Source of the DNA: an uncultured Verrucomicrobiota bacterium | Lineage (GTDB): Bacteria; Verrucomicrobiota; Kiritimatiellia; CAIQIC01; JAGNIJ01 | Assembly (NCBI GenBank): GCA_964617565.1 | Contig: CAZTYH010000006.1 | Span: forward strand, 1,748 to 41,731 | Direction: 5' to 3' | DNA length: 39,984 nucleotides | Shown: in pieces, positions 1 through 39,984 of the stretch | Position numbering within the stretch: position 1 is the first letter of the stretch | How the letters are laid out: each line of letters begins with the position of its first letter | Program-made: the position numbers and the translations under genes | The notes under the pieces: generated by a model | What the model saw: only the letters and a program-made list of their open reading frames with translations | What the model was told of the DNA's origin: nothing | Database searches by the model: none

Positions 1-1056
1 CAGGAGATCGAGACCGAACTCTCGGATCCGGCGACATCCGCGAACCAGAAGAAGTTTCGCGCCCTGCTCGAGGAGCATGCCCATCTCAAGGAAATACAGG
101 GTCCGGCGGATTACTACTTCAAACTGGTTCGCGAGCGCGAGGAAAGCGTGTCTTTGCGAAATGACTCCGGCGTGGACGCAGAGATGAAGGAAATGGCCGA
201 TGCGGAACTCGTGCGCGTGGAACAGGAGCTGCCGAAGGCCGAAAAGGCCCTCATGGTTGCGCTCCTTCCTGCCGATCCCGCGGACAGCCGCAACACGATC
301 GTGGAAATTCGCGCTGGAACCGGCGGCGAGGAAGCGGCGCTCTTCGCGGCCGATTTGTTCCGCATGTACAGCCGATATGCGGAAAACAAGGGGTGGAAGG
401 TCGGCTTGATAGACGCCAGCCCCTCGGATATCGGCGGTTACAAGGAAATTGTGTTTTCGGTTGAAGGGAAAGAGGTCTATCGAACGCTCCGATACGAAAG
501 CGGCGGCCATCGTGTGCAGCGCGTACCTGTTACCGAGGCAAGCGGACGCATTCATACGTCCGCAGCTACCGTCGCAGTTCTTCCCGAGGCGGAAGAGATT
601 GACGATATTGAAATCAAACCGGAAGAGATCCGCATTGACCTTTATCGCGCTTCGGGACCGGGCGGTCAGAAGGTGAACAAAACGGAATCGGCCGTCCGAA
701 TCACCCATTTCCCCACGGGCATTGTCGTTCAAAGCCAGGACGAGCGGTCACAACAACGGAACCGGGAACGGGCCATGTCGGTGCTGAAGGCGAGAATCCT
801 GGATAAGACCCGCCAGGACGAGCAGGCGAAAGTGGCGGATGAACGCCGCACACAGATCGGGTCCGGCGACCGCAGCGAGCGCATCCGCACGTACAACTTT
901 CCCCAGAACCGTGTGACCGATCACCGGATCAATCTGACGCTCTACAGCCTGGCCCGGGTCATGGAGGGAGAAATGGACGAATTGGTGGATGCGTTACGCG
1001 ATCGCGACACCGAGTTGCGGCTCCAGAAAATCATGGAGAAACCCGGTGCCGTTTGA
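1..1056 (+). CDS. prfA: Peptide chain release factor 1 (5'-truncated by window edge)
   Basis: Frame is open from base 1 ([10 protein letters not shown]...). GGQ motif ([11 protein letters not shown]), RF1-type PxT motif (RVPVTE), C-terminal [20 protein letters not shown]. Followed by prmC. Confidence 0.97.
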
Positions 1057-1927
1057 CCTTCAGCTCGGTCGCGGCCAGGGGGTCGCAGATGTGCTGGGCG
1101 AGGCCCTGGCGGCATGCGAAGCGGCGGGGATCGCGGAGTCACGCTTTAAAGTGGAAACGCTTCTTGCGCGCGCCATGGGCTGCCGGCGCCTGGAACTGGC
1201 GCTGTGCCGTGATCGAACAATCAATCCAGCCGTCCGTCAGACCTTTCATCAAAACCTGCGCCGACTGATCGGCGGCGAGCCTCTTCAGTACATTCTGGGT
1301 GATGTCGAATTCATGGGGCACGTGTTCAACGTGGATGTGCGCGTGTTGATTCCCCGCCCGGAAACGGAAGAATTGGTCGAGGCCGTCTTGCGTTGCGAAG
1401 AAGTGCGCCAATCCGCAAAACCGCGCATCGTGGATGTGGGTACAGGATCCGGATGTATTGCGATCAGCCTGGCCTTGACGAAAGCTGGGGCGGAAATTAT
1501 CGCCACGGACACATCCGCGGAGGCGCTTGAGGTTGCGCGGGCGAATGCGAAAAAGCTCGGGGTCGCGGATCGAGTGCGATTCATCAACGGCGATTTGCTT
1601 GCCGGATTGGAAGCGGAATCGGTGGATTTGGTGGTGTCGAATCCTCCATATGTCCAAACAGGGGAATGGGCGCGATTGGACCGAGAGATAAGGGTTTTCG
1701 AGCCAAGGGCCGCGCTCGACGGAGGAGAAGACGGGCTTCGCGTGATATCCCGGCTTGTGCCGGAGGCGGTTCACGCGCTTAAATCGGGGGGATGGCTGTT
1801 TATCGAGATAGGCGAGAATCAGGCGGAGCCGGCGCAAGCCCTGATGGCGCGGGCCGGATTCAACCCGGCTCAGGTTCTCAGGGATCTGTCCGGCAGAGAC
1901 CGGATAGCGCGGGGAAGAAAGCCGTGA
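1046..1927 (+). CDS. prmC: Release factor glutamine methyltransferase (HemK/PrmC)
   Basis: [23 protein letters not shown] motif [18 protein letters not shown] start at 1046 chosen from GGAG at 1035-1038 and overlap with the prfA end. Confidence 0.95.
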
Positions 1928-2424
1928 TGCGGTCCCGGTACACAACATATGACAGGCGGGTTTTCACCCGTTCGCAGATGGCGGCGGCGATCTTCCTGGC
2001 CCTGCTGCCTCTCGTCGCGCTGATGCAGGGTTTCTGGGTGGCACGACACAAGAGACCGGATAAGCCTTTCCTTTTCCGTTTCTCCACGGAAAAAATCGAG
2101 TGTCCCTACTGCAGCGGCTCGGGAACCGTCAGGGATGAAAATAATCCGGATGTCGTTGTTGTATGTCCGATATGCTTTGGCGTGGGCGGAAATTACGTGC
2201 GCAAGCTGGATAAGCAGAAGGAACTGCTCTGCCCGGCCTGCGTGGGCATGGGGCGTATTTACGATGTGGACACCGGGTACGCCCGCGGCTGCATGCGTTG
2301 CGCGGGACGAGGGTTGATAGAGATCTCGCCCGGGCTGCGTTACCCCGATACTTTATCATACATGGATGTCGAAACGGCTGCGTCTCACGACGGTTCGGCA
2401 GGCCATCAACCCGACAATCAATAG
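1927..2424 (+). CDS. Membrane-anchored protein with DnaJ-type cysteine-rich zinc finger (4x CxxCxGxG)
   Basis: ATG overlaps the prmC stop (TGATG). Hydrophobic segment AAAIFLALLPLVALMQGFWVA, then CPYCSGSG, CPICFGVG, CPACVGMG, CMRCAGRG. Confidence 0.8.
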   Translation: MRSRYTTYDRRVFTRSQMAAAIFLALLPLVALMQGFWVARHKRPDKPFLFRFSTEKIECPYCSGSGTVRDENNPDVVVVCPICFGVGGNYVRKLDKQKELLCPACVGMGRIYDVDTGYARGCMRCAGRGLIEISPGLRYPDTLSYMDVETAASHDGSAGHQPDNQ

Positions 2425-2432
2425 GATTTGCC

Positions 2433-3761
2433 ATGTTTGACAGGATTTCCGGTTCGCTTCAGAAGATATTTCGCAACTTACGCGGCTATGGCCGGCTGTC
2501 CGAGCGCAATGTGCAGGACAGCTTGCGGGAAGTGAGACTCGCTTTGCTCGAGGCCGATGTGAATTACCAGGTGGCCCGCGATTTTATCACGCGTGTGAAG
2601 GAGAAGGCCCTCGGGAAAGACGTGCTCGAAAGCATTACCCCGGGCCAGCAGGTGGTGAAGCATGTCCACGACGAGATGGTCGAGTTGCTTGGAGGAACGC
2701 GGCGCGACTTTGACTGGGCGGCCAAGCCGTCGCTCGTGATGCTGCTGGGTTTGCATGGCGCGGGCAAGACGACGACCGCAGGCAAACTGGCCGCGCGCTG
2801 GAAAGCCGAAGGCCGGAAAGTCATGTTGGTGGCTTGCGATCTTCGCCGGCCCGCCGCAGTGGATCAGCTTCGCATATTGGCCGAGGCCGTCGGCGTGGAG
2901 GTCGTCACGCCGCAACGTGGCGAAAAATTGCGCGAGTTGGCCGGACGGGCTCAGCGGCAGGCGGTGAAAAGTAACGCCGATGTCGTGGTGTTCGATACCG
3001 GGGGCCGATTCCAGGTGGATACGGAACTGGTCCAGGAGTTGAAGGAGTTGCGCGAGCAGCTCGATCCGAAAAATATCGTGCTCGTGCTGGACGCCGCGAT
3101 CGGGCAGGAGTCCGTCAATGTCGCGCAGACGTTTCAGAAGGAAGTCGGGTTGACGGGGCTGATCCTGACCAAGCTCGACGGCGACGCAAGGGGCGGTGCG
3201 GCGCTGTCGGTTCAAGCCGTGACCCAGTGTCCGATCCTCCTGGTGGGAACCGGCGAGCGGCCGTCGGACCTCGAGCCGTTTCATCCTGAGCGCATGGCAT
3301 CGCGCATTCTCGGCATGGGCGATGTCGTGACGCTGGTCGAAAAAGCGCAACAGGCGCTCGACGAGAAGGAAATGGAGAAGATGCAGGAAGCGCTTCTCGA
3401 AGGCTCATTCGATCTGAACGATTTCCTGGATCAACTGCAGCAGGTGAAGAAGCTCGGGCCTCTCGAAAACCTGCTTGAAATGATGCCGGGGGTTGGCGCT
3501 TTGCCGCCCGGGGCAAAAGCGGGAATGGCGGGGCTTTCCGACCGTGATTTGAAGCGGACGGAGGCCATAATCCGCAGCATGACCGTGGAGGAAAGGGTGC
3601 GTCCGGGGCTCATGAATGCCAGCCGCAAACGCCGTGTAGCGGCCGGAAGCGGCACCGAAGTGAGGGAAGTTAATGATTTGCTTCGGAATTTTGAGCGGGC
3701 GAAAGATATGAGCCGCCGAATGAAGCAGATGCAAAAAAGGTTGCTTAGGCGGGCAAAGTGA
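2433..3761 (+). CDS. ffh: Signal recognition particle protein Ffh
   Basis: MFDRISGSLQ start, ALLEADV, GxxGAGKTTT, DTGGR, TKLDGDARGGAALS, Met-rich M domain with SRKRRVAAGSG. Confidence 0.97.
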   Translation: MFDRISGSLQKIFRNLRGYGRLSERNVQDSLREVRLALLEADVNYQVARDFITRVKEKALGKDVLESITPGQQVVKHVHDEMVELLGGTRRDFDWAAKPSLVMLLGLHGAGKTTTAGKLAARWKAEGRKVMLVACDLRRPAAVDQLRILAEAVGVEVVTPQRGEKLRELAGRAQRQAVKSNADVVVFDTGGRFQVDTELVQELKELREQLDPKNIVLVLDAAIGQESVNVAQTFQKEVGLTGLILTKLDGDARGGAALSVQAVTQCPILLVGTGERPSDLEPFHPERMASRILGMGDVVTLVEKAQQALDEKEMEKMQEALLEGSFDLNDFLDQLQQVKKLGPLENLLEMMPGVGALPPGAKAGMAGLSDRDLKRTEAIIRSMTVEERVRPGLMNASRKRRVAAGSGTEVREVNDLLRNFERAKDMSRRMKQMQKRLLRRAK

Positions 3762-3828
3762 TGTAAGTACCCTGCCTTTCGCACACCTTGGACCTACCGT
3801 TCAAGGTTGGTATTGGCTGGAGGAGAAC

Positions 3829-4116
3829 ATGTCTGTTAAGATCAGGATGCGGAGAATGGGAAGCAATAAGCAGCCCTTTTTCCGGGTGGTGGTGACCGAT
3901 GTCCGTCGGTCCAACCGTGGAACATTTCTCGAAAACGTCGGTTGGTACGATCCGAAGAAGAAGGGCATAAATTTCAGCCTGGATACGGATCGCATTGCCT
4001 TTTGGGTTGGCCGCGGCGCCATTGTATCGGACACGGTAAAGAGCTTTCTCAGGAAGGGCGTCCGCGCGGCGAAGAAGTCGGCCGAGACGGTCAAGCCCGC
4101 ACCTGCGAGCGCGTGA
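3829..4116 (+). CDS. rpsP: 30S ribosomal protein S16
   Basis: MSVKIRMRRMGSNKQPFFRVVV...GWYDP; GGAG RBS; conserved position after ffh. Confidence 0.96.
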   Translation: MSVKIRMRRMGSNKQPFFRVVVTDVRRSNRGTFLENVGWYDPKKKGINFSLDTDRIAFWVGRGAIVSDTVKSFLRKGVRAAKKSAETVKPAPASA

Positions 4117-4132
4117 TAGCGGGGTGCGTTTC

Positions 4133-4363
4133 ATGAAGGAGCTTGTTGAATACATTGTGCGCTCGCTGGTGGATCACCCCGATGATATCCGTATTACCGA
4201 GGTGGATGGCGAACGCACTGTCGTGCTGGAACTGCGCTGCCATCCCGATGATGTGGGCAAGGTGATCGGCAAAAGCGGAAAGACCGTTGGAGCGATTCGC
4301 ACACTTCTCAGTACGGCGGCCGCGCGGCAGAACCGGCGGGCCATGCTGGAGGTTGTGGAATAG
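4133..4363 (+). CDS. khpA: KH-domain RNA-binding protein (KhpA/YlqC family)
   Basis: MKELVEYIVRSLVDHPDD...DVGKVIGKSGKT (GxxG KH loop); canonical position after rpsP. Confidence 0.92.
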   Translation: MKELVEYIVRSLVDHPDDIRITEVDGERTVVLELRCHPDDVGKVIGKSGKTVGAIRTLLSTAAARQNRRAMLEVVE

Positions 4364-4429
4364 TTCCGTTTTGCGGTGCGATCCGCGCGGTTGTCGCGAT
4401 GTCGCCCGAAGGCGGACAAGTGGTCGGTC

Positions 4430-5116
4430 ATGAGCGATCCGCTTCAAATTGATGTCGTCACCATTTTCCCCCAGATGTTGGGTGGCTTTCTGGGCGAAAG
4501 CATGTTGAAGCGTGCGGTTCGGATGGGCAAGGTGGACATCCGGACCGTTAATCTTCGTGACTATACGACCGACGTGCATCGGACGACGGATGACAGGCCT
4601 TATGGCGGCGGTCCGGGCATGGTGATGAAGCCCGAACCGATTTTTGCCGCTGTTGAAGCGGTGCGCAGCGAGGAGTCGAGAGTCATATTAATGACTCCAC
4701 AGGGTCGGAGGTTTGACCAGGCGCTGGCCCGGGATTTGAGCAGGGAAAAGCACCTGATCTTTATCTGCGGCCACTACGAAGGTGTGGATGAGCGGGTTCG
4801 GATGGCCCTGGTGGATGACGAAATCTCCATTGGAGATTACGTGCTGACAAATGGCGCGCTGCCTGCGGCGGTGGTTATTGATGCCGTAGTGAGGTTGCGG
4901 CCGGGTGTGCTGGGCGCGGAAGGCGCGGCGGAGCAGGAATCCTTTGAGGGCGGGCTCCTCGAGCATGAGCAGTACACGCGGCCGGCCGAGTTCCGCGGAA
5001 TGCGAGTACCGGATGTGCTGGTGTCGGGCGATCACGCGGAGATCGCGCGATGGCGGGCGATGCGCGCGCGCGAACGAACGCTTGAGCGAAGACCGGATTT
5101 GGAGAAGAATCAGTAG
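4430..5116 (+). CDS. trmD: tRNA (guanine37-N1)-methyltransferase
   Basis: [39 protein letters not shown]. Confidence 0.97.
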
Positions 5117-5138
5117 AAAGAAGAAACAGAGGTTGAAT

Positions 5139-5486
5139 ATGAGCGCGAAAGTCCTTGAGAAGATAGCGGGCGAACAGATCAAGAAAGAGGTTGCTTCCTT
5201 TAAAGTGGGCGATTCCGTGAAGGTCCATGTGAAGATCAAGGAAGGCGACAAGGAGCGCGTCCAGGTCTTCTCCGGAACCGTCGTCGCACGGGATGGCGGC
5301 GGTGCGACGGAAACGTTCACGGTGCGCCGTGTTTCCTATGGCGAAGGCGTCGAGCGCGTATTTCCCGTGCATGCGCCCGCTGTGACCAAGGTTGAAGTGG
5401 AGCGCCAGGGCAAGGTGCGCCGCGCCAAGCTGTACTACCTGCGGAAGCTGACCGGCAAGAAGACCAAGGTGGCCAGCCAGGACTAG
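5139..5486 (+). CDS. rplS: 50S ribosomal protein L19
   Basis: [45 protein letters not shown]. Confidence 0.97.
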
Positions 5487-5503
5487 CAGCAGGAGCCTTC
5501 CGC

Positions 5504-6133
5504 GTGCTGGATTACGAACGCAAGGCTTGGGCCGGGGGACACCGCAGGGTGGCCGGCCTGGATGAGGCCGGACGGGGACCGCTTGCCGGCCCGGTCGTGT
5601 CCGCGGCTGTTTGTTTCGACGCCGATTTTCTGAAGAGCGAGGCGGATCATGCGCTCAAGGGATTAACCGATTCCAAGAAGCTCTCCGAGGCGCGCCGCGA
5701 ATACTTTTTTCAGATCCTGTGTGCGAGTCCATCGGTTGCGTTCGGCATCGGCCAGGCCGAAGTGGACGAGATAGATGCGCATAATATCCTCGCCGCGACC
5801 CATCTCGCGATGTCCCGCGCGCTAGTGCGCATTACCCCGTTGCCCGATCATGTTCTTGTGGATGGATTGCCCGTTCCGGGATTGCCCTGTTCATCCACGG
5901 CCATCGTCGGCGGAGACGCCAAAAGTCTTTCCATCGCGGCCGCCAGCGTAATCGCGAAAGTTACACGCGACCGGATGATGCTTGAGCTGGATGCGCGGTA
6001 TCCTGGCTATGGCTTTGCCCATCACAAGGGATATGGAACGAAGGAACATCTTGCGGCTTTGCGAAAACTTGGGCCGTGTTCCTGTCATCGGCGCACGTTC
6101 GGGCCCGTGTCGCAGATGGAGTTCAGCCTGTGA
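5504..6133 (+). CDS. rnhB: Ribonuclease HII
   Basis: AGLDEAGRGPLAGPVV, DSKKL, SIAAASVIAKVTRD, HKGYGT. Confidence 0.96.
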   Translation: MLDYERKAWAGGHRRVAGLDEAGRGPLAGPVVSAAVCFDADFLKSEADHALKGLTDSKKLSEARREYFFQILCASPSVAFGIGQAEVDEIDAHNILAATHLAMSRALVRITPLPDHVLVDGLPVPGLPCSSTAIVGGDAKSLSIAAASVIAKVTRDRMMLELDARYPGYGFAHHKGYGTKEHLAALRKLGPCSCHRRTFGPVSQMEFSL

Positions 6134-6624
6134 TCCGCTGGCTGGGTGAAGAGGCGGTCAGGCTGAGTACGCATTTGCGCGCGCTTGCCGCGCGCATGCT
6201 TCGGGATTCATCCCGCAAACGCAAGGGGAAACTGACTTCGCGCCAGCTCACCGGGCGATGGGGAGAGCAGAAAGCCGAAAAGCTGCTTCGAGAGAAAGGA
6301 TATCGCATCCTTGGTCGTTGCGTTCGGCTCTCGCCACGTGATGAACTCGATCTGGTTGCGCGTAAAGACGGGGTGCTGGTCTTTGTGGAAGTCAAAACGC
6401 GCCGCACCGAGAATTACGGGCGGCCGGTGGAAGCGGTGAACCGGGATAAGCGCAGGGCACTGTCTCGCGCCGCGCATCGCTATCTCCGGCGCTTGCGCGC
6501 AAAGCCTCCGTATTTCCGATTCGATGTGGTGGAGGTGGTTGGGGCAGAGGGCGATCCGAAACCCATCGTCAGGCACCTCGAAAATGTTTTCACGCTCAGC
6601 CGGCAGTACAAGATTACATGGTGA
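6130..6624 (+). CDS. YraN/UPF0102 family PD-(D/E)XK nuclease-like protein
   Basis: GRWGE, ELDLVA, LVFVEVKTR, RFDVVEV; usual neighbour of rnhB. Start uncertain (GTG overlapping the rnhB stop). Confidence 0.88.
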   Translation: MIRWLGEEAVRLSTHLRALAARMLRDSSRKRKGKLTSRQLTGRWGEQKAEKLLREKGYRILGRCVRLSPRDELDLVARKDGVLVFVEVKTRRTENYGRPVEAVNRDKRRALSRAAHRYLRRLRAKPPYFRFDVVEVVGAEGDPKPIVRHLENVFTLSRQYKITW

Positions 6625-6700
6625 ACGCCACGCCTTTCCAATCGCGTTTAAGGAATGCGATCGGGTTTGCGTCCGGTGGTCTTCGCGATAAAATGCCGCA

Positions 6701-7756
6701 ATGACAACGGCGCGCAAAAGATCCGATCGTTACAAATCGAAATCCGCCAGCCGATTTTGCATCTGCCTGCTTTTCACGTTTTTATCCGGCGCGGGCGTCC
6801 CCGAGGCGCAGGATGGTGGATGGTCGTTGGGCGAATTGTATGACAGGGGAGTAGATATTCTGGAGAAGAAACTGCCTGAAGAAATCCGTGAAGAATATGA
6901 ATTCATGCGGGCAACGGATTGGCAGAATTTCTGGTCCGGCATCCAGGAGGCTCTGAATTCACAGGACCTGGAAGAATTGGATCGCGTGTTGCCGTATGTC
7001 ATCCAGGGGTTGGATGTCTTGCGCACCGTTCCGGGCGGGCAGCCTTATGCTGATTGGTTGCAGCAAAGGCTGGATTATTTTCAGGTTGCCGATGAGGCCG
7101 TAGAAGCTTTTCCCCGGCCTGTCCCGCTGCCTCCACCGCCCCCGCCGCCCGTGCAGACGAAACGGGTTGTGGTCCCGCCGCGGCCGCCGCCGCCACCGCC
7201 GCCACCGCCTGCCGTTGCAAAAAAGCGTCAGGAAGTGGTAAGCGATCGCAAAGCATGGGAAGCAAAGATGGAAAAACGGCCGGCTCCGCGAAATGCGGCC
7301 GAGGTGATCCCCGGCCTGAAGCAGGTCTTCCGCGAGGAAGGCGTGCCGGAGCAATTGGTCTGGCTGGCTGAAGTGGAGTCGTCGCTCAATCCGCAGGCGC
7401 GCAGCCCGGTCGGCGCCGTTGGCCTTTTCCAGTTCATGCCGGCCACGGCCCAGCGATTCGGGATGTCCACGAGTCCCGTGGACCAGCGGACCGATCCGCA
7501 CAAAAGCGCGCGCGCGGCCGCCCAGTATCTTCGCATCCTCCACAGGCAGTTCAATTCATGGCCGCTTGCCATCGCCGCCTACAATGCGGGCGAGGGAAGG
7601 GTGGGGCGCCTTCTCAAGCAAAGCAGCGAAAATTCATTTGAGGCGATCGAAGGCTCGCTCCCCATGGAAACCCGAATGTATGTCCCGAAAGTGCTTGCCG
7701 TGATTTCGGTTCGCGAAGGGGTGGATGGGGCGAAGCTTCCGGCTCCAAGGGCGTGA
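6701..7756 (+). CDS. Exported lytic transglycosylase (SLT/MltD-like) with polyproline linker
   Basis: Signal-like hydrophobic N-terminus. SLT motifs AEVESS, GAVGLFQFMPATA, AIAAYNAGEG, ETRMYVPK. Pro-rich linker at ~7113-7211. Confidence 0.9.
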   Translation: MTTARKRSDRYKSKSASRFCICLLFTFLSGAGVPEAQDGGWSLGELYDRGVDILEKKLPEEIREEYEFMRATDWQNFWSGIQEALNSQDLEELDRVLPYVIQGLDVLRTVPGGQPYADWLQQRLDYFQVADEAVEAFPRPVPLPPPPPPPVQTKRVVVPPRPPPPPPPPPAVAKKRQEVVSDRKAWEAKMEKRPAPRNAAEVIPGLKQVFREEGVPEQLVWLAEVESSLNPQARSPVGAVGLFQFMPATAQRFGMSTSPVDQRTDPHKSARAAAQYLRILHRQFNSWPLAIAAYNAGEGRVGRLLKQSSENSFEAIEGSLPMETRMYVPKVLAVISVREGVDGAKLPAPRA

Positions 7757-7790
7757 GGAGCGGATAAGTGTCGAACCTCCTCGTATCCGC

Positions 7791-8270
7791 TTACGAGGCC
7801 GCCCGCGCTTTTTGCACAGCCATTTCAGCTGCTTCCCGGGGCGTTTTTGCGACGTGAATGCCGGGATCGGGTTTCCCATCCTTGGAAATTGTCCATGTGT
7901 TAAGTCCGATGACAGGAACGCCCAGTCGCAGGGCGAAAGCAATTTCGCTGAGTGTGCCGTATTTTCCCTCGATAGCGATCACGGCGTCGGCGCTTCGGAC
8001 GACGAGCATGTTGCGGAACGCACCGAGTCCGGTCGGGATGGGAACATCAATATACGCATTGGCATCGTCTGCGCTTGCATTCGGCAGAATGCCGACCGTG
8101 ATGCCGTCCTCGCTCTTTGCGCCCTTCGCCGCAGCCTCCATCATGCCGCCGAGTCCGCCACAGATAAGTACGCAATCCTTCCGCGCCAGCTCTTTTCCGA
8201 CGGCCACACCCAACTCATACTCGCTCTTCGAACATTTGTTCGGCCCAAGCACTGCGATTCGAAGTTTCAT
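7791..8270 (-). CDS. TIGR00725/LOG-like Rossmann-fold nucleotide-binding protein
   Basis: ICGGLGGMMEAAAKGA, TGLGAFRNMLVV, GKYGTLSEIAFA; GGAG RBS before ATG at 8270. Confidence 0.88.
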   Translation of the reverse strand: MKLRIAVLGPNKCSKSEYELGVAVGKELARKDCVLICGGLGGMMEAAAKGAKSEDGITVGILPNASADDANAYIDVPIPTGLGAFRNMLVVRSADAVIAIEGKYGTLSEIAFALRLGVPVIGLNTWTISKDGKPDPGIHVAKTPREAAEMAVQKARAAS

Positions 8271-8308
8271 TTCTCCATCACCCCAACATCCCATCAGTCC
8301 CTTGGTTC

Positions 8309-9808
8309 TTACGGCGCGAGCCTTCCCATCAATCGCGGAAAGGGGATCGTCTCGCGAATGTGCTTGAGGCCGCAAACCCATGCCACGGTGCGTTCGATAC
8401 CCAACCCGAAGCCTCCGTGCGGCACGGTCCCGTATCGCCGGAGATCGAGATACCATTGGTAGGGCGCGGGATCCATCCCCTCATCGGCGAGCCGCCGTTC
8501 GAGCGCCGCGAGATCGTCCTCGCGCTGGCTGCCGCCGATGATTTCCCCGTAACCCTCCGGCGCGATCATGTCCATGTTCAACACCACGTCGGGATTGGCC
8601 GGCGAAGGTTTCATGTAAAACGCCTTCGCGCGCTTCGGATATTCCGAGATGATGACCGGCCGGTCGAATTCGGTGGAGATGATTGTCTCCTCGTCCCCGC
8701 CGAGGTCGTGTCCCCATTCGAACTGTCGCGCATCGGCCATGTGCTGGGGCATGTTGCCGATCACCGTTTCGAGGTCGCGCATGTTTTCGCGCAACGCTTG
8801 AATGCGCTCGGCGATTTTCTCCTGCTGCCAGCCCTTGCGTGCGGCGCGCTCCTCTTCTTCAAGCTGCCCGAGTTCCGCGATGCCTTGTTTGAGCTGTTCG
8901 CGCCGCTCCTCGAGCTGTTTCGCGAGCCTTTCATGCACGTGTGGCGCGTGCAGCAGCTCGACGGCCTCCGTGTAGGTGATGCGGGGGAAAGGGGAAACCA
9001 CTTTCTCCAGTGGGGCCGTGTCGCGCCCGAGCAGCGCAAGGTCTTCCGAATGACGGGCGAGCGTTTCCTTGATCATGTGACAGACCAACTGCTCCGCCCA
9101 GTCCATGAGGTCCGTAACCTGCGCAAACGCGATTTCCGGTTCCACCATCCAGAACTCGGTGAGGTGGCGGCGGGTTTTCGATTTTTCAGCCCGGAACGTC
9201 GGGCCGAAGCAGTACACTTTCCCCAGCGCCATGCAGGCGCTTTCCAGGTAGAGCTGCCCGGTTTGCGCGAGATAAACCTCGTCGCCGAAATAGTCCACGG
9301 GGAAAAGCGTACCCGCTCCTTCGGCCGCGCCGGGGGTGAGGATAGGGGTGTCTATCAGCGTGAATCCATTTTGATCGAAGAAGTCGCGCGCGGCGCGAAT
9401 CAGCGAATGCCGGATGCGGAGAATCGCCGTCTGCCTCGGCGAGCGCAGCCACAGGTGGCGGTGGTCCATCAGGAAATCCACCCCGTGCGCCTTGCGCGCG
9501 ATGGGATAATCTTCCACGCACTGGATCTCGTGGAGCGCGGTGACTGCGAGTTCGCATCCGCCCGGAGCCCTTTCATCGGCGCGCACGATTCCGGTGATGG
9601 TCAGCGACGATTCCTGGCCCAGTCGTTTCGCGATTTCAAAAGTCTCGGGGTTTGCGGCTTCGACCACGCATTGGCAGACGCCGGTTCCGTCGCGGACCAG
9701 CAGGAAAATGATTTTCCCACCTGACCGCTTGCCGTGCAGCCAGCCACGCAGCGTGACTTCTTCCCCGGTGCGCTTCAACAGGTCTTCGATTAAAGTGATC
9801 GGCGGCAT
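8309..9808 (-). CDS. asnS: Asparagine--tRNA ligase with a helical insertion
   Basis: OB-fold N-terminus (LRGW..KRSGGKIIFLLVRDGTG), motif 2 FRAEKSKTRRHLTEFWMVEPE, GEIIGGSQRE, YQWYLDLRRYGTVPHGGFGLGIER. Confidence 0.93.
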   Translation of the reverse strand: MPPITLIEDLLKRTGEEVTLRGWLHGKRSGGKIIFLLVRDGTGVCQCVVEAANPETFEIAKRLGQESSLTITGIVRADERAPGGCELAVTALHEIQCVEDYPIARKAHGVDFLMDHRHLWLRSPRQTAILRIRHSLIRAARDFFDQNGFTLIDTPILTPGAAEGAGTLFPVDYFGDEVYLAQTGQLYLESACMALGKVYCFGPTFRAEKSKTRRHLTEFWMVEPEIAFAQVTDLMDWAEQLVCHMIKETLARHSEDLALLGRDTAPLEKVVSPFPRITYTEAVELLHAPHVHERLAKQLEERREQLKQGIAELGQLEEEERAARKGWQQEKIAERIQALRENMRDLETVIGNMPQHMADARQFEWGHDLGGDEETIISTEFDRPVIISEYPKRAKAFYMKPSPANPDVVLNMDMIAPEGYGEIIGGSQREDDLAALERRLADEGMDPAPYQWYLDLRRYGTVPHGGFGLGIERTVAWVCGLKHIRETIPFPRLMGRLAP

Positions 9809-9877
9809 GGCTTCTTGTAGCACAGCCGCCGCGCGGCCCGCAACGGGAGACAGGAACCAGTCGAACATCGTACCCGG

Positions 9878-9916
9878 AAAAACAAGAAGGCCTGCATGCC
9901 GGGGCATGCAAGCCTT
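9878..9916 (-). terminator. Possible intrinsic terminator downstream of the two-component pair
   Basis: Hairpin AAGGCCTGCATGCC-GG-GGCATGCAAGCCTT (9887-9916), followed on the minus strand by CTTGTTTTT. Confidence 0.45.
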
Positions 9917-10174
9917 CCTGCTCCTCATCAAATCGGTGCTCGCCTTTCCTAACCCTTTGCAGGCTCCCCCGAGCCCCCAGTCTGCATACTTCTCCTCGCC
10001 CCAGTGCGAATCACCGATAGAGACCCAAAGAACTGATATAATAAATAGAAGGCCTCTGATTTTCTGTCCATTCCGTAAAGCGAAGGAAGCTATAGGATTA
10101 TCCCTACAAGCTCTCGATGTCCTGCGAGAGCGTCGAGGAAGGAAAACGGGATATGCAACCGATTGCGACAGGGA

Positions 10175-10807
10175 CTATTCGATCAATCCCTGTTCGAGTA
10201 CGAAGCGGATAAGGTCCGCCTTGCTGGAAAGCTCGAGCTTTTCCATCACGCGCGCGCGGTAGGTGGTGATGCTTTTTTCGCTCAGGTTGAGCTGGTAGGC
10301 GATCTCCTTGACAGACATGCCGCTGCCGAGAAGGATCATCACCTGGAACTCTCTTTCCGACAGGCATTCCAGTGAGCCCTTTTTCTTGCGCCCCCTGAGC
10401 AGTTTCGCCATGCGCGACGCCATGGAGGAAGAAACGTACGTTTCGTTTTCCGAAACGGCGCGCACGGCCTTCAGCAATTCTTCAAACGGAGCGCCTTTGA
10501 CCACAAAGGCATCCGCGCCGCTTTCCATGGCGTGCGTGGCGTAACGGGTGTGGTCATACATCGTCAGCACCACGACTTTGCATTCGGGCAGCGAGTTCTT
10601 GATTTGAGGAATCAGCGTAACGCCGTTGGTGTCGGGGAGCTTCAGGTCCAGAACAATCACGGAGGGGCTGATGGTCGAAAGCTTTTTGAGCAGTTCTTCA
10701 CCGGTTCCGGCTTCACCGACGACCTCTATGTTTTCCTCGCCGGAAAACTTGTCGCGCAATCCATCCCGCAGCATGGCGTGGTCATCCGCGATCATCAGCC
10801 TGATCAT
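10175..10807 (-). CDS. NarL/FixJ-family response regulator (REC + LuxR HTH)
   Basis: MIRLMIADDHAML, phosphoacceptor in VLDLKLP, LSEREFQV...LNLSEKSITTYRARVMEKL. Confidence 0.95.
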   Translation of the reverse strand: MIRLMIADDHAMLRDGLRDKFSGEENIEVVGEAGTGEELLKKLSTISPSVIVLDLKLPDTNGVTLIPQIKNSLPECKVVVLTMYDHTRYATHAMESGADAFVVKGAPFEELLKAVRAVSENETYVSSSMASRMAKLLRGRKKKGSLECLSEREFQVMILLGSGMSVKEIAYQLNLSEKSITTYRARVMEKLELSSKADLIRFVLEQGLIE

Positions 10808-10811
10808 GGAG

Positions 10812-13800
10812 TCATTCCTTTCCCCTTGATTCCGCCGGGACATGAGCGTGGAGAATAGTTCCGCCCTCTTCCGCCGAACGCAATTCGAGACTTCCTCCGC
10901 ATCCTGCAATTCGCTCGCGCATCAGGATAAAGCCAATTCCATGCTCGTGGCCATCCGGCCTTGCATCCAGGCCCTTGCCGTTATCGCGCACTTCAAGCGT
11001 GATTCCGGACGAGTCATTGATAATCTCAACACCCACGCGAGTCGCTTGCGCATGTCGGATCACATTGGTCAGCGCTTCCTGTAGCACACGATACAGGCAT
11101 ATTTCCTCTTTCTTGCTTAATTGCAGAGGGCTGCCCTTGCGGGAAAAAGACACTTCCGCTCCAGAGCTTTCCATGAACTCCTCGGTGAGCGACTCGATGG
11201 CCGACTCAATCCCCAGGTCGTCGAGGATTGGAGGTCGCAACGAGACCGCCAACCGTCGCACCGAATCCAGCGCATCCTTGAGCCGTTGTAGCGCCCGCTG
11301 CAATGATTCGGCAGACTTTTCTTCAGCGCCGCGAACCGACCCCAATTCGAGCTGGGCGAGAGTCAGTAGCTGCCCCAGGTGATCGTGCAGCATTGCGCTG
11401 ATGTCGCGGCGTTCCCGCTCCTGTACTTCGAGCAGCATGGCTGCATAACGCGCGCGCTCCTCTTCGATCTGCTTCCGTTCGCTGATGTCGCGGACGATAG
11501 CCATGACAGCAAGACTTCCCTGCCAGTCGGTTCGCGTGATGGATACTTCCACGGGGATGGCTGAGCCATCGCGGATGACCATGTAAGCTTCAAAGCGGTG
11601 CGCAGGGATGTCTCCGGCCAGGACCTGGTTGAACCGCTTGTAATGAGCCTCCTTGTCGGAGGGGCGGATCAGATCGTCAACCGTTTTGCACATTAACGTC
11701 TCGTGTTCATAGTCCGTAATGTGCGCCATGGCTTCATTTGCATAGACGACCCGAGCCTCGGCGGAAAAAATCGCGATCCCATCAAGCGCATTCCTGGCCA
11801 GTGCGCGGAAGTTTTCTTCGCTCTGTTTTACGGCTTGCTCGGCGTGCATGCGGTCGGTCACATCCCGCGAGAAGCCAAGGACCTCCACGACCCGGCCTTC
11901 CCGGTTCTTGATCGGCACCAGGCGTGTGTCAATCCAGACGTCGCCATGAGGCATATGTTCCGGCACCGCCGTTGTAAGAAGTTCGCCCGTCTCGACCACG
12001 CGGCGGATGGAGGCACTGTGGCGCGCTGCGATATCCGGGGCAAACAGGTCTGCCTGGCTCTTGCCGACCAGTTGCTGAGGGTCCGCTCGAAATTGGCGGG
12101 CGCCCTGTTGGTTGACATAGAGCACACGGCCCTCAGGGTCGCACAAATAGATCATGTCCGGCGCGCCCTCCGCAAGAGTGCGGTAACGCTCTTCGCTTTC
12201 GCGCAGGGCTTCTTCCTGTTTCTTCCGTCCGGTAATGTCAATGGCGATACCCCTTATGCCGATCGGTTTCCCGTTGCGCATGATCGGCACGGCATAGAGA
12301 AGGATGGGGAATCGCGTGCCGTCCTTTCGCACGGCGGTGTATTCGTGAGCTGTCTTATCGCCTTCAAAGCGCAAGCGCATCCCTTCGCGCATCCGGTCAC
12401 GCTCTTCGGGAATGACGATATCGAAGCAGGAGCTTGCATGGGCCTCCTCGTGCGAGTAGCCCCACGCCTCAAGAGCGATTTTATTGATAAATGTGATATG
12501 CCCTTCCATGTCCACTTCGAATACCGTCTGGGGCATCATCTCGGCGAACTCACGGAAACGCAGCTCGCTTTCCTGCAGGGCGGTTTCCGCCGCGTGCCGC
12601 TCGGTGATGTCGAGCAGGATGCCCTGGAAGTGCGTGATGGCGCCTTCCGCGTTCCGGACCGCACGCGTATGATCCTCGATCCATCGGGTTTTGCCTGACT
12701 TGCTGATAAGCCGATATCTCTGCACGAATTCATCCACACCCTTACGGATATTTTCGGCGACATCTTTCTCCAGCCAGGGCACGTCGTCTGGATGAGTGAT
12801 CCCCGGCCAGGAGACCCGGCCTGAAAGAAAATCGTCCGCCGTGTATTCAAGCATCCGCTGCACGTTGCGGGAGACGAAATCCACCGGCCAGCCTTCAGCC
12901 ACGCGCCACACGAAGACAACCAGAGGACTGCGATTGATGGTGGCCTCGAGATCTTCCAGGTGCGAAAGCGCGGCCTGCAGCGATTCCGTGGCCCGGCGCC
13001 GTTCCGATTCCACGCGCGAGCGTTCGGTCACGTCTTCGATAACGCCATCTACCCAATCCATGCGGCCCGTTGAGTCGTAATGGGCCTTTGCCGAGAGCGA
13101 AGCGATGATCGGGGTTCCATCTTTCTTCTTCAGATGCAGTGTGAATTCACGCACACTGCCTTCACGCGCAAGCAAATCCATCAGGCTGGAACGCTCCGAG
13201 GGATTTTGGTAGAACGAGGGAACGCGCAGGTTCATGATCTCTTCCGTCCGCTCGTATCCGAGGATGCGCGCGTGCGCGGTATTGACCTGGAGCAAGCGTC
13301 CGTCGGTGGTAGTGCGGAAAACGCCGACGGAAAGGTTGTCGAGCAGTGTGCGGTACTGCTCCTCGCGCTCCCGCAACGCCAACTCCACTTTTTTCATATC
13401 CGAAACGTCGCGGATAACTCCGACGACCATCGGCTCGCCCGAGGGAGTCCGGTATAGCGATTTCTTGGTCACAATGGTGCGGGTATCGCCATTGGCCGTG
13501 GTGATCTGCTCTTCGTTGACGTTCTCCCGGCCGGACTCCATCACTTCCCGGTCTTTTGCCATGAAGACTTCCACCTGCTCCTTCGGGAAGAAAAGCTCGT
13601 CGGTCTTCCCCAGCACTTCTTCCCGTGGATGTCCTGTAAGCCGGCACTCGGCCTCGTTGATGAGCACCATGCGGTGCAGGTGATCCTTGACAAAAATCGG
13701 ATCCGGAATGGCATCTATAATGTTGTTCAGAAAATCGCGCGATGCGGAGACTTCCTTTTCGGCATTTCGAAGTGCAGTGATGTCGCGTCCGACGGATTGA

Positions 13801-15146
13801 TATTCCCGCACGACGCCAAGCTCGTCGAAAAACGCGCGATTGGTCCACTGGATCCATTTCACGCTGCCGTCTGCGTTGCTTACATCGTTTTCATGAGTGC
13901 CCACGGGATTTGCGGGGGTCAGCCCGGCCAGGTGTTCGGCAACAGCGGCATGTTGCGCCTCGGGGATGAATGAACGGAAATCCGCCCCGATCAATTGATC
14001 GCGCGTCCGGTTGCAGTAGGCGCAGTAAGCTTCGTTGACGAACGTTAGGCGGTAATCCTGTGTGAACCGCGAAATCAGCTCCGTTTGCAGGTTTACAATT
14101 TCGCGATGCAGCGCGTCGCTCTGGCGCAACGCGTCATCGTCACGCCGGTGAAGCAGTGTCCCGCCGATCGCCGATGAAAGCGTGAATAGAATGTGTTTTT
14201 CCTGCTCCGACCATACGCGATCCTTGTTGTGCGCTTCGATCTGCACGAAGCCCCAGCAGCGGCCGCTGATCATGATCGGCACGGCCATGAAAGAGCGTAT
14301 GCCGCGGTTGGTGAACAGCGCGCGTTCTCCTTCCGGCAGCGCGCCCGGCATCCCGGCTACCACATGGCCGGAAAGCAATACGGCGTGCCAGCGGGCCAAT
14401 CCGAGCTGATCGAACGGCACGCTCTGCTGTGCAGGGTCGTTCAGTCGTATTTCATCGGCGGATCCGATCCACTCGCAGCGATGGCAAACGGCCGGCGCAT
14501 GGGTTCTCGGGTGAGGCAGGATTTCGAACACGGCGAGGCGGTCGGCGTCGAGCGCGCGCCCCAGCAGGCTGAGCGCGCCGCCAAGCACGGAAAGCCGGTC
14601 GCTGCGCGCGTGCAGCAATGCCGCTGCCTGCGCGCTGGCTTCCAGCAGCGCATCTTTACGCAGAGATTCTTCATGTTCGCGGAAAACGCGGATTGCGTGA
14701 GATACGGCGCGGAACATGGACTCCGGCGTGATGCGATCCTTCGACAGGTAATCCCCCGCGCCCGTCTTCAGGAGTTCCACGACCAGCGCTTCATCGCCGT
14801 AGCCCGTCGTGACGACGATGGGGACGCGCAGCCCGCGGCTGCGCAGCTCGCGGAGGAAGTCCACGCTCTTGCCGTCGGGCAGGAGATGGTCGAGAATGAC
14901 GACGCTGAAGGGGCCGGCGCGCAGCTTCTCCATCGCTGCGGCCAGTGACTCGACTTCCTCGATTTCGGCTTTGAACTTGCAGGAGCGGAGCGCCGTGCAG
15001 ACATTCAGGCGGTCAACAGAATCGTCATCCACCACGAGGATCTTGAGCGAAGTTGTTGCGACCGACTCGTCGGCCGCGGGCGGAGAAGCAAGAGAGCCGC
15101 CTTTCGATTTTCTGCGATTCGTGCTTTTACCCTGGGAGTTTTCCAC
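10812..15146 (-). CDS. Cytoplasmic hybrid sensor histidine kinase: REC-GAF-7xPAS-HisKA_3-HATPase
   Basis: N-terminal ILVVDDD...LDHLLPD receiver domain, GAF (SFMAVPIMISGRCWGF), seven PAS/PAC repeats ending RDIT/RDVS/EDVT etc., H-box ERRDISAMLHDHLGQ, QEALTNVIRHA, DNGKG. No transmembrane segment seen. Confidence 0.93.
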   Translation of the reverse strand: MENSQGKSTNRRKSKGGSLASPPAADESVATTSLKILVVDDDSVDRLNVCTALRSCKFKAEIEEVESLAAAMEKLRAGPFSVVILDHLLPDGKSVDFLRELRSRGLRVPIVVTTGYGDEALVVELLKTGAGDYLSKDRITPESMFRAVSHAIRVFREHEESLRKDALLEASAQAAALLHARSDRLSVLGGALSLLGRALDADRLAVFEILPHPRTHAPAVCHRCEWIGSADEIRLNDPAQQSVPFDQLGLARWHAVLLSGHVVAGMPGALPEGERALFTNRGIRSFMAVPIMISGRCWGFVQIEAHNKDRVWSEQEKHILFTLSSAIGGTLLHRRDDDALRQSDALHREIVNLQTELISRFTQDYRLTFVNEAYCAYCNRTRDQLIGADFRSFIPEAQHAAVAEHLAGLTPANPVGTHENDVSNADGSVKWIQWTNRAFFDELGVVREYQSVGRDITALRNAEKEVSASRDFLNNIIDAIPDPIFVKDHLHRMVLINEAECRLTGHPREEVLGKTDELFFPKEQVEVFMAKDREVMESGRENVNEEQITTANGDTRTIVTKKSLYRTPSGEPMVVGVIRDVSDMKKVELALREREEQYRTLLDNLSVGVFRTTTDGRLLQVNTAHARILGYERTEEIMNLRVPSFYQNPSERSSLMDLLAREGSVREFTLHLKKKDGTPIIASLSAKAHYDSTGRMDWVDGVIEDVTERSRVESERRRATESLQAALSHLEDLEATINRSPLVVFVWRVAEGWPVDFVSRNVQRMLEYTADDFLSGRVSWPGITHPDDVPWLEKDVAENIRKGVDEFVQRYRLISKSGKTRWIEDHTRAVRNAEGAITHFQGILLDITERHAAETALQESELRFREFAEMMPQTVFEVDMEGHITFINKIALEAWGYSHEEAHASSCFDIVIPEERDRMREGMRLRFEGDKTAHEYTAVRKDGTRFPILLYAVPIMRNGKPIGIRGIAIDITGRKKQEEALRESEERYRTLAEGAPDMIYLCDPEGRVLYVNQQGARQFRADPQQLVGKSQADLFAPDIAARHSASIRRVVETGELLTTAVPEHMPHGDVWIDTRLVPIKNREGRVVEVLGFSRDVTDRMHAEQAVKQSEENFRALARNALDGIAIFSAEARVVYANEAMAHITDYEHETLMCKTVDDLIRPSDKEAHYKRFNQVLAGDIPAHRFEAYMVIRDGSAIPVEVSITRTDWQGSLAVMAIVRDISERKQIEEERARYAAMLLEVQERERRDISAMLHDHLGQLLTLAQLELGSVRGAEEKSAESLQRALQRLKDALDSVRRLAVSLRPPILDDLGIESAIESLTEEFMESSGAEVSFSRKGSPLQLSKKEEICLYRVLQEALTNVIRHAQATRVGVEIINDSSGITLEVRDNGKGLDARPDGHEHGIGFILMRERIAGCGGSLELRSAEEGGTILHAHVPAESRGKE

Positions 15147-15325
15147 GACGCGTTTTCCCCTCTGAATTCACGCATGCCGACAAGGCAAGGCTTCCCGGCA
15201 CATCCCTGCGGACATACATAAACGACCCGCAGATCAAAAGCCAGCGCTTATTAGCGCTCCGCATAATGACATTGACTCTCCGCGATACTCCAAGTACATG
15301 GAAACGGTCCGGTTGGGAGGTTTGA

Positions 15326-18300
15326 ATGAGCGATCTGCAGCCTGAATATCGTTTTGAAGCCGACGGTTCTTTCACGATCCGGAATTACAACATGGCGTCG
15401 CCGTTCGGCAGTTTTCTGCCGGGTGTAGCCGGGCCTTGGGGTATCCCGATGTGGGCTTTTTACGTGAATCGCGGGCAGGGAATCTGCAGCTTCGGCCTGC
15501 GTGACAAGGATCATCCCATCGCCGAATTCGTTTCCGCCAACTGGGCGTTCCAACTGGTCTATCGCCAGGGCTTCCAGACCTTCCTGAAAATTTTCGACAA
15601 GGCGGGCATCCGGCACCATGAGCCGTTCCAGGTGCAATGCAACGCAAACGGCGAATCCGCGCAACTCATGGAAGTACGCCCGGAGGAGCTCTCGCTTCTC
15701 GAAATAGGTTCTGCAAGCGGGATCGAGACCGCGGTCCGCTATTTCACGCTCCCGCAGGAATCGCTCGGCGCACTCGTGCGCTCGGTGCGGATCAGGAATC
15801 TTTCGGACAAGCCCGTTTCCCTCCAGATGCTCGATGGCCTTTCGCTGATCATTCCTTATGGTTTGAATAACTTCTCGATCAAGGAAATGCGCTACATCGC
15901 GCAGTCGCACGCGGAAGTGATCGGCCTCGCCGAGCGCACGCCGGGATTCCGAACCAAGGCCACCTCCGACGATTCCACGGTGGTCGAGGCTGTGTCGGGT
16001 GTGAATTTCTGTTTCGGATACGAAGCCGGCGCGCCGGACCGGTTGCTTCAGCCGATCGTGGATCCCGCAGCGGTATATGGTCCCGCCACGGATCTCAGCC
16101 GCCCGGTTCTGTTTCTCAAGCCGGAGCCTTACCGCGCGCCGGGCGACCAGATGACGGAGAATCAACTTCCCTGCGGCCTGCTGCTCGCGGAGTTTGCCCT
16201 CGAGCCCGGCGCCGAAAAGACGTTTCACATGTTCTACGGATATGCGCCGTCACCCGCGCCACTCGCCGATTTCGTTCGCCACGCGCGCGATGAGACCTAC
16301 GTTGAACAAGCGAGACGGCAGAACAGCGCATTGATACGGAAATTGACGCAACCCTGCGCGATGGTTTCTTCGCACGGCACGCTCGACGCTTATGCACGGC
16401 AGAACCTGCTCGATAATCTCATGCGTGGCGGCAGCCCGACCACCGTGGGCCGTTCGGCGGACGGCCGGCCGATCGTGCTTTCGCTTTACACGCGCAAGCA
16501 CGGCGACCTGGAGCGCGATTACAACTACTTCATCATCGAGCCGACCTTCTTTTCACAGGGCGAAAGCAATTACCGCGATGTGAATCAGAACCGCCGTCAC
16601 GATGTGTTCATGAACCCGGATGTCGGCGCCTCGGATATCGTGTTCTTCATGAACCTGATTCAGCCGGACGGCTTCAACCCCATGCTCGTGCAGCCGAAGA
16701 AGCTGTTGTGCCGCGAAACCGCCGCGCTGCGGAAAACGGCGCAGAGGATCGCCGGCCGCCATGCGGCCTGGTTCCTCAAGCACGTCACGCGCGAGTTCGA
16801 GCTTGGGCGATTGTTGACCGATATGGCGGCGCGGGGCATGGACCGCGGCCGGCGCGAGGATGTCATCGCGGATATCCTCCAGCATGCCGAGCCGGTCGAG
16901 GCTTCTCTACATGGACACGGCTACTGGACGGATCATTGGACGTACAACATGGACCTGCTCGAATCCTTCCGGGGAATCTTCCCGGAGAAGGTGAGCGATC
17001 TGCTGTTTCGGCGCAGGGAGTTCACCTATTGCGATTCGCATGTGCTGGTGAAACCCCGCTCGAAGAAATACGTGCTGCTGAAAGGCGCGCCGTGCCAGCT
17101 CAACAGCTTGGACGTGGACGAGGCGAAAGAACAGTTGATCCGTTCACGCCAGACGCGGCCTTATGCGGTCAGGACGCGACAGGGGAAGGGCCGCGTCTAT
17201 ACCACGACGCTCGCCTCCAAGCTGCTCGGGCTTGCCGCCGTGAAGCTCGCTTCGCTCGACTTCTGCGGCATGGGCATCGAGATGGAGGCGGATCGCCCGA
17301 ACTGGTACGACGCGTTGAACGGACTGCCCGGTTGCTTCGGGTCGTCGTTGAGCGAGACACTGGAGTTGAAGCGTCTGCTCCTGCTCCTTCGCGAATCAGC
17401 GGAGGCCGCGCCGCGCAATTACCCGTGGGCCCTCCCGGTGGAATTCGGCGATCTGATCGCCGGCTTGCACCGCCTGCTGCGCGCCCGGAACGGAGGCGAC
17501 CGGCGCCGCCGCGCGTTCCGCTTCTGGGACGCCGCTTCGACGTTGAAGGAGAAATTCCGCGCGCGCGTCCGGATTGGCTTCGCGGGCGCGGAGAAGAAAA
17601 TCGCCGCCGCAACGGTTGCGGACTTCATTGATCGCGCGCTGGCGCACGTGGAAGCCGGAATCGCGGCCGCGCGCGACCGGAAGACCGGACTTTATCATAC
17701 TTATTTCCGGTACGAGATTACCCGGTGGAAGCCGGGACCCGTCGTGGACGGGCATCCGACCTTTACGCCGCTCGTGGTCCGGCAGATCCGACTGCCGCTG
17801 TTTCTCGAAGGGCAAGTGCACGCCCTGCGGCTGGAGCGGAACACGCGAAAGGCTTCGGAGCTGGTGCGATCCGTCAGGCGCAGCAGCCTGTTCGACAAGA
17901 CCCTGAGCATGTACAAGGTAAACGCCGACGTGTCACGCGAACCCATTTCCATCGGACGCACCCGCACCTTTGCGCGCGGCTGGCTGGAAAACGAGTCGGT
18001 CTGGCTGCATATGGAGTATAAGTACCTGCTTGAAATGCTGCGCAGCGGGCTCGCGCAGGAATTTTTTGAGGACTTCCGCCATTGCGCGATTCCGTTCCTG
18101 GATCCGAAAGTGTACGGACGCAGCACCACGGAAAACTCGTCGTTCATTGTCAGCGAGGTGTATCCCGACCGGAAGCAGGTGGGGAAGGGGTTCATGGCGC
18201 GGCTCAGCGGAGCGACCGCCGAATTCATTCACATGTGGATCTACATGTGCGCGGGCGAAAGGCCGTTCCGGGTGAACGCCGGCGGTTCGCTTGAAGCCGT

Positions 18301-18622
18301 ATTGCAGCCCACGCTTCCGTCATGGTTGTTCACGTCGGAACCACGACGCATGGAGCTGATGGGCGCAGATGGAAAGCCAACGTCCTACGAGGTGCCGCGC
18401 TGCTCATTCGCGTTCATGTTCCTCGGACATACCGCCGTGATCTACACGCAGGAAGGTCCGTGCCGCGACACGTTCGGTCCCGCCGGGGCCGCTATCCGGT
18501 CTCTGCGCCTGACGTTCAACGACGGGCATACCGCGGATATCCGCGGCGCCGTGATTCCGGCCCCGCACGCCGAGGCCCTGCGCAACCGGCAGATTCGCTT
18601 GGTCGAAGCGCGGTTGGGTTGA
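15326..18622 (+). CDS. Large glycoside phosphorylase, most like GH161 (beta-1,3-glucan phosphorylase; GH94/GH149-related)
   Basis: FLPGVAGPWGIPMWAFYVNRGQG, RKHGDLERDYN, NYRDVNQNRR, IQPDGFNP, GYWTDHWTY, WYDALNGLPG, GWLENESVWLHMEYKY, ARLSGATAEF, recognised from GH161-type proteins. No signal peptide. Confidence 0.8.
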   Translation: MSDLQPEYRFEADGSFTIRNYNMASPFGSFLPGVAGPWGIPMWAFYVNRGQGICSFGLRDKDHPIAEFVSANWAFQLVYRQGFQTFLKIFDKAGIRHHEPFQVQCNANGESAQLMEVRPEELSLLEIGSASGIETAVRYFTLPQESLGALVRSVRIRNLSDKPVSLQMLDGLSLIIPYGLNNFSIKEMRYIAQSHAEVIGLAERTPGFRTKATSDDSTVVEAVSGVNFCFGYEAGAPDRLLQPIVDPAAVYGPATDLSRPVLFLKPEPYRAPGDQMTENQLPCGLLLAEFALEPGAEKTFHMFYGYAPSPAPLADFVRHARDETYVEQARRQNSALIRKLTQPCAMVSSHGTLDAYARQNLLDNLMRGGSPTTVGRSADGRPIVLSLYTRKHGDLERDYNYFIIEPTFFSQGESNYRDVNQNRRHDVFMNPDVGASDIVFFMNLIQPDGFNPMLVQPKKLLCRETAALRKTAQRIAGRHAAWFLKHVTREFELGRLLTDMAARGMDRGRREDVIADILQHAEPVEASLHGHGYWTDHWTYNMDLLESFRGIFPEKVSDLLFRRREFTYCDSHVLVKPRSKKYVLLKGAPCQLNSLDVDEAKEQLIRSRQTRPYAVRTRQGKGRVYTTTLASKLLGLAAVKLASLDFCGMGIEMEADRPNWYDALNGLPGCFGSSLSETLELKRLLLLLRESAEAAPRNYPWALPVEFGDLIAGLHRLLRARNGGDRRRRAFRFWDAASTLKEKFRARVRIGFAGAEKKIAAATVADFIDRALAHVEAGIAAARDRKTGLYHTYFRYEITRWKPGPVVDGHPTFTPLVVRQIRLPLFLEGQVHALRLERNTRKASELVRSVRRSSLFDKTLSMYKVNADVSREPISIGRTRTFARGWLENESVWLHMEYKYLLEMLRSGLAQEFFEDFRHCAIPFLDPKVYGRSTTENSSFIVSEVYPDRKQVGKGFMARLSGATAEFIHMWIYMCAGERPFRVNAGGSLEAVLQPTLPSWLFTSEPRRMELMGADGKPTSYEVPRCSFAFMFLGHTAVIYTQEGPCRDTFGPAGAAIRSLRLTFNDGHTADIRGAVIPAPHAEALRNRQIRLVEARLG

Positions 18623-18735
18623 TCCCCCTCACCCCGGCCCAACGGGCCGGGAAGAAACAGGAAAGGTTTTTTATCACAAGGCTTGCTAAAACCAGTGAGA
18701 TACCGGTATCATAAAGCCAAAACAAAGGTTCTTTT

Positions 18736-19764
18736 ATGCCTATGGCTGTAAAAAGAGGTCCGGCGTTGCCGGAGCGTGGCCTTTGTCCCGGCGCCATCCT
18801 GTTGGAGGAGCAGTCGGATTTTGCGGCGTTCAACCGGCAGACCGGCGTGCGCCACGGCCTGTTCATGACGTTCGTTGATTTCCCGGAAGTCGTCGAGCCC
18901 GGCGAGCCGCATTACGGCAAGCTTACGCGCTTTCTCGCAGGATGCCGCGAGGTCCGGGCGATACCCGTGATCACCGTTGAATGCTTTCATGGACTGGATT
19001 CGTACAACGCCGGACAGGTGGCCCGGTTTGCGGAACGCGTGAGCAGGGAGAGTTGGACCGCGCCGATTGTGCGATGGAATCACGAGATGAACGGAAGCTG
19101 GTATCCCTGGGGCCAGCAACCGGAAAAATATGTCGAGCGATTCCGCGAATTCGCCGCCGTGTTGCATCGCGAAGCGCCGGACGCGGCGATGGCATGGACA
19201 CCGAACCAGGGATGGGGCTACCCGTGGCCGGGATGCAAGTTTGCAAATCCGCATCTGTCATCCGGCGATCCCTATACGCCGTATTATCCCGGTGATGATG
19301 TCGTGGATTGGGTGGGGATCAGTTACTACCACTGGGGTGAAACGCGCGGTGCGAACGAGGTGCCGCCGCGAGGCAAGTGGGGACAGGCCCTCGGATTCGG
19401 CAATCCCGTCGGCAATTTTCACGACCTCTTCGCTGCCGCGCATGGGAAGCCGATGATGATCGCGGAAACTTCCGCGCTCTTTGACCTTGGCGACACAAAA
19501 AAAGGTGGAGCGAGCGAGGTGGAGATCAAGTGCGAGTGGATTCGCCAGGTCTACAACATCACCGATGATACACAGCCGCGACTCGACCGGGACCTGCCTT
19601 TACTCAAGGCGATTTTCTGGTTCAGTATTTTGAAGCGTGAGGAAGAAGTGGGTGGAATGGTGGATTGGCGGGTGAGCGAGAATCCGCAGGTCGTGGAGTG
19701 CTACCGATTGGCTGTCTCAGCCGCCGCTGCTTCTCAGGGGCATATCTTGTCTGGCTTGCCATGA
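18736..19764 (+). CDS. Glycoside hydrolase family 26 protein
   Basis: RWNHEMNGSWYPWG (acid/base Glu), YYPGDDVVDWVGISYY, GKPMMIAET (nucleophile Glu). No evident signal peptide. Confidence 0.85.
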   Translation: MPMAVKRGPALPERGLCPGAILLEEQSDFAAFNRQTGVRHGLFMTFVDFPEVVEPGEPHYGKLTRFLAGCREVRAIPVITVECFHGLDSYNAGQVARFAERVSRESWTAPIVRWNHEMNGSWYPWGQQPEKYVERFREFAAVLHREAPDAAMAWTPNQGWGYPWPGCKFANPHLSSGDPYTPYYPGDDVVDWVGISYYHWGETRGANEVPPRGKWGQALGFGNPVGNFHDLFAAAHGKPMMIAETSALFDLGDTKKGGASEVEIKCEWIRQVYNITDDTQPRLDRDLPLLKAIFWFSILKREEEVGGMVDWRVSENPQVVECYRLAVSAAAASQGHILSGLP

Positions 19765-19790
19765 CGAGCATGGCAAAGCCATGCGAGGAA

Positions 19791-19866
<76 letters not shown>

Positions 19867-19881
19867 CCTTGCGAAAGGGAC

Positions 19882-19909
19882 ATACTAAGAAAAAAGCCTT
19901 CGATGTCAA
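19882..19909 (-). promoter_or_regulatory. Sigma70-type promoter for tRNA-Phe
   Basis: Minus strand TTGACA-N16-TAGTAT, 15 nt upstream of the tRNA. Confidence 0.6.
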
Positions 19910-19929
19910 TAACGGGGCGGCGTTATCGC

Positions 19930-20922
19930 TCAATTCACGAACGGGGCGACGATTTGCACATCCGGGAACGCCGCGCGGATCGCGGGTTCGCTATTCTCCA
20001 GGAACAGCAGCTTGATGTTCGGGCCGGCGTCCATCGTGAAAAATACCGGGACCCCTTCTTCGCGCAGGTCGCCGATGCGTTGCATCATGCGCACCGATTC
20101 GGGCAGCCAGTAGAGCAGGGTGGGCCATGCGGCAATCATCGTGGCGTGCATCGCCAGCGCGTTGGATTCCGCGGTCCGGCCCAGGCGCTCGAAATCCTGC
20201 GCGGCGATCGCGCTCTTCAATTCCGCCAGGTCCAGCGCCGCCTTCTCAGGCCACGCCGCGTATAAAGGAGATGTCTCCACGGTATGCTTCATGCCGGGCC
20301 GTGATCCGGTCTTTTTTGTCTGCGCGGATATCGTCAGCAGGCCCATGCGGATTTCCGGCCAACGCGCATTCAGCGGTTCGGCGTAGCTGTCCATGCCGTC
20401 CTCGCGCGAGCCGGCATGCCATTCGACAAATCCATCGTACACCGACCGGCTTGCGCTGCCGCTACCGAGCCGCGCCAGGATCGAAAGCGCCCGCTTGTCC
20501 AATCCCCAGCCGAACAGCTCGTTGAGCGCCGTAACGAGCGCGGCGAAGCCGGATGCGGACGAGGCAAATCCTGCGGCGGTCGGAATCGTGTTTCGTGCGA
20601 TCACGTTGAAGCGGGTCTCCGGAGAGGGGCGGAACAGGTCGAGAAATTCAAACAGGCGTGTGGCGAAAGAAGCTTCGGAGGAAATCACCTGCCCGTTCAA
20701 TTCCACCCGGTCTGATCCTTCGCAGGGAGCGATGACAACTTCAGATCCAAGTGCACCGAGCGAAAGGGAAAGGCTCGATGTGACCGGAAGGTTCAACTCT
20801 TCGTTGCGCTTGCCCCAGTACTTGCACAACGCAATGTTGGCGGGCGCGAAGGTTTTGGCTTCCGCGCGCGGCGTTGCCGGCCGTCCTCTCAAGAGGTTCG
20901 ATACGATGTCCTTCTTCGTCAT
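19930..20922 (-). CDS. mvaD: Diphosphomevalonate decarboxylase
   Basis: APANIALCKYWGKR, PTAAGFASSASGFAAL, ARLGSGSASRS, FTMDAGPNIK. Confidence 0.95.
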   Translation of the reverse strand: MTKKDIVSNLLRGRPATPRAEAKTFAPANIALCKYWGKRNEELNLPVTSSLSLSLGALGSEVVIAPCEGSDRVELNGQVISSEASFATRLFEFLDLFRPSPETRFNVIARNTIPTAAGFASSASGFAALVTALNELFGWGLDKRALSILARLGSGSASRSVYDGFVEWHAGSREDGMDSYAEPLNARWPEIRMGLLTISAQTKKTGSRPGMKHTVETSPLYAAWPEKAALDLAELKSAIAAQDFERLGRTAESNALAMHATMIAAWPTLLYWLPESVRMMQRIGDLREEGVPVFFTMDAGPNIKLLFLENSEPAIRAAFPDVQIVAPFVN

Positions 20923-21042
20923 GATCCGCTTATGGCACAAGGCGAGGATGCGAGGCAATCGAAAAGCCCACACTGAACCCACGGCAGTCGCCACGCCTTA
21001 CCAGGCGCGGCGACAGTAAAAAGGAAAGTGAAGCCGCCGTTG

Positions 21043-22008
21043 CTAAGCGGTGGCTGGTGTTTGCTCCTGGCTTCCCGGCGTCTGTTCCCCGATCACAAGA
21101 CCTTCCGACGCCATCGCGGTCGGCAACTGGTCGTAGGAGAACGCTTCGTTCCGCGCGCGGCCCAGGCCGATGACGCAATCGCCGAGGCCGGATCCGGAGA
21201 TCTTCGCGCCCATGATGCCGGGATCTTTCCGCAGGGCATAAACAATGCCGGCCATCTTTCCGTCGCAGACGCCGATAGCGTCCATCAGGCCCTGGTTGAT
21301 GTTCATCAGTCCGCCGACCGATTGCCAGTCCTCGCGTTCGATGGCCGCCGCGGCTTCCTCGGCGCTGTGTCCCATCAACTGGTAGATGCGGTCGTATGTT
21401 TCGGGGTGCTTCTCGCGCGCGGCCTCGACGATGCGAACCACATCGGCCGTCGGTTTTTTGCTACCGGAATAAACCAGTGTAACGGGATGCACGGCGCCCA
21501 GTTTTGTCACCTTGAGCGGCTTTGCACGATATAGAAGGATGCCGCCATATACGCTCGCGGCGGCATCGGCGCCGGACCCAAGGCCCTGGACTTCCTGGAT
21601 GATCGCGATGCTTTCCCGCAGCACGTGTTCCTCTTTCGCTTCCCCGTCCAGCCAGAGATCCAGCGTTGCGGTCGTGGCCACCGTGACGGCGGCCGAGGAG
21701 CCAAGCCCGGCCTTGTGTGTGAATTCCGATTGCACGGTGAGGTCGAAGCCGGTCTGCAGATCCGCTTTGCGCCGCGCGATGGCGCTCAGCACAAACGAAA
21801 AAGGTTCTTTCGGCTCTATCGAGTCCAGCATCACCATGCAGCGGCCGAGGGATGAGGTGATATGGATTTCGCGGTCTTCGCGCGGCATGAGCGAAACGTG
21901 GATGCGGCGGTTGAGCGCGCAGACGAGTGCGTGATGGCTGTGAAGCACTGCGTGTTCGCCGAACAGCATCATGCTGCCGGGTGCGGAGGTGCGAATGGGC
22001 GTATTCAT
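21043..22008 (-). CDS. GHMP kinase, probable phosphomevalonate kinase
   Basis: SAPGSMMLFGEHAV, GLGSSAAV, GSGADAAAS, KISGSGLGDC; second kinase of the mevalonate operon. Confidence 0.8.
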   Translation of the reverse strand: MNTPIRTSAPGSMMLFGEHAVLHSHHALVCALNRRIHVSLMPREDREIHITSSLGRCMVMLDSIEPKEPFSFVLSAIARRKADLQTGFDLTVQSEFTHKAGLGSSAAVTVATTATLDLWLDGEAKEEHVLRESIAIIQEVQGLGSGADAAASVYGGILLYRAKPLKVTKLGAVHPVTLVYSGSKKPTADVVRIVEAAREKHPETYDRIYQLMGHSAEEAAAAIEREDWQSVGGLMNINQGLMDAIGVCDGKMAGIVYALRKDPGIMGAKISGSGLGDCVIGLGRARNEAFSYDQLPTAMASEGLVIGEQTPGSQEQTPATA

Positions 22009-22069
22009 GCGATCTCCTCAGTACAACAATCTGTGATCGAATGCCGTCATGATACACGGTCGCGAAGAT

Positions 22070-22138
22070 TTTTCCAATGATTGGAAAATATTCCGGCCGT
22101 TTTTCCAGGCACTTGTCCGCCTTTGGCGGATTGGAAAA
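22070..22138. repeat. Pair of TTTTCCA-NNN-ATTGGAAAA palindromes, the second interrupted by a 19-bp insert
   Basis: 22070-22088 TTTTCCAATGATTGGAAAA; 22101-22111 TTTTCCAGGCA + [22112-22130] + 22131-22138 TTGGAAAA. Confidence 0.8.
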
Positions 22139-22141
22139 AAC

Positions 22142-23152
22142 TCACCCGACAATCCGCGCGCCGAGAGGTTCGCCGCGGACGGAAATGATGTCGTAGCCGT
22201 AACGCTCGCAGACTTCCTTCGGGGCTTTCTCGGAGCAGACGAGCACGATGCCTGCGTTGTCGCCGCCGCAGGCGCCCGCGCCGCAAATCTTTGCGGCGGC
22301 GCCCCACTTCTCCACGTCAGCGACGAATCCCTGCACCTTTTCGGGCACGACGCCGATCTCGCTCAACAGGCGATGGTTTTCGCGGATCAGCCGCTGGATT
22401 TCCTCGATGTTGTTCTGCGCGAGGGCGATTTCCATCGCGCGCGTGATGGTTTCGAAATCTTCCCATATCCGGCTCTGCGAAAATCGCTCGCGCACGTGCG
22501 TGACGCACTCGCCGGTGCTAGTGATCGGCGTGCCGGTATTGACGAGATGCATTGGCATGCGGGGCAGGGGAATCTTCTCCGCCCGGCCTTCCTGGAATCG
22601 CGCGCATCCACCATGCAGGGAAATGTAGGTGTCCACACCGCTGGCATGACCGTGTTGAAGGTTTTCCGCTTCGAGGCTGTAGGCCTGGTACCACTCGGGC
22701 CGGAAGTCCACGCGGAAATAATGGCCGATCGCGCGAAGGGTGCTCAGGACCGTTGCCGCGGATGACCCCATGCCGCAGCCGATGGGGATGTTCGAGTGGA
22801 GTTGTATCTTGAAGCCGCTCGCCACCTTGAGGTGCAGGCCGTCGAGGATCGTGATGAACGCGAACTGGAACAATTCGACCGGCTTGTAGAGTACCTCGCG
22901 GATGCCGAGATTGCCTTCGAGAAAAAGGCGGTAGTTCTTGGCGACGCGGTTCTTCAGTTCGCGCAGGGCGCGGATGGTGAAGGACTCCTGCTGGCTGAAA
23001 TCCTGCATTTCGAAGGAAATCTCGTCATGGGCGCCGCCGGGAATGATGATGGACTGAGCGCTGCGATCCACTGCCATCGCGATCGCCGGCTTCCCGTAAA
23101 CCACCGCGTGTTCGCCCGTCAGAATCAGTTTTCCTGGCGCAATTGCCTTCAT
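22142..23152 (-). CDS. mvk: Mevalonate kinase
   Basis: APGKLILTGEHAVVYGKPAIA, PIGCGMGSSAA, HGHASGVD, KICGAGACGG. Confidence 0.87.
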   Translation of the reverse strand: MKAIAPGKLILTGEHAVVYGKPAIAMAVDRSAQSIIIPGGAHDEISFEMQDFSQQESFTIRALRELKNRVAKNYRLFLEGNLGIREVLYKPVELFQFAFITILDGLHLKVASGFKIQLHSNIPIGCGMGSSAATVLSTLRAIGHYFRVDFRPEWYQAYSLEAENLQHGHASGVDTYISLHGGCARFQEGRAEKIPLPRMPMHLVNTGTPITSTGECVTHVRERFSQSRIWEDFETITRAMEIALAQNNIEEIQRLIRENHRLLSEIGVVPEKVQGFVADVEKWGAAAKICGAGACGGDNAGIVLVCSEKAPKEVCERYGYDIISVRGEPLGARIVG

Positions 23153-24324
23153 GTCAGTGCTTCGTACAGCCGCTTATGCTGGCTGATCCCTTTCATACGA
23201 TACGGACCGGTGCGGTACTGGGCAAACGTATGATCCCCCCCATCCGTCGGACAACCAAGCTGAAAAATGTCCTCATACTGCTGGTACGTCAGCTCTGTCC
23301 GATTGTCCAGAAAATTCTTGTGGGCTGCGCTGTAGAGGTGCTTCTTGTAGTCGGATTGCAGCACCCCGCTGAAGAATTCGCCCATGCAGCCTGACCCATA
23401 GCTGAAAAGCGCAAGTCTCTTTTCTGCAAGGTCTTCTGTACAGTTGTCCAGCAGGGAGCATAGGCCTTCGTAGAGCGATGCGGCATACGTATTTCCGGTT
23501 ATGCGGTTGTAGCGCAGCGATTCCCCGATCTGGTGTTCCAGGTCGTCAGGCGTGAGATCCTTAATCCCTGCCGTCTTGGCAAGGCGGGCGTGCGCTTTCT
23601 CCGCCATTTTGGTGAAGGGCAGGTGATAGCAGAACCGGGCCATATCCGCGAACCCGTGGCCGGACAGGGTGTGATATTGGCGCCAAGCCTCCTCCAACGC
23701 CGCTATGTAAACCCGCATGGAATACTTACCGTCCACGACCGCTTCGTCCCTGTAATTGGGCCGCCAGAAGTCCATGACATCGCTGGCATACAGGCCGCTT
23801 TCCGGGTCAATCGCGAGGATGCGCGGATTCGCGCTCACCAGCATCGCGATCGCACCGGCCCCCTGGGTCGGCTCGCCCGGACTGCCCAGATCGTACCGGG
23901 CGATATCGGACGCCAGGACCAGCGCTTTCTTGCCGGGATTCCGGATGGCCCACGGGATCGCCATTTGCAGTGCGGCGGTGCCTGCATAGCAGGCTTCTTT
24001 CAATTCGAAAGCACGGCAGCGCGTGGGGAGTTTGAGCAGGCCGTGCGCAAACATCGCGGCGGCCTTGGACTGGTCCACGCCGCTCTCCGTGCCGAAGAGG
24101 AGCAGTTCGATTTCGCTTGGATCGGTTTGATCCAGGATTGGCTTCGCGGCGCTGGCCGCCATCGTCACGATGTCCTCATCCGGCGGCGGGATCGCCATCT
24201 TCTCCTGGCCGATGCCCACGCTGAACTTGTTGTAATCCACGCCCCGCTTCTCGGCCAGCGTCTTGAGGTCGAGGAAATATTGCGGTGTGTAGAAGCTGAT
24301 TAAATCTATGCCTGCAGTTGTCAT
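23149..24324 (-). CDS. mvaS: Hydroxymethylglutaryl-CoA synthase
   Basis: GTESGVDQSK, KEACYAGTAAL (catalytic Cys), GEPTQGAGA, DFWRPNY, HLPFTKM, FSYGSG. Confidence 0.96.
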   Translation of the reverse strand: MTTAGIDLISFYTPQYFLDLKTLAEKRGVDYNKFSVGIGQEKMAIPPPDEDIVTMAASAAKPILDQTDPSEIELLLFGTESGVDQSKAAAMFAHGLLKLPTRCRAFELKEACYAGTAALQMAIPWAIRNPGKKALVLASDIARYDLGSPGEPTQGAGAIAMLVSANPRILAIDPESGLYASDVMDFWRPNYRDEAVVDGKYSMRVYIAALEEAWRQYHTLSGHGFADMARFCYHLPFTKMAEKAHARLAKTAGIKDLTPDDLEHQIGESLRYNRITGNTYAASLYEGLCSLLDNCTEDLAEKRLALFSYGSGCMGEFFSGVLQSDYKKHLYSAAHKNFLDNRTELTYQQYEDIFQLGCPTDGGDHTFAQYRTGPYRMKGISQHKRLYEALT

Positions 24325-24343
24325 GTCAGGTCCTCAGCGGAAT

Positions 24344-24447
24344 TGGAGTAGTGGAGTGTTGGAGAAATGGAGTATTGGGGAGGGCGCAGAAACTTTTCTT
24401 GTCCTTTTCCTTCCATCACGCCACCACTCCATCACTCCAGCACTCCA
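24344..24447. repeat. Inverted array of 8-nt units (TGGAGTNN / NNACTCCA) at the fni-mvaS junction
   Basis: Left arm TGGAGTAG TGGAGTGT TGGAGAAA TGGAGTAT (from 24344); right arm CCACTCCA TCACTCCA GCACTCCA (24424-24447). Confidence 0.8.
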
Positions 24448-25468
24448 GTAGCAACTCTTCTCTCCCAATCAACTTGTCCGCGCACGACACGCCAAGCAGG
24501 AACAGGGCGGTCGTGAATTCGCGGCGCAACCGTTCGATCACCTCAATTACATCTTCCGTGGATTCCATTGCGGGCTTCAGGAACGGCGCGGCCATCCCGC
24601 AGAGCGAAGCGCCGAGGATCATGGCCTTGACCATATCCATGCCCGACCGTATGCCGCCGGATGCGATCAACGTGATGGCGTCGCGATAAGGCTTCAGTGC
24701 CTGCAGCGCGGCGGGGGTGGGAATGCCCCAGTCCTGGAAGATCAGGCCGAGATCGCGGCGGTCGCTCTCCATAAGGCTGTGATGCTCGATCCGGCTCCAC
24801 GACGTGCCGCCCGCGCCCGCGACATCAATGTACTCAATGCGGCCCTTCAAAATGAGTTCGACATCCTCTGCCGAAATGCCTGCGCCCACTTCCTTGAGGA
24901 CCACCGGTTTGTCGAGTGCATCCGCGACCTCAATAATTTTTCCGGCCAGCCCGCTGAAATTTACATCGCCGCTTGGCTGTACCGCTTCCTGCAGCGGGTT
25001 CAGGTGCAGGTAGAGCGCGTCGGCATCGAGGACTTCCAGCGCTTCACGGCATTGTTCCAGCGTGAAGCCGTAGTTCAATTGCACGGCGCCGAGGTTGGCG
25101 AAGAGCAGGGCGTTGGGCGCGAGCCGCCGCAATTCGAAACTGGACCGGGCCTTCGGATTGGTGAACATCACGCGCTGGGAGCCGACCGCCATCGCAACGC
25201 CGGTGGCCTCTGCCGCCTTCGCCAGGTTGAAATTGATCTTGCGCACGAGATCGTGGTCGCCGCCGGTCATGGACGAGATCAGCAGGGGAAAGGAAAGCTT
25301 CTTACCCATGAACTCGATGCCGGGCGAGACTTCGCGGAGGTTCAGTTCGGGCAGGGCGCGATGTTTCAGCCGGATCGCATCGAAATGAAAACGGCGCCGG
25401 TCGGACTCCGGGTCGCCCTCGATCGTCCGCAGGTGTCTCAGTTTTCGTTCGTTTGTAGGATCAGTCAT
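24416..25468 (-). CDS. fni: Type 2 (FMN-dependent) isopentenyl-diphosphate delta-isomerase
   Basis: RKLRHL, ISSMTGG, AVGSQR, ANLGAVQL, HLNPLQEAVQPSGD, KEVGAG, GAGGTSW, ASGGIRSGMD. Confidence 0.96.
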   Translation of the reverse strand: MTDPTNERKLRHLRTIEGDPESDRRRFHFDAIRLKHRALPELNLREVSPGIEFMGKKLSFPLLISSMTGGDHDLVRKINFNLAKAAEATGVAMAVGSQRVMFTNPKARSSFELRRLAPNALLFANLGAVQLNYGFTLEQCREALEVLDADALYLHLNPLQEAVQPSGDVNFSGLAGKIIEVADALDKPVVLKEVGAGISAEDVELILKGRIEYIDVAGAGGTSWSRIEHHSLMESDRRDLGLIFQDWGIPTPAALQALKPYRDAITLIASGGIRSGMDMVKAMILGASLCGMAAPFLKPAMESTEDVIEVIERLRREFTTALFLLGVSCADKLIGREELLLECWSDGVVA

Positions 25469-25475
25469 CGGAAGT

Positions 25476-25985
25476 GCCCACAGATCAGACAGATGCACGC
25501 AGATTTGATGTATGGTGTTTTCGATTATTCGTAACGATCATACGTTCATACTCCAACCCGGGATGATGACCGAAATTGACAAGCAGTCCAACCTCATAAC
25601 CCGTGTCGTTCAGATAGTTCAAGAGTTGTGCGCGATGCTCATCCGCAAGCTTCGATACGGCCTTGATTTCCAAAACAACGTGGTTGTAACAAATGAAATC
25701 CGGAATGTAGTGCTGGCGCAACCGCACGCCCTTGTATTCCAGCGGCACCATGGCTTGGGATTGCATGCTGATCGAGCGCAGGGGGAATTCGAGCTCAAGA
25801 CATTCATGGTAGACCGGTTCGTGAAATCCGCAGCCTTTTATATTATATACCTCAAAACAGGCGCCAAGAATCGCGTAGGTCTCTTGTCCGTGAGGAAACT
25901 TGCCGTTGATTGCTTGTCCTCCATCCCCTTGCATAGAATACATATTCCTTTCTTTTATCTGTGTAAATCTGTGTGATCTGTGGGC
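25476..25985 (-). mobile_element. Putative mobile cassette: GxxExxY gene bounded by 29-bp imperfect inverted repeats
   Basis: 25476-25504 GCCCACAGATCAGACAGATGCACGCAGAT vs reverse complement of 25957-25985 GCCCACAGATCACACAGATTTACACAGAT (25/29 identical). Sits between two mevalonate genes. Confidence 0.6.
25485..25943 (-). CDS. GxxExxY family protein (PD-(D/E)XK nuclease-like)
   Basis: ILGACFEVYN..GCGFHEPVYHECL, PDFICY..VVLEIKAV, AQLLNYL, GLLVNFG; AAGGA RBS. Confidence 0.9.
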   Translation of the reverse strand: MYSMQGDGGQAINGKFPHGQETYAILGACFEVYNIKGCGFHEPVYHECLELEFPLRSISMQSQAMVPLEYKGVRLRQHYIPDFICYNHVVLEIKAVSKLADEHRAQLLNYLNDTGYEVGLLVNFGHHPGLEYERMIVTNNRKHHTSNLRASV

Positions 25986-26022
25986 CCATTCTTCTGTCTT
26001 GTGCGTAACCTTGATCTGTGGT

Positions 26023-27060
26023 CTATCTCTCCATCTTCCGATGCGCGTTCATCAGCTCGCCGGGGTTGGTCTGGGCGGCGAGCAATGAAAGTTCGCCACA
26101 CAAAACCGTGGCGGCGCAGATCACCGCCAGTCGCCGCGCGTTTTCGCCCGGCTCCCTTTGCTCAAGACAGCCCAGCTTCCGTAGAATTTCCTGAACGAAA
26201 TCGAGGTTCTTTCCCGCGCCCACCGTGCCCACGATGATGTTAGGGACGGTCGCGGAAAAATAGAGGTCTTCGCCCCGCGCCTCCGCGTGAACGAAGCCCT
26301 GCGAACCCTCCACAATGTTGGCCGCGTCCTGTCCGGTTGCGAGGTAGAACGCCAGCAGCATGTTCGCGAAATGCGCGTTGGCGCTCCGAATGCCGCCCGC
26401 GAGCATCGTGCCGATCAGGTTCTTCTTGATGTTGAGGTCCGCAATTTTCTGCGGAGTCGTCCGCAGCACCCGCGCACAGACATGGCCGGGGATCGTGATT
26501 TCGGTTACGACGTTCTTGCCGCGCCCGAGGATGCCGTTCACCGCGCTCGCTTTTTTGTCCGTGCAGTAATTGCCGGAGATGGAGACGTAACGGATATCCG
26601 AGTATTGGGCTATGATCCAGTTGGCCAACTGCTCCGCCGCCGCTGTCACCATGTTGTGGCCCGCCGCGTCGCCGGTGAACAATTCGAACCGGATATACAT
26701 CAGGTTCGCGACAACCTGCGTGTGAATGGAGAGCAGGCGGGCGAAACGGCTGGTTTCGGTGACGGCCTTTCGCAGTTCTTCGATGCGATTCCGCACGCAT
26801 TCCGCCGTGATCACGGCGACTTCCGCGTTGGGCGCTTCGAGCAGGATCGAGCGGGACATCCGGTCGTCGGCAATCACGGCGCGGATGCCGTCGGTCATCA
26901 TCGAAACCTTTGCCCCGCGATTTACGGACGGCCACAGCGGCGTTTCGTAGGTTGCGAGAGGGACGGAGACCTCATCCTGAACTTCCTCGCCCGTAATTCG
27001 AATGGGGCCGACCCATTTAAGCGGAACCTGTGCAAAAGTGTCTGATGGCTCTTTATTCAT
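26023..27060 (-). CDS. mvaA: Hydroxymethylglutaryl-CoA reductase (compact class I-like bacterial type)
   Basis: VPLATYETPLWPSVNRGA, TGDAAGHNM, SGNYCTDKK, GRGK, NAHFANML, TGQDAANIVEGS, VLCGELSLLAA. Confidence 0.93.
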   Translation of the reverse strand: MNKEPSDTFAQVPLKWVGPIRITGEEVQDEVSVPLATYETPLWPSVNRGAKVSMMTDGIRAVIADDRMSRSILLEAPNAEVAVITAECVRNRIEELRKAVTETSRFARLLSIHTQVVANLMYIRFELFTGDAAGHNMVTAAAEQLANWIIAQYSDIRYVSISGNYCTDKKASAVNGILGRGKNVVTEITIPGHVCARVLRTTPQKIADLNIKKNLIGTMLAGGIRSANAHFANMLLAFYLATGQDAANIVEGSQGFVHAEARGEDLYFSATVPNIIVGTVGAGKNLDFVQEILRKLGCLEQREPGENARRLAVICAATVLCGELSLLAAQTNPGELMNAHRKMER

Positions 27061-27183
27061 GATCTTTCCATCCTGATGGCCGCTGTTGATTCATTGAATA
27101 CAACGTTTTGGAGGTCAAACAAAGCAAAGAATGATTGACTCTGGGATGCAATCTATCGTTCACATAGTGCGCAACAACCTGAC

Positions 27184-27260
27184 GGGCCCTTAGCTCAGTT
27201 GGTCAGAGCAGGGGACTCATAATCCTCTGGTCGTAGGTTCGAGTCCTACAGGGCCCACCA
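27184..27260 (+). tRNA. tRNA with CAT anticodon, most likely tRNA-Ile2 (lysidine)
   Basis: GGGCCCTTAGCTCAGTTGGTCAGAGCAGGGGACTCATAATCCTCTGGTCGTAGGTTCGAGTCCTACAGGGCCCACCA; paired 1:72 (not fMet), ileX-like acceptor stem and GACTCATAATC anticodon arm. Confidence 0.9.
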
Positions 27261-27473
27261 CCCTTCGTCCCGAACGCGCTTCGCGCCTCGGGACTACAGC
27301 TGGCAAGCCAGTCTTCTCCTGCAGGGGTCCTGCCGTGTCCCGGCGTAGTTCGCAAAGCGAATGAAGATTGCCGCGGCGAAGCGGCGAGCCTTCTCTTCTC
27401 GTTCACCCCTTGCTTTATATCTTTGTTTATGGCTAAAATCTACGAAAGCGGAAGCGTTGCACGGGAGATAATC

Positions 27474-27890
27474 ATGACACCGAGAAACATCTATATCACG
27501 GAGTTCGACAAGAAGCGGCTTGAGGAACTGATCGAGGTCGCGGAGGATTTCGGTGATCATGGCCGGAAAGATCTTGCGGCATTGGCCGCGGAGCTCGGGC
27601 GGGCCACCGTGGTGTCCTCCAGGGACGTGCCTGCGGATGTGGTGACGATGAATTCCCGCGTGCGCCTCCGCGATCTGGAGTCAGGCGAGGATATGGCCTA
27701 TGTCCTCGTTTTCCCCAACCAGGCGGACATTTCAAGCGGAGCCATTTCGGTCCTTGCACCCGTGGGCACCGCGCTGCTCGGATACGCAAAGGGCGACGAG
27801 ATCGAATGGCCTGTCCCGGGCGGGATCCGTCGCATCAAGATCGAAGATGTTTTATATCAGCCCGAAGCAGCGGGACATTATCACCTGTAG
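27474..27890 (+). CDS. rnk: Nucleoside diphosphate kinase regulator (GreA/GreB family)
   Basis: IYITEFDKKRL, VPADVVTMNSRV, ISVLAPVGTALLGY, VLYQPEAAG; GGAG RBS. Confidence 0.92.
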   Translation: MTPRNIYITEFDKKRLEELIEVAEDFGDHGRKDLAALAAELGRATVVSSRDVPADVVTMNSRVRLRDLESGEDMAYVLVFPNQADISSGAISVLAPVGTALLGYAKGDEIEWPVPGGIRRIKIEDVLYQPEAAGHYHL

Positions 27891-27903
27891 ACAATCCGCG
27901 TGC

Positions 27904-29568
27904 TCACTCCACGGCGACGCGGTAGAAGAGGGTTGATTCCGCGCCGGCGGTGGCGTCGGTGTGAACGTTCAGAGGGGGAGCGGCGGGGAGGTTGGTGGCA
28001 ATGGCTGTGAAGGCGAGCGACAGCGAGGATGCTCTTTCGATGCTGTAGAGCTTGTTGGATTCGCTGGCCCAGCTCACGACGGGATGTGTATCGCCGGCTG
28101 ATTGATTTGCGACGCATTTGAGAAGAGAAAGCGAATTCGTCGGGTCGGTCCCCGCGCGAATTTCCATCCAATCGAGAAACCCATCCCCATCGGTATCAGC
28201 CGCGGGATGCACATACTCGAACGCGCCGATATCCACTTCGGCAATCCCGCTGTTGTTCCCGTCGAGCGGACGGGGTACGCCATCGTAATCGGGCTTCACG
28301 TTCGGGGCGTTGGTGTGGGCGTCCACGCAGGATGAATCGTTTGTGAGACGATAGTTGTCTGTTGCTTCATCAACAAAGCCGGGCGCGGAGCTGGTGATAT
28401 TGCCGCTCGAGTCGGTGATGGTTCCGCCCAGTGAGCCGTGACTGCCAACACAGCCGGGCTTGGTCCAGTTGTCGCGCAGGAATAACGCGCCGGTGTCGTC
28501 CAGCATCGCGAGCGTGTTGCCGGCGAGCGTGACATAGAGGATGTTGCCGGCGCAGTCTGCTTGCTCTTCGTTGGTGGACAGGCGGAACAACGTGGTACGG
28601 TCGGAGCGTTTCGAGACGACGGTGTTGTTGAAGAAGTGGAGACGTCCTTTGCGATATTGCGCCGTGATTCCGCTGTCGCCGCCGTAATGGACGATCTGCC
28701 GGTTGCCATCGTTAGTGGACTCGATCAGCAGGTTGCCGTAAACGAACGTGTTTGAATACAACGGCAGGGGGCGAAGCGTGTCGCTATCCACGAGGTCAAG
28801 CTGACGGTTTCCGTTTTCGATACGGTTGTAACGGATCACGGTTCCGGCGGAGCGATCCTTGAGGTTGTTGCCGAGGCATCCCTGCCGGAGCGGGCCGAGA
28901 TCGTTGTGCTGAAACGTGATACCGCTGACCTCGGTATAAATGTTGTGCTCGTAAATGCTGTTTGAGATGCCGTTGCCGAAAATGCGGCAGCCTTCGACGA
29001 GGACATTGCTGCTCACGCCACTGAACGCACCCGCAAAAAATCCGTTCCCGCAATCCTGCAAGATGCAGTTGCGAATCGTGATGTGGCGTCCCTTCTCGAT
29101 ATAGATCGCGGCGGCGTTGTTCGCGTAGGTATTGGTCGTGTTGTCGTCGCCGACATATTGATACGGCGGCCGGGCGCTGCGGATTTCCAGGTTTTCAATG
29201 ACGATGTGCTCCGGGGTTGTGTCGGAAGGGGTGTTGGCCCCGCCGATTTTTATGACGCCGCGCTGCTCGCCCCAGAAGTTCAGCGGGGCAGGGGTGGTCG
29301 CGTCGCGTCCGTCAATCACCGGCAGGTCACCCGACTTGTTGGGCACGCCGCGGATCGTGATGGGCGCGTCGCTCAGTCCCTGGCGGCAAAGCACCCATTT
29401 TTCATTGTAGGGCGTGCTGCGCCAATGAATCAGAACCGTGTCGCCTGCCGAGAGTGTGTGCCAAGGCACTGAGGCAATACTGTACAAAGGCCCGTTGGTG
29501 CTTACCTCGAATGTGGCTGCGCCCGCACCCAATACTCCGCACAGAACGAAAAAAGCCGCGTAACGCAT
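27904..29568 (-). CDS. Secreted right-handed beta-helix protein (putative polysaccharide lyase/hydrolase) with choice-of-anchor Q-like and C-terminal tail domains
   Basis: Signal peptide MRYAAFFVLCGVLGAGA, AGDTVLI, repeated beta-helix units (ITIRNCIL, VLVEGCRI, TVIRYNRI), DYDGVPRP...VDIGAFEY, DTDGDGFLDWMEIRAGTDP...FYRVAVE. Confidence 0.8.
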   Translation of the reverse strand: MRYAAFFVLCGVLGAGAATFEVSTNGPLYSIASVPWHTLSAGDTVLIHWRSTPYNEKWVLCRQGLSDAPITIRGVPNKSGDLPVIDGRDATTPAPLNFWGEQRGVIKIGGANTPSDTTPEHIVIENLEIRSARPPYQYVGDDNTTNTYANNAAAIYIEKGRHITIRNCILQDCGNGFFAGAFSGVSSNVLVEGCRIFGNGISNSIYEHNIYTEVSGITFQHNDLGPLRQGCLGNNLKDRSAGTVIRYNRIENGNRQLDLVDSDTLRPLPLYSNTFVYGNLLIESTNDGNRQIVHYGGDSGITAQYRKGRLHFFNNTVVSKRSDRTTLFRLSTNEEQADCAGNILYVTLAGNTLAMLDDTGALFLRDNWTKPGCVGSHGSLGGTITDSSGNITSSAPGFVDEATDNYRLTNDSSCVDAHTNAPNVKPDYDGVPRPLDGNNSGIAEVDIGAFEYVHPAADTDGDGFLDWMEIRAGTDPTNSLSLLKCVANQSAGDTHPVVSWASESNKLYSIERASSLSLAFTAIATNLPAAPPLNVHTDATAGAESTLFYRVAVE

Positions 29569-29603
29569 AACCTGTCTTCGAGCATAAACCGGACCAATCC
29601 GAA

Positions 29604-29723
29604 TAGAAGCGGTCTCCAGACCGCTTCTACATAGACAAGCTTTCTGTCTTTGTCAAGGGAAAAGTCGGGGGCGTAGGTGTGGCGGCCAAGCGGTTTGGCA
29701 AGCGGTCTCCAGACCGCTTCTAC
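29604..29723. repeat. Two copies of a REP-like palindrome (GTAG)AAGCGGTCTCCAGACCGCTTCTAC
   Basis: Copies at 29604-29630 and 29700-29723; a third, interrupted copy at 37090-37133. Confidence 0.85.
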
Positions 29724-29726
29724 TTC

Positions 29727-30521
29727 TCACTCCCGGGCACGGGCGGTTTTAAACACCTCGGCAAAAAATGCTTTCATGGCTTTCCATGACCGGCGATCGG
29801 CCGCGGCATTGTATGCTGCGCCACGCGAGGGATCGTTGCCCGCGCCGGGATCGGTGAACGAATGCACAGCGCCGCCGTAAGCGACAAGCTGCCAATCCAC
29901 GCCCGCGTCGCGCATCTCTTTTTGAAACGCTTCAACCTGTTCGGGCGGGACATGAGGATCATCCGCTCCGTGCAGCACGAGAATGCTGCCCTTGATATTT
30001 TTAGCGTCCGCGGGATCAGGCGTATCGAAATTGCCGTGAAAACTCACAGCGCCAACCACGGGCGCTCCGCTGCGCGCCAGTTCCAGCGCGACCATGCCGC
30101 CGAAACAGTAGCCCATCACCGCAATCGGTTGTCCTTCAACCAACTCGCTGGATTGCAGGAACCGAAGGCCCGCATTCGCGCGGGTGCGTGTCAGCGTTCG
30201 GTCGTTTTTGAAGAGCCCGGCCTGCTTGCCTGCCTCCTGCGCCGATTCGGGGCGGATGCCTTTCCCGTACATATCAATCGCAAAGGCGACATACCCCAGT
30301 TCCGCCAGCGCGCGCGCGCGCCGTTTCTCGTAATCGCCCAACCCTTTCCACTGGTGCACCACCAGCACGCCGGGGCGCGGACCCTCGGCCGCGTCGTCCC
30401 ATGCGAGATACCCTTCAAGCGTCACGTCCCCGTCATGATACTCCACGCCCATTGATTCCACTTCACCCCGCGCCGATATCGCGAATGCCACTATTAAGAG
30501 ACAGGTCAAAAATGCCTTCAT
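29727..30521 (-). CDS. Exported dienelactone hydrolase family protein
   Basis: Signal peptide MKAFLTCLLIVAFAISARG, GYCFGG nucleophile elbow, HGADDP, GAVHSFT. Confidence 0.92.
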   Translation of the reverse strand: MKAFLTCLLIVAFAISARGEVESMGVEYHDGDVTLEGYLAWDDAAEGPRPGVLVVHQWKGLGDYEKRRARALAELGYVAFAIDMYGKGIRPESAQEAGKQAGLFKNDRTLTRTRANAGLRFLQSSELVEGQPIAVMGYCFGGMVALELARSGAPVVGAVSFHGNFDTPDPADAKNIKGSILVLHGADDPHVPPEQVEAFQKEMRDAGVDWQLVAYGGAVHSFTDPGAGNDPSRGAAYNAAADRRSWKAMKAFFAEVFKTARARE

Positions 30522-30642
30522 GCTCTTTCTCCCATTTGATTCCGATAAACAACCTACGATAGAATCGAGCGAGAGCAAGGGCCTCCCTCCCGACGAAGAA
30601 GGGGACATTTCTAAAGAGTTTTGACATTGTTTATCCCGAATA

Positions 30643-30671
30643 TTGACAGCCTTTGAATGTTGAGGTATCGT
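30643..30671 (+). promoter_or_regulatory. Sigma70-type promoter of the DUF4914 operon
   Basis: TTGACA (30643-30648)-N17-TATCGT (30666-30671). Confidence 0.6.
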
Positions 30672-30723
30672 CCCGCGCTCGACTTTTAAGAGGACGAGAA
30701 ATTTCACGTTGATAATGTGAGTT

Positions 30724-30807
30724 GAAGGCGGCCCGCACGAGTGGGTGGCTTTTCGAGGCGCAGGGTCAGCAATGGTCTATCACAGACTGTGCTGGCCTTT
30801 TTTGTTT
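30724..30807 (+). promoter_or_regulatory. Structured 5' leader with intrinsic terminator (putative attenuator)
   Basis: Hairpin 1 at 30724-30753. Hairpin 2 at 30762-30799 (AGGGTCAGCA/TGCTGGCCTT with inner TGGTCT-ATCAC-AGACTG), followed by TTTTGTTT. Lies between the promoter and the first ATG at 30953. Confidence 0.65.
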
Positions 30808-30952
30808 CCCCATGACGAATCCGTTATGGAGCCGGCGATGGGAAAGCATGGCGGACCGGGAGTCCGGGATAGCCGGCTTGGAGGTTTTTATGGCAGGACG
30901 CGTTACCCCTCTTCGATTGAACGGGAGTGTTCTTCCAAACAAAGGAGTAGAC

Positions 30953-32839
30953 ATGAAGAGCAGTGAGTTTATTGCGAAATTGAACGTTCCGGACGAGGTG
31001 AGGGAGTTGTTGCGGAAGGCGAAGTCGGTGACCTGTGCGCTCAACCTCACCGATTTGGAGGACTTGGCGTGCGGAGGGAAAGCAAACTCGGAATGGATGG
31101 TGTCTTATCCTCTGCCGGATGGTCGCACGGTGGAGGAAGTAAAGGTGGTGCGCGTGCGAAATGGGATCAGTGCAAACTACATGGATCCCTACATGCGGCG
31201 GAGAGACCCGGATTGCATGGTGATTGCCGACAATATGCCATCGGACAAGCCGCGGTTCGATGAGGTCTTCGGTTTGCCCTTCAACGAGCTCCGGCAGGCG
31301 ACCTTCGACTGGCTCGTTACGCAGGATCTGGCGATCTACGCGTTCGAAATGGGGCAACCCATGATGGGTGGGGACGCGCTGGCGATCTGTCCCGCGAACG
31401 CCGGATTTTTCGCGTTCGGGCTCGCCCTCTTGCAGGGGATTGTGGATGTCAGCCAGATGAACCGCCAGATCACGCCCGAAACGATATTGTATGTGGCGCC
31501 GCCCTTCCGGCACACGCATTTCAAAGGAAAACAGATTGTCGCGCACAATCGAACGGGCGAAATCCACGAGATCTTCTCCTACAACCTGTACCCCGGGCCC
31601 AGCGCCAAGAAAGGCATTTACGGCGCGCTCATCGAAAAGGGAACGCATGAAAGCTGGGTGACCGCGCACTGCTCGGCCGTGCGAGTCGTTACTCCTTACG
31701 ACAACGTCGTGACCTTCATGCACGAAGGCGCCAGCGGCGGCGGCAAGAGCGAGATGTTGCAGCAGCCTCACCGGTTGCCGGACGGGCGGCTCCTGCTGGG
31801 GAGAAATATGGTGGGTGGCGAAGAGCGCTACCTCGAAATTCAGCGTACCTGTGAACTGCGGCCGGTCTGTGACGACATGGGCTTGTGTCACACGGAATTC
31901 CAGGAAGGCGATCAGCACCTGTATCTCATGGACGCCGAGCAAGCCTGGTTCGTGCGTGTCAATCACATCACGGGATATGGAACGGATCATGACCTCGAGC
32001 GGCTCACGATTCATTCCCCGCGATCCCTGCTGTTTCTGAATATTGACGCGATGTCCAACTCAACCGCCTTGATCTGGGAGCATATCGAGGATGCGCCGGG
32101 CACGCCGTGTCCGAATCCCCGTGTCATCATGCCGCGGAGCGTTGTTCCCGGTGTGGTGAACGACAAGGCCCAGATCAATATCCGCTCTTTTGGCGTTCGG
32201 ACACCGCCCTGCACCCGGGAACATCCGACCTACGGGATCCTGGGGGTCTTTCACATACTGCCCCCCGCCCTGGCGTGGTTGTGGCGATTGGTATCTCCGC
32301 GAGGCCACGCGAATCCCAGCATTGTGGATCAGGAGGGGATGAGCAGTGAGGGCGTTGGCAGCTACTGGCCTTTTGCAACAGGAAGGAAAGTGGATCAGGC
32401 CAACCTGTTGCTCGAGCAGTTCACGACGGCGACCAAGACCCGTTACATCCTTGTGCCCAACCAGCATGTGGGCGCGTGGGAGACAGGGTTTATGCCGCAG
32501 TGGCTTGCCAGGGACTACCTTGCCCGCCGGGGACACGCGCGGTTCCTTTCGGACCAAGTGGTGCCCTCGCGATGCCCGCTGCTGGGCTTCGCCTTGCAGA
32601 GCATGCGCATTGAGGGAACCATGATTCCCAAGTGGTTCCTTCAGGTTGACACGCAACCGGAAGTCGGAACAGAAGCCTATGACCAGGGCGCGCGGACACT
32701 GACAACTTTCTTCCACGCGCAGATCAGGGAATTCCTGCATCCCGACCTGGCGCCTCTCGGCAGGGATATCATTGAGAGCTGCCTGTCCGGCTCGTCTGTT
32801 GCCGAGTACACGCGCTTCATTCCCACTTCGGATACGTAA
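30953..32839 (+). CDS. DUF4914 family protein, PEP-carboxykinase-like
   Basis: [46 protein letters not shown] (P-loop), [21 protein letters not shown]. Confidence 0.85.
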
Positions 32840-32891
32840 GAGCCCCGGATTACGGACACAAACAACAACTCATAAAAAAAGGAGCAAGGAA

Positions 32892-33779
32892 ATGGCAGAG
32901 AAGACGCTGATGTATACGACGGAGCGGGAACGCCCGCTGTCATCCCGCGGCAAGGTTCGGGATGTGTATGATCTGGGCGACGCCTTGCTCATTGTGGCTA
33001 CCGATAGAATATCCTGCTTTGACGTCGTTCTGCCCACGCCGATTCCCGGCAAGGGCCGCGTGCTGACGCAGATGTCGAAGTTCTGGTTTGAGGCGCTGAA
33101 GGATATCATCCCTCACCATTTCATCAGCATGGATGTTTCGAAATACATGACGGACCCCGAGACGCTGGCGGAACTGGAAGGGCGCTCCATGGTTGTTCGA
33201 AAGGCCAAGCCTTTGCCGGTCGAAGCCATCGTACGCGGCTACCTGAGCGGGTCGGCCTGGAAGGAATATCTGTCCACCGGAAGCTTTCGCGGTTTGCAGT
33301 TGCCGGCCGGAATGCGCGAGTCGGATCGTCTGCCCGAACCGGCCTACACGCCCTCCACCAAGGCCGAACAGGGTCAGCACGACGAGAACATCACCTTCGA
33401 AGAAACGATTCCCCTGCTGGGTGAAGAGACCGCCCGGAAGATCAGGGGCGCAAGCTTGCGGTTGTACACAACGGCCGCGGAGCTGGCACTCAAGAAAGGC
33501 ATTATCATTGCGGACACCAAGTTCGAGTTCGGCGTGGCCGATGGAGAGGTGATCCTGATTGATGAAGTGCTGACGCCTGATTCATCCCGCTTCTGGCCGG
33601 TGGAGGGCTATGAACCCGGCAAAGCGCAGCCCAGCTTCGACAAGCAGTACGTGCGGGATTGGCTTGAAAGTATCGGCTGGAACAAGAGTCCGCCGGCGCC
33701 GGAACTGCCTTCCGATGTTGTCGCCCGTACCTCGCAGAAGTACCAGGAAGCCCTGAAAAGTCTCACCGGCATGCCGTAG
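32892..33779 (+). CDS. purC: Phosphoribosylaminoimidazole-succinocarboxamide (SAICAR) synthase
   Basis: [66 protein letters not shown]. Confidence 0.96.
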
Positions 33780-33796
33780 GCCCACAGGGGCTGCAG

Positions 33797-34795
33797 ATGA
33801 ATCCCCTGCATGGCGATGAAGGAGAGGAAGTGAGGGAAGACCACCAGGAACCGGTTCGGGAAGCCGCGGATATTTTGCGCAGCGGCGGAATCGTGGCCTT
33901 TCCGACCGAGACCGTGTATGGACTCGGCGCGGTGGCCTTCAACGAGTCTGCCGTGGCGCGGATATTCGAGGCCAAGCAGCGCCCTCGTTTCGATCCCCTC
34001 ATCGTCCATGTCGGCGGTTTCGACCAGGTGTCGCGGCTCGTGAAAGAAATCCATCCCTCGGCGCGCCTGCTCATGGAGCGTTTCTGGCCGGGTCCGCTCA
34101 CGATCGTATTGCCCAAAGCGCCCGGAGTTCCCGATCTGGTTACGGCAGGATTGCCCACGGTGGCGGTGCGAATGCCACGGCATCCCCTTGCGCTGGAGCT
34201 GATTCGTCGCACCGGAGAACCGATTGCCGCTCCCAGCGCAAACCCGTTCGGCTCAACCAGTCCAACAAAGATGCAGCATGTTGTGGATGGTCTGGGCGGC
34301 AAGGTGGATATGGTGCTCGACGGCGGCGATTGCCCGGTCGGCATCGAGTCCACCATCGTGTCCTTTGCTTCAGACCGCCCCGCGCTGCTGCGTCCGGGCG
34401 GCGTCGCCTTGGAGGAACTGGAAGCCGTCATCGGCCCGTTGCCTGTTGCGCCTTCGTCCGGAAACAATGCGGTGCTCGCACCGGGCATGTTGCCCAGGCA
34501 CTACGCGCCACGCACGCCCGTGCGAGTTCTGTCCGGATCCATCCTGCCGCCGCAGGACGGCGCCACCCGCATCGGCGTGTTGGCCTTCCAGGGCATTCCG
34601 CGTTCCGAGACCTTTGCGGCGGTGGAGGTGCTTTCTGAGTTCGGCGACCTGAGGGAGGCGGCCAAGCATCTCTTCAGCGCCCTGCGCAGATTGGACCAGC
34701 AGAATCTTGATGTGATTGTAGCGCAGAAATTTCCCGACGTCGGATTGGGCCTGGCTATCAACGACAGGCTGATGCGTGCGTCGGGTTGTGGTTGA
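33797..34795 (+). CDS. sua5: L-threonylcarbamoyladenylate synthase, Sua5 type
   Basis: VAFPTETVYGLGA, KQRPRFDPLIVH, FWPGPLT, AAPSANPFG, GIESTIV, APGMLPRHYAP linker, C-terminal SUA5 domain (AINDRLMRAS). Confidence 0.95.
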   Translation: MNPLHGDEGEEVREDHQEPVREAADILRSGGIVAFPTETVYGLGAVAFNESAVARIFEAKQRPRFDPLIVHVGGFDQVSRLVKEIHPSARLLMERFWPGPLTIVLPKAPGVPDLVTAGLPTVAVRMPRHPLALELIRRTGEPIAAPSANPFGSTSPTKMQHVVDGLGGKVDMVLDGGDCPVGIESTIVSFASDRPALLRPGGVALEELEAVIGPLPVAPSSGNNAVLAPGMLPRHYAPRTPVRVLSGSILPPQDGATRIGVLAFQGIPRSETFAAVEVLSEFGDLREAAKHLFSALRRLDQQNLDVIVAQKFPDVGLGLAINDRLMRASGCG

Positions 34796-34824
34796 ACAGC
34801 CTGTTAAACAAAGGAACTAAAACG

Positions 34825-35337
34825 ATGAAGAAGAAACCATCCGTAGCGATTGTTATGGGCAGTCAGTCGGATCTCGAAACCCTTCGCGATGCGGCGGGCA
34901 TCCTGGAAAAGTTTGATATCGCGCATGAAATACGGGTCATCTCCGCGCACCGTACGCCGGAAGCGGCCAGATCCTTCGCGCTTTCCGCCGAAGAGCGCGG
35001 CATTCGAGTGATCATTGCGGGCGCGGGGAAAGCGGCTCATCTTGCCGGGGTTCTCGCGTCTCTCACCACGCTGCCGATTGTCGGGGTGCCCATGACGACG
35101 AGCGATCTCGGCGGTCTGGATTCGCTCCTCTCGATGGTTCAGATGCCTGGAGGAATTCCCGTTGCAACGGTTGCGATCGGGAAGGCAGGCGCGAAAAACG
35201 CGGGCTTGCTCGCGGTCGCCATGCTCGCGCTGAGCGACGATGATCTCAAGGCTCGCCTGAAACAGTACCGGAAGGAAATGACCGAAGAGGTCGAGGCGGT
35301 AGACCGTCAACTCCAGGCAGACACGGCGGTCAGTTGA
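34825..35337 (+). CDS. purE: N5-CAIR mutase / AIR carboxylase
   Basis: IVMGSQSD, SAHRTP, AGKAAHLAGV, GGLDSLLSMVQMPGGIPVATV. Confidence 0.96.
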   Translation: MKKKPSVAIVMGSQSDLETLRDAAGILEKFDIAHEIRVISAHRTPEAARSFALSAEERGIRVIIAGAGKAAHLAGVLASLTTLPIVGVPMTTSDLGGLDSLLSMVQMPGGIPVATVAIGKAGAKNAGLLAVAMLALSDDDLKARLKQYRKEMTEEVEAVDRQLQADTAVS

Positions 35338-35390
35338 GACAGCGCCCGACTGCAAGAGAAGCGACACAGAGAAAGGGTATTTGGTTAACC

Positions 35391-36599
35391 ATGAAGCGCG
35401 CATTTGTTCTGCCGGCCGCCGTCCTGATCCAGATGTGCCTGGGTGGCGTATATGCATGGAGTGCGTTTGTGCCTGCCTTAAAGGGCGAATTGGGTTTCAC
35501 TACCGCACAGACACAGCTTGTGTTCGGTCTCACCATCGCATCGTTTACCATCGCCATGGTATTTGCCGGGCGTCTTCTGATTCGATGGGGGCCGCGCTGG
35601 GTCGGCTTGCTGGGTGGCCTTTTGTTTGCCGCCGGATACACGGTGGCGGCCCGGGCAAACGGGGGATATCCGGCGCTGCTCTGCGGTGTCGGTCTGGTGG
35701 CCGGCGCAAGCATCGGCTTTGGTTACGTTGCGGCGCTGACGACCGGCGTACAATGGTTCCCCCGTCATAAGGGGTTGGTTACCGGCGTGGCGGTCGCCGG
35801 CTTTGGAGCAGGCGCCATCCTCCTCTCTTCCGCCGTGGCCAGTTTCCTGCGGGACGGGGGTTCGGTGCTGAATGTATTCCGCGCAATTGGATGGGCCGGC
35901 GGGGCCGTCGTCAGCGCCGCATCCCTGCTCCTGTTCCGGCCGCCTCGGACAGAGGCCGGCGCTTCGTCCGGTGCTTCGCCGCGAAGTCTGCGTAGCGACC
36001 CTTTCTTTCGGTCCCTGGTTGTCGGCATGTTCTGCGGGACGTTCGCCGGACTGCTGGTCGTGGGCAATCTGAAGCCCATCGGCCTGGATGGAGGACTGCC
36101 TGCCCATGTCGCGATCGTGGCCATCAGCTTCTTTGCTGTCGGTAATACCCTGGGCCGTATCGTATGGGGTTGGATAGCGGATCGCATCGGTTACAGAGCC
36201 ATTCCGCTGTCTCTCCTCCTGCTCGGTGTTGCGCTGGGTTTGTTGCTGGTTGCGCGGGGTTCAGGCTGGGGCTTCTCCGCGGCCGCGCTGCTAGCCGGGC
36301 TCGGTTTTGGAGCCTGCTTTGTGCTTTATGCCGCGCAGGTCGCCACGCATTTCGGCGCCGCTGCTGTAGCGAGCATATACCCGCTGGTATTCCTGGCGTA
36401 TGGACTGGCCGGAACCACCGGTCCGTGGGTCGGCGGACATCTCTTCGATCTGACATCGAGCTATGCCCCGCCTATTTTCGTCGCTATCGGTGTTTTGGGG
36501 ATCGGCGCCTGGTACACATGGGCAACGTATCGCGCCACGGTGGCAATCCTATTGATTGACGCCCCATGTCTTGGAGGAATAGACTGCGCGGGCAAATGA
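35391..36599 (+). CDS. MFS transporter, oxalate/formate antiporter (OFA)-like
   Basis: About 12 hydrophobic segments; CLGGVYAWSAF, WFPRHKGLVTGVAVAGFGAG, GRIVWGWIADRIG. Confidence 0.88.
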   Translation: MKRAFVLPAAVLIQMCLGGVYAWSAFVPALKGELGFTTAQTQLVFGLTIASFTIAMVFAGRLLIRWGPRWVGLLGGLLFAAGYTVAARANGGYPALLCGVGLVAGASIGFGYVAALTTGVQWFPRHKGLVTGVAVAGFGAGAILLSSAVASFLRDGGSVLNVFRAIGWAGGAVVSAASLLLFRPPRTEAGASSGASPRSLRSDPFFRSLVVGMFCGTFAGLLVVGNLKPIGLDGGLPAHVAIVAISFFAVGNTLGRIVWGWIADRIGYRAIPLSLLLLGVALGLLLVARGSGWGFSAAALLAGLGFGACFVLYAAQVATHFGAAAVASIYPLVFLAYGLAGTTGPWVGGHLFDLTSSYAPPIFVAIGVLGIGAWYTWATYRATVAILLIDAPCLGGIDCAGK

Positions 36600-37003
36600 A
36601 AAACCCGCCAAAAAAACAGAGCCAGCAGCCCGGCTTGAAAACCAGGGGCGAAATCGAAGCGGAGTTGAGCGAGGCCATCATCAAGTTTGAACGCGAGTAC
36701 ATGGGCCGGGGTCCTGAAGAAACCCGCACGTATATTATAGACGATCTGATTATTGTCCGGCTGCGCGGCGTGCTCACGCCGGCGGAGAAGCAACTGGTAA
36801 AAAGCGAAAGCGGCGGCCAGGGTCGCGCGCTCATCAAACAGGTGCGGATGGAATTGCTGGAGAAAGCGCGGCCGCTGCTCGATGTTCTTGTCCACAACAT
36901 CACCGGTCAAAAAGTGCGAAGTCTCCACACGGATATCAGCACGACCACCGGCGAACGAATCATCATCTTCTCGCTTCTGGGTAGTCCCCGATTCCAACCC
37001 TGA
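36596..37003 (+). CDS. DUF2294 / MpsC-family protein
   Basis: ATG overlaps the MFS stop (ATGA). KTRGEIEAELS...FEREYMGRGP, RLRGVLTPAEKQL, ITGQKVRSLHTDISTTTGERIIIF. Confidence 0.88.
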   Translation: MKNPPKKQSQQPGLKTRGEIEAELSEAIIKFEREYMGRGPEETRTYIIDDLIIVRLRGVLTPAEKQLVKSESGGQGRALIKQVRMELLEKARPLLDVLVHNITGQKVRSLHTDISTTTGERIIIFSLLGSPRFQP

Positions 37004-37254
37004 GTGCGGATTGTTTTGCCTGCGGGACCAGCGCCGTGTTCCAGAAGTCCTGAGGCACAATCACGCGTTCAGGTAAGTGCGTCTACTCCGTAGAAGCGGT
37101 CTCCACCTCCGGCGGACAAGTCCAGACTGCTTTCCATTGGGCGGGGTTTTTGCATGGTCACTTCCGGGACACGACACCCGCCCGCGTATTGCTCAGCGCA
37201 GCAGGACCGTTCTTGGCGAGCCTTCACAACGAGCCGCAACCAGGGAAGAGGGAA

Positions 37255-37537
37255 GCTACGAAATACGCGAAAGGCACGAAAAGGGGATAAAGAAGAATTA
37301 TAACCACGGAGGACACGGAGAGCACGGAGAGGAAGATCAGGAATATTCTCCCTGTCTCTGTGTGCTCAAGCGAGCAACGCAAGCGGGTGGTAAGAAATTC
37401 GGAAGTTTAACCGCGGATTACGCGAATGGGGATTCGTCCTCTTAATCCTCTTCCAACCGCGGATCACACGGATGAACACGGATAAGAAAAACAACTCCCT
37501 CTCCCCACGGGAGAATGGGCCGCCGGAGGGTGAGGGC
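37255..37537. repeat. Cluster of short periodic/palindromic repeat arms
   Basis: CACGGAGGA CACGGAGAG CACGGAGAG (37305-37331), AACCGCGGATTACGCGAAT (~37409), AACCGCGGATCACACGGATGAACACGGAT (~37455-37483), CTCCCTCTCCCCACGGGAGA...GGGTGAGGG (~37495-37536). Confidence 0.7.
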
Positions 37538-37589
37538 GGAAACCTGCAAAGCGCGAACGAGGATTTAATGGGGACTCCAAACGCTCCCA

Positions 37590-37646
37590 GGGTTGAGCAG
37601 CCCCAACCCTTAAAACAGGGGTTGAGCAGCCCCAACCCTTAAAACA
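37590..37646 (+). repeat. Exact 28-bp direct repeat GGGTTGAGCAGCCCCAACCCTTAAAACA x2
   Basis: Copies at 37590-37617 and 37619-37646; each folds as GGGTTG/CAACCC. Confidence 0.9.
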
Positions 37647-37660
37647 TAAAATATAGGTTA

Positions 37661-37852
37661 CGCGGGGTGGTGGCAAAGATGCTGCTGCAGTAGGGTGGAC
37701 TGATCCGGCGGTAAGCGGCGGAGGCACTCGGGATGGGGGCGGGGGAGGCGGTGTGCATGCGTATGAAGGATCTGAACCGACGATTGGAGGAGGACAGGTC
37801 AATGCGGCTGCACCTGAAGCGGCTCGAGCGGGCCGTGTCCGCTGCGGAATAG
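37661..37852 (+). pseudogene. Decayed C-terminal HTH fragment, probably of a RAYT/IS200-like transposase
   Basis: Reads RGVVAKMLLQ*GGLIRR*AAEALGMGAGEAVCMRMKDLNRRLEEDRSMRLHLKRLERAVSAAE* with two internal stops; bounded by 23-bp inverted repeats. Confidence 0.55.
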
Positions 37853-37876
37853 CTTCATTTTATATTTTAAGGGTCG

Positions 37877-37906
37877 GGGCTAATCTGCGGTGGGCTAATC
37901 TGCGGT
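37877..37906 (+). repeat. 15-bp tandem duplication GGGCTAATCTGCGGT x2
   Basis: Copies at 37877-37891 and 37892-37906. Confidence 0.85.
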
Positions 37907-37929
37907 CGGGCTGAGCCTTGGCGCTTAGC

Positions 37930-38041
37930 CGGGGCGGTGGGATTTCACTCGGGGCGCTCCCGCACCCCTCGCCCTTCGGGCCCCGAGGCGCTGCGCGCTC
38001 GGGGTGCCAACCGGCCTCTCCCGAGGCCGGTTGGTGAACCC
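37930..38041 (-). repeat. Split duplicate of the tRNA-Pro 3' end (att-like)
   Basis: 37930-37945 CGGGGCGGTGGGATTT is identical to 38121-38136; the following GAACCC resumes at 38036-38041 after a 90-nt hairpin-rich insert. Confidence 0.65.
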
Positions 38042-38116
38042 GGCCTGTCGGCCTGCATCACTCCCAAGCCCCAAACCACTTCTCCCCGGCCACCCGCAAG
38101 GGGTGCCGGGGAGAAG

Positions 38117-38193
38117 TGGTCGGGGCGGTGGGATTTGAACCCACGACATCCAGCTCCCAAAGCTGGCGCTCTACCAGGCTGAGCCACGCCCCG
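38117..38193 (-). tRNA. tRNA-Pro (TGG)
   Basis: Reverse complement CGGGGCGTGGCTCAGCCTGGTAGAGCGCCAGCTTTGGGAGCTGGATGTCGTGGGTTCAAATCCCACCGCCCCGACCA; 77 nt. Confidence 0.97.
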
Positions 38194-38317
38194 AAGAGGG
38201 AAATCAACGGCGTTATCATGTTCTGGAAGCAGATGCAGTGCAACCTCTTTCTATGGGCCTGTTTAGCTTCCGGACACCTTAACTTTTGCCCCGATTTGGC
38301 GTTTATTTACTCCCAGG

Positions 38318-38788
38318 ATGAGCAAAGGAGTTCAAGCTCGCCGGCCCCCGGCAAAGAAGCATGTGCTGGAGCGAATAGTGTTCTGGCAGTTGACCTGTCT
38401 GCTGGCTGTTGTCACATGCATCTGGCTTTGCGAAATCTGCGATTTCCACGCGATTTTCCTCGGAGCGGAACCGTCGGATATCAATTGGAAATCGGCTTCC
38501 ATGTTGAGCGTCATGGTTCTTGGCTGGGGATTGGCTGCCGTTGCTCCGGTTCATGTCTATCACCGCCGCAATTTCAGCAAATCGGTCACGATTTGCTCCT
38601 ACTGCCGCCGGGTACACGCAGAGGACGAATGGCACCAGATGGAAATGTTTTTTGCGGATAAAACCCATGCCACGTACAGCCATGGCGTTTGCCCCGATTG
38701 CTGCGATAAAGTCATGTCGGCCTACCGTTCCGGCCGCAAGGATGCCGGCGCGCGGGAACCCCTTCCCACGGAAGTGCTGGTGTCCTGA
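38318..38788 (+). CDS. Two-TM membrane protein with C-terminal CxxC...SHGxCxxC module
   Basis: Two hydrophobic helices, then TICSYCRRVH..W..ME.F...SHGVCPDC. Confidence 0.75.
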   Translation: MSKGVQARRPPAKKHVLERIVFWQLTCLLAVVTCIWLCEICDFHAIFLGAEPSDINWKSASMLSVMVLGWGLAAVAPVHVYHRRNFSKSVTICSYCRRVHAEDEWHQMEMFFADKTHATYSHGVCPDCCDKVMSAYRSGRKDAGAREPLPTEVLVS

Positions 38789-38791
38789 GGA

Positions 38792-38875
38792 AACATCGAA
38801 CATAGAACATTCAACTTCGAACTTTGAACACGGATTTATTCAATGTTCGATATTCAACGTTGAATGTTCAATGTT
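38792..38875. repeat. Inverted array of 7-nt units (AACATTG-like / TTCAATG-like)
   Basis: Left arm AACATCG AACATAG AACATTC AACTTCG AACTTTG AAC; right arm TTCAATG TTCGATA TTCAACG TTGAATG TTCAATG TT. Confidence 0.85.
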
Positions 38876-38953
38876 TTCTGCCCGCGCCTAACTTCGGGTT
38901 GTCTTTCGCCTTCCTATGCCTTACATTCCCCCGTTCCGAGAGCGAGGTAAGTT

Positions 38954-39979
38954 ATGTCAGATGAGCGTTTCGGCCAGGTTCTGGTCGGCCATATAGAGGA
39001 TGCCCGCAAGGCATACGAGACGTGGGAGAAACAGCCCATTGATTGGGATTTGTCCAATGGAGAGGTGGCGTCCACCTCGCGGAAGCAGCGGACCCTTGCA
39101 AATTCCATCACGGTGAAGGGCCCGGGCACTTTCTTCGGCAAAAGCGTACGGACCGTGACCTTCGAACCAACGGACATGGAAGGCTGGTGGTTCGAGCGGT
39201 CGGACCTTGAGGATGCTTTGCCGTTTGCCGTTTCCGCCCGCAACGTGTGGACCACGGGCGACATCGTCAGCAATATCGTGCTGCGCGCGGGTCCGCCGCA
39301 CAACTATGTCCGCATGGTCGAGCATATGATCGCGTTGAAAGTCGGCATGGGCATTGACAATGTGCTGATGAAAATTGACTCCGGCGATCCGCCGCTTTTC
39401 GCGCGGGGGAGCCTGGACCTGGTGGAAGCGCTGGAGGGCGCCGGTGTTCGTGAAGTGGATCGTCCGGCGCGCTATTTCACGGTCAAGGAACCCGTGACCG
39501 CGGTCTCGCCGCACGGCGGATTTGTTACCCTTTTGCCCTGCGCGAAGGACAAGCCAGCGCTGCACTTGGATTGCGCGGTGGATTTCAAGACCGCGATAGG
39601 CCAGCAGCGCATCCGGTTCCCGGTGAATACCAGGCATTTCCGGTATGGCGCCGAAGCGCGTACGAACACGTCGGCGGCTAAGATGCTTTACTGCAAGACA
39701 ATCGGGCGCGTATTCGCGGATATCCGTAATCTCGGCTACACGATGGACAACATCCTGGTGGCCGGGCGGAAAGGTTATTACAACGAGCCGAAACTGATGC
39801 ATGACGGCAAATCGCTCGAGGCGGCATGGCATCGCGCGACGCTGGATCTGCTCGCTGCCCTGGCGCTGATCGAAGAGGGACAATTTGTCGGGGATGTCGT
39901 TTCCTACAAGGCCGGGCATGGTCTGGACGTGACGCTGATTCGGCGCATCTACCGCAACAAGCTGCTGCGCGAGCTGTAA
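38954..39979 (+). CDS. lpxC: Divergent UDP-3-O-acyl-N-acetylglucosamine deacetylase (LpxC family)
   Basis: KQRTLANSITVKGPG, MVEHMIAL..GIDN, PPLF.RGS, ARTN, WHRATLDLL, YKAGHGLD; GAGG RBS. Confidence 0.78.
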   Translation: MSDERFGQVLVGHIEDARKAYETWEKQPIDWDLSNGEVASTSRKQRTLANSITVKGPGTFFGKSVRTVTFEPTDMEGWWFERSDLEDALPFAVSARNVWTTGDIVSNIVLRAGPPHNYVRMVEHMIALKVGMGIDNVLMKIDSGDPPLFARGSLDLVEALEGAGVREVDRPARYFTVKEPVTAVSPHGGFVTLLPCAKDKPALHLDCAVDFKTAIGQQRIRFPVNTRHFRYGAEARTNTSAAKMLYCKTIGRVFADIRNLGYTMDNILVAGRKGYYNEPKLMHDGKSLEAAWHRATLDLLAALALIEEGQFVGDVVSYKAGHGLDVTLIRRIYRNKLLREL

Positions 39980-39984
39980 GCGGG

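Follow-up and report, generated by a model that had tools for sequence, protein, structure and literature searches.

In the RAT-terminator systems of BglG, LicT, SacY and GlcT, an imperfect hairpin that lies before the terminator or overlaps it is too weak to hold alone and is stabilised by the protein. In Bacillus subtilis, the terminator of the hut operon is the target of HutP, which recognises NAG triplets set at intervals in a manner that depends on both histidine and a divalent ion. The targets of ANTAR proteins are two small hairpins with conserved hexaloops, and LoaP, a NusG paralogue, brings about factor-dependent read-through from a conserved protein-binding hairpin of the 5' leader that lies just upstream of an intrinsic terminator. 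Riboswitches whose aptamers are embedded in the terminator also exist, as in the HMP-PP (thiS) class.

Here we analyse a 39,984-nucleotide stretch of DNA from an uncultured Verrucomicrobiota bacterium (hereafter the window), in which an RNA element lies upstream of an operon that begins with a gene for a DUF4914 protein and ends with one for an MpsC/DUF2294 protein. Our analysis confirmed that the element is real and not a product of chance. It is an uncatalogued, narrowly distributed leader RNA sequence type of ~95 bases with a built-in terminator, and it probably gates genes for enzymes linked to CO2, oxaloacetate and aspartate. We lean, with slightly better than even confidence, towards a cis-acting, factor-dependent attenuator that is off by default and for which MpsC/DUF2294 is the leading but unproven candidate operator. 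Throughout, G000 denotes the genome that holds the window, other G numbers denote the related genomes sampled, and L237 is a metagenome contig.

Organisation of the leader locus

A 430-nt gap separates a divergent gene for a dienelactone hydrolase (minus strand, start ~30522) from the DUF4914 gene and holds the promoter. The features of the leader are as follows.

30643..30671, + strand: sigma-70-like promoter, with TTGACA at 30643-30648, a 17-nt spacer and TATCGT at 30666-30671, matching the consensus at 10 of 12 positions
30708..30713, + strand: 5' flank GUUGAU, one strand of helix P0, which can pair with GUCAGC at 30765-30770 in the 5' arm of the terminator; candidate antiterminator
30716..30762, + strand: hairpin P1, made of four parts (P1a, a 2x2 internal loop, P1b and P1c)
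30716-30719 with 30759-30762, + strand: P1a, UGUG pairing with CGCA
30720-30721 against 30757-30758, + strand: 2x2 internal loop of P1, AG facing GG, conserved
30722-30729 with 30748-30756, + strand: P1b, with U30750 bulged
30731-30736 with 30741-30746, + strand: P1c, with closing loop 30737-30740
30763..30807, + strand: intrinsic terminator P2 (hairpin 30763-30798) and its U-tract (30799-30807)
30808..30952, + strand: spacer between terminator and start codon, not conserved in relatives

The promoter is the best of five promoter-like sites in 29500-38200, where shuffled sequences gave 2.6 +/- 1.3 sites, and transcription from it is predicted to start at ~30678-30680. By eye, similar TTGACA-type boxes lie 20-45 nt 5' of the core in G013, G203, G350 and G318, and in G014 transcription seems to begin right at P1. 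The DUF4914 gene has its first ATG at 30953, ~150 nt 3' of the terminator. Promoter, first hairpin, terminator hairpin, U-tract and start codon were thus all found where the first-pass annotation of this DNA had placed them. The spacer contains a weak second terminator-like hairpin (30863-30892). Leader peptides were considered and rejected, the candidate frames having just 1-3 codons and, by eye, no conservation. In a search for expression data, two sequencing runs came up, each containing a fraction of 0.04 of the sampled words.

Promoter and terminator together would yield a discrete RNA of ~125 nt. Such a product, with its own promoter and strong terminator and with the next gene in the window ~150 nt downstream, would suit the gene of an independent, trans-acting small RNA, whose place upstream of the operon would then be incidental or would allow leaky read-through. 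We return to this possibility below, with the copies of the element in other genomes.

The leader had been described as an unnamed RNA with an intrinsic terminator, and indeed no Rfam family was found for it: when the whole window was searched against Rfam 15, three tRNAs alone reached the gathering score. At E<=10, the single match in 30550-31000 was a partial one to Guanidine-III, of 12.2 bits against a gathering score of 36, and it lay inside coding sequence.

Fold and conservation of the element

P1 directly abuts the terminator, with no spacer between them. The segment 30724-30754 folds as the first-pass annotation had it, and the full hairpin is wider, taking in 30716-30762. As a consequence, the stretch GAGGCGC, which had been taken for an unpaired linker, is part of the fold; its CGCA pairs with UGUG to form P1a, and its GG faces AG in the 2x2 internal loop. 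Pairing of the CGCA strand with the 3' arm of the terminator is also possible in the window, but was rejected since, when checked by hand, it is not conserved in G203, G314, G127, G393 and L237. The terminator hairpin has 9 + 6 pairs with A30772 bulged and a loop at 30779-30783, amounts to -19.4 kcal/mol when folded alone, and is followed by a U-tract of U6-G-U3. All 14 copies of the element show the hallmark of an intrinsic terminator, a G+C-rich stem (15-16 pairs) with a U-tract immediately behind it.

The fold was assessed in an alignment of 14 rows (A5). In this alignment, which was fitted to the covariance model, a procedure that favours pairing, 91.5% of cells pair, compared to 32-48% after a shift of the 3' partners by 1-3 columns. 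Compensatory (both-side) changes occur in 15 of the 33 pairs, and the covariation score was reached by none of 500 shuffles. For helix 1 taken separately, the figures are 10/18 pairs with both-side changes and 89.1% of cells paired. Conservation of G-U pairs is confined to the leader's own strand. A model-free MAFFT/RNAalifold treatment of four sequences gave the same fold as A5. The element is therefore a conserved, covarying structured domain, as is looked for in riboswitches, and conservation and covariation in homologous leaders, on which the first-pass annotation had made its reading depend, were both found.

Sequence conservation is concentrated in the base of P1 (5' G-N-G-A-G-U and 3' G-C-N-C), the internal loop, both arms of the lower terminator stem and the U-tract. 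G30717, G30719, G30721 and U30722 are invariant in all 14 copies. The lower stem of P2 is nearly invariant in sequence and keeps the wobble U30766-G30795 in every copy, and five pairs of its upper stem covary. The apex of P1 is variable, with insertions of up to ~30 nt in G350, G318 and G268; the P1 loop has ~3 to 5 nt and the terminator loop 3-8 nt, and neither holds a conserved base. The triplet CAC at the top of both hairpins, to which a meaning had been attached, is conserved in no other copy and is there by chance.

These features bear on the analogy with ANTAR twin hairpins that was drawn at first. The leader does have two hairpins, the second of which is the terminator, and a response-regulator architecture of the REC-X type exists for both ANTAR and MpsC. 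However, unlike the targets of ANTAR proteins, the leader has loops that vary in length and sequence and a P1 apex that takes long insertions, and no ANTAR domain was found in the seven operon proteins. The analogy is therefore not supported.

Copies of the element and the genes behind it

In total we found 14 distinct copies of the element, in 13 genomes (nine families of one class) and one metagenome contig. Searched at the DNA level, G000 and 40 relatives yielded matches at 77-83% identity in three other genomes. The match covers only 30707-30810, and the flanks and the downstream genes differ. A 104-nt block (30708-30811) is the sole conserved part of the intergenic region in relatives. 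A covariance model (R1) run on 55 genomes of the order returned the same four genomes at 105-113 bits, and on 151 genomes of the class it added G167 and G127. A pattern built on the terminator arms matched 13 of 401 genomes of the class and nothing in the reversed control; of its nine new loci, five are full members (G203, G314, G350, G318 and G393) and four, all from genus g69 (G153, G325, G282 and G267), are plain terminators without P1. A second model (R2) added G295 and G268 from 41 further MpsC-bearing genomes, and a metagenome pattern scan, in which 80 loci from 122 stretches were scanned with the model, added L237. The other 10 matches listed in that scan scored <=31 bits and resemble plain terminators, and an order-level match in G015 (29 bits), which is a convergent terminator, was left out of the count. 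A hand-written descriptor of the core found one site in the 2.86-Mb genome, namely the leader, and none in the reversed control.

The motif had been expected to be general to the leaders of DUF4914 genes, an expectation that was not borne out: among 80 DUF4914 loci from other phyla, model R1 found no convincing copy, the best off-target match scoring 23 bits and not lying upstream of the DUF4914 gene.

In the window, the genes that follow the leader are these.

30953..32839, + strand: DUF4914 protein of 628 aa, first gene of the operon (PF16260, E 1e-296)
32772..33779, + strand: PurC (SAICAR synthetase) paralogue, with a second copy on contig C46
33797..34795, + strand: Sua5/TsaC-type threonylcarbamoyl-AMP synthase paralogue, with two further copies in the genome
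34786..35337, + strand: PurE (AIR carboxylase family) paralogue, with further copies in the genome
35334..36599, + strand: MFS transporter of the oxalate/formate or lactate type
36566..37003, + strand: MpsC/DUF2294 protein, last gene of the operon (PF10057, E 9e-39) and candidate trans-acting operator

All 14 copies lie directly upstream of, and on the same strand as, one recurring gene set, which comprises a GTP-type PEPCK or DUF4914, PurC, aspartate aminotransferase (AspAT), citrate synthase, a HAD phosphatase that is often fused to Sua5, PurE, an MFS transporter of the oxalate/formate type and MpsC/DUF2294. The gene that comes first varies. It is PEPCK in G010, G314, G350, G318, G268 and L237, PurC in G014 and G295, AspAT in G127 and G393, and HAD in G013; in G167 only fragments of PEPCK and AspAT precede HAD. 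DUF4914 comes first in the window and in G203, where it is present as fragments 82-90% identical to the window's protein.

The distance from the RNA to the start codon is ~20-70 nt in nine of the 14 copies, which leaves little room for a second promoter, and transcription of these operons should thus require read-through of the terminator. This is the main argument for an attenuator acting in cis and against the independent small RNA introduced above. The constant orientation and position of all 14 copies before the same gene set speak against the latter too, as does the pattern of conservation, since the conserved bases sit in helices and in one 2x2 loop and no conserved single-stranded seed was found. 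Taken together, we regard a small RNA gene as very improbable. For the attenuator, the first-pass annotation had proposed that the operon is off by default and needs antitermination. The nine short gaps make this a reasonable proposal; termination by default and antitermination, like the identity of the factor and the signal, are what we infer from such evidence.

Possible competition between P0 and the terminator

To examine P0, nascent RNAs were folded with 22 nt of their 5' flank. In the window, P0 is part of the minimum-energy nascent fold (-5.8 kcal/mol, equalled by 8 of 100 flank shuffles), in which it lengthens P1 on its outer side, beyond a second purine 2x2 loop, and occupies the terminator's 5' arm. 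The same helix was found in G013, where none of 100 shuffles equalled it, and in G203 (9/100). P0 appears in other registers in G314, G127, G393 and G268, and is weak or absent in seven of the 14 copies. It therefore beats shuffles in just three copies (G000, G013 and G203; <=9% of shuffles as good), and a general test of complementarity between flank and terminator arm was not significant, the fraction of shuffles as good being 0.12-0.94. Nor did we find a conserved pairing that is exclusive with P1; in truncated alignments from which the 3' arm had been removed, the 5' arm of the terminator stays unpaired. This argues for an outside factor and against a self-contained switch. Since the terminator is worth about -19 kcal/mol and P0 about -6 kcal/mol, the default state should be termination, and again an outside factor would be needed.

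A RAT-like antiterminator is thus plausible in the window, but is not established for the RNA family as a whole. The P0-P1 arrangement of G000, G013 and G203 has the same layout as a RAT-terminator pair. The differences are that conservation of the overlap helix P0 fails in half of the copies, that the conserved core of the leader reaches into both arms of the terminator, that the RNA sequences are unrelated, and that Pfam found no CAT/PRD protein among the operon proteins. The arrangement also recalls LoaP, in that a leader hairpin immediately precedes an intrinsic terminator and that read-through, as proposed here, would depend on a factor; however, the operon has no NusG-like gene, and here too the RNA is unrelated.

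Could the RNA sense its signal without a protein? In a metabolite or ion riboswitch with an aptamer partly within the terminator, the binding site would be the junction of P1a, the internal loop and P2, and MpsC would be one of the regulated genes. The motif is compact and covarying, its conserved nucleotides cluster at that junction and in the lower terminator stem, including the invariant U-G wobble, and the gene set is metabolically coherent, being made up of enzymes of CO2, oxaloacetate and aspartate. The HMP-PP (thiS) motif is the nearest likeness, as it is very small and has conserved nucleotides inside the terminator stem beside a short hairpin. However, the leader differs from it in having no match in Rfam and no conserved, mutually exclusive pairing between hairpin and terminator. 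It is further confined to the 13 genomes of one class among those searched, and other lineages with the regulon use different leaders in its place, unlike most aptamers. On balance we think a riboswitch unlikely.

Association of the element with MpsC

MpsC is encoded in the same operon in nine of the 14 copies. In two of the other five, the sequence stops too early, at the end of the contig or of the fetched locus; in the remaining three, mpsC is on a different contig. In the class, MpsC (PF10057) is present in 51 of the 401 genomes sampled. Within the order, RNA and MpsC occur in the same four of 55 genomes (G000, G010, G013 and G014), and overall MpsC is found in 12 of the 13 RNA-bearing genomes compared to 39 of the 388 others (Fisher p = 6e-11, uncorrected for phylogeny and overstated by kinship). 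The one RNA-bearing genome without MpsC is G203, whose operon is cut by the end of a contig. The RNA had been proposed to precede operons that carry DUF2294/MpsC, and this co-occurrence backs the link.

The association extends to leaders of other sequence. Thirty-nine of the 41 other MpsC-bearing genomes do not have this RNA sequence type. Twenty MpsC loci were fetched from MpsC-bearing genomes in which the RNA had not been detected at the time of selection, and 16 of them have a terminator-bearing leader: two are class-A copies (G295 and G268), and in 14 a promoter and a hairpin-plus-terminator leader of another type are found in the equivalent place. In many of these 14 loci mpsC comes first, the leader follows at once, and DUF4914, PEPCK, AspAT or PurE comes next. 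Among the other leaders, at least three further sequence types can be told apart; most of these, judged by eye from RNAalifold runs on small sets, have a purine 2x2 loop (5' AG, 3' GG or AG) close to the hairpin base. Rfam gave no match in 10 related loci with other leader types. Two of the further types also occur in public assemblies of Pontiellaceae and Victivallales, and Syntrophales loci have yet another leader.

The family itself is large, with 5668 relatives of MpsC at E<=1e-5. The AlphaFold model of the window's MpsC has a pLDDT of 92.7 and the element order alpha-beta-beta-alpha-alpha-beta-beta. Against known structures it gave no significant match (best Foldseek E 0.03; best VIA Z-score 6.6, within noise), and no PDB relative by sequence and no usable Atlas match were found. 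The window's protein is basic (pI 10.1), while the family is mixed, with a median of 7.8. MpsC is the C-terminal domain in four fusions, three of them REC-MpsC and one PP2C-MpsC. The C-terminal place in response regulators is that of an output domain and fits a regulatory effector; it does not by itself indicate the binding partner.

A comparison with HutP is instructive here. As with HutP, a small operon-encoded protein would act on a leader terminator to give read-through. The differences are that, by eye, alignment A5 shows no regular NAG triplets of the HutP or TRAP kind, and that the model of MpsC is without any significant structural match.

The factor might also be a protein other than MpsC, such as a general factor of elongation or termination, or an RNA-binding protein whose gene lies elsewhere, in which case MpsC would be a small-molecule sensor, an enzyme partner or a DNA-binding regulator of the regulon. 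Consistent with this, no known RNA-binding domain was matched by the fold of MpsC, the five copies noted above have no MpsC in their operon, and the PP2C-MpsC fusion is as compatible with a role as sensor or partner switch as with an output role. Nevertheless, RNA and MpsC co-occur tightly at the level of genomes, mpsC adjoins leaders of several sequence types, and among the seven operon proteins Pfam finds no candidate regulator besides MpsC. We hold a factor other than MpsC to be unlikely, and continue with MpsC as the leading candidate.

In Staphylococcus aureus, mpsC sits downstream of the MpsAB bicarbonate-transporter genes and is dispensable for transport, MpsAB working without MpsC, and its deletion gave no growth phenotype (PMC6689103). 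The deletion result neither supports nor excludes a regulatory role of MpsC. A literature search, which covered the main texts of openly accessible papers, found nothing in print on the RNA or on a regulatory role of DUF2294. By name, DUF2294 was matched solely by a fungal secretome study, and for COG5609, PF10057 and ybcI none of the matches listed appeared relevant by title or by the start of the abstract.

A possible mechanism and its implications

We propose that events at the leader may run as follows. Transcription would start from the promoter at 30643-30671, and the nascent RNA would fold into the rod-like hairpin P1. Some 45 nt later the strong intrinsic terminator would form, stacking directly on P1. 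Unaided, the terminator would be expected to win over the P0 extension, so that most transcripts would stop near 30803-30807 and the operon would be off. A trans-acting factor may recognise the conserved core, which consists of P1a, the AG/GG loop and the terminator base that contains the U-G wobble. It would then act in one of two ways, by keeping the terminator's 5' arm within the extended P0-P1 rod or by causing RNA polymerase to pass the terminator. The likeliest candidate for this factor is MpsC/DUF2294, being small, encoded with the leaders and found elsewhere as the C-terminal domain of response regulators. Judged from the gene set, the signal is possibly the status of CO2/bicarbonate or of C4 acids.

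A bolder version, which we put forward tentatively and with clear doubt, is that MpsC founds a new family of RNA-binding antiterminators that also serves as an output domain of response regulators; it would sense inorganic-carbon or C4-acid status and open hairpin-plus-terminator leaders, thereby switching on a 'carboxylation regulon'. If this holds, the regulon would consist of spare PEPCK-type, PurE, PurC, Sua5, aspartate aminotransferase and citrate synthase enzymes, and the circuit would be the first RNA-level response to CO2/bicarbonate to be described in heterotrophic bacteria. The leader would furthermore represent a new, uncatalogued family of cis-regulatory RNA, and the circuit would point to a function for the widespread DUF2294/MpsC family. 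As the regulon duplicates enzymes acting on CO2/bicarbonate or oxaloacetate/aspartate, it would in that case suggest that anaerobes of the Verrucomicrobiota type have a dedicated response to stress in carbon supply.

The DUF4914 protein and the paralogous enzymes

In G000, the operon adds PurC, PurE and Sua5 to copies encoded elsewhere, and all three of its versions still pass the NCBI equivalog cut-offs. A GTP-type PEPCK is likewise encoded elsewhere in this genome. For DUF4914 no literature was found. Its predicted model (pLDDT 91) matches PEPCK structures over its whole length in Foldseek (E 1e-22, TM 0.6-0.76), and going by this model DUF4914 appears to be an enzyme of the PEP-carboxykinase fold that fills the PEPCK slot of the operon.

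A PEPCK-like protein behind the leader

The first gene behind the leader encodes the DUF4914 protein.

30953-32839: DUF4914 gene

A PEP carboxykinase (PEPCK) fold extends over the whole length of the predicted protein (AF2 model, pLDDT 91), and comparison of this model with PEPCK structures using Foldseek gave an E value of 1e-22 and TM scores of 0.6-0.76. The protein also contains a [10 protein letters not shown]-loop, and its slot in the operon is the one held by a GTP-type PEPCK in 6 other leader copies. DUF4914 is probably a divergent PEPCK-type enzyme.

A GTP-type PEPCK is also present elsewhere in the source genome (G000), together with further copies of other operon genes:

contig C40, 13063-15357: second PurE and Sua5/YrdC-type genes, near each other
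contig C46, 10606-11355: second PurC copy
contig C2, 59538-60614: GTP-type PEPCK

The genes under putative control of the leader are therefore spare paralogues. Inspection by eye of the 470 nt upstream of the GTP-type PEPCK on C2 revealed no terminator-type leader.

Gene fusions and a recurrent trio

The trio DUF4914-HAD-Sua5 recurs in loci from Syntrophales and Spirochaetes. In two genomes of the same bacterial class as the source, a single reading frame encodes a fusion of the HAD phosphatase with Sua5, the two being separate or absent elsewhere. MpsC fusions are rare, the domain lying C-terminal to a response-regulator receiver domain in three proteins and to a PP2C phosphatase in one.

Locus L100 (genome G010), about 6250-7764: HAD-Sua5 fusion
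Locus L102 (genome G014), 3925-5450: HAD-Sua5 fusion
Protein entries P0178, P0181, P0272 and P0273: MpsC-domain fusions

Other leader types in other lineages

At least four further sequence types of hairpin-plus-terminator leader hold the equivalent position in other lineages, that is, behind mpsC and/or ahead of DUF4914, PEPCK, AspAT, PurE or HAD. None had an Rfam match in the 10 related loci searched. By eye, in RNAalifold structures of small sets, types B-D and the type found in the window all have a 2x2 internal loop of purines close to the base of the hairpin.

Type B: loci L164, L167, L171, L172, L062
Type C: loci L156-L160, L165
Type D: loci L163, L168, L059, L063
Further leaders, no type letter: loci L061, L064, L074

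Decayed genes and contig edges

Decayed gene fragments lie directly 3' of the leader in two genomes, reflecting either true gene decay or artefacts of draft assembly.

L098 (G167), 350-927: pieces of PEPCK and AspAT
L117 (G203), 2729-3690: DUF4914 in four pieces (82-90% identity to the window protein) and a truncated PurC

The contig starts just ~205-215 nt from the leader in two draft genomes (L090, on contig C57 of G167, and L091, on contig C72 of G127), which may be coincidence or may point to an assembly-breaking repeat upstream.

Minor features of the window

In a 281-nt fold, a small local hairpin takes up the UGUG of P1a, the basal helix of the first leader hairpin, and so competes with the pairings of both the outer helix P0 and P1a, the latter supported by covariation. 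The spacer that separates the leader from the start codon of DUF4914 is not conserved and contains a second, weak terminator-like hairpin. Rfam identified three tRNA genes.

30703-30720: small local hairpin
30863-30892: weak terminator-like hairpin
19794-19866, - strand: tRNA gene
27184-27257, + strand: tRNA gene
38120-38193, - strand: tRNA gene
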